A stretch of DNA of 63,574 nt, counting the filler, from Acidimicrobiia bacterium (lineage in GTDB: Bacteria; Actinomycetota; Acidimicrobiia; Spongiisociales; SHLN01), in NCBI GenBank assembly GCA_041619515.1. It is 6 parts of 6 records of this genome, joined end to end, with 100 filler letters (N's around TTAATTAATTAA, not from the genome) between each part and the next. Parts side by side here need not be neighbours in the genome. Positions count along the whole stretch, not along the records: positions 22,725 to 33,778 come from JBFKDW010000090.1; 5 more parts are not named here. One strand, 5' to 3'. Position numbers and translations under genes: made by a program. Positions 1 to 63,574 of the stretch are shown here, in pieces. Positions within the stretch are counted from its first letter, which is position 1. Every line of letters starts with the position of its first letter. Under the pieces are notes generated by a model, which saw only the letters and a program-made list of their open reading frames with translations, searched no databases and was not told where the DNA came from.

Positions 1-1482
1 GTCGACGACATCGCCATTGGAGCGAACGGCGATGTGTTCGCGTTGTCGCAGCTGACCGGCGTGTCGTTCTGGTTTCGGGCACCCGACGCGTCCGTAGCTG
101 AGACTCTCGTGCAGGCCCCGTGTGACGGGTTCACCCAATCATCAGATGAGGATTCCTTGTTTGCCTTCGGGCCCGACGGGTCGGGGCTGCTCGCCATCAA
201 CCTCGAGTCACAGGAGGTGTTCAACTACGAGGTTCCGGAACACCGCCTCACCGGGGGAGCGGCCCCGGGCTATGCCGGTGGAAACCTGGCGCCGCTGGTT
301 GAGATCCAACCGCCCGGGTCGGAAGCGTGGGGGATCGGTGAGAGCGTCGAAGTCGAGGCCACCGTGAGCGATGATGAGGCCGTCGACCAGTCGGCGCTGG
401 TGTGGGAGTTGGTGCACACCACCTGTTCGACTGAACAATCCTGCGAATCGCAGGTGGTCGCCGGCGCTCGCGGCAATCCGGCCGCCCTCGTTGCCGACGG
501 CGCAGGTGCGGTCCTGACGGGTGACTTCGAGCTCCGCGCCACGTACACCGACGGGCGCGGCCTGACCGGAGCCGCTTCGATGCCGTTTGCCCCCCAGATG
601 GTGACCATCGGCTTCGCGTCCAACCGGCCGGGTGCGGTCATCCAGGTCGGCGACGTGGCGGCCGAGACTCCGTTTGCGATCGACGCGATTGTGGGAGACA
701 GCCTCTCAGTCACCGCCGACCCGGTCCAGACGATCGATGACACCAGCTACGAGTTCGCCGCCTGGTCGAACGCTGCGACACGCTCGTATGAGTTGCCTGT
801 GGACGGGGTCGACCAAACGATCACCCTCGAGCTGGTACCCGAGCGCGGCTATGTCCGCTTCACGGGAGTACCCGGCTCGTACGCGGAGCGAAGCCTCAGC
901 CTGCCGGCCGGCACCGACGTGATCGATCTGAGAGGGTGGGTCACGCTCGACGATTGGACCCCAGAAACCGACCAGGCGGTGCTGGGAGCCGCCGGGAATC
1001 GCCTCGAGCTGGCCGTGCTGCGCGACGGCCGCCTCCAAGGGGGAGTCCGCTTGAGCACGGGTGAATTGACGAGGGTCACGTCGACCCAGCCCGTCGCCGC
1101 CGACGCCGGGGAACGGCTGTGGCTGCGCTACGTGTTGAACCTCACCACCGGGGAGGCGGCGTTCTACACGTCCTCCGACGCCGAGAACAGCTATTCGGCT
1201 GTGGAGTGGACACAATTGGGCGAGCCGGGAGCCATCGAGAACCCGGGAAGGCTGTTCAGTCCCATCCGATTCCTGTTCGCGGGGCAAAGCAACCAGAACA
1301 GCGCTCGGTCGATGTCCGGGAAGCTGTACCAGGTGGCCGTGCTGGCCGATGGGGCGCTGTGGGCGCGGGTCGACTTTTCGACGACCAGCCAGCTGACCTC
1401 GTCTCCCCCCAACTACTCCCGATGGGGGACGTGGACGCTGCGCGGATCGGATTGGGAGTACTTCAGGAGCGCTGCCTCCTGA
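1..1482 (+). CDS. Large extracellular multidomain protein, 5'-truncated (end of a putative beta-propeller, Ig/PKD-like domains, C-terminal LamG/concanavalin-like domain)
   Basis: Frame is open from base 1. 'NLAPLVEIQPP..VEATVSDDE..WELVHTTC..C' resembles the Ig-like modules that follow sugar-dehydrogenase-like propellers; beta-rich C-terminus ending 'MSGKLYQVAV'. Confidence 0.55.
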   Translation, partial: VDDIAIGANGDVFALSQLTGVSFWFRAPDASVAETLVQAPCDGFTQSSDEDSLFAFGPDGSGLLAINLESQEVFNYEVPEHRLTGGAAPGYAGGNLAPLVEIQPPGSEAWGIGESVEVEATVSDDEAVDQSALVWELVHTTCSTEQSCESQVVAGARGNPAALVADGAGAVLTGDFELRATYTDGRGLTGAASMPFAPQMVTIGFASNRPGAVIQVGDVAAETPFAIDAIVGDSLSVTADPVQTIDDTSYEFAAWSNAATRSYELPVDGVDQTITLELVPERGYVRFTGVPGSYAERSLSLPAGTDVIDLRGWVTLDDWTPETDQAVLGAAGNRLELAVLRDGRLQGGVRLSTGELTRVTSTQPVAADAGERLWLRYVLNLTTGEAAFYTSSDAENSYSAVEWTQLGEPGAIENPGRLFSPIRFLFAGQSNQNSARSMSGKLYQVAVLADGALWARVDFSTTSQLTSSPPNYSRWGTWTLRGSDWEYFRSAAS

Positions 1483-1534
1483 GGTGAGGCTCCGGCCGGG
1501 CACGGGTGCCAAGATGGGTTGGTACCGTGTTCAC

Positions 1535-2512
1535 ATGAAGCCCTACCGAGTGGCGATCGGTGCGGTGCTCGTTTTCACGGCACTGTACGTCGCCTTCGGC
1601 CTCAACGGCTGGGGATCTCCGGCCGAAAACGAGCAGGCGATTGGGGAGATCTCCCGCTGGTGTGAGCGCGTGCACGACGGGCTGTTGCGCGAGCCGATCA
1701 ACGCCCTCGGCAACCTCGGGTTCGTGGTGGCGGGCCTGGCTATGTTCCGAGTGCTGGCACGCGACCGCGACACCGGGATCCCGAATCATTTCACCGGCCA
1801 CACGCCCGTCGCCCTTTTGTATGCGTCTGCGGTGGTCTTCCTCGGCCCCGGCTCGGCCGTGATGCATGGGACCCACACCTTCTTCGGCGCCTGGATCGAC
1901 AACGTGTCCATGGTCGCCTTCATCCTCGTTCCCTGGCTCTACAACCTCTCGGCTCTCGGGCGGTGGACGCCGTCGCAATTCTTCACGGTGTACGGCGCGC
2001 TCCTGGCCATCTACGCAGCCGGCTACTGGTTCATTGCTCCCGACCTCGGGATCGGCCTGGACCTGTTCGATATCTCGATTCCCCTGTGGATCATCTCAGA
2101 GGTTCTCTACCGCTACTGGTCTCCGGCCCTCCGCTTCTGGTCGGGCTTCGTCGGGTTTGCCGTTGCCTGGGTGTTCGCCATCACTCCAGGCGAGATGCTG
2201 GCCGACCCGGCCGGGCACTGGTGGGTGGTGGTGTTCTGGATTCCCGGCCTGCTGGCCACCCATCCTCCCCCGGCAGGCCGGCGCTACATCCCCTGGTTCT
2301 GGCTGGGCGTGGGATTGTTTCTCCTCGCCTACTCCATCTGGCTGACCGGCACCGCCGATCATGCCTGGTGCCGGCCCGACTCGCTCATCCAGGCCCACGC
2401 GGTGTGGCACCTCTTGACCGCAGCGTCGACCTGGTCCTTCTTTCAATTCTTCCGGACCGAACGGGTGGCAATGCCCGACACGGTGTACCAACCAGCCAAC
2501 AGGCTCAGCTAA
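1535..2512 (+). CDS. Ceramidase-domain (CREST superfamily) membrane hydrolase
   Basis: Motifs WCE, EPINALGN, GSAVMHGT and HAVWH; multiple TM helices. Start chosen from a TACCGT -10 box 6 nt upstream of ATG 1535. Confidence 0.75.
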   Translation: MKPYRVAIGAVLVFTALYVAFGLNGWGSPAENEQAIGEISRWCERVHDGLLREPINALGNLGFVVAGLAMFRVLARDRDTGIPNHFTGHTPVALLYASAVVFLGPGSAVMHGTHTFFGAWIDNVSMVAFILVPWLYNLSALGRWTPSQFFTVYGALLAIYAAGYWFIAPDLGIGLDLFDISIPLWIISEVLYRYWSPALRFWSGFVGFAVAWVFAITPGEMLADPAGHWWVVVFWIPGLLATHPPPAGRRYIPWFWLGVGLFLLAYSIWLTGTADHAWCRPDSLIQAHAVWHLLTAASTWSFFQFFRTERVAMPDTVYQPANRLS

Positions 2513-2536
2513 ATTCCCTGTGAAGGGGAGGTAGCA

Positions 2537-3244
2537 ATGGACATCGACTTCACGCCCGACCAGCACAAGACGTGGGCGGAGCTGTACCGTCGCCAGGAAC
2601 CAAAGGTGCGCCGCCACGCCAGTGCCCTCTACCTGGAGGGCTTCGACAAGCTCGAGCTTCCCGCCGACACCATCCCGACGCTCGACCATCTCAACTCGAA
2701 GATTCCGGACGCAACCGGCTGGACGGTGGTCCGGACCGACGTCCGCTTCACCGACGCCGACGAGTGGTACCGGTTTTTCGACCGCAAGGAGTTCCTCATC
2801 ACCAACTACATGCGGTCCTGGGAGGAGCTCGACTGGACACCGGAGCCGGACATGTTTCACGACATTTTCGGCCACCTGCCGTTCTTCATGCTTCCCGAGT
2901 ACGCCGAGCTCCAGGAGATGTTTGCCCCCGCCTACCTTGCCGCCGAGAGCGACGAGGAGAAAGAGAACATCAAGCGCCTTGCCTGGTACTCGACCGAATT
3001 CGGGATGATCGAGGAGGACGGCGTTCTCAAGGTGTTCGGCACCGGTCTCATGTCCGGGGGTGACGAGTTCACGAACGCCGCCGAGGGCAAGCTGGAGTAT
3101 GAGCCCTTCAGCGTGGCGAACGTGCTGGGCGTCGACAAGGTCATGTATGAACAGCACGACCACCTCTACGTCATCGAATCACTCGACCAATGCAAGGCGG
3201 AGCTGGCGAGCTACCTCACCCCCATCGCCGCCCGGGCCTCGTAA
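2537..3244 (+). CDS. phhA: Phenylalanine 4-monooxygenase (pterin-dependent aromatic amino acid hydroxylase)
   Basis: PEPDMFHDIFGH and WYSTEFG iron-ligand motifs; GGAGG RBS upstream. Confidence 0.85.
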   Translation: MDIDFTPDQHKTWAELYRRQEPKVRRHASALYLEGFDKLELPADTIPTLDHLNSKIPDATGWTVVRTDVRFTDADEWYRFFDRKEFLITNYMRSWEELDWTPEPDMFHDIFGHLPFFMLPEYAELQEMFAPAYLAAESDEEKENIKRLAWYSTEFGMIEEDGVLKVFGTGLMSGGDEFTNAAEGKLEYEPFSVANVLGVDKVMYEQHDHLYVIESLDQCKAELASYLTPIAARAS

Positions 3245-3313
3245 TTGGTCCGGCCTCCGGGGGTGAGCCGGGGCGGCCTGCCCGTCGACGCACTCTCAAT
3301 ACACTCATCTGCG

Positions 3314-3982
3314 ATGCGGATCCTCGCCATTGCCGACGAAACCGACCGCTCGCTGACGGTCGAGCGGCTCCGCGACCTGCGCCCCGATCTCGTGTTGTCA
3401 TGCGGTGATCTCGGCGCCGACTATCTGGATTTCATCTCGTCGGCGGCGAATGCTTCGCTCATCTTCGTTCCCGGAAACCACGACCCGGATATGCGTCGCC
3501 GGCCGGCGAAATCCCGCCCGGAGTCAGGCTTCGAGGACATCTGGGGGGAGGCGGGCGGCGACGACGGCGAAGACGGAGGAGTCGGACCACCGCCCGGCAT
3601 CAACGCCGACCTTCGCATCGTCACCGTCAACGGGCTCACGGTCGCCGGCCTCGGGGGCTCTGTTCGCTACCGCCCGGGCCCCAACCAGTACACCCAGCGC
3701 CAGATGTCGGCGCGGGCCCGGCGCCTGGCGTTCCAGGCGCGTCTGCGTCGAAAGGCGGTCGATGTGCTCATCACGCACTCTCCGCCGCAGGGAATGGGCG
3801 ATGACGGCGCAGGCCCCCACCAGGGCTTCGCCGCGTTCATCCCTTTGCTCGAGAAGCTCCAGCCCCGCCTGATGCTCCATGGACATATCCATCCCCACGG
3901 GTTCGCCAAGCCCGACCGCCGCCTCGGCGGAACCACGATTGTGAACGTCATTCCCCACAAGGTGCTGGAGTTGGAGCTGTGA
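3314..3982 (+). CDS. Calcineurin-like metallophosphoesterase
   Basis: MRILAIADE, CGDL, GNHD, THSPP and HGHIH motifs. Confidence 0.85.
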   Translation: MRILAIADETDRSLTVERLRDLRPDLVLSCGDLGADYLDFISSAANASLIFVPGNHDPDMRRRPAKSRPESGFEDIWGEAGGDDGEDGGVGPPPGINADLRIVTVNGLTVAGLGGSVRYRPGPNQYTQRQMSARARRLAFQARLRRKAVDVLITHSPPQGMGDDGAGPHQGFAAFIPLLEKLQPRLMLHGHIHPHGFAKPDRRLGGTTIVNVIPHKVLELEL

Positions 3983-4932
3983 CCTGGTACCCCCTGGACA
4001 CCTACGACCGGGCTCGCTGGCAGGAATCGATGCACCGCATCGCCAAGATGGTGCGCGGCCAGCAGCCCGAGACGCTGCTCGAACTCGATGACGTGCAGGG
4101 TCGCCTGGCCTTGTTCCAGCAGTCGTATGTGGGGGTCAGGGCCATCCGAGTCGATCAGATCGTCGGTTCGGTCGACAAGGGTGGTGACTTCGACGAGGAG
4201 TTCCGCCCGCGCACCGACCGGGTGAAGCGCCGCTGGGAGCAGGTCGAGCGAGCCTTTCCCATGGGGGATTTCCCCCCCATCGAGGTGTATCAGGTCGACA
4301 ACACCTACTTCGTGATCGACGGGCATCATCGGGTGGGAGTCGCCAAGGCACGGGGAATCGAGTTCATCGATGCGGACATCACCGAGCTTCACTCGCCGTA
4401 CGACCTCGAGCCCGGCACGGACCTCGCCACCATCGTTCATCTCCAGCAGAAGCGGCTGTTCATGCAGCAGTCCGGGCTGGGGCGGGTCCGACCCGATGCA
4501 CGCATCGACTTTTCGAGACCGGTGGGATACGTCCAGCTGCTCGAGAACCTCGAGGTACACGGGTATCACCTCCTGCAAGAGCGCGGTGAGGTGCTCTCCA
4601 AGGAGGCGGTGGCCGCCGACTGGTACGACAACGTGTATCTGAAGAACGTGCGCGAGCTGGAGCGTGCCGGCCTGAACGAGCTGTTGCCCCGCTCTCCCAT
4701 CAGCGATCTCTATCTGTGGGTCCATCAGCGGCGGCAGAGCCTGTTCCCCGATAGGGGCTCGGTCAGCTTCCGTGCCGCAGCCGACGCTCTCGTCGAAGAA
4801 GAGTCCCGGCGGCTGGGGCCGCGAGCGAAAGCAACGGTGGAGCGGGTGGAGGGATCGGTGGGCGGGGTAGTCGGCCGGTTGCTCGGCCGGTCCACCGAGG
4901 ACGAGGAGGAGCCGGTCTCGGAAGAGGAGTGA
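3979..4932 (+). CDS. ParB/Sulfiredoxin-like domain protein with DUF4032-like C-terminus
   Basis: PPIEVYQVDNTYFVIDGHHRV motif; GTGA overlap with the upstream phosphoesterase. Confidence 0.7.
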   Translation: MTWYPLDTYDRARWQESMHRIAKMVRGQQPETLLELDDVQGRLALFQQSYVGVRAIRVDQIVGSVDKGGDFDEEFRPRTDRVKRRWEQVERAFPMGDFPPIEVYQVDNTYFVIDGHHRVGVAKARGIEFIDADITELHSPYDLEPGTDLATIVHLQQKRLFMQQSGLGRVRPDARIDFSRPVGYVQLLENLEVHGYHLLQERGEVLSKEAVAADWYDNVYLKNVRELERAGLNELLPRSPISDLYLWVHQRRQSLFPDRGSVSFRAAADALVEEESRRLGPRAKATVERVEGSVGGVVGRLLGRSTEDEEEPVSEEE

Positions 4933-4939
4933 CCCGAAG

Positions 4940-5299
4940 CTATTCCACCTGGGCGGCTTGCACGCTGCGCACGAAGTCGATGATCGAGATGATCTCGCCT
5001 TCCTCCAGCTGGGAAGCAAATGCCGGCATCTGCAGGCCGCGGCCCCGCTTGACCACTTCGATGAGCGCGGCATCGCTGAATCCGACCTTGGAGGCGAGCG
5101 ACGGTGCGACGCCACCGCCCGGTACGCGACCGCCCTCGAGATCGGGACCGTGGCATTGGGAACAGTTCATCTCGTACAGGACGGCCCCGGCCGCCACCGA
5201 CGCCGGATCCCGCGGCTTGGCCAGATCCTCCGAGGGCGCTCCGCTGCTGCAGGCGGCGATCAGCACCGCCGCCGCCAGCCACGCCAGCCGCCGGGGCAT
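4940..5299 (-). CDS. Monoheme cytochrome c lipoprotein
   Basis: CSQCH heme motif, distal Met (MPAF), lipobox-like IAAC; start overlaps the upstream stop codon (TGATG). Confidence 0.85.
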   Translation of the reverse strand: MPRRLAWLAAAVLIAACSSGAPSEDLAKPRDPASVAAGAVLYEMNCSQCHGPDLEGGRVPGGGVAPSLASKVGFSDAALIEVVKRGRGLQMPAFASQLEEGEIISIIDFVRSVQAAQVE

Positions 5300-6570
5300 C
5301 AGCGGTCCGCCGCCCGGGCGGCGAGCGCCTTGCCCATGCGCGCAACGCCGGCCACCACCGCCTCGGTTCGCTCGCTGGCAAACACCAGGCGCATGAAGCC
5401 GGGCTCGCCGATATGGCAGTCGGCGCCGGGTGTCAGGTTGACGTTGACGGTGTCGAGCAGCCAGCGCCACAGCTCGTGTTCGGCATCCCAGGTGACCGTT
5501 TCCATGAACGGACGCAGGTCACACACAAGAAAAAAGCCGCCCTGGGCGGGCAGGTAGGGGATCGAGGCTGCTTCCAGTGACGAGGTCACCGCCGCGTACG
5601 CCGCACTCAGCCGCCGGCGGTTCTCGCCGACGAATCCGTCGACCCAGGCCTGGTCGACGATCATCTGTTCCAGGAGGAACTGGGTTTCACCGGATACGGC
5701 AGCCCAATAGGCGAGGCCGTCCACTGCCCGTCGCACAGCTTCGTTCTCCGACACCAGCACCCCGCAGCGAAGGCCGCTGGCGGCGAAGTCCTTGCTGAAG
5801 GCCCACACCAGGTGGGTGCGCGGCCCGAGCGATGCACCACGGCTGGCGCCGCTCACGAAGGTGGCGTCACCGAACACCGAGAGGGCGAACAGCTCATCCA
5901 AAATCAGGTGGAGACCGTGGCGGTCCGCCCACGCCATCACCTCGTCGAGCTGTCCCGGCGGATAGACGCGCCCCAGCGGGTTGTTGGGAGACGTGAACAG
6001 CAGCGCCTTGACGGGGAGCGTTGCTTTCTCCAGGGCGGCGTCGAGCAGGTCGATCGTCAACTCGAAGCCGGTGGCGGCAGTTGTGTGCACGGGAATGACC
6101 TCGAGCCGGTCGCGAGTCTCGAGGTCGGGCCAGAAGCCGCTGTAGCTCGGAGTGGGGATGAGGACCCCGTCCCCGGGGTCGGCGATGGCATAGAACAGCA
6201 TCTCCAGCACCGTTCCCGCTCCGGCCAGCGCAATGACATGGTCGGGATCGACCGGCCGGTGGAAGATCCGGCGCTCGAAGAAGGCGGCCAACGCTTCCCG
6301 GAACGACCGCGCCCCGGTCATGGCGTCGTACGCGACGGCGCGCGGGGGGATCCGGCGGCCGGCCGTCATCTTCGGCGCCAGGAGATCCCATACCAGCATG
6401 TTCTCGGCGATGCACATGGCCACATAGCCGTCCGGGTTGGTAGCGGGATCCCAGGCATCTTCGACCCGGGCGAAATGCTCGTCGACGTAGGCGGGCATCG
6501 GGCGCTCGTCGACCAGGTTCTTTCCCCGCACCGAGAGTGTGTCCCGCCCGGCTGGAGCAGTATCGGTCAC
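5299..6570 (-). CDS. PLP-dependent aminotransferase class I/II, ACC-synthase-like
   Basis: NPDGYVAMCIAEN, PNNPLG, DELF and WAFSKDFAASGLRCG motifs; leaderless TACACT box. Confidence 0.8.
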   Translation of the reverse strand: MTDTAPAGRDTLSVRGKNLVDERPMPAYVDEHFARVEDAWDPATNPDGYVAMCIAENMLVWDLLAPKMTAGRRIPPRAVAYDAMTGARSFREALAAFFERRIFHRPVDPDHVIALAGAGTVLEMLFYAIADPGDGVLIPTPSYSGFWPDLETRDRLEVIPVHTTAATGFELTIDLLDAALEKATLPVKALLFTSPNNPLGRVYPPGQLDEVMAWADRHGLHLILDELFALSVFGDATFVSGASRGASLGPRTHLVWAFSKDFAASGLRCGVLVSENEAVRRAVDGLAYWAAVSGETQFLLEQMIVDQAWVDGFVGENRRRLSAAYAAVTSSLEAASIPYLPAQGGFFLVCDLRPFMETVTWDAEHELWRWLLDTVNVNLTPGADCHIGEPGFMRLVFASERTEAVVAGVARMGKALAARAADR

Positions 6571-6600
6571 CGGGAGAGTGTACGGCGAGGGCGGGCGCGG

Positions 6601-8994
6601 CTATCCGCCGTCGTGGCGGCGGAGCACCAGGGCAGTGGCCACCAGGCAGACTGCGGTGATCACACCGAGCGCCACGATCGCTCCCAGCAAGGCGGTGGCA
6701 TTGTGGCTGAACCGGGCGGGCCCGCCGGACACGTCGAGCAGCTGGTCCGCCAACTCGAAGGGCCGGGAGAGGTCGACGATCGGGATGTCGGCCGCCAGGG
6801 TGCTCAGCCGCTGGAGGTCGTTCAGGTCCGAAATGGCCGCCGAGCCGCTGAAGCCCCATTGGGCGCTCGAAATGTAGCTTGCCTGCAGCAGACCGGGCTT
6901 GTCGGTGAACTCGGGGAAGATGCCGCCGGCGGCGAGCACCATCTGCAAGATCAGGATCACCGGGAGCATCGTCATTGCCCGGTCGACCGTGTTGAGCGAT
7001 GCCGACACCAGCAGGCCGAGCGCCATCGCCGCGAGGCCGGTCAGGACCATCACGAGGATGAACTCGCCCCGGGCCCACCCGAACAGCACCGCCTCGGTGG
7101 GGCCGCTCTGACGGGCTGCGCCGATCAGGGTGAGCAGCACGACCTGGACGGCGGTGATGGTTCCCAGCACCACCGTCTTGGAGGCGACGTAGGCCGAGAT
7201 CGAGAGTCCGACCGCTCGTTCCCGGCGGTAGAGGGGCAGCTCCTTGGCGATCTCACGGATGGCGTTGAAGGCACCCAGCTGCGTGGCCCCGAGGACCAGG
7301 GTGAGAAGAACGAGCGGCGCCTTTGATACCAGCCTGACCCGTGGCAGGGAGATCAGGCCCAGCTCCCCGGCGGGCAGGGCCACCAGCATCAGCAGCGACA
7401 TCGCCAGCGCCATGCCGGCCATGAGCACCAGGGTCCTGCGGTCGGCGGCGAGCGTTGCCAGGTAGCGCCTGATCAGCACCGAGAACTGGCGAAACCATGC
7501 CCAGCGCGGCAGGCGGGTCGGGGGGCGAGGGGCGGTGGGGTCGGCCTGGTAGCGAGAGAGTGGTGTCACCACGAAATCGGCGTAGTCAGGGTGGGAGAGG
7601 AATCGCTGCTGCCACTCGGTCCCGTCGATCAGCGTCAGGTCGGAGAACACCTCCTGGTAGTCGCCGCGTTCGAAGTACGAGTTCAGCCGTTCGGGTGGCC
7701 CGAACCAGGCCATTCGACCCCCCGGGGCGAGGCATAGGATCCGGTCACACAGGTGGAGGCTCTGCACGCTGTGGGTGACCACTACCACGGTGCGGCCGGC
7801 TCGCGCCAGCCCGGCCAGCAGCTCCATCAGCGACCGCTCGTAGCCCGGATCGAGCCCTGAGGTCGGCTCGTCGAGGATCAGCAGGGACGGTTGTGTCAGC
7901 AGCTCGAGCGCCACGCTCACTCGCTTGCGCTGGCCGCCGGACAGGTCCGAGACCACCACCTGGCGGCGAGCGGTGAGCCCGAGCTCTTCCAGAACTTCGC
8001 CGACGCGGGCGGAACGTTCGCTCTTGGACACGTCTGGGGGGAAGCGCAGCTCGGCGGCGTAGTCGAGGGTCTGCTGGACGGTCAAGCCCATGTGCAGCAC
8101 GTCGTCCTGCGGGACGAAGCCGATGAGGCGCCGGAGATGGTCGAATTCCTGGTACAGGTCGCGCCCGGCGTAGAACACTGCGCCGGCGCCGGCCGGTTGC
8201 TGGCCGGTCAAGGCTTTGACCAGCGTGGATTTGCCCGATCCCGAGGGTCCGACCACCCCCAGGAAGCTGGACCCGTCGAGGGCGAAGCTGATGCCATCCA
8301 GAATGACGGTGCCCTTCTTGGTGCGAACCGTCAGCCCGGACGCGGCGTAGGCGACCCCGCCCCGCTCCTCGAACTCGGTGAGCCCCTCCGGGGTGACGAC
8401 GAGGGTGTGTCGTCCGATCCGGACCTGGTCCCCGACCTGCAGCTCGACTCGATACACCCTCCGTCCGTTGACGAAGGTCCCGTTGTGGCTGTCGAGGTCG
8501 ACAATCTCGTAAGTGCCCGGGCCGTGTACCAGCAGCTCGGCGTGGCTGCGTGACACCATCAGATCGGGAAGCACGATGTCGTTGGCGGGATCTCGACCGA
8601 TCGTGGTCTTCCGGGTCGTCGGGCGGTGCAGGGCCTCGGGGGCGCCGAGATCACCGAGGGTGTCACCCGGCCGGGGCGGGGATGCTGCCGGCAGCAGCAC
8701 CACCTCCGGGCCCGCGCTCGGGTCGCCGAGGCGGAGCCGGCACGGGCCCCCCACGGTCATGTGCTGGACCGGTTTCCCGTCGCAGAACGTCCCGTTGCTG
8801 CTGCCCAGGTCCTCGACGATCCAACCGCCACCGACCATAGACACCTGCAGATGGCGCCGCGACACCCGGGGGTCGTCGACGACGATGCCCCCACCCGGAT
8901 CACGGCCGACGATCACACGGTCTCCCGGACGCAGATCCCGCTGTTCGGTCCCAGCCTCCAGATGAAGCGGCCCGATGGCTGCCGCTGTGTCCAT
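6601..8994 (-). CDS. FHA-FHA-ABC ATPase-permease fusion (Rv1747-like transporter)
   Basis: Two FHA motifs (GR..VSRRH..SNGT; GR..VSRSH..HNGT), Walker A GPSGSGKS, LSGGQ, DEPT and a C-terminal ABC-2 TM region. Confidence 0.9.
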   Translation of the reverse strand: MDTAAAIGPLHLEAGTEQRDLRPGDRVIVGRDPGGGIVVDDPRVSRRHLQVSMVGGGWIVEDLGSSNGTFCDGKPVQHMTVGGPCRLRLGDPSAGPEVVLLPAASPPRPGDTLGDLGAPEALHRPTTRKTTIGRDPANDIVLPDLMVSRSHAELLVHGPGTYEIVDLDSHNGTFVNGRRVYRVELQVGDQVRIGRHTLVVTPEGLTEFEERGGVAYAASGLTVRTKKGTVILDGISFALDGSSFLGVVGPSGSGKSTLVKALTGQQPAGAGAVFYAGRDLYQEFDHLRRLIGFVPQDDVLHMGLTVQQTLDYAAELRFPPDVSKSERSARVGEVLEELGLTARRQVVVSDLSGGQRKRVSVALELLTQPSLLILDEPTSGLDPGYERSLMELLAGLARAGRTVVVVTHSVQSLHLCDRILCLAPGGRMAWFGPPERLNSYFERGDYQEVFSDLTLIDGTEWQQRFLSHPDYADFVVTPLSRYQADPTAPRPPTRLPRWAWFRQFSVLIRRYLATLAADRRTLVLMAGMALAMSLLMLVALPAGELGLISLPRVRLVSKAPLVLLTLVLGATQLGAFNAIREIAKELPLYRRERAVGLSISAYVASKTVVLGTITAVQVVLLTLIGAARQSGPTEAVLFGWARGEFILVMVLTGLAAMALGLLVSASLNTVDRAMTMLPVILILQMVLAAGGIFPEFTDKPGLLQASYISSAQWGFSGSAAISDLNDLQRLSTLAADIPIVDLSRPFELADQLLDVSGGPARFSHNATALLGAIVALGVITAVCLVATALVLRRHDGG

Positions 8995-10350
8995 CAGCCG
9001 CCGCCGACGGCGCTGATCGGTTCGGACTGCTCACCTGCCGCCAGTGTTCCCGAGTCGTCGACGACCACTTCGCCGTCGATCTTGATCTCGAGCTCGTAGG
9101 AAGCCGTTTCGACGCAACTGATGTCGAAGTGGACGACGAAGGCCTGATACGTCCCGCTGATCGACCCGCCTTCCGGCCAGAAGACATTCTCGGCATGATC
9201 ACCCAGCTCCACGCCGCATTCGGGGACGGCGTCGACGTCGAGCACCCCACCCGAGGGAGAGGATGCCACCTCGTAATAGATCTCGCTGCCGTCGGGGTCG
9301 ATCACGTGCAGGTCGAGGTCGGCATCGCCGCTCCACCGCAACGTGACCTGCACATCGCCGGTACCGAGGGTTGTGGTAGTGGAGGCGATGGTGCTGGTCG
9401 TCGTGCTGGCGATGGTGGTCGGGGGCGTCGAGTCCGACCCCGCCGGCTTGGTGAAGCTCCGTCCGGTGAGGATGTCGACCAGGTTGAAGTCGGCCACCTC
9501 GGCCACCGCCGACACGGCCACGGCGCCGGCGAGGGAGAAACCCGGCCAGGTGGTGCCCGAGACGGTGGCTCCCGCAGCCAGCTCAACGGCGGGCAGCAAC
9601 GGGTTGCCGCACATGCAACGGGTGCGGGGAACCCCGAAGGTGTCGATGAGAACTGCGGTGCCGGCCTGGAGGACCGAGTTGATGGGGTTGGCGACGCCGT
9701 TTCGGAACCCGTGGTTCACCACCCGCGTGTCCACCTGCAGGATGGCGTCGGTGAGCCCGTTGATGTAGGCGGGAAGGGCGTCGAGCGAGATCCCTTGCAC
9801 GTCTGCCCACGCCTGGGCCTTGGCCGTGTTCTCGGAGAGGAAATCGATGAGCTGCTCCTTGCTGCAGGCATCGATGAGGTTGGTTCCGCCATACAGTCCG
9901 GGGGAGGAGCCGGCGAGCGTCGTGACGATCGGCGCTGCCGTGGTGGTGGTCTCATCAGGCACCAGCGTGGGTGGGATGCCGGTCCCGGGCAGTTCGAACT
10001 CGGGGAAATCGATCTCAGAGAGGCTCCCGATGGGTGGGTTGAGCAGCGCAACGATGCGGGCGATGGTTCCGTCGTCGCCGGCCGGGATGCTCGCCTCGGT
10101 GGGCACCATGGTTCCCGAGAAGGCGTCGATGCCAGGGAAGGTGACCGGTTCTGCAAACACCTCGGACAGGTCGGGTCCCTCCTCGTCGCCGCCGGTGAGG
10201 ACGACGACCGCAGCGATGGCCGCCGATGCCAGGATCAGGATGATCACCAGTGGGATGAGGAATCCGCGCCGGCGACGCGGCCGATCCTGCGGGGGTGGGG
10301 CCCCGGGCGGAGGGGAGCCCGGGGGAGGCCCGGAAGGGGGACCGCTCGGA
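8994..10350 (-). CDS. Membrane-anchored DUF6777-like protein with C-terminal YfaP-like domain; 5' end apparently missing
   Basis: GLYGGT..C, NHGF..LQAGTAVLID..PRTRCMCGNPL; VQVTLRW..DLDLHVIDP. The frame is open upstream of GTG 10247 through a Pro-rich/RRRR segment but has no start codon before a stop at ~10461. Confidence 0.7.
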
Positions 10351-10351
10351 A

Positions 10352-10993
10352 GGGGTCCGGCTGGGGTTGGTGATGCCGGAGCTGTACCTGATGCAGGTGC
10401 GAGCCGCCCTGGCGGCGGTGGCCCAACGGCTGGCGGCCGGAGGCGATCCCCGCCTCGAGATCATGGTGCCGCTGGTCTCGACCGATGAGGAGCTACGAAG
10501 GGTGCGGGAGATGATCGAGCGGGAGGTGGAGGCGGCCTTCCCCGACGGGGCGCCCCACCTGCCGGTGGGAACGATGATCGAGCTCCCGCGGGCGGCCCTC
10601 ACCGCCGGGGACATCGCCCAGGTGGCGGATTTCTTCTCGTTTGGGACCAACGACCTCACCCAGACCACCTTCGGGCTGAGTCGTGACGACGCCGACCGGA
10701 CGTTCTTGCCCCTCTTCCTCGACCAGCACATCTACGCCACCAACCCATTCCAGACGCTCGACCGCAAAGGAGTGGCCAGGTTGGTAGAGGTGGGAACCCG
10801 GGACGGAAGGCGGGCCAACCCGGCGCTGGAGGTGGGTCTGTGCGGTGAGCACGGCGGCGACCCCGAGTCGATCCGGATCTGCCAGGAGATCGGCCTGGAC
10901 TACGTGTCGTGCAGCCCGCCCCGGGTGATCGTCGCCCGCCTGGCCGCCGCCCAGGCCGCGCTGGGGGTCAGCTCCGCCTCGGCGTCGGTCTGA
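10352..10993 (+). pseudogene. ppdK: Pyruvate phosphate dikinase, C-terminal fragment only
   Basis: GVRLG..PELY.MQVRA, GTMIELPRA, FSFGTNDLTQ and CGEHGGDP motifs; the N-terminal three quarters of the enzyme is absent mid-contig. Confidence 0.75.
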
Positions 10994-10996
10994 GGC

Positions 10997-11297
10997 TCAC
11001 GGCACCGGACGGGCGAAGGTGACCAGGGCCCGCATGTAGTTGGCCCGCTCGAAGGCCTCCGGGTCGGGGGCGTTCAGCTGGCTGAGGCTGCCCCGCATCT
11101 GCGAGACCGACTGGTACTCGCCCTCGGCCAGCCACTGGCGCAGCTCGTCCCGCAGACGGCCGGCGTGGCCGGGGCCGTGACGCAGCAGGGCGGCGGTGGT
11201 CATGGTCACGTCGGCGCCGGCCAGCAACGCCTTGATCACGTCCACTCCCTGGTGCACACCCGTGGTCACCGCCAGCGAGGCCGCCACTCTCCCGTGA
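10997..11297 (-). CDS. Dihydroorotate dehydrogenase-like protein, C-terminal part (truncated by contig end)
   Basis: TGVH..DVIKALLAGAD and MRGSLS..DPEAFERANYM motifs. Confidence 0.75.
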
Positions 11298-11397
11298 NNN
11301 NNNNNNNNNNNNNNNNNNNNNNNNNNNNNNNNNNNNNNNNNTTAATTAATTAANNNNNNNNNNNNNNNNNNNNNNNNNNNNNNNNNNNNNNNNNNNN
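11298..11397. other. Artificial contig linker (N44-TTAATTAATTAA-N44)
   Basis: N runs flanking a six-frame stop spacer. Confidence 0.98.
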
Positions 11398-11700
11398 AAC
11401 CTCGACATGCTGCTGCAGGTGAACGGGGAGGACCGCCAGGTTTCGAACACGAGGAACATGTGGGTGTCGATCCCCGAGATCGTCGCCCATTATTCGGCGC
11501 TCGGCTACAGCCCGGGAGACCTCATCTCCACCGGAACGGTGTCCGGCGTCGCCGCCTTCAGCGATGACCCGGAAGCGTGGTATCTGAAGCCGGGCGACGT
11601 GGTGGACGCCGGGATCGAGAAGCTCGGCGTCCTTCGCAACACCATCATCAGTTGGAAGGAAGGTCACGGGGAGGACCCACCGGCCCGGGCCGGGGCCTAG
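11398..11700 (+). CDS. Fumarylacetoacetate hydrolase family protein, C-terminal part
   Basis: VNGEDRQVSNT..M and PGDLISTGT..GV..YLKPGDVV..IEKLGVLRN motifs. Confidence 0.85.
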   Translation, partial: NLDMLLQVNGEDRQVSNTRNMWVSIPEIVAHYSALGYSPGDLISTGTVSGVAAFSDDPEAWYLKPGDVVDAGIEKLGVLRNTIISWKEGHGEDPPARAGA

Positions 11701-11707
11701 CCGCGGC

Positions 11708-12184
11708 ATGGACCCGGCCGACCTCCAACGCTTGCGCCTCGCAATCGAGGTGTCTGAGCGGGCGCGAGCGCACGGTAACCACCCCTTCGGGGCCATCCTG
11801 GTCGACTCCGCCGGAGGCGTCGTCGCCGAGGCCGAGAATACGGTAAGCGCCGAGCGCGATGTCACCGCCCATGCCGAGACCAACCTGGTCCGCATCGCCG
11901 GCGCCCGCTGGACGCCCGACGAGCTGGCTTCCCATACGCTGTACTCGAGTTGTGAGCCATGCGCCATGTGCTCCGGCGCCATCTTCTGGGCCGGGATCGG
12001 ACGGATAGTTTTCGCGCTTTCCGTGGAGGGCCTTATGTCGTTCTTCTCCAATCGCCCGGATGCTCCCATACATGGGATGGGGAGCCGCCGGCTGCTGACC
12101 GCGGCCGATGGCATCGAGGTGCTCGGCCCGGCTCTCGAGGAGGAGGCGGCCAAGGCCCACGCAGGATTCTGGACGCCGAGCTGA
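11708..12184 (+). CDS. Zn-dependent nucleoside/nucleobase deaminase
   Basis: PFGA, HAE and EPCAMC motifs. Confidence 0.88.
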   Translation: MDPADLQRLRLAIEVSERARAHGNHPFGAILVDSAGGVVAEAENTVSAERDVTAHAETNLVRIAGARWTPDELASHTLYSSCEPCAMCSGAIFWAGIGRIVFALSVEGLMSFFSNRPDAPIHGMGSRRLLTAADGIEVLGPALEEEAAKAHAGFWTPS

Positions 12185-12193
12185 GGAGGATCG

Positions 12194-12532
12194 GTGCGGC
12201 TGAACATAGAACACATCACCTTCGACTGCCACGACCCCGGCCGGCTGGCGGCCTTCTGGTCTGCGGCCACCGGCCTCGAGATTGCCGACAACTGGGGTGA
12301 CTTCGTCCGGCTCGCTCCCGGGCAGGGAGACATCCGCCTGGCCTTTCAGGCGGTGCCGGAGGACAAGGTCGCCAAGAACCGCATGCACCTCGACCTCAAT
12401 TCAGAAGACATGGCCGCCACGGTGGAGGAGCTCGTCGGGCTCGGCGCCCAGATCGTGGAGCGCCATTCCAGTCCCAATGCGACCTGGACGGTGATGCGCG
12501 ACCCGGAGGGCAACGAGTTCTGCGTGAACTGA
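12194..12532 (+). CDS. VOC/glyoxalase family protein
   Basis: LAAFWS, KNRMHLD and DPEGNEFC motifs; GAGGAG RBS. Confidence 0.88.
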   Translation: MRLNIEHITFDCHDPGRLAAFWSAATGLEIADNWGDFVRLAPGQGDIRLAFQAVPEDKVAKNRMHLDLNSEDMAATVEELVGLGAQIVERHSSPNATWTVMRDPEGNEFCVN

Positions 12533-12584
12533 GTCGGGCGTGCGAGTAGCGTCGGAAGGACCCGATCACGAGGAGGAACCAGCC

Positions 12585-12974
12585 ATGGAACGGCGCGTCA
12601 TCAACCCCTGGACCTGGCAGGAGGCGTATGGCTTCAATCACGGCCACGAGGTGACCGGCGGGCGCACCCTCTACCTGGCGGGGCAGGTCTCACTGGACGA
12701 CGAGGGCCAGCTCGTCCACGCCGGTGACATGGCCGGCCAGGTGAACAAATCACTCGACAACATCGAGGCCGTGCTCGCATCCGCCGACATGACACCCGCC
12801 GACATCGTGCGCCTCAACGTCTACACCACCGACGTCGACCTTCTCCTCGAGCACTACGGTCTCCTCGCCCGGTTCACCGAAGCGGGAGCCCGCTACACCT
12901 CGACGCTGCTCGGCGTGGCCCGGCTGGCATTCCCCGAGCTGCTGGTCGAGCTGGAGGCGACCGCGGTGGCCTAG
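12585..12974 (+). CDS. RidA/YjgF family protein
   Basis: LYLAGQV and STLLGVARLAFPELLVELEATA motifs; GAGGAGG RBS before ATG 12585. Confidence 0.85.
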   Translation: MERRVINPWTWQEAYGFNHGHEVTGGRTLYLAGQVSLDDEGQLVHAGDMAGQVNKSLDNIEAVLASADMTPADIVRLNVYTTDVDLLLEHYGLLARFTEAGARYTSTLLGVARLAFPELLVELEATAVA

Positions 12975-14122
12975 CCGGCCAGCAGGTGGGAGTGACGCTC
13001 GAGGCCGGCCACCACGGCTTCCACGTCCTCCTCGGAGTTGTAGCAATGCCATGACAGCCGGATGTTGCCGTCGCGGGGATTGGTGAGAATGCCGTCTTCG
13101 GCCAGCGCCCGAACCATGGCCACTTCGTCGCTGGTGGCCACGGCGATCAGAGGCCCGCGCTTGGACGGATCGCGCGGCGTGACCATGCCCGCGCCGATGC
13201 GATCGAGACCGTCGACCAGCTGCTGGGTCAGCCGCTGAACGTGCCGCTCGGTTTCGGCGATGCCGATCTCCTCCATGAGGTCCATGCCGGCGATTCCCGC
13301 GTAGATATTCGGGATGGGCGGGGTGCCGCTCTCGAATTTTCGAGCGGTCGGCGACGGGGAATAGTCGTGGATGTCCATGTCGAAGATGTTTTCGTCCGCG
13401 AACCAGCCGGTCTGTGTGGGAGTGATGTCGGCAAGCAGATCGGCTCGGCAGTAGAGGAACGCCAGCCCCGCAGAGCCGAGCAGATATTTGAGGGTTCCAC
13501 CGGTAACGAAGTCTGCGTCGAGGTCTTGCACGTCGATGGGGATGGCCCCCACCGCCTGAAAAGAGTCGAGCAGCACCCGGGCACCCGCCTCGTGCGCCAG
13601 CCGGATGACCTCTTTCACGTCGGTCTTGCTCCCGTTGCGAAAACACACGTGGGTGATGGCGACCAGGGCCGTTTCTTCGTCGATCGCCTCGGCCATCCGG
13701 TCGAGCGGGATGGTCACATCCGGAGCGGCCGGCACATGGACGACCTTCACCCCGAGTAGCTCCTGGGCGTGCATGATCTGGCCGATGGTTGGGAACTCGA
13801 AGTCGCTCATCACGATCTTGGTGCGGCCCTCCGGGTGTTTGAGGCCACTCATCAGAGAGCTGACCCCGGCCGACACGGAGGTGGTGATCGCCACCTCGTC
13901 GGCCGTGGCGTTGAGCAGGCGGGCGACCCGCGAGCGAGCAGACTCGGCACGCTCCACCCACAGGTCCCAGGGTGCCCCCTTGGCATCCCAGTCCGCCAGG
14001 TACTGCTCATACGCCCGGCGCACATCGACCGAGAGGGCGCCCTGCGAGCAGCTATTGGTGTACACCGCATGGGCCAGCAGAGGAAAGCGATCACGGAATG
14101 GCCCGGGAAGAGGCGTGCTCAT
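12971..14122 (-). CDS. PLP-dependent aminotransferase class V (kynureninase/desulfurase-like)
   Basis: YTNSCSQG, EFPT, LDSFQAVG, GTLKYLLG and FESGTP motifs; AGGAG RBS. Confidence 0.85.
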   Translation of the reverse strand: MSTPLPGPFRDRFPLLAHAVYTNSCSQGALSVDVRRAYEQYLADWDAKGAPWDLWVERAESARSRVARLLNATADEVAITTSVSAGVSSLMSGLKHPEGRTKIVMSDFEFPTIGQIMHAQELLGVKVVHVPAAPDVTIPLDRMAEAIDEETALVAITHVCFRNGSKTDVKEVIRLAHEAGARVLLDSFQAVGAIPIDVQDLDADFVTGGTLKYLLGSAGLAFLYCRADLLADITPTQTGWFADENIFDMDIHDYSPSPTARKFESGTPPIPNIYAGIAGMDLMEEIGIAETERHVQRLTQQLVDGLDRIGAGMVTPRDPSKRGPLIAVATSDEVAMVRALAEDGILTNPRDGNIRLSWHCYNSEEDVEAVVAGLERHSHLLAG

Positions 14123-14141
14123 CGGTGCTCCTGGTGCTCGG

Positions 14142-14858
14142 TCACCGACCAAGATAGGCCTTCTTGAGGTCTTCGTGCTCCGATAGCACGGCAGCCTCGT
14201 CTGCCAGCACGATCCGCCCGGTCGCCAGCACGTACCCGTGGTCGGCGATCGACAGCGCCATGTTGGCGTTCTGTTCTACGACGAGGATCGACACCCCGGC
14301 GCGATGGACCCGCTGGATGATCTCGAAGCTCTGTTCGACGAGGATTGGCGCCAGGCCCATGGATGGCTCGTCCATCAGCAGCAGCTTGGGCTTCGACATG
14401 AGCGCCCGTCCCATCGCCACCATCTGCTGTTCGCCTCCCGACAACGTTCCCGCCAGCTGGTTGCGCCGCTCGGCGAGCACCGGAAACAGCTCGTACACGT
14501 CGTTGAGATCCTCGGCGAAATCATCCTCCCGCAGGTATGCCCCCATCTCCAGGTTCTCGAGCACCGTCATCGGAGCGAACAGCCGGCGGTTCTCGGGGAC
14601 GATGGCCATCCCGTGACCGATACGGAAGCTGGTCGACTTGTTGGTGACGTCTTCGCCGTCGAACTCGACCGTGCCGGAGCGGGGGGTGACGATGCCGAGG
14701 ATCGTCTTGAGGGTTGTGGACTTGCCCGAAGCATTCCCACCCAGCAGGCACACCAGCTCCCCCGGCCGGATCTTCATCGAGATGCCCTGGAGGATGTGGA
14801 TCTGCCCGTAATAGGTGTTGACATCGGTCAGTGCGAGCAGCGGCGGGCGGTCGTTCAC
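14142..14858 (-). CDS. livF: Branched-chain amino acid-type ABC transporter ATPase (LivF-like)
   Basis: GGNASGKST, PENRRLF, LSGGEQQM, DEPSMGLAP and VEQN motifs. Confidence 0.88.
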   Translation of the reverse strand: MNDRPPLLALTDVNTYYGQIHILQGISMKIRPGELVCLLGGNASGKSTTLKTILGIVTPRSGTVEFDGEDVTNKSTSFRIGHGMAIVPENRRLFAPMTVLENLEMGAYLREDDFAEDLNDVYELFPVLAERRNQLAGTLSGGEQQMVAMGRALMSKPKLLLMDEPSMGLAPILVEQSFEIIQRVHRAGVSILVVEQNANMALSIADHGYVLATGRIVLADEAAVLSEHEDLKKAYLGR

Positions 14859-14865
14859 GGCTTCG

Positions 14866-15732
14866 TCACTTTCGATCCGCCGCCCCGTAGCCGAGGTAGG
14901 CCTCGATGACTTGCGGGTCGGTCGCCACATGGTCGAAGGTCCCCTCGGCGATCTTGACACCATGGTCGAGCGCGATGACTCGATCGGATATGCCTTCCAC
15001 CACGTGCATGTCGTGCTCGATGACGAGAATCGAATAGCCAGTCTCGTCGCGAATCTCGCCGATGAGCTCGGCTATCTCGTGGGTTTCCGCCGGGTTCATG
15101 CCGGCGGCCGGCTCGTCGAGCATCAGCAGGCGGGGATTCGTCGCCATCGCACGAGCAATCTCGAGTCGGCGCCGGTTGGCGTAGGAGAGGCTGTAGGCGG
15201 GCTGGTCCCATCGGTAGCCCATCAGCCGCTCACCGAAGAAGGCGAGCTTGCGTTCGGCGAGGTCGGCGATCTGGCGTTCTTCGCGCCTGGCGGCCGGGGT
15301 GCGCAGCACCGATTGCCAGATGCGGGCCTTCGAGTCTCCGTAGGCGGCGGCCATGACGTTCTCTTTCACGGTCATGTTGAGAAAGACCCGCAGCGTCTGA
15401 AATGTCCGGGCAATACCGAGATTGGCGATCTCGGCGGGTGAGAGGCCGACGATGCTCCGGCCGTCCATCAAGATGTCCCCCGAATCGGGCTCGTATATGC
15501 CGGTGATGAGGTTGAAGAGCGTTGTCTTGCCGGCTCCGTTCGGGCCGATGACACTCACGATTTCCCCCGGAGCGATCGAGAGATCGAGGTCGTCGATCGC
15601 TTCCACCTCACCGACGACGGGATCGCCCTCGTGGACGATCTGGCCGGCGCCCACCACCAGGTCGAGGTCCTGAATGACCTGGAGGCCCCCGAAGGCCTTG
15701 GACAGCGAGCGCAGTTCGAGAATGGGCTTCAT
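14866..15732 (-). CDS. livG: Branched-chain amino acid-type ABC transporter ATPase (LivG-like)
   Basis: GPNGAGKTT, ARTFQ, DEPAAG, IEHDM and VIEAYLG motifs; ATGA overlap with the upstream permease. Confidence 0.88.
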   Translation of the reverse strand: MKPILELRSLSKAFGGLQVIQDLDLVVGAGQIVHEGDPVVGEVEAIDDLDLSIAPGEIVSVIGPNGAGKTTLFNLITGIYEPDSGDILMDGRSIVGLSPAEIANLGIARTFQTLRVFLNMTVKENVMAAAYGDSKARIWQSVLRTPAARREERQIADLAERKLAFFGERLMGYRWDQPAYSLSYANRRRLEIARAMATNPRLLMLDEPAAGMNPAETHEIAELIGEIRDETGYSILVIEHDMHVVEGISDRVIALDHGVKIAEGTFDHVATDPQVIEAYLGYGAADRK

Positions 15733-17171
15733 GTGATCTCGACTCGCTTGGTCCCCAGCAGGCCCTGGGGCCGCACCGCCATCATGACCACCAGCACAGC
15801 TCCAAAGAGCAGCTGGCGGGTGACGCTCGGTTGGAAGGCGAGCTTGTTCTCCCAGACCAGGATCCCGAGGTAGACAGTGGGTATGAGGGCGGCAATCCTC
15901 CACCAACCCCGGGATACGGCTACCAGCAACACACCCGCGATGGCCGCCACGAAGGCATAGTTGGTGATGACATCGCGCTGCGCGTCCAGGATCAGCACCC
16001 ACCCGTCGACGAGACGCGAGAAGAATGTGTCGTTGGTTTCTCCCATCGTGGACTCATCCCAGATGCTGCTGGAGACCGCTCTCACCAAGAAGCCAAATGC
16101 GACGACACCCCCAGCCGTGGCGGCGAGGCGATCCCAGCGCCTGACCAACACGAATACCACGACCACCAGGCCGGCGTAGAACAGCCAGCCTGCCTTACTG
16201 GGGTCGCGCAACAGCTCCGGAACATATGCGATAGCGATGGCCCCCAGCACCACTCCGGGGATTGAGCCGGATCCACCGAGGATGACCGCCGCATACATCG
16301 TGATGAGGATGAACAGGTTGAAGTTGTTGGGGAAGACCCCCACCTGGACGGCGGCGAACATAGCCCCGGTCAAGCCGGCAATGGCCGCTCCAACGGCGAA
16401 GGCGAGCAGCTTCATCCTGTTGACCGGCGTGGTCATGTGCTCGGCCGCCAGCGTGTCTTCCCGGAGCGCCCGCCAGGCTCGCCCGGTGCGGGACGAGTTC
16501 AGGTTGTGAAGCCCGACGATGAGTAGCCCCAGGAAGATGAGGGCCAGATAGTACTGGCGGGTGAACGTGTTGATCTCGAAGCCGAACAGATCCCACGGCT
16601 TCACCCCGGGTATCCCGTTCGGTCCGCCGGTCAGGTTGAGGTCGTCTCCCACGAAGGGCAACCTCTCGAAGTTTCGCACCAGCTCAACGAAGATCTGGGC
16701 AAAGAACAATGTCATGATCGCCAGATAGTCGCCGGCCAGCCGCCGCGACGGGAGGCTCAGAAGTGCACCGAGGATTGCCGTCGCAGCCACGATCACCGGT
16801 ATCGCAATCCAAGTGGGCCAATGGGCCGGAAGCTGGTCGGACGCCACAATGGCGTAGAAATACGCACCGAAGCCGTAGAACGCGACATAGCCGAGATCGA
16901 GCAGGCCGGCCCAGCCTACGACGACGTTCAAGCCCAATGCCACCATCGCCAGCAGCAGAATCGCTATGCCGATACGAACATCGCTCGCTCGTACAAGAAA
17001 CGGATAGGTCGCAGCCGCAAGTAGGAACAGCCCCAGTCGCGGGCCGGGTGCGAGCCGGTCGAAGAGCCGGCGGACCGGTGCCGTCCACCCCGAATATTGC
17101 ACCCGCCGCCCCTCTGATTGTTCGACCCATTGATCGACACCAATGCGGACTTCGTCGTTGGGACTCGTCAT
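15729..17171 (-). CDS. livM: ABC transporter permease (LivM-like)
   Basis: GLNVVVGWAGLLDLGYVAF, GDYLAIMTL, TGGPNG and GRAWRALRED motifs. Confidence 0.88.
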   Translation of the reverse strand: MTSPNDEVRIGVDQWVEQSEGRRVQYSGWTAPVRRLFDRLAPGPRLGLFLLAAATYPFLVRASDVRIGIAILLLAMVALGLNVVVGWAGLLDLGYVAFYGFGAYFYAIVASDQLPAHWPTWIAIPVIVAATAILGALLSLPSRRLAGDYLAIMTLFFAQIFVELVRNFERLPFVGDDLNLTGGPNGIPGVKPWDLFGFEINTFTRQYYLALIFLGLLIVGLHNLNSSRTGRAWRALREDTLAAEHMTTPVNRMKLLAFAVGAAIAGLTGAMFAAVQVGVFPNNFNLFILITMYAAVILGGSGSIPGVVLGAIAIAYVPELLRDPSKAGWLFYAGLVVVVFVLVRRWDRLAATAGGVVAFGFLVRAVSSSIWDESTMGETNDTFFSRLVDGWVLILDAQRDVITNYAFVAAIAGVLLVAVSRGWWRIAALIPTVYLGILVWENKLAFQPSVTRQLLFGAVLVVMMAVRPQGLLGTKRVEIT

Positions 17172-17172
17172 A

Positions 17173-18090
17173 TCAAACCTTCACCAGCTCGGGCCGACCG
17201 AGGAGGCCGCTGGGACGCACGAGAAGCACGAGGATGAGCAATCCAAACACGATGAGGTTCTGGAAGGTCGACGAGATGTAGCCGGTGGTGTAGGCCTCCG
17301 CGAAGCCGATCAGGAGCCCACCGAGCATGGCGCCGGGGATGCTGCCGATGCCACCAACCACAGCCGCGGTGAACGCTTTGAGGCCCGCAACGAATCCCAT
17401 CAGGTGAAAGATGCGCCCGAATACCAACCCCACCATCACACCACCAATGCCGGCGAGCGCCGAGCCGATCAAGAAGACGATGACGATCACTTTGTCAACA
17501 TCGATCCCCATCATGGCCGCCGCCTCGCGATCGAAAGATACCGCCCGGACCGCCTTGCCGGTCTTGGTGCGGTTGACCCAGAGGGTCAGAAGGACCATGA
17601 GCAAGGCAGCCGATGCGATGACCAACAACCGCACCATCCACACCCGGATCGGCCCGAACGGGATACCGGTTTCGATTTGGATCAGCTGTGGGGTGTTGTA
17701 TGTGCGTGAGTTGGCAGTGAAGAGCAGCAAGGCAGATGCCTGCAAGAAGAACGAGGCTCCGATGGCGCTGATGAGCGGAGCGATCCTTGTCGAGTTGCGC
17801 AGGGGGCGATACGCAAAGCGCTCCAGGGCCACACCGATGGCTGATGACGTCGCCATGGCCGCCACAAACATGAGCACGATCGCCAGCCAGACGGGGACCA
17901 CGAGGGCTGACGATCCACCGAGGATCGTCAGCACCCCGTAGCCCGCGAACGCTCCGAACATGTACACCTCGCCGTGGGCGAAGTTGAGCAGCTTCAGAAC
18001 GCCGTACACCATCGAATAGCCCAGGGCCAGCAAGGCGTACACGCTCCCCAGCGTCAGGCCGTTGACCGTCTGCTGGAGAAAGAACTCCAT
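17173..18090 (-). CDS. livH: ABC transporter permease (LivH-like)
   Basis: NGLTLGSVYAL..LNFAHGE, KAFTAAVVGGIG and RPSGLLG motifs. Confidence 0.9.
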   Translation of the reverse strand: MEFFLQQTVNGLTLGSVYALLALGYSMVYGVLKLLNFAHGEVYMFGAFAGYGVLTILGGSSALVVPVWLAIVLMFVAAMATSSAIGVALERFAYRPLRNSTRIAPLISAIGASFFLQASALLLFTANSRTYNTPQLIQIETGIPFGPIRVWMVRLLVIASAALLMVLLTLWVNRTKTGKAVRAVSFDREAAAMMGIDVDKVIVIVFLIGSALAGIGGVMVGLVFGRIFHLMGFVAGLKAFTAAVVGGIGSIPGAMLGGLLIGFAEAYTTGYISSTFQNLIVFGLLILVLLVRPSGLLGRPELVKV

Positions 18091-18114
18091 CTGTTCTCCT
18101 GCTCGTTGTGTCTC

Positions 18115-19323
18115 TTAGCCGACGAACCCGACCTTCGACCCGTCCTCCTGGATCTGGAAGACGTACCACTGGCTCACAACCATGTTGCCTTCCGGCGTGA
18201 AGCTGATCGGCTGCCCAATGATGGAGTCGGCCAAATCGGTGTTGCGCACCTCAGCCAGGACGCTCGCCCGCGAGGGAACCTCACCAGCGGCGCACACCCG
18301 GTCAATTGCTTCGAGTATGACCTGGGTGGCGACGAACACCGGAGGCCCAAACGTATTGGTGTTCGGGTACTGCGCAAGGTAGCCGGCCAGCAGGTCTGCG
18401 GATTGGGGGAAGGCCGAGATATCGGCCACGAACGAGAGGATGAACGAGCCGGGCGTGGAAAAGTCGTCAGAATCCATTCCATCCGAGCCGACGATCACGG
18501 CATCCTTGCCCTGCTCGGCCATCTGGTTGGCCAAGATCTGCCCATTGGCGGCAATCTGCCAAGGCAAATACACAAAGTCAGCATCATCGGGGATGTTGCT
18601 CACCAGGGCCGAGAAGTCGGTGATGTCCTGACTCACTGACTCGCGAATGACTTCAACGTTGCCGGCTTCGAGCGCAGCCTGCGTGGAATCGGCCAGCCCG
18701 GTCGAGTACGACGACTGGTCGTCGATCATGAAGACCTTGGTGCCGCCCTGACTGATGATCAAGTCAGCTGTCGTCGGACCTTGATCATCGTCGGTGCCGA
18801 CCGTGCGAAACAGACCGTTGTACTTGGCCGTGATACCGACCCGGGTCGATGACGGCGAGATGAACGTGAGATTCGGATCGCCGGCTTCGAAGACCGCACC
18901 GGCGGCGTCGACCTGGTCGCTCCCGGCCGGGCCCACGATGCCGACGATGGCGCTGTTGTCAAGCACCTGGGCCGCCAGGGTCGAGGCCTGCGCCGCGTCG
19001 AACTGCGTGTCGAACTCGGCAATTCCGAAGTCGTAGCCCATGTCGCTGTTGAAGGTGTCAACGGCATACTTGAACCAGTTGAGCTGCACCTCACCAATAA
19101 AAGCCACCGGACCGGTGATCGGCCCCATGAAGCCGACGGTGGCTTCGCACACCATCGGCTCGGCGGCCGTTGTGGTGGTCGCATCGGCTGCAGTGGTCGT
19201 GGTGGCGGCCGGCCCTGAGGTGGTGGTCGTTGTGTCGGCGGAGTCGTCCCCACCGCAGGCAGCCGCTACCAGCGCCAGCGCCAGCAGCACTGCCATCGTC
19301 CGCCAAATGGGTTTGTTTCTCAT
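18115..19323 (-). CDS. Amino-acid ABC transporter substrate-binding lipoprotein (LivJ/K-like)
   Basis: Lipobox AAAC, Thr-rich linker, GPITGPVA and FRTVGTDDDQG motifs. Confidence 0.88.
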   Translation of the reverse strand: MRNKPIWRTMAVLLALALVAAACGGDDSADTTTTTSGPAATTTTAADATTTTAAEPMVCEATVGFMGPITGPVAFIGEVQLNWFKYAVDTFNSDMGYDFGIAEFDTQFDAAQASTLAAQVLDNSAIVGIVGPAGSDQVDAAGAVFEAGDPNLTFISPSSTRVGITAKYNGLFRTVGTDDDQGPTTADLIISQGGTKVFMIDDQSSYSTGLADSTQAALEAGNVEVIRESVSQDITDFSALVSNIPDDADFVYLPWQIAANGQILANQMAEQGKDAVIVGSDGMDSDDFSTPGSFILSFVADISAFPQSADLLAGYLAQYPNTNTFGPPVFVATQVILEAIDRVCAAGEVPSRASVLAEVRNTDLADSIIGQPISFTPEGNMVVSQWYVFQIQEDGSKVGFVG

Positions 19324-19355
19324 AGTGAATTGCCTTTCTTTCTTCCGATCGGGTT

Positions 19356-20090
19356 CTATTCGGTTTCCTCGGCGTCTTGTTCGTAGGCCTCGGCTGCGCT
19401 GCCGGCCGGGTGGAACACACCCAGCACGCGCAGCGGCCGATCACCGGTGTTCTCCAGGCAGTGCTGGACCGGGGGTGGAAGGTGAATGCATGAGCCGGTG
19501 CGTATCGGCACGTCCGGCTGGCCCTCGAGGTGCAGCACTCCGGTGCCGTCGAGCACGTAGATGACCTCGTCGTAGAGATGGTGATGGGTGGGCGCCCGTC
19601 CCGGCGGGATCCAGCCGACGAACTGGGTGACATCCCGGCAGCCGGCGTCGGGGTTGATGACGAAGCGGAATTCCCGATCCTTGCCCGCCGGGATCGTCGG
19701 CTGGTCTGCCACGAGAACCGTGACCTTGCGTCCAGGCGGCGGCTCGTCTCCCGACGGTTCGGGTGCGGTCACCGATATCAGGACGAGATCTTCCGGTCGG
19801 GTGTTCTCGACTTCGTAGTGCTCTCCGGCCCTGATGTATACGCCCATGTCCGGGCTGAGCTCATGGGAGTCCCCATCCAGCCAGAGCCGGCCGGCGCCCG
19901 AAAGCACGTACGCCACCTCGTCACGGCCGACCGCCTGGCGGGACAGGGACCGGCCCGTGGCGTAGCGCGACACCCGCTGGACGAGATGCTCGGCGCCGAC
20001 TGAGGCGTCGATGGTGGTGCGGGTCGAGACGGTGTCGTCGGGATCGGCGACTGCAGCCACGTCTTCCTCGTGAACTATGTATCCGGGCAT
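19356..20090 (-). CDS. Bicupin-domain protein
   Basis: Two cupin repeats; the second has metal motif HHHLYDEVIY..G..H. GGGGAGG RBS. Confidence 0.8.
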   Translation of the reverse strand: MPGYIVHEEDVAAVADPDDTVSTRTTIDASVGAEHLVQRVSRYATGRSLSRQAVGRDEVAYVLSGAGRLWLDGDSHELSPDMGVYIRAGEHYEVENTRPEDLVLISVTAPEPSGDEPPPGRKVTVLVADQPTIPAGKDREFRFVINPDAGCRDVTQFVGWIPPGRAPTHHHLYDEVIYVLDGTGVLHLEGQPDVPIRTGSCIHLPPPVQHCLENTGDRPLRVLGVFHPAGSAAEAYEQDAEETE

Positions 20091-20185
20091 CCGCCTCCCC
20101 TGACTGGGCTGCTCGAGCGCGCAACAACGTGGTGCAATCCACGGGATTCTGGCATAGATGTCCGAAAAGCGCTCGTGGCCGCTTG

Positions 20186-21160
20186 CTAGAGCGACCCAGA
20201 CAGGATGGCGGACAGCTTGGCGGCGTCGATATTGCCACCCGAAACGATGCACACCACTTTCCGCGCACCGCCAACGCCGGGCAGGGCGGCCGCCACCCCG
20301 GCGGCTCCCCCGCCTTCGGCTACGACCCGGTTTCGCACTGCCAACAGGCGCACCGCCTCGGCCACATCGTCGAGAGAAGCGACCAGCGAACCGGCCAGCA
20401 GCCGTCTCACGAGCGGCCACATCTCGTCCAGCACCCGGGTGGATCCGATGCCGTCAACGAAGCTCGGCGTGTACTCCACCTCGACCGGCTCACCGGCGGC
20501 AAATGCTGCCGCCAGCGGCGCCGCGGTTGCCACCTCGGCGCCGTATACCCGCGCCTCCGGCCTCACCGACTGCAGCGCGGAGGCGATGCCGCAGCTGAGC
20601 CCGCCTCCGCCGTAGGGAACCACCACGGCGTCGAGATCGGGGAGATCCTCGATCAGCTCGAGGCCGATGGTCCCGTTGCCGGCCATCACCGCCCGGTCGC
20701 TGACCGGGTGCACGAAGACGCCGCTTCGGCCATCGGACTGGTGGGTGACGATGATCTGCCACCACTCGTCGAAGGGGACCTTCGAGATTCGGGCCTCGAG
20801 CCTCTCCAGAGCTTCGAGTTTGGCCGCGGGGGCATGGTCCGGCACCACCACCGAGCAGGGAATGCCGAGCCGGCGGGCGTTCCAGGCGACCCCCTGGGCC
20901 ATGTTGCCGGCGCTCGCCGTCCACACCCCGTCCGCGAGCGCCGCCGCATCGGCGACTGCCATGGCGTTGCCGGCACCGCGGATCTTGAAGGCGCCGATGG
21001 GCTGCAGGTTCTCCAGCTTCAGGTATACCTCGGCGGGCGCGGTGTCGACGTTGAGGCGGACGAGAGGAGTCCGAACGGCGATTCCGACCAGGCGCGCGCG
21101 CGCCGCTTCGATCTCGGACAGCGGGATGGGCTCGATCGGCGCCGGCTTCGCGTCAACCAT
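20186..21160 (-). CDS. PLP-dependent serine/threonine dehydratase family protein
   Basis: KLENLQPIGAFKIRG, SAGN, GGGGL and SGGN motifs. Confidence 0.88.
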   Translation of the reverse strand: MVDAKPAPIEPIPLSEIEAARARLVGIAVRTPLVRLNVDTAPAEVYLKLENLQPIGAFKIRGAGNAMAVADAAALADGVWTASAGNMAQGVAWNARRLGIPCSVVVPDHAPAAKLEALERLEARISKVPFDEWWQIIVTHQSDGRSGVFVHPVSDRAVMAGNGTIGLELIEDLPDLDAVVVPYGGGGLSCGIASALQSVRPEARVYGAEVATAAPLAAAFAAGEPVEVEYTPSFVDGIGSTRVLDEMWPLVRRLLAGSLVASLDDVAEAVRLLAVRNRVVAEGGGAAGVAAALPGVGGARKVVCIVSGGNIDAAKLSAILSGSL

Positions 21161-22151
21161 GCCTGCGGCCTCCCAACTCCAGACCGGTGCCGAGCCCTGC
21201 TGCGAGCGCATTGCGGTAGACGAGGTCGCCGGCGGCGATGTCCTCGACCGCCAGTCCGAGCGATTTGAACAGGGTTATCTCTCGCTCATCCCTGCGCCCC
21301 TCGGCGGACCCAATCAAGACCTCCCCCAGCTCGGCACGAATGTGGCCGGCGTCGACCACCCCCTCGTGCTCGGCGAGCAGGAAATCCCCCGCTTCGGCGA
21401 GCGCCGACTCGCGTCGATCCACGAACAGGCGGCTCCGGGCCACCGCCTCGCCGTCGAGCTCCCGAGCGGAGGGCACACTGGCCCCGACCGCGTTGATATG
21501 CATACCGGGCTCCAGCAGTGCCCCCGGCAAGACCGGGTCGGGCGAGGACGTCGTGGTACACACGAGATCGGCCCCCTCCACTGCTTGGGCCACCGTGGCC
21601 ACAGCCAGGACCCGCCGATCGTCGGATGCCGCGGCATGCGCGAGCCTTTCGGCGTTTCCGGGATTGCGGCTCCAGACTCGCACCTCCCGGATCGGCCGCA
21701 CCTCGGCCATCGCCTCGATATGCGTGGCTGCCTGCACCCCGCTGCCGATCATGGCGAGAACCGACTCCCCCGGCCGGGCGAGAACATCCGTTGCCACCGC
21801 CGAGGCCGCCGCCGTGCGAATCGCCGTGATCTCGGTCGCATCGATGACCGCCTTCAGGCGGCCGTTGGTGCCCTCGAACAACATCACCGAGCCCTGGTGC
21901 GAGTCGTACTCGGTGCCTGCGTTTCCCGGATACACGGTGATGGTCTTGATCCCCACCGTGTCGATGGATCGGAGATAGCCGGGCATCATCCCCAGGGCAC
22001 CGAGCTGGTCCGGCAGCCACATGATCGGCCGCAGCGGCTGGATGCCCTCACCCCGCGCCAGGCCGGCCAGAGCTTCGCGCACCGCCCTGATGCAGGCGGC
22101 CATCGGCAGCAGCTCCCGGACCTCCTGCTGGTTGATGACGAGCGTCTCCAT
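21153..22151 (-). CDS. Ornithine cyclodeaminase/mu-crystallin family protein
   Basis: ITAIRTAAAS, GSGVQA, HINAVGA and FKSLGLAVED motifs. Confidence 0.9.
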   Translation of the reverse strand: METLVINQQEVRELLPMAACIRAVREALAGLARGEGIQPLRPIMWLPDQLGALGMMPGYLRSIDTVGIKTITVYPGNAGTEYDSHQGSVMLFEGTNGRLKAVIDATEITAIRTAAASAVATDVLARPGESVLAMIGSGVQAATHIEAMAEVRPIREVRVWSRNPGNAERLAHAAASDDRRVLAVATVAQAVEGADLVCTTTSSPDPVLPGALLEPGMHINAVGASVPSARELDGEAVARSRLFVDRRESALAEAGDFLLAEHEGVVDAGHIRAELGEVLIGSAEGRRDEREITLFKSLGLAVEDIAAGDLVYRNALAAGLGTGLELGGRRHG

Positions 22152-22624
22152 CACTGCGGCTCCGCGCCGGTGAACAGCCGGCCGATCTCTCGCCATTGGG
22201 GGGGTGTCAACGCCAGCCGGCCTGCCTCCCGTATGGGGATGAAGTGCTCGGTGCGGCGGGGACCGACGATCGAAGCAGTGACGTCCGGGTGCCGGAGGAG
22301 CCAGGCGAGCGCGAGCCCGGCGGTGCTCACGCCGAGGTCGGCGGCGGTCTCGGTCAATCGGTCGATGGCGGCGAAGGTGGCCTCGTTCCAGAATCGGAGA
22401 TAGGGCTCGGGCCGCAGGGTCATACGCGACCCGGCCGGGTACTCCTCGTCGTACCGATACTTGCCGGTCAGCCAGCCGCCGCCGAGCGGACTGAAGGGAG
22501 TGAAACCCAGGCGCTGATCACGGCACAGTGCCAGCATCTCGGCCTGGTCACCCTGATCGATGAGGTTGAAGGAGTTCTGCACCCATTCGAAGCGATGGAG
22601 ACCTGCCGCGTCGCTCACCCACAG
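22151..22624 (-). CDS. Aldo/keto reductase, C-terminal part
   Basis: QNSFNL, FSPLGGGWLTGKY and ALAWLL..SIVGP motifs. Confidence 0.85.
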   Translation of the reverse strand: MWVSDAAGLHRFEWVQNSFNLIDQGDQAEMLALCRDQRLGFTPFSPLGGGWLTGKYRYDEEYPAGSRMTLRPEPYLRFWNEATFAAIDRLTETAADLGVSTAGLALAWLLRHPDVTASIVGPRRTEHFIPIREAGRLALTPPQWREIGRLFTGAEPQ

Positions 22625-22724
22625 NNNNNNNNNNNNNNNNNNNNNNNNNNNNNNNNNNNNNNNNNNNNTTAATTAATTAANNNNNNNNNNNNNNNNNNNN
22701 NNNNNNNNNNNNNNNNNNNNNNNN
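22625..22724. other. Artificial contig linker
   Basis: N44-TTAATTAATTAA-N44. Confidence 0.98.
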
Positions 22725-23621
22725 ATGCAGCTGCCGTTGTTTCGCCGCTTCGACGTCGATCCGGTCGAGTTCTGGCGCGAGGTCGACGGGCTTCCCGACT
22801 TCTACCGGGCCCGCGGGGCCGGCCTGATCGGCCCGGACACGCTCTATCTGCACCACATCTTGACCTATGTGCGGTCCGGGCGGTTCGAAGGGCTCAACAA
22901 CCGCATGCTGCGGGAGCTGGGAGCCGAAATCCAGTTCTACGCCGGTCTCCCCGATTTCTTCGACCAGATCCGCAAGCGCCTCGAGGCCTCATCGGACTTC
23001 GCCGAGCACGGGGTCGAGGTCGAGCACTACATCGTGTCGAGCGGGCTGCGGCAGATGATCCTCGGCAGTGCCATCGCTCCCTACGTCGAGCAGATCTGGG
23101 CCTGTGAGTTCGCCGAAGAGAGTGCCCAGCCGGGGTACCTGGAAGATCGCACGCAGAAACCCCTTTTCGACGAGACTCGCACCCTGTCGCACGTCATCTA
23201 CAGCCTCGACAACACCACCAAGACCAGGGCGGTGTTCGAAATCAACAAGGGAACGAACAAGAACCCCAACGTCGACGTGAACGCCAAGGTGGCGCACGAA
23301 GACCGGCGGGTCCCCTTCCAGAACATGATCTACGTCGCCGACGGTCCCAGCGATGTGCCCGTCTTCTCGGTGGTCAAGGCCAACGGCGGCAAGACGCTGG
23401 CGGTGTACAAGCCGGAGTCGGAGGCCGAGTTCGAACAAGTGAACCGGCTGCAAGAACAGGGCCGGGTCGATTCCTTCGGCGAGGCCAACTACGAGAAGGG
23501 CTCCCAGACGTTCATGTGGATCACCCATGCGGTCGACAGCATCGCCCGGCGCATCGTCAACGACCGCCAGACTGCGCTTCATTCCCGCCTCGGTAAGCCA
23601 CCCGGCCACATCGACGGGTGA
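22725..23621 (+). CDS. HAD-superfamily hydrolase, 5'-truncated
   Basis: HYIVSSG, KTRAVFEINKG and YVADGPSDVP motifs; motif I (DxD) is lost at the contig start. Confidence 0.78.
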   Translation: MQLPLFRRFDVDPVEFWREVDGLPDFYRARGAGLIGPDTLYLHHILTYVRSGRFEGLNNRMLRELGAEIQFYAGLPDFFDQIRKRLEASSDFAEHGVEVEHYIVSSGLRQMILGSAIAPYVEQIWACEFAEESAQPGYLEDRTQKPLFDETRTLSHVIYSLDNTTKTRAVFEINKGTNKNPNVDVNAKVAHEDRRVPFQNMIYVADGPSDVPVFSVVKANGGKTLAVYKPESEAEFEQVNRLQEQGRVDSFGEANYEKGSQTFMWITHAVDSIARRIVNDRQTALHSRLGKPPGHIDG

Positions 23622-23658
23622 GCCCGAACACCACAGGCTGTTCGGGTAGCGTTCGGGT

Positions 23659-24021
23659 ATGGCGGTCAACGCTCGTCTGCAGGGTGATCACATCGTCGTC
23701 GAGCTGACGGGGCTCGACCGGGTGCTGTGCCTCAAGGGACGGGTGCGCGTTCCGCTGGAGGCCGTCACCTCCGTCGAGGCCATCGACCGCGAGTCGATCG
23801 AACGGCTTCCCGGCCGCTGGTTGCGTCTCCCCGGCACCTATGTGCCCAGTCTCGTCCATCATGGGTCCTACGGGTGGGGGGCGAATCGGGATTTCTGGGC
23901 CGTGTACCGGCAGGAGCGGGTTCTGGTCGTCAGGCTGAAGAACTGGGCCTACCGCAGGCTGGTGCTCGGTGTCCCCGACCCTGATCGGGTGGCGTCGGAG
24001 TTGGCGCAGTTCGTTCGGTAG
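23659..24021 (+). CDS. Conserved hypothetical protein (possible PH-like fold)
   Basis: Coherent 120-aa ORF abutting the next gene; RLPGT..P..G..DFW pattern. Confidence 0.65.
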   Translation: MAVNARLQGDHIVVELTGLDRVLCLKGRVRVPLEAVTSVEAIDRESIERLPGRWLRLPGTYVPSLVHHGSYGWGANRDFWAVYRQERVLVVRLKNWAYRRLVLGVPDPDRVASELAQFVR

Positions 24022-25311
24022 GTGACCGCCACTTCCTACCCCCGGCCGATAGTCATCGTGGGCCTGATGGGGTCCGGCAAGACGACGATCGGCCGCGCCC
24101 TCGCTCACCGGATCGGATACCGATTCGTCGACAACGACGCCGGCATCGAAGCCGAATACGATGCGACGGTCGGTGAGCTTGCCGAGCGCCTCGGCGTCGC
24201 CGAGCTGCACCGCATCGAGGCTGCCCAGTTGGACAACGCCCTCACCGCCTACGGATCCGAAGAGGTTGTGATCGCGGCCGCCGCCAGTGTCGCCGATGAT
24301 GCTGCCAGCCGGGCGCGGTTGTCGACGCACACCGTTGTCTGGCTTCGAGCCGACCCGGCCTATCTGGCAGGGCGGCTGCTCCAACCCGACCACCGTCCCA
24401 ATCTCGGCCTGGATCGCGGGCCGGTGCTGGCGGCCCAGGCCGACCTCCGGCACGGTGACTACCAGGCGATCTCCACCCTGGTGGTGGAGGTGGAGGGACG
24501 CTCGGTGCACGACATCGTCGAGGAGATCTGCCGGGGCCTCGCTCCGCTTCCCCGTCTCTACACCGACCTGGCCGGCTGGTTCCACCTCCTGACCCCCCCG
24601 TCCGAGTACGCCGAAGAGGCAGCCTTCTACTTCGGGGCCCTCCAGGAGGCGGCGACCCGTCCCATCGAGACCGTCCTCGAGCTCGGGAGTGGTGGCGGCA
24701 ACAACGCCTCCCACATGAAGCATCGGGCGGCCCTGACGCTCGTCGATCTCTCACCCCAGATGCTGGAGGTGAGCAGATCGATCAATCCTGAATGTGAGCA
24801 CCTGGTTGGGGACATGCGCACCGTTCGTCTCGATCGCCGTTTCGACGCCGTGTTCGTCCACGATGCAGTCGACTATCTGCTGACCGTCCACGACCTGGCG
24901 AGCGCCATCGAAACTGCCGTCGTGCATTGCCGGCCGGGCGGTGCGGTGCTGTTCGCCCCCGATGATGTGGCCGAGACCTTCCGGCCCACGACAATCACCG
25001 GCGGTCACCGTGACGAGACGAGAGCGCTCCGCTACGAGGAGCGCAGCTGGGAACCCGAGCCGGGGGAAACCAGCTATCTCACACGAATGACCTACTGGCT
25101 GGAAGAAGCGGGCGAGGCAGTGCGCGTGGTGGAGGACATGCACCGGTGCGGCCTGTTCCCCCGCGCCACCTGGCTCGCCCTGTTGGCCGACGCCGGCCTG
25201 GCCGCCGCCATCATTCCCTCCGAGCACAGCGAGCAGGACCATGTGATCGACGTGTTCGTGGGGACACCGGAGGCCGAAGCTAGGGTCGACCGAGCCCAGG
25301 AGGTGCCATGA
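24022..25311 (+). CDS. Shikimate-kinase-like P-loop kinase fused to a class I SAM methyltransferase
   Basis: N-terminal GLMGSGKTT..FVDND; C-terminal VLELGSGGG, DLSPQML, GDMR and FDAV in one reading frame. Confidence 0.8.
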   Translation: MTATSYPRPIVIVGLMGSGKTTIGRALAHRIGYRFVDNDAGIEAEYDATVGELAERLGVAELHRIEAAQLDNALTAYGSEEVVIAAAASVADDAASRARLSTHTVVWLRADPAYLAGRLLQPDHRPNLGLDRGPVLAAQADLRHGDYQAISTLVVEVEGRSVHDIVEEICRGLAPLPRLYTDLAGWFHLLTPPSEYAEEAAFYFGALQEAATRPIETVLELGSGGGNNASHMKHRAALTLVDLSPQMLEVSRSINPECEHLVGDMRTVRLDRRFDAVFVHDAVDYLLTVHDLASAIETAVVHCRPGGAVLFAPDDVAETFRPTTITGGHRDETRALRYEERSWEPEPGETSYLTRMTYWLEEAGEAVRVVEDMHRCGLFPRATWLALLADAGLAAAIIPSEHSEQDHVIDVFVGTPEAEARVDRAQEVP

Positions 25312-25976
25312 GCGACCCAAGCTTCATTCCGTATCGCCCGCCCCGCATCCCGGTCGAGGAGGTAGTGGAGCGAGCGGAACGGTTCCATGAGCTGATGGAG
25401 GGGCGTCGCAGCGTCCGCATGTTCAGCCCGGAGCCGGTTCCCCGGGAAGCCATCGAGCGGGCGATTGCGACGGCATCCACCGCGCCGTCCGGGGCGCACC
25501 GCCAGCCCTGGACGTTCGTGCTCATCGGTGATCCCGACATCAAGCGACAGATCCGCCGGGCCGCCGAAGCAGAGGAGCACACCAACTACGAGGGAGGACG
25601 GCTCCCCGATGACTGGCTGGAAGCCCTGCGACCCCTCGGAACCGATTGGCACAAGGAGTTTCTCGAGACGGTGCCCTGGATCGTGGTGCTGTTCGAGCAA
25701 CGCTACGGGGTGGACGCCGACGGTGAGCGGTTGAAGCACTTCTACGTCAAGGAGAGCGTCGGCATCGCCTGTGGCCTGTTCATCGCCGCCATCCATCAGA
25801 TGGGGCTCGCCACCCTCACCCACACGCCGAGCCCGATGGCGTTTCTGAGCAGGCTGCTACAGCGTCCAGAGAACGAGCGGCCGTTTGCGATGCTGCCGAT
25901 CGGCTATCCGGCACCTGACTGCACCGTTCCCGACATCGTCCGCAAGTCCCTCGCCGACGTGGTCGTCAGGTTCTGA
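25308..25976 (+). CDS. Nitroreductase family, iodotyrosine deiodinase-like
   Basis: RRSVRMF, APSGAHRQPW, EE..NY..W..L..L.T.W.K.FL, YVKESVGIA and THTP motifs. Confidence 0.85.
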   Translation: MSDPSFIPYRPPRIPVEEVVERAERFHELMEGRRSVRMFSPEPVPREAIERAIATASTAPSGAHRQPWTFVLIGDPDIKRQIRRAAEAEEHTNYEGGRLPDDWLEALRPLGTDWHKEFLETVPWIVVLFEQRYGVDADGERLKHFYVKESVGIACGLFIAAIHQMGLATLTHTPSPMAFLSRLLQRPENERPFAMLPIGYPAPDCTVPDIVRKSLADVVVRF

Positions 25977-25985
25977 CCTTTCGGC

Positions 25986-26507
25986 TCACAGGGCGTCCAC
26001 CGGCTCGAAGACGAGATCGATGGCAACCGACACCACCGGGTCCATCTTGAGCACCAGCAGCGTCGGGGGTTCGAGGCCCCACCATTGAACGTCCATCTGT
26101 CCGCTTCCCGCCAGGTGAAGCCCGTCGGCGGTATCGTCGATCAGGCTGATGTCGCCTTCCAATTCGACGACCTTCCCCAGAAAGGTGACTTCGCCCTTGA
26201 TGGTGGCCCGCGGCCCTGCGTAGGCCACCACCCCGGTCAGGTCTCCCCGAATCGTTGGATGCAGCCTGGCGTTGAGGCGCCGCCGCGTCTCTCGATCCAC
26301 CAGCGGATTGCCGGAACGGAACTCGATCACGGCGATCTCGACTTCGCCCCGCACGGGGCGGCCCGGAACGAACTCCCCGTTCTCAACCGCCGCTTCCAGC
26401 CACCCGGCGGGTGTGACGTTGACCGTGATCGGGTACAGCGAGGTCTCGCCGACAATGGTGACGGTCGATGGCTCGGGGGAGATGCGGTACCGGGCGATGT
26501 CGGACAT
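25986..26507 (-). CDS. YceI-like lipid/polyisoprenoid-binding protein
   Basis: FRSGNPLVDRE..L...HPTI and WGLEPPTLLVL..V.V; leaderless TAGCGT box. Confidence 0.7.
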   Translation of the reverse strand: MSDIARYRISPEPSTVTIVGETSLYPITVNVTPAGWLEAAVENGEFVPGRPVRGEVEIAVIEFRSGNPLVDRETRRRLNARLHPTIRGDLTGVVAYAGPRATIKGEVTFLGKVVELEGDISLIDDTADGLHLAGSGQMDVQWWGLEPPTLLVLKMDPVVSVAIDLVFEPVDAL

Positions 26508-26595
26508 CTCCCGACGCTAACGCGTCGGCATGCAGTCCATATCTTTGCGAGCCCGGCGGCGGCCGGTGCCGGCGCGGTTCACGCGCCTTCGGAGC

Positions 26596-26997
26596 TCACG
26601 TCGCCTGGCTGATCTCGAACAGATGGCCATCGGGATCACGAAAGAAGCAGCGGATCTCCTCTCCCCAGTCATACGGCGGGGTCAGGAACTCCGCTCCCCG
26701 GTCCCGCAGCGTGCCATAGGCGGCCCGGCAGTCGTCTACCCGGATCGTGAAGGCATGGTCGACGGAGGTGGTCGATCCGAGCGCCTGCAATGAAATGCCC
26801 GGCTTGTCGGGCGTCGGCTCCCCTCCGGTGACGAGCAGCAGCCAGGTGCCGGTGAAGCTGAACACGGCCGAGGTGCCGCCGTACTCTCGATACAGCTCGG
26901 CCCCGAGCACGTCGCGGTACCAGGCCACCGAGCGGTCGAGATCGCTGATCACCACGATGTGGGTGAGGGCCATGTCGGGGGTGGGAAACGCGGTCAC
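26596..26997 (-). CDS. VOC/glyoxalase family protein
   Basis: DLDRSVAWYRDVLG and WGEEIRCFFRDPDGHLFE motifs. Confidence 0.88.
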   Translation of the reverse strand: MTAFPTPDMALTHIVVISDLDRSVAWYRDVLGAELYREYGGTSAVFSFTGTWLLLVTGGEPTPDKPGISLQALGSTTSVDHAFTIRVDDCRAAYGTLRDRGAEFLTPPYDWGEEIRCFFRDPDGHLFEISQAT

Positions 26998-27770
26998 GAG
27001 ACGTAGGACCGTACCCGTTCGAGCTGATCGATGCCGAATCGAGCATCACTCGTGCGGCTGGGATCGTCCAACTGGGAGCGGAACGATGCCAGCGCCTCAC
27101 CGTAGAGATCGCCCCCGGACGGCTCACCGTCGGCGATGCGGGCCAGGCCGAGGTAGCCGGCACCGATGAGGACCGGGAACGGGGCCTGCGATGTGATCGC
27201 GTCGTGCTCTCCGGCTTGTCGGGCTGCGCGGCGAGCATGTTCCAGGGACCGTTCCATGCAATCGGAGGCGGCGGCGGTGTTTCCGAGCCGGAGCTGGTGG
27301 TACCCGAATGCCCACCACCCGAGGTGCTTGGACGAATCCGGCTTGGCGAGCTCCTCCCGCAGTCCCACCGACTGCTCGGCGATCTCCATCCCGCGCTGGA
27401 AGTGCCTTCGCTGGCGAGGCTCGTCGTCTCCCGGCCAGCAATCCGCGATGTCGGCGGCGAAGTTGAAGGTGAGCTCGGCAAGCACCGCGAGGTAATCGTT
27501 GCGCTCGTCGACCGGGACCTTTTCGGCCCGTTCGCTCAGCCAGGCGCAGCCGGCATCCACCACCTCCATGTAACCGTCGAGGTTCTTGCCCTCCCACTCA
27601 TCCAGGACGAGGCCGTGGCGGGCATTTCGGAAGAGCGCGGAGCGTTCGGCGTCCGACGGGTAGGCGAGGATGGCAGCCACCATGGCGCCCGGGCCGCCTG
27701 TTTCCAGTGCGCTGCGCAATGCAGGCCACTGTGACGAGAAGAAGTCCCGCTCGTTCCCGATCGAATCCAT
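26994..27770 (-). CDS. Hypothetical alpha-helical (TPR-like) protein
   Basis: 258-aa ORF with a leaderless TAGCCT box; GTGA overlap with the VOC gene. Confidence 0.65.
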   Translation of the reverse strand: MDSIGNERDFFSSQWPALRSALETGGPGAMVAAILAYPSDAERSALFRNARHGLVLDEWEGKNLDGYMEVVDAGCAWLSERAEKVPVDERNDYLAVLAELTFNFAADIADCWPGDDEPRQRRHFQRGMEIAEQSVGLREELAKPDSSKHLGWWAFGYHQLRLGNTAAASDCMERSLEHARRAARQAGEHDAITSQAPFPVLIGAGYLGLARIADGEPSGGDLYGEALASFRSQLDDPSRTSDARFGIDQLERVRSYVS

Positions 27771-27868
27771 GGCGGGAGGCTAGTTGTTGCTCCGTCCCGA
27801 TCGCGGTCCGGGTGACATCCCCCGCCGGGGTGCTCGTTCTTCGGTTCGCCGGCGGCCAGACTCTGAGC

Positions 27869-29005
27869 ATGGCCCCCGATCCGATTGTCGAAACCGAGCG
27901 CTGGTTCCTGCGGCGCGGTGTCCCCCACCTCATCGCCGATTACAACGCCGCAGAGGATGTGTTCACCCGGGTGCTTCCGCTCCTCAGCTTCATCTTCCTG
28001 TTCAGCATGGTCGGCGCCCTCAGCGACGAGTTCTCGACTGCCGAGAACGTGGGCGTCGCCGTCGGCGGCTTCATCCTGCTCATCGCCATATGGGCGGCGG
28101 TCAATTGGGCACGAGGCGTCCGGCCACTCCTCGCCCGGCCGCAGCGGGTCGGGCGGATCGAGCTGGCGGTGTTCGTGCTCGGGCCGGCGCTGGTGCCGAT
28201 CGTGTTCGGCGGACAGTTCGCCACGGCGGGCTTGACGATTCTCTCGAACCTCGCCATCTTGGTGGTCGTATACCTGGGCGCCAGCTACGGCGTGGTCGCC
28301 ATACTCGCCTGGGGGGTGCGGCGCCTGCTGCGTGACATCGGGGGAGCGGCTCGCATCGGCGCCCGCGCCCTCCCGCTGCTGCTGCTGTTCAACGCGTTCC
28401 TGTTCATCAACGCCGAGATGTGGCAAGTGACATCCCGCATCGACCTCACCTTGCTGCTGGCGGGACTGGGCCTGTTCGTGACCCTCGGTGGCGCGTTCCT
28501 GCTTTCGCGACTGCCGCGGGAGATTCAGGCGCTGGCGAGCTTCGGGTCGCCGGACGAGGTCGAGCGTCTGTGCCGTGGAACCCCCATGGCGGGTGCCGCC
28601 GGGTACGGTGACCTGCCGGACTACCCGCTGACGCGTCGCCAGCGCGGCAATGTCGGCCTGGTGCTCCTGTTCACGCAGGGAGTGCTGGTGCTGGCCGTCA
28701 GCGTGTTCATCGGCCTCTTCTTTGTGATCTTCGGTTTGTTGATCATGAACCCCGAGACGCTGGTCGAGTGGACGGGGGCGCCGCTAACCGATCTGTACGA
28801 AGTGTCCTTCAGGGAAGATCGGATCGTGCTCAGTGAGGAGCTGTTGCGGGCAGCCGGGTTTCTGGCAGCGTTCTCCGGGCTGTATTTCACGGTGAACGCC
28901 GCCACCGAGCCCACCTACCGCGCAGAGTTCTTCGACGAGCTGCTCGAGGAGGTGCGCCAATCGATGGCAGTGCGGGAGGCCTACCTCAAGACGCTGGAGG
29001 GCTGA
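27869..29005 (+). CDS. Conserved integral membrane protein
   Basis: About 8 TM segments; ERWFLRRGVPH and FLFINAEMWQ patterns. Confidence 0.75.
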   Translation: MAPDPIVETERWFLRRGVPHLIADYNAAEDVFTRVLPLLSFIFLFSMVGALSDEFSTAENVGVAVGGFILLIAIWAAVNWARGVRPLLARPQRVGRIELAVFVLGPALVPIVFGGQFATAGLTILSNLAILVVVYLGASYGVVAILAWGVRRLLRDIGGAARIGARALPLLLLFNAFLFINAEMWQVTSRIDLTLLLAGLGLFVTLGGAFLLSRLPREIQALASFGSPDEVERLCRGTPMAGAAGYGDLPDYPLTRRQRGNVGLVLLFTQGVLVLAVSVFIGLFFVIFGLLIMNPETLVEWTGAPLTDLYEVSFREDRIVLSEELLRAAGFLAAFSGLYFTVNAATEPTYRAEFFDELLEEVRQSMAVREAYLKTLEG

Positions 29006-29007
29006 CG

Positions 29008-29040
29008 TGAAAGGGTCCCGCCTTGCGACGGGACCCTCTC
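29008..29040 (-). terminator. Intrinsic terminator-like hairpin (possibly bidirectional)
   Basis: AGGGTCCCG (29012-29020) pairs with CGGGACCCT (29029-29037); short T run on the minus strand. Confidence 0.7.
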
Positions 29041-29125
29041 CAATTCGATCTCCGAGCTGAGGAGGAGTCCAAGGAAGGGAGTCACTCCACGAATGGAGTT
29101 ATGGACCGTCGATGATCGAATCACT
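29008..29125 (-). ncRNA. Candidate structured small RNA (~115 nt) with C/U-rich anti-SD-like segments
   Basis: Nested helices, a UUCG hairpin, a 3' terminator and an upstream sigma28-like promoter; no plausible ORF. Confidence 0.55.
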
Positions 29126-29130
29126 GATAG

Positions 29131-29158
29131 ATTTCGGCGGATTACACGGCCGGCTTGA
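29131..29158 (-). promoter_or_regulatory. sigma28 (FliA/WhiG)-type promoter
   Basis: Minus strand TCAAG-N15-GCCGAAAT, compared with the consensus TAAA(G)-N15-GCCGATAA. Confidence 0.55.
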
Positions 29159-29186
29159 GGAACTTATCGGCCGGTAGGCTGCGGCA

Positions 29187-30062
29187 GTGTTCGACCGTTT
29201 GTGGCCCCCACTCGTGCTGGTGGCACTCGCCAGCTCCTGGGGAGTGATCCCCGTCATCGTCCGCGAGGTCGACCTCTCGAGCGGGCAGCTGGCGGCCAGC
29301 CGTATCTGGCTGTCGACCATGTTTCTGTTCGGCCTGCTTGCCCTGCGCGGCGATGTTCGACTCCCGGTGACGTCGCGGCGGGCGTTCGTCACGAGTGGCC
29401 TGTTGCTGCCGTTGCATTGGTTCACCTTCTTCCAGGCGATAGAGACCACGCGGGTGCTGGTGGCGCTGGTGCTGGTATTCGTGGCGGCTCCCGCCATGTC
29501 GATTGCCGCTACCCGGGTGCTGGGCGAGCCGCTGTCGGTCCTAACGGGGCTGGCCGTCGTAGGCGGATTCATCGGGGCCGCCATCGCCGTCGATCCCTCC
29601 AACGGAGCCACCACCGAAGGAGTCCTCTGGTCGCTTGCCTCCGGCGGCCTGCTGGCGGTGATGCTGCTGGCGGTGAAGCCCGGCGCCGCCGACCTGGGCG
29701 GGCTCAAGTTCGGAGCATGGCAGGGAGTGATCGCCTCGGCGGTCACATTGCCGTGGGCGGCCTCCTCTGTTCCCGACGTGGGCGGCGACCTGCCCCTGGT
29801 GCTGTTTCTCGGCCTCGGGCTCACCGGGATCTCCGGTCTCATCTACCTGGGCACGATGCATCGGGTGCCGGTATCGATGCTGAGCTCCACCATGTACGTC
29901 GAGCCGATGGCCGCAGTGGTGGCTGCCTGGTTGTTGCTCGATGAGGACCCGGGTGCCCGCGGTTGGGTGGGCATCGTGCTGGTGATCGGCTTCGGCGTAG
30001 TGGTCGGCTGGACCAACGAGCGGGCCGCCCGGGTGGCGGCAAAGGTGGGCGCCGCCGTGTGA
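29187..30062 (+). CDS. DMT/EamA family transporter
   Basis: 10 TM segments in two EamA repeats; YVEPMAA motif; leaderless TAGGCT box. Confidence 0.85.
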   Translation: MFDRLWPPLVLVALASSWGVIPVIVREVDLSSGQLAASRIWLSTMFLFGLLALRGDVRLPVTSRRAFVTSGLLLPLHWFTFFQAIETTRVLVALVLVFVAAPAMSIAATRVLGEPLSVLTGLAVVGGFIGAAIAVDPSNGATTEGVLWSLASGGLLAVMLLAVKPGAADLGGLKFGAWQGVIASAVTLPWAASSVPDVGGDLPLVLFLGLGLTGISGLIYLGTMHRVPVSMLSSTMYVEPMAAVVAAWLLLDEDPGARGWVGIVLVIGFGVVVGWTNERAARVAAKVGAAV

Positions 30063-30090
30063 CCCGAGGTACGGCGAGTACCGTGGGCGG

Positions 30091-30543
30091 GTGGTGACAG
30101 CATCGGAGCAGGACACGGTCAGGCTGGTGGCGATCGACGCCGCCAACTGGCGGGCGGCGTGTGCCCTGGACGTCGAAGCGGACCAAGCAGGGTTCGTCGC
30201 ACCCGTTTCCCATTATCTCGCCCTGTGCACCTATGGAGGGGAATGGCACCCGCTCGCCATCATGGCCGGTGAGGTCCTGGTCGGCTTCGTGATGTGGGCC
30301 GTGGACGACGCCGACGACAGCTTCTGGATTGGTGGCCTTCTCGTCGATGCCCGGCACCAACGGCGCGGCTACGGGCGGGCTGCCGTGGAGCTGCTGATCG
30401 CGATGGCAGCCGAGCGCAAATGCTCGGGAGTCGCTCTCAGCTATCAGCCGGCCAACCCGGCCCGGCACCTGTACGGTGCCCTCGGCTTCGTCGAGACCGG
30501 CGAGGTCGAAGACGACGAGGTGGTCGCCCGCCGCCCGGCCTGA
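30091..30543 (+). CDS. GNAT acetyltransferase (polyamine acetyltransferase-like)
   Basis: VDARHQRRGYGRAA and N..ARHLY..LGF motifs. Confidence 0.87.
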   Translation: MVTASEQDTVRLVAIDAANWRAACALDVEADQAGFVAPVSHYLALCTYGGEWHPLAIMAGEVLVGFVMWAVDDADDSFWIGGLLVDARHQRRGYGRAAVELLIAMAAERKCSGVALSYQPANPARHLYGALGFVETGEVEDDEVVARRPA

Positions 30544-30680
30544 GCCGCCGATTCACCGCCCGGCCGGCCCTGATGATCTGAAAGCGGCCTCCGAGAACGG
30601 GACAGGCTCGGGGTTCCCTGGGGTCGATCCCGGGATCTTCCCCGATGGTGGGCGTGGCCGTTCTGGTCGATGCTGGTGGC

Positions 30681-31997
30681 ATGAAAACACTCACCACCGC
30701 CACACAGCTGGCACGGGCCACACCCGCCACCCGCAATCGCTACATCGACCTGCTGCGAGTCCTCTCGATCCTCGTCGTCGTCGTCGGCCATTGGCTGATG
30801 GCAGTTGTCGTCGTCAAGGCCGACGGCTCCGTCGACGGAGGCAACCTCCTCGGAATGGTTCCGTGGTTGCAGTACCTCACCTGGGGCCTCCAGGTGATGC
30901 CGATCTTCTTCATCGTGGGCGGGTTCGCCAACGCCGCCTCGTGGATGTCGGCCCGGGACAGGGGCGTGCCGTACGGGGCGTGGCTGCGCGGCCGCATGGC
31001 ACGGCTGCTGCGCCCGACGCTGGTGTTCGCCGCCGTATGGACGGTGCTGACGCTGGTCTTCGCACACCTGGTTGATTTGAGTCCCGAAACGCTGAAGGCC
31101 GGGACCATGCTCGTCGCCGTCCCCGTCTGGTTCCTCGCCGTCTATCTGCTCGTGATCCCGCTGGTTCCGCTCATGCTGGGACTGCACGACCGGCTCGGAC
31201 TGGTGCTGCCGGTCTCGCTGGTGATCTCGGCCGCCTTCGTCGATGTTCTCGTGCGCGACCTTGGCCTGGTCGGTGTTGGGTACGTCAACTACCTGCTGGT
31301 GTGGCTGGCCGTCCACCAGCTCGGCTTCTTCTGGCGGGACGGCCGGGTCGCCGGCCGGGGACGCGCCGTAGCCCTGGCGGTGGCGGGCCTGGCGGCATTG
31401 GCAATGCTGTCCGCGTCCGGGCTGTATTCACGAAGCCTGCTCGGCGTGCCGGGGGAGGAGTTCGGGAACACCCAGCCGCCCACCGTCATGCTGATCGCCG
31501 TTGCGCTGTTTCAATTCGGTGCCATCCTGCTGCTCGAATCCCGAGCCCGGCGGTGGCTGGAGCGAGAGCGGGTGTGGGCGGCGGTGATCACCGCCAACGG
31601 CCTCGCCATGACCGTCTACCTGTGGCACCTGCCGGCGATGGCGTTCGGAGTGCTGCTCGCCCAGCAGATTGGGGCCGGTCTGGGGGTGGAGCCGCTCACA
31701 GGGACGTGGTGGGCCATCCGTCCGCTGTGGGTACTCGCCCTGGGGGTGATCACCGTCCCGCTCGTTGCGCTGTTTCACGGTGTCGAGCGTGCCGGGACAT
31801 CCGGGCCGATCGGGGCCGGACGGCCGATCGCCGCCGTCGCCGGTGCGATCGCAGCCGCCGTCGGTCTCGGCCTGCTCGCCCTCGGCGGGTTCTATCGCCA
31901 GGACGGCCTCCTCGACCTGGCCGTGCTGCCGCTCGGCCTGTTGGCCGCCGGGGCGCTGCTGCTCGGCCAGCTCAAAGGTTTGATGCTGCGGGGGTGA
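30681..31997 (+). CDS. Acyltransferase family 3 membrane protein
   Basis: RNRYIDLLR, GHW, MPIFFIVGG, R..RL and MTVYLWH motifs. Confidence 0.85.
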   Translation: MKTLTTATQLARATPATRNRYIDLLRVLSILVVVVGHWLMAVVVVKADGSVDGGNLLGMVPWLQYLTWGLQVMPIFFIVGGFANAASWMSARDRGVPYGAWLRGRMARLLRPTLVFAAVWTVLTLVFAHLVDLSPETLKAGTMLVAVPVWFLAVYLLVIPLVPLMLGLHDRLGLVLPVSLVISAAFVDVLVRDLGLVGVGYVNYLLVWLAVHQLGFFWRDGRVAGRGRAVALAVAGLAALAMLSASGLYSRSLLGVPGEEFGNTQPPTVMLIAVALFQFGAILLLESRARRWLERERVWAAVITANGLAMTVYLWHLPAMAFGVLLAQQIGAGLGVEPLTGTWWAIRPLWVLALGVITVPLVALFHGVERAGTSGPIGAGRPIAAVAGAIAAAVGLGLLALGGFYRQDGLLDLAVLPLGLLAAGALLLGQLKGLMLRG

Positions 31998-32012
31998 GAC
32001 CGGGCCGGCAGG

Positions 32013-32333
32013 TCAGTTCGTCAGCTCGGGAGGATCGGCGATCTCACGGCGCAGCCGATCGACCCCGTCGTCCTTGTCGAGGATGCGCTCGGCGGTGGCC
32101 AGCCGATCCCTTTCCGTGCTGAGCACGGCTGCTTCGGCTTCGATCTCGCGCATGCGCAGCTTGTGGCGCTCCTGCATGAGGAACCACCCACCGCCGACGG
32201 CGACCAGGGCGAGAATGGATGCCCCCACCAGAATCGACAGCGCAACCGGAGCGTCGGCCAGAACTGCGACGATCGGGATGAGGAGCGCCAACCCCGCGGG
32301 AATCAGCCAATACGGCCGCTCTTTGTCTTCCAT
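32013..32333 (-). CDS. Small 2-TM hypothetical protein with coiled tail
   Basis: Two hydrophobic helices; leaderless TATTCT box. Confidence 0.6.
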   Translation of the reverse strand: MEDKERPYWLIPAGLALLIPIVAVLADAPVALSILVGASILALVAVGGGWFLMQERHKLRMREIEAEAAVLSTERDRLATAERILDKDDGVDRLRREIADPPELTN

Positions 32334-32405
32334 GGGCTGAGAATAGCCGGTGGTTCGCGAGCCGATCCGGCGCGGCTGCGCAGTGTTTCCGTGTTGTTCC
32401 CGTCT

Positions 32406-32467
32406 GGTTGCCCGGCAACCGCCTAGGTGTGTTGTCCCGCAGGGTTCCCGGAATCCGAAGGGTTCCC
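32406..32467 (-). repeat. Palindromic repeat element (GGGAACCCTTCGG.. x2, CCTAGG, GTTGC-N3-GCAAC) at the dcd 3' end
   Basis: Same motif architecture as the repeats at 57397-57498. Confidence 0.65.
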
Positions 32468-33025
32468 AAAGTCCTCGTGGATGCGGCTGGGGGTCGGGCC
32501 GCGCTGGCCTTGGTACTTGGAGCCGGCCCCGGCGCTCCCATAGGGATGGTCGGCCGGGGTGGAGAGCTCGTAGAAGGAGATCTGGCCGATCTTCATGCCC
32601 GGGTAGATGGCGATCGGCAGGGTCGCCACGTTCGACAGCTCGAGGGTGATGTGTCCCGAGAAGCCCGGGTCGATGAACCCGGCCGTGGAGTGGATGAGGA
32701 GGCCGAGGCGTCCAAGGCTCGACTTGCCTTCGAGGCGGGCAACGATGTCGTCCGACAGGCTCACGACTTCCAGGGTCGACCCCAGCACGAACTCCCCGGG
32801 ATGAAGCATGAACGGGTTGTCCTCGTCCGCTTCGATCTGGGTTGTGAGGTCGGGCTGGGGGGTGCGCGGGTCGATGTACGGGTACCGATGATTCTCAAAC
32901 GTGCGGAAGTACGAGTCGACCCGCACGTCGATGCTGGATGGCTGGATGTTTGCCTCCACGAGCGGTTCCACCTGGATGCGCTTCTCGGCGAGCGCCTCTT
33001 TCATGGTGCGATCGGAAAAGATCAC
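32423..33025 (-). CDS. dcd: dCTP deaminase
   Basis: [29 protein letters not shown] and SKYQGQ motifs. Confidence 0.95.
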
Positions 33026-33045
33026 GACTACTCCGCTGTGGCCCG

Positions 33046-33116
33046 AGCGGGTGAGGGGAATCGGACCCCCGTCCCGAGCTTGGGAAGCTCGTGTTCTACC
33101 ATTGAACTACACCCGC
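33046..33116 (-). tRNA. tRNA-Gly(CCC), CCA not encoded
   Basis: Cloverleaf: GCGGGTG/CACCCGC acceptor stem, D arm GTTC-AATGGTA-GAAC, anticodon arm CGAGC-TTCCCAA-GCTCG, U discriminator; T-loop reads TCCGATT. Confidence 0.92.
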
Positions 33117-33169
33117 GAAGCCGACAGTGTACCGCTTCGCAGTGTCCCGTCCTCGCAGGCGGCTCCGAC

Positions 33170-33778
33170 CTACCACCGGGTGCGGCCGCGGAACTCACGG
33201 CGCGCTTCCCGCAGGTTCTTGCGCAGCCTCAGCAGCTGGCGCTCCAGGGGATCGTTGCCGTGCATGACGTCGGGGCTGGAGACCCCGTCGAGAGCCCGGC
33301 GGAGAGCGTCCCGCACCCGGCTGAGCCACACCTTCACACCCGTGACGATGGCGCCGCTTCCAAGCAGGAACCCACCAACGGCAGCCGGAATCGCTATCTC
33401 GGGAGCACCGACCGCAGTACCGAAGGCGGCACCGGCCGCAGCCGCCGCTCCGAGCCCGGCGACTGCTGCCGCTCCGACGGCTTTGAGCGTGTGGGTCTCG
33501 GCTTCGAGGGCGAGAGCCTGTTCCTCGTCGCGGATTGCCTGGATGCGATGGGTCACTTTGCGGGAGTTCCGCAGCACCCGGGAGCCCCGTCCCATCCGCA
33601 GGCCCATGCGGATTCTGGTGAGCACGTGGGAGTCCTTCTCCCACACGCCGCCGTCGGCGAGCTTGCGGCGCAGGCGCAGGCCCTCCTGGCGGGACATCCA
33701 CTCACCGAGGCGGGATTCAACGGTCTCCCGATCCGAGTAGACGATGGCGCTCTCGGTGATGGAGACGGGCGCGAAGAG
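33170..33778 (-). CDS. Hypothetical membrane-associated protein, 5'-truncated
   Basis: Frame is open to the contig end; C-terminal hydrophobic hairpin. Confidence 0.6.
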   Translation of the reverse strand, partial: LFAPVSITESAIVYSDRETVESRLGEWMSRQEGLRLRRKLADGGVWEKDSHVLTRIRMGLRMGRGSRVLRNSRKVTHRIQAIRDEEQALALEAETHTLKAVGAAAVAGLGAAAAAGAAFGTAVGAPEIAIPAAVGGFLLGSGAIVTGVKVWLSRVRDALRRALDGVSSPDVMHGNDPLERQLLRLRKNLREARREFRGRTRW

Positions 33779-33878
33779 NNNNNNNNNNNNNNNNNNNNNN
33801 NNNNNNNNNNNNNNNNNNNNNNTTAATTAATTAANNNNNNNNNNNNNNNNNNNNNNNNNNNNNNNNNNNNNNNNNNNN
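33779..33878. other. Artificial contig linker
   Basis: N44-TTAATTAATTAA-N44. Confidence 0.98.
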
Positions 33879-34598
33879 CTGGTGGGCTCACCACCCGGAT
33901 ACGTCGGGTACGACGAGGGAGGACAGCTGACAGAGGCCGTTCGTCGCAAGCCATTCTCCGTGGTCCTGTTCGACGAGATCGAGAAGGCCCACCCGGATGT
34001 GTTCCACGCGCTGCTGCAGGTGCTCGACGACGGCCGGCTGACCGACGGGAAGGGCCGCACGGTGGACTTCAAGAACACCGTCATCATCATGACCTCCAAC
34101 CTCGGCACCGCCGACCTCCGGCGTCAGAGCATTGGCTTTGGGGGCGACGACGGCGAAGAGGTCAGCTACGAGCGGATCAAAGAGAAGGTCAACGACGCAC
34201 TCAAGAAGCATTTCCGGCCGGAGTTCCTCAACCGGATCGACGAGGTGATCGCCTTCCACGAGCTGACGATGGACGAGGTCAAGAAGATCGTCGACCTGTT
34301 CATCGTGCGCATCCACGAGCAGCTGGCCTCCCAGGGCCTCGAGATCGTCCTCACGGAGGATGCCAAGGAGCTACTGGCCAAGAAGGGCTACGACCCGCAG
34401 CTGGGAGCACGCCCGCTGCGACGCTCCATTCAGCGCATGCTGGAGGACACGCTGGCCGAGAAGATGCTCTACAACGAGTTCTCCGCCGGGTCGACCGTTC
34501 TCGTCGACGTAGACCCGGACGATCCCGAAGTCCTGGCCTTTGGCGGCGTCGACACCCCCAACGCGCCCCCGGTCGAGCTCGCCGACAGCGAGGGATAG
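33879..34598 (+). CDS. clpC: ATP-dependent Clp protease ATPase subunit, C-terminal part
   Basis: GSPPGYVGYDEGGQLTE, DEIEKAH, MTSN, IGF ClpP-docking loop, FRPEFLNR and GARPLRR motifs. Confidence 0.9.
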   Translation: MVGSPPGYVGYDEGGQLTEAVRRKPFSVVLFDEIEKAHPDVFHALLQVLDDGRLTDGKGRTVDFKNTVIIMTSNLGTADLRRQSIGFGGDDGEEVSYERIKEKVNDALKKHFRPEFLNRIDEVIAFHELTMDEVKKIVDLFIVRIHEQLASQGLEIVLTEDAKELLAKKGYDPQLGARPLRRSIQRMLEDTLAEKMLYNEFSAGSTVLVDVDPDDPEVLAFGGVDTPNAPPVELADSEG

Positions 34599-34743
34599 GC
34601 GAAGAGAGCCTCTTCCGCAGCGGCAGTGCCGTCTCGGATCCTTCTGCCGATCGTCGGCGATATCTTCCTTCCCGCCTCCGTGGGGCGGCGATAGGGGTTT
34701 CCATCGCAGCGAAGCTCGGCCGCTGGCTACGCTGCCCCGCATC

Positions 34744-35397
34744 ATGACGATCACCGAGAAGCGAATATCTCCTGCCATCGTGCTGGCGATCCTCGGGGGT
34801 GCCTACGTGGCGGCTCAGATGATGTCCGACATCGCCAGCCTCAAGATCATCGTCGTGTTCGACCGAGCGGTCGACGCCGGCACACTCGTCTACCCGTTCA
34901 CGTTCACCCTGCGCGACATGGTCCACAAGCTGGCCGGCAAGCAGGTCGCCCGCGCCCTCATCTTCGCTGCGGCAATCATCAATGTGGCGATGGCGGCGCT
35001 CTTTTGGGTCGTGTCCTGGTGGAGCGGCGACCCGAGCGCCGGCGACCAGCAGGCATTCGGAGACGTGCTCGCCCCCGTGTGGCGGATCGTGCTGGCTTCG
35101 ATCGTCGCCGAGGTCGTATCCGAACTGATCGACACCGATGTCTACCAACGCTGGGTGGACCGGTTCGGCCCGCATCTCCAGTGGGGGCGGGTCCTGTCGT
35201 CGAACGCGGTTGCCCTGCCGATCGATTCGGCCATCTTCGTGCTCATCGCCTTTTCCGGTGACCTTCCCGGATCCGCTCTGTGGGAGATCTTCTGGCTCAA
35301 TGTGATCTTCAAGGGGGTCGTGACGGTCATCTCGCTCCCATGGATCTACCTCGTCAAGGCTCCGCCGCTCGACTCGACGCCGAACGGGGCGGTGTAG
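34744..35397 (+). CDS. yhhQ: Queuosine precursor transporter (VUT/YhhQ family)
   Basis: ASLKI..AGTLVYPFTFTLRD, RIVLAS and R...SN....IDS.IF motifs. Confidence 0.82.
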   Translation: MTITEKRISPAIVLAILGGAYVAAQMMSDIASLKIIVVFDRAVDAGTLVYPFTFTLRDMVHKLAGKQVARALIFAAAIINVAMAALFWVVSWWSGDPSAGDQQAFGDVLAPVWRIVLASIVAEVVSELIDTDVYQRWVDRFGPHLQWGRVLSSNAVALPIDSAIFVLIAFSGDLPGSALWEIFWLNVIFKGVVTVISLPWIYLVKAPPLDSTPNGAV

Positions 35398-35460
35398 TTA
35401 GAATCGAGTTGGGAGATGGATCAGATCTCCCTACCGAAGGATTCAGGAGGATTCCATCTC

Positions 35461-36522
35461 ATGTTGAGAAAAAGCAAGACGTTCATCGCGCTCTTCGCCG
35501 TTCTGGCCCTCGTTGCCACCGCATGCGGCGACGACACGGGCGGCGACGGCGACACCGCGCAGATCTGTGAGGTAACCGACGTCGGCGGCGTCGACGACAA
35601 GGGGTTCAACGCATCCGCCTGGGCAGGCGCTCAGCGGGCTGCGGCCGATTTCGGCGCCGAGGCCAAAGTGCTCGAGTCCCAGGCCGAGACCGACTACGAG
35701 GTGAACCTGAACTCGTTCATCGACCAGCAGTGTGATCTGATCGTCACGGTTGGATTCCTGCTCGGTGACGCCACCAAGGACTCTGCCAACGCCAACCCGG
35801 ACCAGAAGTACACGATCGTCGACTTCGCCTACGGCACGAACGACGACGGTACACCCGAGATAACCAACGCCAATGTGAAAGGTCTCGTGTTCAACACCGA
35901 CGAAGCCGCCTTCCTGGCCGGCTACGTAGCTGCCGGCACGACCGAAACGGGAACGGTGGGCACCTTCGGCGGGATCAACATTCCGCCGGTGACCATCTTC
36001 ATGGACGGGTTCGTCCGTGGCGTTGACTATTACAACGCTCAGAAGGGGACCGACGTGAATGTCCTCGGCTGGGACCCGGTGACCCAGGAAGGTTCGTTCA
36101 CGAACAACTTCGAGAGTCTCGATGACGGCCGGGCCTTCGCCCAGAGCCTCGTCGACGAGGGTGCCGACATCGTCATGCCGGTCGCAGGCCCGGTCGGCCT
36201 CGGTTCGGCGGCCCTCGCCTCCGAGCTTGGCACCTTCTACATCATCGGCGTGGACGTCGATGGCTTCGAAGCCGACGCCAACAACGGCGCCGTCTATCTG
36301 ACCTCGGTGTTGAAGCGGATCGACAACGCGGTATACGACGCGGCCGATGAGACGCTGAACGGCACGTTCTCCGACGTGCTGTACGTGGGAACCCTCGCCA
36401 ACGAGGGTGTTGGGCTTGCCCCCTACCACGATCTCGCCAGCATGGTTCCCGCCGATGTGCAGTCTGAGGTCGAAGCCCTCAAGGCCGACATCATCAGCGG
36501 CGCCGTGAGCGTCAAGGGCTAA
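35461..36522 (+). CDS. BMP family nucleoside-binding lipoprotein
   Basis: Lipobox ATAC, DVGGVDDKGFN, VGF, AFLAG and IGVDVD motifs; AGGAGG RBS. Confidence 0.9.
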   Translation: MLRKSKTFIALFAVLALVATACGDDTGGDGDTAQICEVTDVGGVDDKGFNASAWAGAQRAAADFGAEAKVLESQAETDYEVNLNSFIDQQCDLIVTVGFLLGDATKDSANANPDQKYTIVDFAYGTNDDGTPEITNANVKGLVFNTDEAAFLAGYVAAGTTETGTVGTFGGINIPPVTIFMDGFVRGVDYYNAQKGTDVNVLGWDPVTQEGSFTNNFESLDDGRAFAQSLVDEGADIVMPVAGPVGLGSAALASELGTFYIIGVDVDGFEADANNGAVYLTSVLKRIDNAVYDAADETLNGTFSDVLYVGTLANEGVGLAPYHDLASMVPADVQSEVEALKADIISGAVSVKG

Positions 36523-36541
36523 CTCGAGCCCACTCGATCGA

Positions 36542-36571
36542 CTGGAGCCCCCTCTCGCGAGGGGGCTCCAG
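36542..36571 (+). terminator. Intra-operon hairpin after the BMP gene (terminator or mRNA stabiliser)
   Basis: CTGGAGCCCCCTC-TCGC-GAGGGGGCTCCAG, a perfect 13-bp stem. Confidence 0.7.
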
Positions 36572-36651
36572 CGCGTGGCAGTCCGGATGGCGAAGCACGA
36601 TTATCGCGAGCTAGGCTGGCCCGGCGTTGCCCAGCACCAAGTGGAGGCCCG

Positions 36652-38166
36652 GTGGAGCTCGAGCTCAGAGGTATCACCAAGCGGTTCCCCGGCGTGCTGG
36701 CCAACGACAACGTCAACCTGACCATTCGCACCGGCGAGATCCTCTGCCTGCTCGGCGAGAATGGTGCCGGCAAGTCCACCCTCATGAACATCATGTACGG
36801 GCTGTACTCGGCCACCGAGGGGCAGATCCTCATCGACGGTGAGGTGGTGGAGTTCAATGGGCCGGGCGACGCCATCGCCGCCGGCATCGGAATGGTCCAC
36901 CAGCACTTCATGCTCGTGCCCGTCTTCAGCGTGGCCGAGAACGTCGTCCTCGGCGTGGAGCCGACCAAGGGCCCCGGGGGCGTCCTCGACTTCGAGGAGG
37001 CGCGACGGGACGTGCGTGAGATCTCCTCCCAATACAACCTCGAAGTAGATCCCGACGCGATCATCGAAGACCTCCCCGTCGGTATCCAGCAACGCGTCGA
37101 GATCATCAAAGTGCTCTTCCGGGACGCTGAGATCCTCGTGTTCGATGAGCCCACGGCAGTCCTCACTCCCCAGGAGGTCGAGGAGTTCTTCGGGATCGTT
37201 CGCAACCTCAAGGCCGACGGGAAAGGGATCATCTTCATAACCCACAAGCTGAAAGAAGTGCTGGAGATTGCCGACCGCATCGCCGTGCTCCGACGCGGCG
37301 CCGTGGTGGGGGAAGCCGATCCCGAGACTGCGACAGAAAAGACACTGGCCGAGATGATGGTGGGCCGCCCGGTGGTGCTGAAAGTGGACAAGAAACCGGC
37401 CCAACCGGGCGACGTGGTGCTGGAAGTGCAGGATCTCGATGTGCTCAACGTACACGACCAGCTGGCCGTGAATCAGGTGTCATTCGAGGTGCGAAAAGGT
37501 GAGATCGTCGGCATCGCCGGCGTGCAGGGCAACGGTCAGACGGAGCTGGTCGAGGCACTCACCGGGTTGCGGGAGTCGGTCGCCGGCACAGTGAAGATCA
37601 GCGGCGCCGACTTCACCAACGCGTCGCCCCGCGCCGTCCACCATGCCAGCGTCGCCCACGTGCCCGAGGACCGGCAGCGGAGCGGTCTGGTCCTCAGGTT
37701 CACATTGACCGAGAACTTCGTCCTCGACTCCTACTACGACGAGCCGTTCAGCCATGGGGTGCGAATGGATTGGGATCGGAGCCGGCAAGAAGCCGTGCGG
37801 CTGATCGAGGAGTTCGACGTGCGCACGCCGTCCTCCGAGGTCATGGCGAGCAACCTCTCGGGTGGCAATCAACAGAAGGTGATCGTGGCCCGTGAGTTCG
37901 GACGCGACGTCGAGCTCGTCATCGCGTCGCAACCAACCCGGGGCATCGACGTCGGGTCCATCGAGTTCATCCACGAGCGGATCATCGAGGAGCGAGATCA
38001 AGGAGCTGCAGTGCTCATCGTGTCCTCGGAGCTCGACGAGGTGATGGCGCTCTCGGATCGGGTGCTCGTCATGTTCGACGGCCGCATCGTGGCGGAGAAG
38101 CGTCCCAACGAAACCACCAACGCCGAGATCGGCCTCTACATGGCAGGAGCAACCAGCGACGCATGA
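36652..38166 (+). CDS. Nucleoside/sugar (CUT2) ABC transporter double ATPase
   Basis: GENGAGKST, MVHQHF, PEDR, LSGGNQQK and QPTRGID motifs. Confidence 0.92.
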   Translation: MELELRGITKRFPGVLANDNVNLTIRTGEILCLLGENGAGKSTLMNIMYGLYSATEGQILIDGEVVEFNGPGDAIAAGIGMVHQHFMLVPVFSVAENVVLGVEPTKGPGGVLDFEEARRDVREISSQYNLEVDPDAIIEDLPVGIQQRVEIIKVLFRDAEILVFDEPTAVLTPQEVEEFFGIVRNLKADGKGIIFITHKLKEVLEIADRIAVLRRGAVVGEADPETATEKTLAEMMVGRPVVLKVDKKPAQPGDVVLEVQDLDVLNVHDQLAVNQVSFEVRKGEIVGIAGVQGNGQTELVEALTGLRESVAGTVKISGADFTNASPRAVHHASVAHVPEDRQRSGLVLRFTLTENFVLDSYYDEPFSHGVRMDWDRSRQEAVRLIEEFDVRTPSSEVMASNLSGGNQQKVIVAREFGRDVELVIASQPTRGIDVGSIEFIHERIIEERDQGAAVLIVSSELDEVMALSDRVLVMFDGRIVAEKRPNETTNAEIGLYMAGATSDA

Positions 38167-39389
38167 GTGATCAGAGCCAGCCGCCGATTCCACCCGAAGT
38201 GTCCGACGAGGAAGGCATGTCCGCCTTCTTCAAGGACCTCACCGGGGCGGGACAGCGATTCAACTGGCGCGCCAATCTCCTGGTTCCGGCTCTCGCCATC
38301 CTCAGCGCGCTCATCGTCGGAGCCGTGGTCATCGCCTTTGGCGATCTCGACACGCTCAAGCTGTGGGGCTCTGATCCGGGCCAAGCCGCCTCTGACACGA
38401 TCAACCGGCTCGTCGACGCTTATGCGGCGCTGTTTGAGGGCGCGGTGGGCGGGCTCGGGCCGATTTCAGAGACGCTCACCCGGGCGGCGCCGCTCATCCT
38501 CGCCGGGCTGGCGGTTGCCATCGGTTTCCAGGCGGGGCTCTTCAACATCGGTGCCAACGGGCAGATGCTCATCGGTGGGATGTTCGCTCTCGTTGTTGGG
38601 TTCCAGTTCGACCTCCCGATCTTTCTCCACATACCCATCGGGGTGGTGGCCGCACTCATCGGCGGAGCGATCTGGGGTGGAATCCCCGGGTATTTGCGGG
38701 CCAAGACCGGTGCGCACGAGGTCATCACGACGATCATGCTCAATTTCATTGCCTTGCGCCTGGTCGACTATCTCCTCACCGTCGATTTCTTCCAACTCAC
38801 GGGCCGGGACGACCCGGTTTCCAAGAGCGTGCTCGCCTCGGCCCGCTACCCGAAGCTGATCGACTTCATCAACGCTCGCTACCGGGTCCACCTCGGCATC
38901 ATCATCGCCATACTCGCTGCCTGGTTCATCTGGTGGCTGCTGTTCCGGTCCACCATCGGATTCGAGTTCCGGGCCGTGGGTGCCAACCCTGACGGTGCCA
39001 AGTACGCCGGCATGAACGTGGTCTGGCTCATCGTGGCGGTCATGGCCGTGGCCGGTGCCATGGCCGGGCTCGCCGGAGGCGATCAGGTGCTCGGAACCCT
39101 CGGGAGAGCGACCCCCGGGTTCGTGGGCGTGATTGGATTTGACGCCATCGCCCTTGCCCTCCTCGGGAGATCACACCCGTTTGGTGTCGTGGCGGCCGGC
39201 CTCCTGTTCGGCGGCCTTGCCGCCGGAGGCCAGAACATGCAGGCATCCACCGACGTCGGCGTCGACATCGTGCAGGTCATCCAGGCGCTCATCATCGTTT
39301 TCATCGCCGCCCCGGCCCTCATCAAGGCCATCTACCGGGTGCGAGCCGACACCGAAGCGGCGCAGGTGTCACAGGGCTGGGCGACGTGA
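38163..39389 (+). CDS. Nucleoside ABC transporter permease
   Basis: FNIGANGQ, HEVITTIMLN and GFDAIALALLG motifs. Confidence 0.9.
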   Translation: MSDQSQPPIPPEVSDEEGMSAFFKDLTGAGQRFNWRANLLVPALAILSALIVGAVVIAFGDLDTLKLWGSDPGQAASDTINRLVDAYAALFEGAVGGLGPISETLTRAAPLILAGLAVAIGFQAGLFNIGANGQMLIGGMFALVVGFQFDLPIFLHIPIGVVAALIGGAIWGGIPGYLRAKTGAHEVITTIMLNFIALRLVDYLLTVDFFQLTGRDDPVSKSVLASARYPKLIDFINARYRVHLGIIIAILAAWFIWWLLFRSTIGFEFRAVGANPDGAKYAGMNVVWLIVAVMAVAGAMAGLAGGDQVLGTLGRATPGFVGVIGFDAIALALLGRSHPFGVVAAGLLFGGLAAGGQNMQASTDVGVDIVQVIQALIIVFIAAPALIKAIYRVRADTEAAQVSQGWAT

Positions 39390-40654
39390 CGGCTGCCACC
39401 GTCGTCGACGCCGGTGGACGGGAAATCCGCACGCCCGCCGAGATCCGGCGCGCCCAGATCCTCGCCGTCGTCTATCTGGTGCTCGCCGCCGTCACGTTGT
39501 TCGCCTTTGGTCTCGGCTCGGAGGGCTCGGCGACGTTCGTGATCAGCCGGCCCGATGACACGTTCAGAGTCGGGAATGTCACGGTGTCGGCCGCCGGCCT
39601 GGCCTACGTGGTGGCGGCCATCCTCGCCTTTCTCGGTGCCCGGCAGTGGATGCGCGGCTTCGGGTCGCGAACCAATCTCGTTCTCGCTATCGGCCTCGGC
39701 CTCTTCGCGTTGTCGTTTCTGGCCTGGGCGGCGGCGGGCACATCGTTCAGTCTGGTCGGGATCTTCCAGGAGGCCATCAAGCGAGCGGTCCCGATCACCT
39801 TCGGAGCCATTTCGGGTGTGCTCTGTGAGCGTACCGGCATCATCAACATCGGGATCGAGGGCATGCTGCTGGCCGGCGCCTTCACAGGCGCCATCGTCGG
39901 GTCGACGCTCGGAGCGGCAGCCGGCATGATCGGAGCTGCCCTCGTCGGCGGCTTGCTGGCGGCAGTCCTGGCCGTGCTCACGGTCAAGTATCGCGTCGAC
40001 CAGATCATCGCCGGAGTAGTGATCAACATCTTCGTGCTGGGGTTGACCTCGTTCTACACATCGCAGATCCTGGTGGAGAACCAGCAGCTCAACAACGCCC
40101 CCATCATGCGGGCCTTCGAGATTCCCCTCCTGGGGGACATCCCGTTCATCGGGCCGGTGCTGTTCGATCAGAACATCTTTGTGTACGCGATGTATCTGGT
40201 CGTGATCGCCACCACGTATGGTCTGTTTCAAACCCGCTGGGGCCTCCGGACCCGGGCGGTCGGCGAGAAGCCGCGCGCAGCCGACACCGTCGGCATCAAC
40301 GTCTTCTCGATGAAGTACCTCAACGTCATCATCGGGGGACTCGTTGCCGGCTTCGGCGGGGCCTACTTCACGATTGGCTCGGTCGGTCGCTTCGACGAGA
40401 ACATGACTCTCGGCCGCGGATTCATCGGACTGGCCGCCATGATCTTCGGTCGCTGGCACCCGGTCGGCGCCCTCTCGGCCGCTCTCGTGTTCGGCTTCGC
40501 CGACTCTTTGCAGGTGAAGCTCGGCATCCTCGACACGCCCATTCCCTCCGAATTCCTAGCGATGGCGCCCTACCTCGTCACGATCGTGGTCGTGGCCGGC
40601 CTGGTGGGCCGCAGCCGCCCGCCCAGCGACTACACGGCGTACGTCAAGGAATAG
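39386..40654 (+). CDS. Nucleoside ABC transporter permease
   Basis: ERTGIINIGIEG, GLRTRAVGE and GRGFIGLAA motifs. Confidence 0.9.
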   Translation: MTAATVVDAGGREIRTPAEIRRAQILAVVYLVLAAVTLFAFGLGSEGSATFVISRPDDTFRVGNVTVSAAGLAYVVAAILAFLGARQWMRGFGSRTNLVLAIGLGLFALSFLAWAAAGTSFSLVGIFQEAIKRAVPITFGAISGVLCERTGIINIGIEGMLLAGAFTGAIVGSTLGAAAGMIGAALVGGLLAAVLAVLTVKYRVDQIIAGVVINIFVLGLTSFYTSQILVENQQLNNAPIMRAFEIPLLGDIPFIGPVLFDQNIFVYAMYLVVIATTYGLFQTRWGLRTRAVGEKPRAADTVGINVFSMKYLNVIIGGLVAGFGGAYFTIGSVGRFDENMTLGRGFIGLAAMIFGRWHPVGALSAALVFGFADSLQVKLGILDTPIPSEFLAMAPYLVTIVVVAGLVGRSRPPSDYTAYVKE

Positions 40655-40781
40655 CTCGAGCCAGGCTCCAGCGGGCGCCTGCTCTCACCGGGGCTACGAG
40701 GTCTCCCCGGAGGGGGCGAGTCTGCGCCGCGAAGGGGAGCGGTGCTCCGGGCGTCCCTCGGAGCAGGTCCGGCAACCCGCC

Positions 40782-41606
40782 CTACCCGCCGTCCGAGACG
40801 ACGGTCCCGAAGAACTTGATGTCCTCGATTGCCAGCTCTTTGAACGGCTGCTGGTCGCCGACGGCTTCGGCGGGGTAGGTGGATGTCACCTCGATGCGCA
40901 CGGTCTTGGTGAGCGTCGTCTGGATTGCCACCGGCTGGACGTCACGGGTGTTGGCCAGCTCCACGATGGTGGGCCGGGTTGTGTCGTCTGGGCTGATGCG
41001 AAGCCCGCGCACGCGGAAGTTCTGCAAGAACTTGGCCTCGTCACTGATGTTCTTGAACTCGATGCGCTCGAGGGCTACCGGCTCGGGGAAGAAGAAGGTG
41101 AGTGTGGCACCGACGCCTTCCTGACCGACCTGCCACATGGTGGAGGGATCGCTGTCGATGAGATTGTCGGCCGGGAACCCGGATAGCTGGGCCGAGGGCA
41201 CGACCCGGTTGGCCGTGAGCTCTACCGTCTCGGGCGGGCTCCCTCCGTTCCCGGCGGCAGTCGAGCTGGTCGCTTGGGCGCCGTTCGCGGTGGTGGTTGG
41301 CGTGGGTGCGTCGTCGCCCACGAATGCGTTGTAGAAGAAGGCGATGATGGCAACGACGGCGATGACCGCTGCGGTCACGATCAGGGCTCGGGACCCGGCC
41401 GTACTCCGAACCAGGGGCTGGGGAGCCATTGGGAGTGGACCCTGGGCCACCCGGGCTCCGCACGAGACGCAGTGCCGGCTGGTGGCGACGTTCATAGTGC
41501 CGCAGGACGGGCACGGAACGGATGGGACGGAGGGAGCGGGCGGAGGCGACGGGTCGCCTGCGACGGGCTCGAAAAGATCGTCGAATGGTTCCCGCGTGTC
41601 TCCCAC
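40782..41606 (-). CDS. Zinc-ribbon, single-TM, discoidin/F5-8-like glycan-binding protein
   Basis: CPSCG..N....HCVSCG, one TM helix, NLIDSDPSTMW; AAGGAG RBS before GTG 41606. Confidence 0.72.
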   Translation of the reverse strand: MGDTREPFDDLFEPVAGDPSPPPAPSVPSVPCPSCGTMNVATSRHCVSCGARVAQGPLPMAPQPLVRSTAGSRALIVTAAVIAVVAIIAFFYNAFVGDDAPTPTTTANGAQATSSTAAGNGGSPPETVELTANRVVPSAQLSGFPADNLIDSDPSTMWQVGQEGVGATLTFFFPEPVALERIEFKNISDEAKFLQNFRVRGLRISPDDTTRPTIVELANTRDVQPVAIQTTLTKTVRIEVTSTYPAEAVGDQQPFKELAIEDIKFFGTVVSDGG

Positions 41607-41710
41607 CAGTGCTCCTTGATTCTGCGGCCGGGCCTTCCATTCTGGCACGGAACCGGCGATGCCGCTTCCGGAGCCCGTTTCGTGTCACACCCCGCTTCTA
41701 CGGTGGGCGC

Positions 41711-43054
41711 ATGCAGTACAAATGCAGCCAGTGTGGGTTCTCGTCGGGCAAGTGGATGGGGTTCTGTCCGCAGTGCCGGGCGTCGGAGCCGCTGGAACCT
41801 CCGCGGGAGCAGATTGCCCTGGCAGCGCCGGTTCGCCTGTCAGGTGACGGCGGCCGGCGCCTCGAGTCGGGAATCACCGAACTCGATCGTGTCCTCGGCG
41901 GTGGCCTGGTTGGAGGCTCGTCGGTGCTGCTCGGTGGAGAGCCCGGGATTGGCAAGTCGACGCTGCTGCTGCAACTGGCTTCCGCACTGGCCGGAGGCGG
42001 CCATCCGGTGCTGGTGGCCACAGCCGAGGAGTCAGTGGACCAGGTTGCGTTGCGCGCGGCCCGTTTGGGATGCCAGAACGTGTCGGTCGTAGCCGAGCCG
42101 GACGTCGATCGAATCACCGAGCACGCCGCCTCCGCCGGAGTGTCTGCCGTGGTGGTCGACTCCATTCAGACCGTGTCTGCCCCCGACATGAGCGGGGTCT
42201 CGGGCGGCGTCAACCAGGTGCGGGAGTCCGCCCAGCGTCTCGTTCGCTTCGCCAAGACAACCGGGACCGCCGTCGTGCTGGTTGGGCACGTCACCAAAGA
42301 CGGTTCGATTGCCGGCCCCAAGCAACTGGAACACCTCGTCGACGTGGTCCTCTCGCTCGAGGGTGAAGCAGAGCTCGGTCTCCGGGTGCTGCGGAGCCAG
42401 AAGAACCGCTTCGGGGCGACGCACCAGGTTGGGCTGTTCCAGATGACCGAGGGCGGGATGGAGGCGGTGACCGAGCCGCTCCTGGGCGCTTGGTGGGGCG
42501 ACGTGCCGGGAACCGTCGCCTTTGCCGGCATGGAGGGGCGACGCTCCATCCTGGTCGAGATCCAGGCCCTGGTGGCATCCTCCTCCACTCCCCAGCCGCG
42601 ACGCAGTGTGAAAGGAGTCGAAGTCGCCAGGCTGCACCAGATCCTCGCCGTGCTCGAGCGTCACGGCGGGGTCTCCTTCGGCGGGCTCGACGTGTATGTG
42701 AACGTGACCGGCGGCCTGCGCATCCGGGAGCCGGCGGCCGATTTGCCGGTCGCGCTGGCACTGGTGTCTTCGCTCCAAGACCATCCTCTGGGACGAGTGG
42801 CCGCCTGGGGCGAGGTGGGGTTGACGGGTGAAGTACGGTCGGTTTCGGCCGCCCAGCACAGGCGCGAGGAGGCAGCTCGAGCGGGGCTGGGCGTCGTGGC
42901 ACCGGGGTCGGATCGAGCTCGGATAGAGGCGCTTCTCGCCCGTTCGGGCTTGTCCTCAAGCAGTTCAGACCCTGTAGTAGCCTCCGGGATCGATGGTCAC
43001 TCATATGCCTTCGTCACTGCTCGAGGTGCTGCGGCGATTGGCTCCGGGCACTGA
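41711..43054 (+). CDS. radA: DNA repair protein RadA/Sms
   Basis: C4 zinc finger, GEPGIGKST, VDSIQT, GHVTK, KNRFG and a Lon-like C-terminus. Confidence 0.93.
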   Translation: MQYKCSQCGFSSGKWMGFCPQCRASEPLEPPREQIALAAPVRLSGDGGRRLESGITELDRVLGGGLVGGSSVLLGGEPGIGKSTLLLQLASALAGGGHPVLVATAEESVDQVALRAARLGCQNVSVVAEPDVDRITEHAASAGVSAVVVDSIQTVSAPDMSGVSGGVNQVRESAQRLVRFAKTTGTAVVLVGHVTKDGSIAGPKQLEHLVDVVLSLEGEAELGLRVLRSQKNRFGATHQVGLFQMTEGGMEAVTEPLLGAWWGDVPGTVAFAGMEGRRSILVEIQALVASSSTPQPRRSVKGVEVARLHQILAVLERHGGVSFGGLDVYVNVTGGLRIREPAADLPVALALVSSLQDHPLGRVAAWGEVGLTGEVRSVSAAQHRREEAARAGLGVVAPGSDRARIEALLARSGLSSSSSDPVVASGIDGHSYAFVTARGAAAIGSGH

Positions 43055-44057
43055 GCTCCGCAATGCCCTGGAACGCATTATCCAGCATGGGTCTGGAGCT
43101 CTGGTGGTCCTGGGTGAAAGCCCAGCAGTTGACACGCTGTGCACGGGAGGGTTCGCCCTGCGTGACACCGGGTTCACCGAGCAGCGGCTGGCCGAGCTCG
43201 CCAAGATGGACGGTGCCATCGTGATCGACGATCATGCCGAACGCATCCTCCGTGCCAACGTCCATCTCATTCCTGATGCGACCATTCCCACCCGGGAGAC
43301 CGGCACCCGCCACCGGACGGCCGAGCGGATGGCCGTCCAAACCGGCAAGCCGGTGGTGTCGGTGAGTGAAGGTCGCAAGGTGGCGATGGTATTCACCGCC
43401 GAGGGCCGCCACGAGCTGGAGAGCCCGGTCACGGTCCTTCCGCGGGCAAATCAGTTGGTGCAGACGCTCGACCGGTTCCGCCGCCGCCTCGATCTAGCGG
43501 TTGAGCTGCTCACCCGCCAGGAGCTGGAGGGCGAGGCGACGTTCCGCTCTGCGGTGTCGATCATCCAACGAGCGGAGATCATCCATCGCCTGGGAACCGA
43601 GGTCGACGATCTGACGGTGGCGCTCGGCGAAGAGGGAACCCTCGTGCGGTTCCAAGCGGCCGATTTGCTGCAAGGTGTGGCAGAGCTCGCAGATCTCGTC
43701 ATCTCCGACTACGCAACCGGCAGGCGGAAGACCAAGACGCTCGATGACCTGGCCGACCTGTCCATCATGGAGGTCCACGACGCCGAGTCCGTGGCGGGGG
43801 TGTTCGGGTTCAAGGACCCGGACAAGCCGGCTCAAACCGCCGGTTACCGGGTCCTGAACGGTGTTCCGGGACTGCCGGCCGGTGTGAGAGAGGGACTGGT
43901 CGCCCACTTCAAGAGTCTGACGCGGATGATGTCGGCCACCACCGAGCAACTGGCTCGAGTGGAAGGCGTCGGTCGCACCCGCGCCAACCAGCTCCGTGCC
44001 TATTTCGACCAGTTGCAGCAGGAAGCGGGGCTGGTTGTTCGCGTGCAAGACCTCTAG
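42993..44057 (+). CDS. disA: DNA integrity scanning diadenylate cyclase DisA
   Basis: ELAKMDGA and [11 protein letters not shown] motifs, C-terminal HhH (VEGVG); follows radA. Confidence 0.92.
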
Positions 44058-44078
44058 CCGGGGTATCATCCCGCACCG

Positions 44079-44296
44079 ATGACATCCAAGACCCCCACTC
44101 CCAAGAAGCCTGCCGCCAAGAAGCCTGCCGCCAAGAAGCCTGCCGCCAAGAAGCCTGCTGCCAAGAAGCCTGCTGCCAAGAAGCCTGCTGCCAAGAAGCC
44201 TGCTGCCAAGAAGCCTGCCGCCAAGAAGCCTGCCGCCAAGAAGCCTGCCGCCAAGAAGCCTGCCGCCAAGAAGCCTGCTGCCAAGAAGCCTGCCGC
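44079..44296 (+). CDS. Histone H1-like Lys/Ala/Pro repeat protein, 3'-truncated
   Basis: MTSKTPTP followed by (KKPAA)x12 plus a partial unit, running into the contig end. Confidence 0.6.
44103..44296 (+). repeat. 15-bp tandem repeat AAGAAGCCTGCYGCC, ~13 copies
   Basis: Directly visible; only a synonymous C/T position varies. Confidence 0.95.
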
Positions 44297-44396
44297 NNNN
44301 NNNNNNNNNNNNNNNNNNNNNNNNNNNNNNNNNNNNNNNNTTAATTAATTAANNNNNNNNNNNNNNNNNNNNNNNNNNNNNNNNNNNNNNNNNNNN
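44297..44396. other. Artificial contig linker
   Basis: N44-TTAATTAATTAA-N44. Confidence 0.98.
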
Positions 44397-45145
44397 ATTG
44401 GTTCCGCTTGTACATCGTCGGTCGATTCCTCAACGCCTTCGTGCCGCAAGCAGGCAACGTGTACCGCGGGGCCCGTCTCAAGGAGGACTACCAGATCTCG
44501 ATCACGCGGTATCTGAGCGGATTCGTCGCCTTCACCTGGCTGTCGACGCTCGTGAATCTCCTTATCTCCGTTGGGGTGATCGGCGCGGTCGAGCCCGACA
44601 TCGCGATCGGTGAAGTCTCCGGCCTGCTGATCACGGCGGTGTTCTTGGCCGTGCTGGCCTTCGGCCCTCTTGTCGCTCTCTGGCTCATCCGCAAGTTCGA
44701 TCTGGGACAGGGTCGGTTGGGATGGGCTCGCCGCCGATTGGAGGACCTCCTGGCTAGCGCGCTGTCCATCACCCGATCCGCCAAGGTCATGGTCCGTTTC
44801 GTGCTGGCGGCCCTGACCGGCCTGGGGATTGCCCTCAGCGTGTTCATCCTCTCATTCGACGCTCTCGGGCTGGACGTCACGCTCGCCACCATCTTGTTGT
44901 TCTACGTCATTCTCCAGGTGAGCACGTACATCAACATCACCCCCGGCAATCTCGGCGTCCTGGAATTGGGCTTCGGTGCCCTGGGAGCCCAGATCGGCAT
45001 CGGGCTGGTGGGGGGGCTGCTGGTTGCTGCGCTCGTCCGGATGACGAGCTACGCGGCGCTGCTCATCACGGGACTGGCGCTGGGCGGGCTGAAAGCACTG
45101 CGGCGCCTGCGCGTCTCCGACGGTGCCGGTCAGGCGGGGCCGTAG
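44397..45145 (+). CDS. Lysylphosphatidylglycerol synthase TM/flippase-like domain protein, 5'-truncated
   Basis: FLN.FVP.AG...R, ITPGNLGVLE and AALVR motifs. Confidence 0.78.
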
Positions 45146-45768
45146 ACGTGGAAATCCGCCCGGAGGTCCCGATCGTTGGCTGGTTCGATCCCGGTGGTGA
45201 CGGATTCGAGGGCCCAGCCGGGAAACGATCCGGCGATGACCCTCGTGAAGCTGCGGTAGCGCACATGAGCTGCGGTCTCGCTGCGTGGCACGTCGACATC
45301 GGGACCGTAGATGATGACGTTGCGAGCCGCCGAAGCGAAGAGATGGGCCAGGTGCCGGTGAAACGTCTCTTCTTCGATCAAATGGAGCACGACGTCGAGT
45401 GAGAGGCCGAGCTCGGCGGTGACCGGCTGATAGGAGCCCGGGTGGTACAGGGCGAAGCGTTTCGTTTCGTCGCCGTCGAATCGAGCGCGGCAGCGGGCGA
45501 TTGCGTCCGGTGACACATCCAAACCGAGATACCCCGGGTAGTCGGCCAGCGCCAGCTGATTCCCATCGCCGCAGCCGAACTCCACAACGCTCTTGATGTG
45601 GCGGGATGCCACGAAGTTGTTGAGGAATTCGGCTTTGAACGACGCGAAGTCGCCGTAGGAGCCCGGACCGGAGGTCCCGCCCCGGGTATAGCGCCGATCC
45701 CAGTAGCGAGCCGACCCGGGGAAGAAGCGGCGTCGCACCGAACGGACGATGCGCCGGGGGACGCTCAC
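45130..45768 (-). CDS. Class I SAM-dependent methyltransferase
   Basis: YWDRRY..GG.SG.GS, VEFGCGDG and YLGLDVS motifs. Confidence 0.82.
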   Translation of the reverse strand: MSVPRRIVRSVRRRFFPGSARYWDRRYTRGGTSGPGSYGDFASFKAEFLNNFVASRHIKSVVEFGCGDGNQLALADYPGYLGLDVSPDAIARCRARFDGDETKRFALYHPGSYQPVTAELGLSLDVVLHLIEEETFHRHLAHLFASAARNVIIYGPDVDVPRSETAAHVRYRSFTRVIAGSFPGWALESVTTGIEPANDRDLRADFHVYGPA

Positions 45769-45792
45769 GCGGGCCGGAACCGACGCATGCGC

Positions 45793-46725
45793 TCAGTCAT
45801 CTCCGTTTGAGGTTGCGGGCAGCTCGTAGTCCTGGCGCTTGTTGAGGCTCACCATGAGGTCGGCGATCATGCCGACGATGGCAAGCGTGAGCCCGAGCCC
45901 GAGAAGCGCCAGGGTATTGGTCCCGAGTCGCCAGTCCTTGTCGAAGATGTCGTACACCACCTTGGCTCCCCCGATCAGCAGCACCAGCATCGCCGGCGGC
46001 ATGAAAACTCGCAGCGGGTTGTACATGAGCATCATGCGTATCACCTGCAGCAAATAGCGGCGGGTGTCCTTCCACCAGTGGAACTTGGACTCACCGGCCC
46101 GCGGGTAGTAGTCGATCGGGACGTATTTCACCGAATAGCCGTTGCTGATGAAGGCGAGGGTGAGGGTCGTCACACACGAGAACCCCCTCGGGAGGAGATA
46201 GAGGTACTGGTAGGCAACCGTCCGGCGGAATACCCGCAACCCGCTGTTGAGGTCGGGAATGTTGAAGTCGACCAGGTAGCCGGCCAGCCGCCGAATGAGC
46301 CACTTGGCAGGCGTTCGCAGCAACTTGACGGTTCCCTGCTCGGACGTGCGGGCACCCACCACCTGGTCCCAGCCGGCGTCCAGCTCCTTGACGAGGCGGG
46401 GGATCTCGTCGTTCGGGTAGGTCATGTCGACGTCCGTCCACGCCACCACCCGGCCGCGAGCCTGGAGCGTTCCGTACTTGCGAGCCGAGCCCGAGCCGCG
46501 GTTGGTCTGGAACTGAATCAGACGGATTCCTTCGATCTGGCGAAGGCGATCGCCCGAGCCGTCGGTGGAGCCGTCATCGATGACGATGATCTCGTAGGAG
46601 TACTCGGAAGCAGCCAGGGAGTCACGGATCCTGGCGATCTCGGCATCGAGGTGCCCCCGTTCGTTGAACACGGGAAGGATCACCGAGATATCGACGGTGG
46701 ATGGCTGCGGCTCGTGCATTTGCAT
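45793..46725 (-). CDS. Glycosyltransferase family 2 (polyprenol-phosphate glycosyltransferase-like)
   Basis: SVILPVFNE, IDDGSTD, TDVD, DLNSGLR and two C-terminal TM helices. Confidence 0.88.
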   Translation of the reverse strand: MQMHEPQPSTVDISVILPVFNERGHLDAEIARIRDSLAASEYSYEIIVIDDGSTDGSGDRLRQIEGIRLIQFQTNRGSGSARKYGTLQARGRVVAWTDVDMTYPNDEIPRLVKELDAGWDQVVGARTSEQGTVKLLRTPAKWLIRRLAGYLVDFNIPDLNSGLRVFRRTVAYQYLYLLPRGFSCVTTLTLAFISNGYSVKYVPIDYYPRAGESKFHWWKDTRRYLLQVIRMMLMYNPLRVFMPPAMLVLLIGGAKVVYDIFDKDWRLGTNTLALLGLGLTLAIVGMIADLMVSLNKRQDYELPATSNGDD

Positions 46726-46862
46726 TGGTATCGACCGGTGGCTGAGCGGTCTGAAGGCACGATACCGCCACCCGGCTGTTTCCGGCCGGGTTTGGGACCG
46801 ACCGGACCGCGCTGGTGCTGCATCCGCCACCCCCCGGCCCGGTCCGGGGCGGGCGACGGCGG

Positions 46863-48872
46863 TCAGCCGGGGGCGGCCTCCGCCATTTCCCGCAGCTCTC
46901 GCTTGAGGCCCTGGATCTCGTCCCGCAAGCGGGCGGCATACTCGAATCGAAGGTCGGCTGCGGCCTCGTGCATCTCTTCTTCGAGGCTCTGAATGAGCCG
47001 CCCGAGGTCGTCGGCCGGCAGGTCGAGGCTCGGCCTCGCCTCCCGCTTGCGGCGCTCCACCGAGGGTGCTTCCGACGTCTGCAGCAACTCGAGGATGTCC
47101 GACACGTTCTTGCGCACGGTTTGGGGGTCGATGTCGTGCTCGACGTTGTAGGCCAGCTGAGCGGCCCGGCGCCGGTTGGTCTCATTGATCGCCCACTGCA
47201 TCGAGTCGGTGACCGCATCGGCGTACATGACCACCTGGCCCGCCACGTTACGGGCGGCCCGCCCGATGGTCTGGATCAGGCTGGTCGAAGAGCGCAGGAA
47301 TCCCTCCTTGTCGGCGTCGAGGATGGCCACCAGCGACACCTCCGGGAGATCGAGCCCCTCGCGCAGCAGGTTGATCCCGACCAGCACATCGAACTCACCC
47401 AGCCGCAAATCCCTCAAGATCTGGACCCGCTCCAGCGTGTCGATCTCGCTGTGCATATACCGGCATCGCAGGCCCATCTCGAGGAGATAGTCGGTGAGAT
47501 CCTCAGACATCTTCTTGGTGAGTGTGGTCACCAGCACCCGCTCGCTCCGCCCGGCCCGTTCTCTGATTTCACCGATGAGGTCATCGATCTGGCCCTTGGT
47601 GGGGCGCACGATCACCTCGGGGTCGAGCAAGCCGGTCGGCCGAACGATCTGTTCGACGATCTGATCGGAATGGGTGCGCTCCCACTCGGCGGGAGTGGCC
47701 GACATCAGCACCACCTGCCCGGTGCGATCGAGCCACTCCTCGAACGTGAGCGGCCGGTTGTCCATGGCGCTCGGCAGCCGAAACCCGTGCTCGACGAGCA
47801 CCGTCTTGCGGCTGTGATCTCCGGCCCACTGCCCGCGGATCTGGGGAATGGTGACGTGGCTCTCGTCGATAACCGTCACATAGTCGTCGGGGAAGTAGTC
47901 GAGCAGCGTGTAGGGGGAGCTGCCTGCGGCCCTGCCGTCCAGATGGCGGCTGTAATTCTCGATCCCGGAGCAGAACCCCACTTCCCTGAGCATCTCGAGG
48001 TCGTACGAGGTCCGCATCCGCAATCGTTGCGCTTCCAGCAGCTTGTTCTGCTTTTCCAACAGGGCGAGCTGCTCGGCCAATTCCTCCTCGATCGTGCCGA
48101 TGGCCCGCTGCATCCGATCCTGTGGTGTGACGAAATGGCTGGCCGGAAAGATGAAGAGCTCTTTGTGCTCTTCAATGACTTCGCCGGTGACCGGGTTCAT
48201 CATGAGGATTCGCTCCACCTCGTCCCCGAAGAACTCGACGCGGGCCACCGTCTCCTCGTAGGCCGGATACACCTCGAGGGTGTCACCCCGCACCCGAAAC
48301 CGCCCCCGGGTGAGGTTGACCTCGTTGCGCTCGTATTGAAGGTCGACGAGCCTGCTGAGCGCCGCCTCCATGGGGAACTCGACCCCTCGAATGAGGCGCA
48401 GCAACTGGCCCTCGTACTGTTCCGGGCTCCCGAGCCCGTAGATCGCCGAAACGGAGGCCACGATGATGACGTCACGTCGCAACAGCAACGCGCTGGTGGC
48501 GGCGTGGCGGAGCCGGTCGATCTCGTCGTTGATAGACGAATCCTTCTCGATGTAGGTGTCGGTCTGGGGGATGTACGCCTCAGGCTGGTAGTAGTCGTAG
48601 TAGCTGACGAAATACTCGACCCGGTTCTCGGGAAAGAACTGGCGGAACTCGTTGGCGAGCTGGGCGGCCAGCGCCTTGTTCGGTGCCAGCACCAGGGTGG
48701 GCCGCTGCACCTGTTCGATCATCCAGGCGATCGTGGCAGATTTCCCCGAGCCGGTGATGCCGAGCAGTGTCTGAAACCGGTCGCCCCGCTCGACTCCCTC
48801 GGCGAGAGCGGCGATGGCCTTGGGTTGGTCGCCGGCGGGCTGGAAATCCGACACCAGCTTGAAATCGGGCAT
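46863..48872 (-). CDS. uvrB: Excinuclease ABC subunit B
   Basis: [38 protein letters not shown] and a UVR domain. Confidence 0.97.
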
Positions 48873-48968
48873 GTCCGGCAGTGTAGGGAGCGGGTGTGAC
48901 AAGCAGCCGTGCGGGCTACCGGGTTCCCCTCAGGGCTCGCCCGGGACCCGAGGTTGGGACGCCGGGCC

Positions 48969-49619
48969 TCAGGCCGGGCCCTCCTCCGGCACGGTCGATT
49001 CCCCGGACGTCGCCCCGGCGGGCGCTCTGGGTATCGACCGAAGCCACGCCAGCAGGCGCTCGACCTCAGCTTCCAGGTCGGCGACGCTGCCGGCGTTGGC
49101 GAGCACATAGTCGGCGGCCCGTCTCCATTCCTGCCCGGACGGCTGGGCTGCCATGCGGGCCTCGATATCGGCATGGCCCATTCCCCGTTCGGCCAGTCGG
49201 CGCTTTCGAAGCTCCGGCGGTGCATCGACCACCACCCGGGTCCAGCTGTCGCCGAGGATCGGCAGCAACACCGGAATCTCGACAACCACCAGCTCCGCCT
49301 CACCGTGGTCGGCCACCAGGTTGAGGATCCGGGCCACGATCGCCGGATGCGTCATCGACTCCAGCTGTTTGAGGGCCTGGGGGTCATCGAACACGATGGA
49401 GGCGAGCCTGGCACGATCGATGCGCTCGTCCACCACCACCTCCGGCCACCAGGCCGCAACCGCGTGAAACGCCTCCCCCTCAGGCTCGAGCACCGCGTGG
49501 CCGATCCTATCTGCATGAATCACCGGAATCCCCTTGGCAGCGAGCATGGCGGCAGCGGTGCTCTTGCCGGTGCCGATGCCTCCCGAGAGGATTACGCGAC
49601 GCGACGGGCCTTCGTTCAC
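48969..49619 (-). CDS. coaE: Dephospho-CoA kinase
   Basis: SGGIGTGKST, IDRARLASIVF, THPAI and EIPVL motifs; upstream of uvrB. Confidence 0.92.
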   Translation of the reverse strand: MNEGPSRRVILSGGIGTGKSTAAAMLAAKGIPVIHADRIGHAVLEPEGEAFHAVAAWWPEVVVDERIDRARLASIVFDDPQALKQLESMTHPAIVARILNLVADHGEAELVVVEIPVLLPILGDSWTRVVVDAPPELRKRRLAERGMGHADIEARMAAQPSGQEWRRAADYVLANAGSVADLEAEVERLLAWLRSIPRAPAGATSGESTVPEEGPA

Positions 49620-49642
49620 GCTGTGACTGTACCCTGATGGCG

Positions 49643-51163
49643 ATGTTCGCTACTGCCCCGGTGTGGGAGAGCCGCTTCGACCGGATCGCCAGCATCCTCC
49701 AGTGGATGGCGCTGGCATTCGGGGCCTTCTTCGCGTTCGTGCTGGACGGGGCCACCCTGGCGACCGCCACCGCCTTCACGGTGGTCGCGCTCTACATCGT
49801 CGTGTTCCAGACTCTTCCGATGCGGATTCGCCACGGCCTGTGGAGCGGCGAGGTCCTGGCGGTCACGGGGGTGGGAATCTCGATGCTGGCCATCGCCCTG
49901 ACCCGGGACATCGAGAGCCCCTACCTGCTGTTCTCGGTGACTCCGGTCCTCTATTCGGCCGCCTTCGCCGGGTGGCGGCGGGGCATCGAGACGGCGCTGC
50001 TGGCCAGCGGCGTCCTCATTGCCATCCGGACGCTGTCCGATGACAGCGCGCTGCTGGGAGGCAGCCTGTGGGCGTGGGTGGCGATCTACCTCCTCATCGC
50101 AGTGACCTTCAGCTTCGCCAGGCACCTGCTGCTGGAGGCGAGTGAGACCAACGCCGCCCTCATGGCGGCCTCGGCCGCCGCCACCGAGCAGCTCGACCGC
50201 CTCGAGCGCCTCGACACCTCCCACAAGCTGCTCACGGCCCTGTCCGAGCTCTCCGACGGGGCCGAGCTCAACCCGGTCCGGGTGGGTGCCGCCGCCCTCG
50301 ACCATCTCGAGGACGCAGTGCATTTCGAATCGGGCCAGATTGCCATCGAAAGCCCGGAGGGCCCCGTGGTCGTTGCTCGAACCGAGATGCGGGGGGAGCA
50401 CGAAGCCACCCTCACCAGCCCGTTGAGTGTCGGGACCCGGGATGTCGGGTTCGTGGTGCTGTCGAGACCAGAGCCCTTCGGCCCCGAAGAAGTGAGACAT
50501 GTCGAGGAGATACTGCAGCCGGTTGCGCTCTCCTTTGCCAACATCCTGCTGTTGCAAGGCATCGCCCACCGGGCAATTCAGGAGGAACGAATTCGATTGG
50601 CGCGCGAGCTGCACGACGAGATCGGCCCGTCCCTGGCGTCGCTCGGGCTCTCGCTCGACATGGCGATTCTCAAGCAGCCGGGCGACCCGGAGCTTGCCGC
50701 CGATCTCTCCGGGCTACGCTCGACCGTCACCGGCCTGGTCGAGGAAGTGCGCAACACGGTCGCCGGCTTGCGGGACGCCGAGCCGATCAGCCTGCACGAA
50801 CAGGCCGTCATCCTGTGCGCCGAAGAGCCGGATCGGCTGCCCAAGGTGACGACGGCGTTGCGGGAGAACCGCCCGCCTCCGGTGGACATCGGCTTCGAGA
50901 TCAGCTCCATCATGTCGGAGGCGGTTCGCAACGCCCGGCGCCACGCCGACGCACATATCGTGACGATCGGCGGCTACGTCAACTATGACTCCGGCGAGGT
51001 GTCGGTGACCGACGACGGCAGCGGCTTCGAGATCAAGCGCAAGCGGAGGGGCCACTACGGCCTGATCGGGATGCGGGAACGAGCCGACAAGATCGGAGCG
51101 AAGCTGGACGTGCGATCCTCGCCGGTCGGCACGACCGTGACGGTACGCTGGGGCCGCTCATGA
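49643..51163 (+). CDS. Membrane sensor histidine kinase (HisKA_3/NarX type)
   Basis: ERIRLARELHD, EAVRNARRHA, DDGSGF and GLIGMRER motifs; N-terminal TMs. ATG 49637 is an alternative start. Confidence 0.9.
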   Translation: MFATAPVWESRFDRIASILQWMALAFGAFFAFVLDGATLATATAFTVVALYIVVFQTLPMRIRHGLWSGEVLAVTGVGISMLAIALTRDIESPYLLFSVTPVLYSAAFAGWRRGIETALLASGVLIAIRTLSDDSALLGGSLWAWVAIYLLIAVTFSFARHLLLEASETNAALMAASAAATEQLDRLERLDTSHKLLTALSELSDGAELNPVRVGAAALDHLEDAVHFESGQIAIESPEGPVVVARTEMRGEHEATLTSPLSVGTRDVGFVVLSRPEPFGPEEVRHVEEILQPVALSFANILLLQGIAHRAIQEERIRLARELHDEIGPSLASLGLSLDMAILKQPGDPELAADLSGLRSTVTGLVEEVRNTVAGLRDAEPISLHEQAVILCAEEPDRLPKVTTALRENRPPPVDIGFEISSIMSEAVRNARRHADAHIVTIGGYVNYDSGEVSVTDDGSGFEIKRKRRGHYGLIGMRERADKIGAKLDVRSSPVGTTVTVRWGRS

Positions 51164-51789
51164 TCCGAGTGCTCATCGCAGACGACCACCAACTATTGCT
51201 GGAGGGAATCTCCCAGGCCCTCAATCTGATCCCCGACATCACGGTGATCGGCGCGGCGGCAGACGGAAACGAGCTGGTTGCCAAAGTGGCCGAGCTCGTG
51301 CCCGACGTGCTGGTCATAGACCAGGAGATGCCGAACCTCACCGGCATTGGGGCCCTCGCCAAGATCGGCAATCCGCCGCCGGCCGTCGTCGTCACGATGC
51401 ACGCCGACGAACGGCACCGGGAGAAGGCCGAGGAGGCCGGCGCGGTTGGCTTCCTGTCCAAGTCGACCCCCCTTCCCACGCTGGCGGCGGCGGTGCGGGC
51501 TGCCGCGGCCGGTGAGGTGTTCATCGAGGCCGTGGGCGGGACCGCCGTGCTCGACGGCTACCGCGAGGCCGTGCTCGACCCGGGGGCAGCCGCCCTCACG
51601 GCTCGCGAGCGTGAGTTGCTCGGACTGCTCACCCAGGGTGTGTCGTCCACCGAAGAGCTGGCCGACCGGCTGTATATCTCCCAGAAGACGGTCAAGAATC
51701 ACCTGGCCAGCATCTACGAGAAACTCGCCATCAGCGACCGGGCTCAGGCCGCCGTGGAAGCGATTCGGCTCGGGCTGGGGAGACGGTAA
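51160..51789 (+). CDS. NarL/LuxR family response regulator
   Basis: ADDH receiver domain; LTARE..L.IS.KTVKNH HTH. Confidence 0.92.
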   Translation: MIRVLIADDHQLLLEGISQALNLIPDITVIGAAADGNELVAKVAELVPDVLVIDQEMPNLTGIGALAKIGNPPPAVVVTMHADERHREKAEEAGAVGFLSKSTPLPTLAAAVRAAAAGEVFIEAVGGTAVLDGYREAVLDPGAAALTARERELLGLLTQGVSSTEELADRLYISQKTVKNHLASIYEKLAISDRAQAAVEAIRLGLGRR

Positions 51790-51914
51790 CGGCCCCGGAC
51801 CAGCCGCATCTGACCGGCTACCGGCCGCTGCGAGGCCCGGGTGGGAGGGGCGGGGGGCCCGGCAGGGCGGCAGCGGATCCTCGTGATGCCCGTGCGATGC
51901 GCCCCTCTCGGGAC

Positions 51915-51945
51915 AAACAAAAATCCGGGTGGTTTCCCACCCGGA
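51915..51945 (-). terminator. Intrinsic terminator downstream of flp
   Basis: TCCGGGTGG-GAAA-CCACCCGGA followed by TTTTTGTTT on the minus strand. Confidence 0.85.
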
Positions 51946-51970
51946 CCTTTGAGTCGTTTGTCGACAGGCC

Positions 51971-52144
51971 TTACTTGAGGCTCTCGTTCACCTTGCTGAA
52001 GGTTCCCGAGGTGTTCTCACCAACCTGCGTGATGACCACGATCGCTACAACGGCGATGAGGACGAGCAGGAGGGCGTACTCAACGAGGCTGGCGCCTTCG
52101 TCGGCCTGCATTTTGTTCTGAAACTTGACCCAGAGGTCGAGCAT
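51971..52144 (-). CDS. flp: Flp family type IV pilin (57 aa; not in the ORF track)
   Basis: MLDLWVKFQNKMQADEG|ASLVEYALLLVLIAVVAIVVITQVGENTSGTFSKVNESLK; AAGGAG RBS; own terminator. Confidence 0.92.
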   Translation of the reverse strand: MLDLWVKFQNKMQADEGASLVEYALLLVLIAVVAIVVITQVGENTSGTFSKVNESLK

Positions 52145-52249
52145 TGGTCTCTCCTTGTGTGCGAGCTATCCCGTCTATCTTCGGCCAATCGTTTTTCGCG
52201 TTCCATAGGTCGGGCGACCCAAACCCGGTTCGCTGCGGACTCGCCGCCG

Positions 52250-53587
52250 TCAGCGGGCGAGCACCACGAACTCGTCGTCGCGATATCGCTCCGACCATCC
52301 CGATGCGGCCAGCACTGCCTCCAACCCGGTGTCAGTGCTGCTCAGCAGCGCCTGGTTGATGTCGTAGCGGGCGAAAACGTCTTCCCATCCCGGGCGGCCG
52401 GCTCGGGTGTCGACGAACTCCTGGAACCGCTGCTCGCCGTACAGCTCGGCCCGATCGTCGGTATACACGAGGCGGTCGGGCCAGGCGGCGTAGATGAGGT
52501 AGCCGCCGACGGCATCGCCATGGAAGACGTTGCCGGCGGACACGGCTCCCAGGGCGGCGACCGGAAACAGCTCGTCGTCCGGCGCCGACTCAGCTCGAGA
52601 GGCACCCAGCCAGACGGCAACCACCACCAGCGTCAAGGCGATCGCGCTGTTGACCAGTCCGGGCTCCGCCCGCCGCCGGCCCGGCGCCAGCCGGATCGAT
52701 CGAGCCGCCCAGGGAGCCAGAACGAGTGTCGCCGGTATCAGCGCCCGGTAGCTCGTCAATCCGAACAGGAGAAACGGCACGACCACCACCAGATCACCGG
52801 GCTCGATTCTGCTGCGGGCGGCTCCCAGCAGGAGTGCCCCGACGAGGAGCGCGTAGGGGGCGGCGCCCGGGTCGGTGAGGTCCGGAGGCGCCCACTCCTG
52901 AATCAGATCGAGGGCGCCACGATTCTGGGCGAACTCGACGAGCACCAGCCAGAGGGCGAGGCCGTGCGCGGTGAGTGAGACGGCCACGACGCTCAAGCCG
53001 AGGGTGCCCCACAGCTGCTTGCGTCCCGTCCTGAGCGCCTCGAGCACGATCAACCCGAGCCCTATCACGAAGGAGCCATGCACCCCCGCCCACACCCACA
53101 TCAGGAGCGGAATCGTCCATCTGAGCCGGGGATGGGCGAGCGCCAGGATGAGGGCGGCAAGGAGCATGTGGCTGAAGACCACCGGCCGGGGCACGAGGGT
53201 GCGGAGCACGAGCCACCCGACGAAGAACAACACGCCGGCGGTGGCTACCAGGTTGTGAGCCTCCCGGTAGACGGCCACTCCCACCAGCGCCAGGGTCGCC
53301 GTCATGGTGATGGCAACGAGGGGCCACACCCAAGACAGGTCGCCCGTCCACCGCTCCAGGAGCCCGTACCCGAGATCGGCGATCCACGACTGGGTTCGCC
53401 AAGCTTCCCCTCCAGCGGTAAACGAGAACGGGTCCGCCCGCAGGACCTGTCCCGTGTCCAGCTGAATGGTCCCGGCCCTCACGTGCCAGAGGAACGAGTT
53501 GTCCGAGATGGCTCGCGCCGCCGCCACCACGACTCCCAAGATCGGAACCAGGACGAACAGATGGCGGACTGAGAGGCGGTCGGACAC
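52250..53587 (-). CDS. Polytopic membrane protein, putative GT-C glycosyltransferase
   Basis: DNSFLWHVRAG..DPFSFT, PRP, W..VHGSF, IQEW, GGYLIY and DDRAELYG motifs; ~11 TM segments. Confidence 0.65.
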   Translation of the reverse strand: MSDRLSVRHLFVLVPILGVVVAAARAISDNSFLWHVRAGTIQLDTGQVLRADPFSFTAGGEAWRTQSWIADLGYGLLERWTGDLSWVWPLVAITMTATLALVGVAVYREAHNLVATAGVLFFVGWLVLRTLVPRPVVFSHMLLAALILALAHPRLRWTIPLLMWVWAGVHGSFVIGLGLIVLEALRTGRKQLWGTLGLSVVAVSLTAHGLALWLVLVEFAQNRGALDLIQEWAPPDLTDPGAAPYALLVGALLLGAARSRIEPGDLVVVVPFLLFGLTSYRALIPATLVLAPWAARSIRLAPGRRRAEPGLVNSAIALTLVVVAVWLGASRAESAPDDELFPVAALGAVSAGNVFHGDAVGGYLIYAAWPDRLVYTDDRAELYGEQRFQEFVDTRAGRPGWEDVFARYDINQALLSSTDTGLEAVLAASGWSERYRDDEFVVLAR

Positions 53588-53598
53588 CGCAGCCGCGC

Positions 53599-54519
53599 CT
53601 AGAACAGGACGGTGTCGGAGATGCGGAGGCCGGCCGGGCCGAGCAAGACGGTGAGGAAGGCGAATATGAGCAGCATGAGCGGGCCCACCAGCTTGACGGG
53701 GGCCGCATATGCCTTCTCCTGGGCCCGTTGACGCCGCTTGATGCGCATTTCCTCGGCTTGCACCCTCAGCACCCGGGCAATCGAAACCCCAAAGCTGTCG
53801 GCTTGCATCATCGCCAGCAGGAACCCTCGCAGCTCTTCGACGTCTGTTCGGTCCCGCAGGTGGCGCATCGCATCCTTGCGTGCGACGCCCACCCGGGTTT
53901 CGGTGATCATGCGCTGGAACTCATCCGACAACGGGCCGGGGACGGTGGCAACTACCCGGGCCATCGCCTGGTCGAAGCCGAGCCCGGCTTCGACGCTGAT
54001 GACGAGCAGGTCGAGGATGTCGGGCAGCTGCCGGAGGATGGCGTCGCTGCGCTCGGCCATCTTGCGGTTGAGCCAGGCGTCGGGCCCGAGGAAGCCGGCT
54101 CCCACCAGCAGGGCGAAGGTCAAGAGCTTCTGGTTGAACGGCAGCCCCCCCTGGATGATCAGCCACAGCACGACTCCGACCACGATGGTGACCACCTTGA
54201 GCACCGCCCACGAGTTGGCGTCGATGTTGCCGGGATTGCCGGCGATGGTGAGCCGCTTCTCGGTGCGATCGATCCAGCCGACCGGCGTGAACCGTCCCGC
54301 TACCTTGCTGAAACGCTCGAAGATGGGGGCGATCGCCCGATCGGCGAAAGGCCGCTTGAGCTCACGTTCACGGATCGCCTCTTCCGAGCGGGCGGTCTTG
54401 CGCCCGTATTGGGCGAGCCGCTCGGCGGTGAGGTTGCGCGCCCGTGTGACGCCGTTTCCGACGTAATAGGCGCCAGCGGCAACGGCTACGAAAGACGAGA
54501 AGACGGCTAGCTCGAGCAT
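53599..54519 (-). CDS. tadC: Tad pilus assembly protein TadC (type II secretion system F family)
   Basis: LPDILDLLVISVEAGLGFDQA and QAEEMR.KRRQRAQEKA..APVK motifs. Confidence 0.88.
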   Translation of the reverse strand: MLELAVFSSFVAVAAGAYYVGNGVTRARNLTAERLAQYGRKTARSEEAIRERELKRPFADRAIAPIFERFSKVAGRFTPVGWIDRTEKRLTIAGNPGNIDANSWAVLKVVTIVVGVVLWLIIQGGLPFNQKLLTFALLVGAGFLGPDAWLNRKMAERSDAILRQLPDILDLLVISVEAGLGFDQAMARVVATVPGPLSDEFQRMITETRVGVARKDAMRHLRDRTDVEELRGFLLAMMQADSFGVSIARVLRVQAEEMRIKRRQRAQEKAYAAPVKLVGPLMLLIFAFLTVLLGPAGLRISDTVLF

Positions 54520-54680
54520 TAGACCTCGATATTCACGATCTTCCGGAGCCAGGCGAAGGCGGCGATCATGGACCCGATCGCAACCCCGATCATGATCCAT
54601 CCCGCCGTGCGATCGACGAGCGGCTCCAGATAGGAACGATTGCTGGTGAACAGGAAGAGGAAGATGAACACTGGCAGGCC
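54519..54680 (-). CDS. tadB: Tad pilus assembly protein TadB, C-terminal fragment
   Basis: LPVFIFLFLF..N.SYLEPL....GW..........WLRKIVNIEV*; TAATG overlap with tadC. Confidence 0.8.
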   Translation of the reverse strand, partial: GLPVFIFLFLFTSNRSYLEPLVDRTAGWIMIGVAIGSMIAAFAWLRKIVNIEV

Positions 54681-54780
54681 NNNNNNNNNNNNNNNNNNNN
54701 NNNNNNNNNNNNNNNNNNNNNNNNTTAATTAATTAANNNNNNNNNNNNNNNNNNNNNNNNNNNNNNNNNNNNNNNNNNNN
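54681..54780. other. Artificial contig linker
   Basis: N44-TTAATTAATTAA-N44. Confidence 0.98.
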
Positions 54781-55344
54781 CCATGCCCCGAACAACCCGA
54801 AGACGGCACCCGAGGCACCCACCGCCGGACTGGTGTTGAAAGCGGCGAAGGCGACGCTGCCGAGCAGCGCCGAGGCGAGGTACAGGCCGGCAAAGGGCGC
54901 GGATCCCACCTGGCGCTCGATGCCCGGACCCAGGATGTACAGGGCCCACATGTTGAAGAGAATGTGCATGACGCCGGAATGGAGGAAGGCAGTCGTGACG
55001 AGCCGCCACCACTCACCGCTTGCCACCGCCGCCGGGAAGAGCGCGAAGTTGTCGAAGATGGTTCGGTTCAGCTGCGGGCTGACGGCTCCCAGGACGTACA
55101 CCGCCACCGATGAGACGAGCAGGAACAGCGTGACGGGCGGCAGGGTGGTGCTGCGAGCTCGAATCTGGCGGCCGGTGATGATGGTGGCCCTGCCCCGCTG
55201 CCTGGCGCAGTCCGGGCACTTCTGGCCGACCGGTGAATCGATCGAGCAGTCGGCACAGATCGGCTTGCCGCAGTCCGAGCACGCCAGGTAGGTCGTGCGG
55301 TCGGTGTGTCGGTAGCAGGTGGGGGCGGTGGGGGTCGGCTCCAT
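54781..55344 (-). CDS. Rhomboid intramembrane serine protease with N-terminal B-box-like zinc finger, 3'-truncated
   Basis: CYRH..C..C...IC..C......C..C; WWRLVT, HILFNM and GASG motifs. Confidence 0.9.
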
Positions 55345-55393
55345 GCCCCTCATATAACCGGCTTCGGCGACGGATCGTTCCCTCTGGAGCCGT

Positions 55394-55523
55394 ACAAGAA
55401 TCGGGGGCGGCCGGACCGCCCCCGATTCTTCCCAGTTCCTCGCTAGGTGAGGATGGGGATCTTGCCTTCTCACCTGCGGTATTCCGGCCGACGACGCTTC
55501 CCGCCGGCCGGGGTCTTCACGCC
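55394..55523 (-). ncRNA. Candidate small RNA (~130 nt, three hairpins) downstream of a Rex operator
   Basis: Stems at 55484-55511, 55441-55478 (loop contains AUCCCC) and 55396-55430, in the intergenic gap between divergent genes. Confidence 0.45.
55396..55430. terminator. Perfect 15-bp hairpin, terminator-like
   Basis: AAGAATCGGGGGCGG-CCGGA-CCGCCCCCGATTCTT. Confidence 0.75.
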
Positions 55524-55529
55524 TAGCTA

Positions 55530-55562
55530 TTGTGAAGACATTCACAAAAAGACATTCACAAA
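55530..55562. promoter_or_regulatory. Rex (NADH/NAD+ sensor) operator plus an extra half-site
   Basis: TTGTGAA-GACA-TTCACAA (55530-55547) matches TTGTGAA-N4-TTCACAA exactly; a direct repeat of AAGACATTCACAAA follows. Confidence 0.8.
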
Positions 55563-55656
55563 TGAGTATGGACGCACCGGCTCCGTGCTGTTCAGGGCCA
55601 AAAGTCCCGAGTCCTGACCCGGAGAGGGCGTCGTGGGCGTGGGGTACCATCTCCCG

Positions 55657-57435
55657 GTGGAATACCAGGCCCTCTACCGGAAATACCGGCCGCAGTCGTT
55701 CTCGGAGATCGTTGGACAGGATCACGTGACGGCAACGCTGCGCCGTGAGGTGGTGGAGGAGAAGGTGAGCCACGCCTATCTGTTTGCGGGCCCGCGCGGC
55801 ACCGGCAAGACCACCACGGCCAGGGTGCTCGCCAAGTCCCTCAACTGTCCCGATCGCGGAGCCGACGGAGAGCCCTGCAACAAGTGCTCGTCATGTGCAG
55901 GCATCAGCGAAGGCTCTTCGCTCGACGTGATCGAGCTCGATGCCGCCAGCCACAACAAGGTCGAGGACATCCGGGAGATTCGAGTCAACGTCGGGACGGT
56001 CGCATCGGTTTCGGGAGCTCGACGGGTCTACATCCTCGATGAGGCGCACATGCTCTCCCGGGCCGCCTCCAACGCCCTGCTCAAGACGCTGGAGGAGCCA
56101 CCGGAGCACGTCCACTTCGTGCTCGCCACCACCGAGCCGTACAAGCTGCTCGACACCGTCAGGTCCCGTAGCCAGCGCTTCGATTTCCATCCGATCGGGG
56201 TGGAAGCGCTCAGTGCTCACCTGGCAACGATTGCCCAGCACGAAGGATTCTCGGCCGCCTCCGAAGCGCTCGTTGCCATCTCCCACCACGCCAGGGGCTC
56301 GGTGCGAGACGGGATGGGACTTCTCGAGCAGGTGGCGGCACTCGGGTCTGGGGTGGTGGACCCTGAGGGGGTCTCGGCCGCCCTTGGTCTGGTTGGCGCC
56401 GAGGCCTTCGAGCGCCTGTCCAACGCCATCGTGGGCCAGGATGCCCGCGCCGGGCTGGAGCTGGTCTCCGACATTGCGGCCCAGGGCTCGGATCTACGCC
56501 GTTTCGTCTCGGACGCGCTGGCGTACTTCCGGGGCGTCTTCCTCGCCCATTACGCACCAAACCTCGAGGAGATCGTCGACGAGTCGGCCGATCGCATCGA
56601 AGGGTGGCGGGCAATGGCCCGGGCCATGCCCGCCGCCGACGTCATCCAGGCCATCGACCAGCTCTCGGAAGCCCTGCTGCAGTTGCGCGAGGGCCGGGAA
56701 GAGCGGCTCGTCGTCGAGCTGGCCGTGATCCGTCTCACCCGCCACGACACGGCGATCGACTCGATTTCGCTTGCGGCCAGGCTCGATCGCATCGAAGGCC
56801 GCCTGCGACGTGACGGGTCGATCCCGCCACCTTCGACCGCCGAGGCCGCTCCGGCCTCCGCCCGCACTGGGGCCGGACCGCCGCCCCCCGCAGCGACCGA
56901 CGCCCCGTTCGAGAAGGCTGCGGCGCCGCAACCTTCTGAGCCCGCCCCGGCCGCGCCGATGAAGGACGAGATGCCCGACGCCGAGCTGACCATACGGGCG
57001 GTTGAGGCCGCCTGGCCGGCGCTGGTGGGAAAGGTGAGGGAGGCCGTTGGTCCCCGCCGCTACGCCCTATTGAAGGAGGCCGGTCCCGGCTCCGCCGAGG
57101 GGAACACTCTCGTGCTGCACCTTCCGGGTCACCTCACCTTTCACCTCGAGTCACTCCAGGAGGACGCCGCCCTGCGAGAAGTAGTGGAGATGGCGGCCTC
57201 GGACCTGCTCGGGGGAAGGGTTCGCATCCGCTACGAGCCGGGACCGGGTGAGGACGGCGCGGCTGGAGTGCAGGAGCCGATACCGGAGAGCCCATTGCGG
57301 GCGCCGGCTCCGGGTGACCTGACCGAAGAAGCACAGGGCGGCATCGACCCCACCAAACTGGTGGAGGACATGCTCGGCGGTGAGGTCGTCGATGACGGGA
57401 ACCCTTCGGGCTCCGGGAACCCTTCGGGTTCCTAG
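55657..57435 (+). CDS. dnaX: DNA polymerase III subunit gamma/tau
   Basis: ALYRKYRPQ, GPRGTGKTT, zinc module, DEAHML, LLKTLEEPP and SRSQ motifs; leaderless TACCAT box. Confidence 0.96.
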   Translation: MEYQALYRKYRPQSFSEIVGQDHVTATLRREVVEEKVSHAYLFAGPRGTGKTTTARVLAKSLNCPDRGADGEPCNKCSSCAGISEGSSLDVIELDAASHNKVEDIREIRVNVGTVASVSGARRVYILDEAHMLSRAASNALLKTLEEPPEHVHFVLATTEPYKLLDTVRSRSQRFDFHPIGVEALSAHLATIAQHEGFSAASEALVAISHHARGSVRDGMGLLEQVAALGSGVVDPEGVSAALGLVGAEAFERLSNAIVGQDARAGLELVSDIAAQGSDLRRFVSDALAYFRGVFLAHYAPNLEEIVDESADRIEGWRAMARAMPAADVIQAIDQLSEALLQLREGREERLVVELAVIRLTRHDTAIDSISLAARLDRIEGRLRRDGSIPPPSTAEAAPASARTGAGPPPPAATDAPFEKAAAPQPSEPAPAAPMKDEMPDAELTIRAVEAAWPALVGKVREAVGPRRYALLKEAGPGSAEGNTLVLHLPGHLTFHLESLQEDAALREVVEMAASDLLGGRVRIRYEPGPGEDGAAGVQEPIPESPLRAPAPGDLTEEAQGGIDPTKLVEDMLGGEVVDDGNPSGSGNPSGS

Positions 57436-57498
57436 GCAGTTGCTTCGCAACTGCGGGAGGGGACTCCTCGGGCTCCGGGAACCCTTCGGGTTCCTAGG
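57397..57498 (+). repeat. Palindromic repeat cluster: two [18-mer x2 + TAGG] blocks separated by a GCAGTTGC-TTC-GCAACTGC hairpin
   Basis: GGGAACCCTTCGGG(C/T)TCC-like units at 57397, 57415, 57459 (degenerate) and 57477. Confidence 0.8.
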
Positions 57499-57537
57499 TT
57501 CGTAGGCGTACCGGGGTTTCGCGCTACTCTCGCCCCC

Positions 57538-57879
57538 ATGGGACGTTTACCGAAGGACATGCAAAAACTGCTCGAGCAGGCCTCGGCGATGCAGGCGAAG
57601 ATGCAGGAGGCGCAGCAAGCGGCGGCCGACCAGGAGTTCGAGGGAACCTCGGGAGGCGGCATGGTCACGGCTGTCGTCAAGGGATCAGGCGAAGTGGTGT
57701 CGATTACCTTCGACCCCTCTGTGCTCGACCCGGAAGATCCCGAGCTGGTCGGTGACCTGGTCGTGGCGGCCCTCAACCAGGCACAGCAGGCTGCCCACGA
57801 GGCGCTGGCAGGCGGCATCACCGAAGCAACCGGGGGGATCGACCTGGACGGCCTCGGGCTTGGCGGACTGCTGGGTTGA
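57538..57879 (+). CDS. ybaB: YbaB/EbfC nucleoid-associated protein
   Basis: GTSGGGMVTA..G.G and DLVVAALN motifs; between dnaX and recR. Confidence 0.93.
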   Translation: MGRLPKDMQKLLEQASAMQAKMQEAQQAAADQEFEGTSGGGMVTAVVKGSGEVVSITFDPSVLDPEDPELVGDLVVAALNQAQQAAHEALAGGITEATGGIDLDGLGLGGLLG

Positions 57880-57942
57880 GAGACGTCGGAGGACGAATGT
57901 CGCCGTTCTCGCCCGCGTACCCTCCTACCCCCTTGACCTCGC

Positions 57943-58536
57943 ATGTTTGAACCGCCGGTGCAGCGGCTCATCGACGAGCTGGCTCGCCTCCCCGGCATCG
58001 GACGCAAGAGCGCCCAGCGGCTGGCCTTCCATATCCTCAACGCAGACGAGGCCGATGCCGAGCGCCTGGCACACGCCATCCTCGACATGCGAAGCCAGAC
58101 CCGGCTCTGCTCGCGCTGTTTCAACGTTTCGGCCGGTGATGAGTGCACCATCTGCCTCGACACCCGGAGGGACACGACGGTCCTGTGCGTCGTGGAACGC
58201 GCCCAGGACATCCAGGTCATGGAGCGAACCCACGAGTTCGGCGGCCGCTACCACGTGCTGGGAGGGTCGATCTCGCCCATCGCCGGCATCGGCCCCGACC
58301 AGCTCCACTTCCGCGAGCTGTTGGCCCGGATGGAACCGGAGGGCATCCAAGAGGTCATCGCCGCCACCAACCCCACCGTGGAAGGCGACGCCACCGCCCT
58401 CTACATCGCCAGGGTGCTGAAGCCGCTCGGTGTCAAGGTCACCCGCCTGGCCAGCGGCCTCCCCGTCGGCGGCGACCTCGACTACGCCGACGAGGTCACC
58501 CTCGGTCGGGCACTCGTGGGCCGTCAGGAGCTGTAA
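57943..58536 (+). CDS. recR: Recombination mediator RecR
   Basis: [14 protein letters not shown]4 zinc finger, YHVLGG, EGDATA and LDYAD motifs. Confidence 0.96.
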
Positions 58537-58574
58537 GCAGGAATCCCTCTCCCCCGGCGTCAGCCGGGTCAGCC

Positions 58575-58602
58575 TTGCGAGTTTTACAGAGCGAGGTAAC
58601 GT
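58575..58602 (+). promoter_or_regulatory. Possible housekeeping-sigma promoter for the GH-GT2 operon
   Basis: TTGCGA-N16-TAACGT. Confidence 0.35.
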
Positions 58603-58644
58603 ACACCACGATAAGTGAGAATTCGGGGACGCAGACGGGGAAAC

Positions 58645-61023
58645 ATGGGCCGAGTGACCCGCGATGGGAGGCATCTGAGCCGGGAGGGGGCACCCTTCCG
58701 GGTCAAGGGTGTCACCTATGGTGGCTTCGCCCGCCGGCGCGACGGGTTCCAGTTCCCCGAGCGACGGCAGATCACGGCCGACTTGGTCGAAATCGCCCGG
58801 GCCGGTCTCAACACGGTCCGCACCTACACCTTGCCCCCACCCGATCTGCTCGACACCGCCGAAGAGGCGGGCCTACAGCTCATCGTGGGCCTTCACTACC
58901 ACGACTGGCGCATGGAGCCGACCGCCGGCCGGGGGGCGACCCGGCGTATCCGCGCCGCCGGACGCGAGAGCGTCGCCAAGGCCATGGACACCCTCGCCGG
59001 ACGGGAGTCGGTGCTGGCCATCGCCATCGGCAACGAGGTCCCGGTCGACCTCGTCCGGTTGCACGGGGCCGGCTCCGTGGAAGACGTGCTCTCGGATTTG
59101 GTGGCTGAGGTCCACGCGGCCGATCCGGGGATGCTGGCAACCTACGTGAACTTCCCGACCACCGAGTTCCTCGAGGTCGAAGGCCAGGACCTGGCGTGTT
59201 TCAACATCTTCCTCGAACAACCTGCCGAGCTTGCGAAATATCTGGCCCACCTCCAGGTGGTGAGCGGAGAGCGTCCGTTGCTCGTGACCGAGCTCGGGTT
59301 GGCCGGCGACGTGCACGGAGAGTCCGCTCAGGCCGAATCCCTTCGATGGCAACTGCGGGAAGTCGACGAAGCAGGTTGTGCCGGGGCGACGGTGTTCTCC
59401 TGGACCGACGAGTGGGCGGTCAACGACGAGCCGGTGACCGGGTGGGGGTTCGGTCTCGTCACCGAGGACCGTCGGCCCAAGCCGGCGTTGACGGTGGTGT
59501 CCGAATGGGCGCAGTCGCGCGTCTCGGATCTCCGGGACGGGTGGCCGAGCATCTCAGTCATAGTGTGCGCCTACAACGAAGAACCGACCATCGAAGAGTG
59601 CCTGGCGTCCTTGGAGGCCACCGATTACCCGAATCTCGAGGTGATCGTCTGCGACGACGGTTCCACCGATCGGACCCTGGAGCTCGCCCGCCGGTTCCCG
59701 TTCAAAGTTCTCGAGCTCGAGCACGGTGGTCTCAGCCGGGCCCGCAACGCCGGCCTGGAGGCGGCGACCGGCGAGTTCGTTGCCTACCTCGACGCCGACG
59801 CCGCCTGCCACCCGGAATGGCCGTACCACCTGGCGCTCTCCTTCGAAGATGGCGTTGCCGTGACCGGCGGCCCGAACATCCCATTCGACGATGCCGGCCT
59901 GGTGGAGCGAGCCGTCGCCCTGTCTCCGGGCGGGCCGGTGGAGGTGCTCGTGAGCCCGAGTCGCGCCGAGCACGTCCCTGGCTGCAATATGGCGTTCCGG
60001 AAAGCGCATTTGGAGCGGATCGGCGGGTTCAACCCGGCCTATACGTCGGCCGGAGATGATGTCGACGTGTGCTGGAAGTTGCTCGATGCGGGTGAGGAAA
60101 TCGGGTTCGCGGCGGCAGCCCAGGTCACCCACCATCGACGCAACACCGTGCGCGGCTACCTCAGCCAGCAGCGGGGATACGGCCGGGCCGAGCGCATGCT
60201 GTCCGGTCCCCACCGGCACCGCTTCAACCTCCTCGGCCAGGCCCGCTGGCTCGGTTTCCTCTACGGCGGGTCCCGGATTCTTCCCTCACTGTTCAAGCCG
60301 GTCATCTACAGCGGCTACGCCGGCATGGCCCCGTTCCAGCCCATCACCCGCCGCCGGGCGGAAGCGGCCGGGGCCTGGATCACCGCCCACCTGCCGCTGG
60401 CGCTGCCGATCGGCCTGTTGGCGGTGCCGCTTGCGCTCTCCTCGCCCTGGTGGCTGGCGGTCCCGGCGGTGCTGACGGTGTTGGCGGTGATCTACGGGAC
60501 GGCGGTGGCGGTGGCGTTGCCGGTTCCACACCGCGAGGCCACCCCGGTCCGGCTGCGAGCGGTGGTGGGAGCCCTCCACGTCGCCCAACCCATCGCCCGG
60601 TTGTGGGGCCGCATTCGCGGCCGGCCGGCCGGTCCTCCCACGTTGAGCATTCCTACCTGGACCGGTGATCGCTTCGAGTGGCTCACCAGCCTCCGGGCGG
60701 CCCTGCTCAGCGAGGGCTGCTCGGTGAGCATCGCCGAGCCGGGCGTACCCTGGGACCTCCGTATCATCTGCGGTCCGATGGCAATCGCACACCTCACAAC
60801 CGCCGTGGCATGGCAATGGGAGCCCCGCTACCGGATCGACTACCGGGTCCGGCCGATTGTGATGTTGCTGGCTGTGGTCGGAGTCGTGGCGACGGTGACG
60901 GTTTCGCCGTGGTTCCTCGCGCCGCTGATCCTGGCCGGGGCGCCGCTCGGGGTTGAGATCCTCCATGTGCGTCGCCGCATTCACCGCGCCATCGACCGTA
61001 CAACCCACGCCTCGCACCCATGA
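58645..61023 (+). CDS. Clan GH-A glycoside hydrolase TIM barrel fused to a GT2 glycosyltransferase with C-terminal TMs
   Basis: KGVTYG, NTVRTY, IGNE, VTELG and FSWTD, then SVIVCAYNE, DDGSTD, LDAD, GCNM, GDDVD and QQRGYG motifs. Confidence 0.85.
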   Translation: MGRVTRDGRHLSREGAPFRVKGVTYGGFARRRDGFQFPERRQITADLVEIARAGLNTVRTYTLPPPDLLDTAEEAGLQLIVGLHYHDWRMEPTAGRGATRRIRAAGRESVAKAMDTLAGRESVLAIAIGNEVPVDLVRLHGAGSVEDVLSDLVAEVHAADPGMLATYVNFPTTEFLEVEGQDLACFNIFLEQPAELAKYLAHLQVVSGERPLLVTELGLAGDVHGESAQAESLRWQLREVDEAGCAGATVFSWTDEWAVNDEPVTGWGFGLVTEDRRPKPALTVVSEWAQSRVSDLRDGWPSISVIVCAYNEEPTIEECLASLEATDYPNLEVIVCDDGSTDRTLELARRFPFKVLELEHGGLSRARNAGLEAATGEFVAYLDADAACHPEWPYHLALSFEDGVAVTGGPNIPFDDAGLVERAVALSPGGPVEVLVSPSRAEHVPGCNMAFRKAHLERIGGFNPAYTSAGDDVDVCWKLLDAGEEIGFAAAAQVTHHRRNTVRGYLSQQRGYGRAERMLSGPHRHRFNLLGQARWLGFLYGGSRILPSLFKPVIYSGYAGMAPFQPITRRRAEAAGAWITAHLPLALPIGLLAVPLALSSPWWLAVPAVLTVLAVIYGTAVAVALPVPHREATPVRLRAVVGALHVAQPIARLWGRIRGRPAGPPTLSIPTWTGDRFEWLTSLRAALLSEGCSVSIAEPGVPWDLRIICGPMAIAHLTTAVAWQWEPRYRIDYRVRPIVMLLAVVGVVATVTVSPWFLAPLILAGAPLGVEILHVRRRIHRAIDRTTHASHP

Positions 61024-62936
61024 GCGGGCGCAATGGCCGGCGCCGCAGCCATTCCGGCGGTTTTCGGTGGGAGGCACCGATCGCCATTCGGCGCGGCCAG
61101 CGCCGGGCCAACAAGCCAGACAATGAATTGGACCCTTCAGATAGCAGCGCAGGACACAAGGTGTCTGGGCAGCAAGCAAAGGCCAATTCGGACTGGGTTC
61201 TCCTTTGGAGGATCTTCGGGGTGGCGCGAGCCTTCCGCTGGCGGATCGCCCTGCTGCTGCTGGTCAGTCTGTTGGCTACGCCTCTGACCCTACTGGCGCC
61301 CGTGCCACTGAAGATCGCTGTCGACAGCGTGCTCGGCTCGGATCCATTGCCGGGATTCCTCGCGCCTCTTGTTCCTGGCTTCTTGCAGTCGAGCGAGTTC
61401 CGTCTGCTCATCGTCGCCGCGGTGATGCAGGTGCTGGTCGTTCTGCTCATCCAAGTTCAGGCCCAGGGCCTGTACCTGCTCCAGGTGGCGACAGGGGAAC
61501 GGCTCACCCTCGGCTTTCAGGCCCGACTCCTCGATCACGCCCAGAGGCTGTCGTTCTCGTTTCACGACAAGCGAGGCACGGCGGACTCGATCTACCGGAT
61601 CCAGTACGACGCTCCGTCGATCCAGTGGGTAGCCGTCTACAGCTTGATCCCCTTGCTCACGGCGTTCCTCACGCTGGGATCGATGGTGGTCGTCATATTT
61701 GCCATCGATCGGCAGCTTGCCCTTGTCGCCCTCGCCATTTCACCGTTCCTTTACCTATCAGCCCGCACGTTTTCTCTCAGGATGCGGGGCCAATACCGCG
61801 ACGCCAAGAAAGTTCAGAGCGACGCCCTCAAGGTGGTCCAGGAGGTGCTCACCTCCTTCCGAGTGGTGAAGGCTTTTGGCCGGGAGGAAGACGAGACGCA
61901 GCGTTTTGTTCGGCAGTCCGCACTTGGCGTGCGGGCCCGGCTGCGACTGGCGGTTGCCGAGGGCGCGTTCGGCATCCTCGTCAACACGATCACTGCCACC
62001 GGCGCCGCGCTGGTCTTGTTCATCGGGATCAGAAGTGTCCAGGCCGAGACGTTGACCCTTGGAAGCCTCCTGCTTGTGCTGTCGTACCTAGGGCAGCTCT
62101 ACGGACCACTCAAGTCGATCAGCAGCCAGCTGCTCGGGCTCCAGAACCACCTGGCGAGCGCACAGAGAGCCTTTGAGTTGGTCGATGAGGTTCCCCATGT
62201 GGTCGAGCTTCCCGACGCGAAGCAGATCCGCCGGGCAGCCGGGAGTATCGCCGTTGAGGACGTCTCATTCACCTATGACGGTGAGACCATGGTTCTCGAC
62301 GACGTGTCACTGGTGATTGCGCCTGGATCACGGATCGGCATCGCCGGACGGACCGGTGCGGGCAAGACGACCCTGGTTTCGCTTCTCACGCGTTTCTACG
62401 ATCCGACCCGTGGGCTGATCCGTCTCGACGGTGTCGACCTGAAGGAGTACAAGCTCGACGATCTTCGCCGCCAATTCGGGATCGTGCTGCAAGAGCCGCT
62501 GCTGTTCTCCACGACGATCGGTGACAACATTGCCTATGCCCGCCCAGACGCCGATTTCGACGACGTGGTCGCAGCGGCCAAAGCCGCGGAAGCACATGGG
62601 TTCATTTCCAAGCTCCCGGACGGGTATGGCACGCTTGTCGGCGAACGCGGAATGAGTCTCTCAGGGGGCGAGCGCCAGCGAATCTCCCTTGCGCGGGCGT
62701 TCCTGAAGGATGCTCCGATTCTCATCCTCGATGAGCCCACGAGCTCGGTCGACACCGCAACCGAGGCCAGCATCATGGAGGCGATGGATCGCTTGATGGC
62801 CGGTCGTACCACCCTCATGATCGCTCACCGCTTGAGCACCCTTGAGGGTTGTGACGCCGTCGTCCAGATCGAGGCCGGGCGACTTGCGAATACCGATCTT
62901 GGCTGGAGTTCCGACGCCGTTGCGAGCACCTCATGA
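61020..62936 (+). CDS. ABC exporter, fused permease-ATPase (MsbA/NdvA-like)
   Basis: TM domain, GRTGAGKTT, LSGGERQR, DEPTSS and IAHR motifs; exact start uncertain. Confidence 0.9.
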   Translation: MSGRNGRRRSHSGGFRWEAPIAIRRGQRRANKPDNELDPSDSSAGHKVSGQQAKANSDWVLLWRIFGVARAFRWRIALLLLVSLLATPLTLLAPVPLKIAVDSVLGSDPLPGFLAPLVPGFLQSSEFRLLIVAAVMQVLVVLLIQVQAQGLYLLQVATGERLTLGFQARLLDHAQRLSFSFHDKRGTADSIYRIQYDAPSIQWVAVYSLIPLLTAFLTLGSMVVVIFAIDRQLALVALAISPFLYLSARTFSLRMRGQYRDAKKVQSDALKVVQEVLTSFRVVKAFGREEDETQRFVRQSALGVRARLRLAVAEGAFGILVNTITATGAALVLFIGIRSVQAETLTLGSLLLVLSYLGQLYGPLKSISSQLLGLQNHLASAQRAFELVDEVPHVVELPDAKQIRRAAGSIAVEDVSFTYDGETMVLDDVSLVIAPGSRIGIAGRTGAGKTTLVSLLTRFYDPTRGLIRLDGVDLKEYKLDDLRRQFGIVLQEPLLFSTTIGDNIAYARPDADFDDVVAAAKAAEAHGFISKLPDGYGTLVGERGMSLSGGERQRISLARAFLKDAPILILDEPTSSVDTATEASIMEAMDRLMAGRTTLMIAHRLSTLEGCDAVVQIEAGRLANTDLGWSSDAVASTS

Positions 62937-63574
62937 GACTGGAGCTGGATTACCCGCCGCTTGATCGTGGCGTAGTCGTCGTCATGGGATATCTAGGGCA
63001 CTCCCCCTACGGAGGTATGACCTGGCAAGTGCTGCACCATATGGGCGGGTTTCGGAAACTTGGATTCGACGTCTGGTATGTCGAGGACTCGGACGCGCCT
63101 ATGCGCGATCCTGAGACATTGGGCTCAACCATGGAAGTGTCGAGGAACATCTCGTATCTTCGCCACCAGATGGAAGCGATCGGTTTGCCCGACCGCTGGG
63201 CTATACGCTTCCCTGGTCAAGATCACGTCTTCGGTCACCTTGACCGCGCGGGTCTCGAGTCGCTGTATTTGTCGGCTGATGCCGTGTTCAACCTATGTGG
63301 ATCCCATCATTTGCTCCCGCGCCATGAGGCAGCCGACAGGCTCGTGTTGTTGGAAACAGACCCTCCCTTCAATCAGATTGAAGTGGATAAAGGCAACTGG
63401 TACATAGCCGGCGAACTGGCCAAGTACGACGTCCTCTTCACCTACGCCACCAATCTGGGCCAGCCGGACTGCCCGGTCCCAAGCGGAAGCCTCGACTGGC
63501 GAACCTCCCGCCCTCCGGTGGTGGTCGACTGGTGGGATGGTCTCCAAGCCCCGGCCGACGGCGCGCTCACGACC
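62933..63574 (+). CDS. Putative GT-B-fold glycosyltransferase-like protein, 3'-truncated (not in the ORF track)
   Basis: ATGA overlap; frame open to the window end: ..VVMGYLGHSPYGGMTWQVLHHMGGFRKLGFDVWYVED..ADAVFNLCG..ETDP.. Confidence 0.7.
   Translation, partial: MRLELDYPPLDRGVVVVMGYLGHSPYGGMTWQVLHHMGGFRKLGFDVWYVEDSDAPMRDPETLGSTMEVSRNISYLRHQMEAIGLPDRWAIRFPGQDHVFGHLDRAGLESLYLSADAVFNLCGSHHLLPRHEAADRLVLLETDPPFNQIEVDKGNWYIAGELAKYDVLFTYATNLGQPDCPVPSGSLDWRTSRPPVVVDWWDGLQAPADGALTT

Follow-up and report, generated by a model that had tools for sequence, protein, structure and literature searches.

A candidate WhiG-type small RNA family in an order of Acidimicrobiia, with the mRNA of a SigB-like sigma factor as its predicted target

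We describe here a small RNA (sRNA) family that spans one order of the Acidimicrobiia. We are confident that it represents a real WhiG-type sRNA gene, and we consider it probable that the RNA acts by base-pairing; taken as a whole, the reading that we favor on balance is one in which a WhiG-driven sRNA blocks ribosome-binding sites and the mRNA of a SigB-like sigma factor is its true target. The sRNA family, its order-wide range, its structural rebuild, and the specific predicted target are new; the mechanism class, that of the C/U-rich anti-Shine-Dalgarno sRNAs, is already well known. The original prediction had proposed a trans-acting translational regulator in a sigma28 regulon. Of that proposal, the conserved sRNA gene and the WhiG-type promoter stand as observations, and we infer transcription, WhiG dependence, pairing in vivo, and repression with its outcome. 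A literature search covering open-access PubMed Central and bioRxiv found no paper describing this sRNA family, and no member was found in a cultured host within the searches made.

The window is the whole stretch of DNA that was analyzed, 63,574 nucleotides made of six joined contigs. The element sits on one of these, JBFKDW010000090.1 (G000:C90, window positions 22725-33778), and sequence beyond 33778 is unrelated. It is present as a single copy in the 3.1-Mb, 66% GC host genome (G000, 95.65% complete), with no paralogue elsewhere in that genome. The features of the element and its surroundings are as follows.

29154..29158, minus strand: -35 element of the WhiG/sigma28-type promoter (TCAAG; TAAAG in the family's most distant genus)
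29131..29138, minus strand: -10 element (GCCGAAAT; GCCGAAA. pattern)
29006..29125, minus strand: predicted sRNA of about 115-120 nt, with +1 placed by inference at 29124-29125
29110-29122 with 29042-29054, minus strand: closing helix P1, with covariation in 10 sequences and in families f2/f10
29102-29106 with 29067-29071, minus strand: inner helix P2, enclosing hairpin P3
29084-29099, minus strand: hairpin P3, inside P2
29072..29081, minus strand: 5' C/U-rich tract CUCCCUUCCU, unpaired in the predicted fold; invariant in 13 of 14 family sequences, the other lacking the first C
29056..29066, minus strand: 3' C/U-rich tract UCCUCCUCAGC, likewise unpaired; identical in all 14 family sequences; predicted to be the seed that pairs with the SigB-like sigma mRNA
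29009..29040, minus strand: terminator-like hairpin of 14 bp with a short UUUC tail
27707..29005, plus strand: convergent neighbor outside the element, a 432-aa hydrophobic protein of no Pfam family
29187..30062, plus strand: divergent neighbor, an EamA transporter (PF00892)
32423..33025, minus strand: dcd (dCTP deaminase, PF22769), which marks the ancestral locus and lies 3.3 kb upstream in the same orientation as the RNA
33046-33116, minus strand: tRNA immediately upstream of dcd (Rfam match)

The promoter, both helices, the hairpin, the two tracts, and the terminator drawn in the original prediction were all recovered at the same positions, with a promoter spacer of 15 nt, and the minimum free energy and centroid structures concur on that fold. 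The minus strand from 29124 to 29006 folds at -54.9 kcal/mol (z = -4.27; 0 of 200 shuffles), and the plus-strand fold is weaker (z = -1.66). The body without its terminator folds no better than shuffled sequence (z = -1.58; 14/200), so support for the body is comparative. The U tract of the terminator is only UUUC, under the U-run threshold of the scanner, which called 0 terminators; the hairpin at 29009-29040 probably serves in addition as the terminator of the convergent gene, whose end is at 29005. The original prediction could assign the RNA to no named family, and this holds in Rfam: at gathering cut-offs only a tRNA is found in the window, and by E-value the region and 10 homologous loci give terminator-driven or chance matches only. 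The same tRNA lies ~1.4 kb from the RNA in one homologous locus (L011). Elsewhere on the contig, a shikimate-kinase-like domain and a methyltransferase are fused in one frame (window 24022-25311, plus strand).

Homologues that are conserved and that covary, as the original prediction required, were found both in the window's family (f1) and across the order. By BLAST, the element is present in 13 of 13 same-family genomes. In the 14 family sequences the T, A, A, and G of the -35 element and seven columns of the -10 element are invariant, compared with only 5-11 of 14 for spacer columns, and a C/U core of 25-26 nt is fixed in all of them. In an alignment of 10 of the 14 sequences, those from the two closer genera, 96.4% of cells are paired and double-sided changes occur in 7 of 40 pairs, three in the closing helix and four in the terminator (itself 100% paired); these figures exceed all 500 shuffles and every slid control, although the sequences are related and 0/500 is therefore not a probability. 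The inner helices P2 and P3 show no double-sided change in this alignment (100% and 94% of cells paired). G-U cells number 43 versus 3 A-C cells, which favors the minus strand as the transcribed one and upholds the strand chosen in the original prediction. Two of the arguments first offered for that choice fall, since 13 of the 14 homologues lack the UUCG loop and the UUUC tail is too short for the scanner; the conclusion stands.

No reading frame is common to the 14 family sequences on either strand, and a 21-codon plus-strand frame in G000, considered as a possible peptide, is absent from the other 13 and was rejected. Scanning one genome per species for the exact 19-nt core returned 14 records: 10 from Acidimicrobiia/Acidimicrobiaceae, 1 from Actinomycetes, 2 from Gammaproteobacteria, and 1 from Pseudarthrobacter (by title). 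The last was discarded as a 30-nt partial match (E 0.002) that is at chance level with a wider model; the titles of the two gammaproteobacterial records (L040, L041) may be wrong.

How far does the family extend within the order, which is probably UBA5794? A wider, sequence-only model built from 44 members, for which a strong match is full-length with E <= 2e-5, finds one copy each in 61 of 151 order genomes, and 36 of these 61 lie outside the training set. By family, strong matches occur in 3/3 genomes of f1, 11/33 of f2, 1/1 of f3, 8/32 of f4, 2/2 of f5, 3/3 of f6, 12/13 of f7, 19/25 of f10, 1/24 of f11, and 1/13 of f12, and members in f8 and f9 were recognized by inspection; the f5 counts, and one dnaB locus considered below, rest on genomes flagged as unpublished (G017, G028). 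A promoter-plus-core pattern matches 58 of 401 order genomes versus 8 for its reversed control, with a few evident chance matches among the 58. Outside the order, the same pattern matches 8 of 278 genomes of the class versus 4 control matches, and two of the 8 were put to the wider model, where both failed; in a phylum sample of 146 genomes, the wider model gave 2 weak partial matches, none convincing. The RNA family is thus spread across one whole order, with no convincing member outside it among the genomes searched. One genome (G230) holds two near-identical copies of the RNA (C105, C109), and another (G006) has, besides its first copy, a partial one truncated where a contig stops (L022).

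Synteny was read from Pfam matches on 94 of 206 flanking frames at 45 of 56 homologous loci. Among these 45 loci, dnaB is convergent in 15 and dcd lies directly upstream in 9, with both in 3, and an EamA gene occupies the same position in 5; downstream neighbors vary between genomes. At the dnaB loci of pattern-negative genomes, the RNA is present in 2 of 30. The recurrent dcd and dnaB neighbors argue that the members are orthologues that go back to an ancestral dcd-RNA-dnaB locus, which later took up insertions. The RNA gene is stand-alone: the promoter-body-terminator unit persists while its neighbors change. Side observations at these loci include a dnaB gene with a LAGLIDADG intein (G018; L090) and, in several f7 genomes (L121-L125), a shortened RNA of ~90 nt between a divergent LysR gene and a same-strand surE.

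Across families, the shared layout is a closing helix around two or three C/U-rich segments, followed by a strong hairpin, and in 22 sequences from f2 and f10 double changes occur in 7 of 8 predicted pairs of the closing helix. In most families the modeled fold contains a GGAG/CUCC hairpin with a CCC(C)UU loop, such that the CUCC anti-Shine-Dalgarno core is predicted to be paired and only CCCUU exposed; the window's family appears re-paired inside, with both tracts still open in the model. Because other families pair GGAG with a downstream CUCC instead, P2 and P3 constitute a family-specific fold. The CCCUU of the 5' tract is the most widely conserved element and is predicted to be unpaired in most families. 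That the pyrimidine tracts are kept exposed while the scaffold around them is rebuilt points to the tracts as the likely functional parts.

The promoter T(A/C)AA-N16-GCCGA occurs at the right distance in 14 of 14 family sequences, and its -35 element is degenerate in most f2 members inspected. A strict form of the pattern has 28 sites in G000 versus 16 for the reversed pattern, so a single promoter site is in itself little proof; nonetheless, 15 of the 28 sites, compared with 0 of the 16 reversed ones, are intergenic and just upstream of a start. Sites precede genes for a PilB-type ATPase, a pilin-like protein, a Tad ATPase, and a Flp pilin, as well as GGDEF and HD-domain proteins, a WhiB, and a response regulator. 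Further WhiG-type promoters lie on C12, C42, C103, C3, and C123 before genes without a clear pilus role: a nucleotide-sugar dehydrogenase-like gene, genes that by their motifs would encode a DivIVA-like and a DHH-like protein, and genes of unassigned function.

The sigma28 gene that the original prediction called for is present in G000 as whiG, above the curated cut-off (TIGR02479, 270 bits; NF004935, 349.9 versus a cut-off of 343) and adjoining xerC-like and dprA-like genes. It is accompanied by a twin-motif rsiG (PF22802, 61.9 bits, plus a second, weaker motif), and no flagellin gene was found in this genome. With WhiG paired with RsiG and no flagellin gene, the predicted sigma28 regulon holds in its WhiG form, as a regulon of pili and c-di-GMP enzymes, and not of flagella. 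In the available text of the published work, the -10 element matches the WhiG2 consensus (PMC12871210), the Rubrobacter WhiG regulon comprises pilus and c-di-GMP genes as does the G000 promoter set (PMC8325347), similar WhiG targets occur more widely in Actinomycetota (PMC12871210), and release of WhiG by RsiG upon a drop in c-di-GMP is an established switch (PMC8325347, PMC12871210).

Across the order, whiG was found in 169 of 201 genomes (a tally that takes in G195, flagged as unpublished) and in only 4 of 29 genomes of f11, where the sole strong RNA match falls in a whiG-positive genome (8% contamination). A whiG match is present in 59 of the 61 RNA-positive genomes; the two exceptions, G120 and G194, are also without the sigma gene, making assembly gaps likely. 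A strong RNA match is missing from many genomes that do have whiG (f2, 22/33; f4, 24/32; f12, 12/13). In total, this pattern of co-occurrence makes the RNA look WhiG-dependent and dispensable, with the proviso that kin are not independent.

Which mRNA might the tracts pair with? Targets were ranked over ~2,800 genes from a home-made gene model, with leaders scored by duplex plus opening energy. The gene of most interest (G000:C6), reached through a motif listing and not through this ranking, encodes a group-2, SigB-like sigma factor; RpoD and SigB are its best-scoring NCBIfam models, although none reaches its cut-off. All 14 family genomes have YUGAGGAGGA within positions -20 to -7 relative to the sigma start, and in the same 14 the 3' tract is an exact 10-nt complement of the ribosome-binding site of this gene. 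The conserved stretch at the sigma leader stops where complementarity stops, and in the distant genus an 11-nt complement is found at the sigma site though the rest of the leader differs. The predicted duplex of RNA and sigma leader has an energy of -17 to -23 kcal/mol in the 13 cases computed, with modest opening costs, and the sigma gene is the only gene with the 10-mer in all 10 genomes scanned.

A comparison of orthologue pairs between G000 and 0.77 Mb of G010, about a quarter of that genome, places the sigma gene first of 345 pairs for the 3' tract, against a background in which 8 of 313 pairs share at least 10 nt upstream. When the flanks of the anti-Shine-Dalgarno core were randomized, 5 of 1024 and 4 of 800 seeds gave a shared match of 10 nt (~0.5%), a figure that by our own estimate becomes ~2-4% given that the gene was picked post hoc, that its region was included by choice, that a quarter of the genome was covered, and that there are two seeds. 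Six of the ten matched bases are ordinary Shine-Dalgarno sequence. Since the seed is constant, compensatory changes are absent, and the sole substitution (C to U) sits across from a G. Cognate pairs from 19 genomes outside the window's family reach only -1 to -10 kcal/mol and do not outdo non-cognate pairs, and order-wide co-evolution of the RNA and the sigma leader was not seen; the identical 3' tract occurs in f2 and f9, where the full sigma site is missing.

The sigma gene itself is 85-97% identical across the order (L028 = G000:C6:54300-54400, minus strand; L296-L330, L377-L390), and its conserved upstream element, a G-run, TTC.CAA, and then TG.CATA.TG, is probably a sigma-A-type promoter plus operator. 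Besides the rpoD-like gene after dnaG, G000 has four group-2-like sigma paralogues; its sigma genes lie on C33, C6, C23, C4 (two), and C19, with 26 sigma region-2 matches in all.

Other candidate targets fared less well under comparison. The top single-genome target, a 91-aa coiled-coil gene (G000:C16), was rejected when its site proved to be missing in 29 of 29 orthologues, as was a lipoprotein gene (G000:C44) whose site is lost in 16 of 16 homologues. For the 5' tract, the top rank went to a CBS-domain gene next to that for the sigma factor, but this result is equaled by 191 of 500 shuffled seeds and the site is heterogeneous over 11 genomes; the gene was set aside as a weak lead. The same 10-mer as in the sigma leader occurs at the ribosome-binding site of ftsZ in two genomes of the distant genus (L346:6130-6270; G013:C53) and not in G000, and ftsZ was likewise rejected.

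Several observations made along the way concern these and other genes. The 91-aa coiled-coil-like protein (L233:5056-5331; G000:C16:19055-19330, minus strand) belongs to no Pfam family, is present in 29 of 34 order genomes, is missing from two f11 genomes that have no whiG, and has only unnamed Actinomycetota proteins as Atlas neighbors. Upstream of rpsF, G000 and G010 share 15 identical nucleotides (before G000:C116:3377-3685; L349), presumably the S6:S18 leader. A RecA-like protein of 709 aa (G000:C73:4166-6295) probably bears an intein.

Could the same WhiG-driven pairing sRNA instead be a broad, low-specificity blocker of strong ribosome-binding sites, notably those of lipoprotein and solute-binding mRNAs, for which the sigma match would be incidental or a late, local gain? 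Lipoproteins account for 3 of the 7 G000 genes with a 10-mer site versus 14 of 147 other AGGAGG genes, signal-peptide-like starts recur among the 10-mer genes of the genomes scanned, no specific target was found order-wide, and in the available text of PMC10746234 the candidate targets of NfeR1 are mostly ABC transporters. However, these numbers are small, such genes have high expression and strong sites in any case, and a broad blocker leaves unexplained both the 26 fixed core bases and a sigma-leader conservation that ends with complementarity. We regard this alternative as unlikely.

It is also conceivable that the C/U-rich single strands serve as a decoy, titrating an RNA-binding protein or sponging a GGAG-rich sRNA, with no mRNA pairing at all. 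Three pyrimidine-rich single-stranded segments are retained across the scaffold rebuilds between families, the exposed loop is only CCC(C)UU in most families, and three candidate mRNA targets failed on conservation, all of which a decoy would accommodate. Yet no candidate protein was found among the scanned neighbors, and the sigma complement in 14 of 14 genomes would have to be chance. Furthermore, repeated protein-binding sites usually vary less than these tracts, the length and sequence of which differ between families beyond what is usual for such sites. A decoy function thus seems quite improbable.

Is there a functional RNA at all? The locus might be a bidirectional terminator together with operator or promoter DNA, or the leader of a short peptide or a downstream gene, given that the hairpin is positioned to end the convergent gene, that the body fold is indistinguishable from shuffles when taken alone, and that surE comes next on the same strand in f7. 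Against this possibility, which we judge highly improbable, the whole unit travels intact amid changing neighbors, the closing helix covaries, G-U cells outnumber A-C cells as described above, and no frame is conserved. Finally, a plus-strand, GGA-rich RNA sequestering CsrA/RsmA, which the original prediction rightly disfavored, can be dismissed as having almost no chance of being correct: there are several GGA motifs on the plus strand and a weak RsmY match in one homologue (E 0.25, on the minus strand and mostly terminator), but no CsrA gene (PF02599) was found in the 95.65% complete genome, the promoter and the G-U bias are on the minus strand, and the plus fold is the weaker.

We therefore return to the favored reading, in which a WhiG-driven sRNA blocks ribosome-binding sites and the sigma mRNA is the true target. 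We posit that as c-di-GMP falls, RsiG would release WhiG, and that the freed WhiG would transcribe pilus genes and the candidate sRNA together. The open C/U-rich tracts would then pair with ribosome-binding sites and block ribosome loading, probably without a chaperone, as for 6C. In this way the sRNA would damp a competing sigma factor of the SigB-like type, and its reach would probably extend to further mRNAs with strong translation, such as those of lipoprotein genes. More tentatively, and here we would put the chances at somewhat less than even, the c-di-GMP-RsiG-WhiG switch directly outputs an order-wide sRNA that, in the window's family, shuts off translation of the SigB-like sigma factor.

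If this is true, it would be a second-messenger-gated, RNA-mediated hand-over from one sigma factor to another that commits unicellular actinobacteria to the piliated state. To our knowledge, few sRNA circuits are known in the actinobacterial phylum. Through the present one, the WhiG-RsiG-c-di-GMP switch would gain a direct arm at the post-transcriptional level, which this order of uncultured Acidimicrobiia has maintained at a single ancestral locus. The proposed circuit yields one sharp prediction, that of a 10-nt seed against a sigma-factor leader.

How does the candidate compare with known RNAs and switches? RNAs of the 6S/Ms1 type are long rods, at least about 160 nt in length, with a two-sided bubble at the center; the body here is ~83 nt with one-sided loops and has no Rfam match, and that identity was rejected. 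By analogy, the candidate would work like cuckoo/NfeR1 and 6C, yet it fails their defining features. With the cuckoo/alpha-r14/NfeR1/CcsR family (RF02344) it shares a length of ~120 nt, several anti-Shine-Dalgarno pyrimidine segments, a stand-alone gene, and a terminator, and NfeR1 is described in the available text as occluding ribosome-binding sites without Hfq (PMC4615179, PMC10746234). Among Rfam families, RF02344 also comes closest over the full length, with a score no better than chance (12.3 bits versus a cut-off of 58.8; E 5.4). In contrast to cuckoo, the loop motif CCUCCUCCC is absent from the 14 family sequences (the nearest, CUCCUCCUC, lies in an internal loop), one long closing helix encloses the tracts in place of 2-4 adjacent hairpins, and the setting is a WhiG-type promoter in Acidimicrobiia rather than the Alphaproteobacteria.

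The 6C/scr3558/B11 family (RF01066) is, like the candidate, actinobacterial with C-rich loops, and these are reported to pair with G-rich leaders without a chaperone (PMC6486639, available text). 6C represses dnaB, and the candidate gene is often convergent to dnaB, a likeness of position only. As far as the accessible parts of these papers go, 6C has two hairpins with at least 6 Cs each and lies near partitioning and pilus genes (PMC1950547), and scr3558 is not whiG-dependent (PMC2602773). In the candidate, by contrast, C-runs in the tracts of the window RNA reach at most 3, a single loop of 5-7 Cs, rather than two, is seen in some distant members, and the flanking genes include dcd, dnaB, and EamA; a search of G000 with the 6C model gives no match at E <= 1, and 0 of 5 genomes exceed its cut-off.

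Comparable in regulation is scr1906 of Streptomyces coelicolor, an sRNA whose expression needs whiG and the sole whiG-dependent sRNA that we found in print; according to its published description, it differs in being 61-63 nt long and in having no WhiG promoter found, its dependence being judged indirect (PMC2602773). The Escherichia coli RNAs UhpU, MotR, FliX, and FlgO likewise form a post-transcriptional arm of a sigma28 regulon, although in the portions of PMC10578931 available they are UTR-derived, Hfq-associated, and act on flagella, whereas the candidate is stand-alone and the sigma28 promoters of its host point to type IV and Tad pili. In the available text, the published searches for WhiG promoters were confined to at most 200 bp from start codons (PMC8325347, PMC12871210), and the terms sRNA, small RNA, and non-coding (noncoding) have 0 occurrences in the main texts of both papers. 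A close system in terms of circuitry is the one that these papers describe: the WhiG-RsiG-c-di-GMP switch of Rubrobacter and other Actinomycetota has the same sigma and anti-sigma factors, the same promoter consensus, and the same pilus and c-di-GMP targets as the genome in which the candidate sRNA is found.
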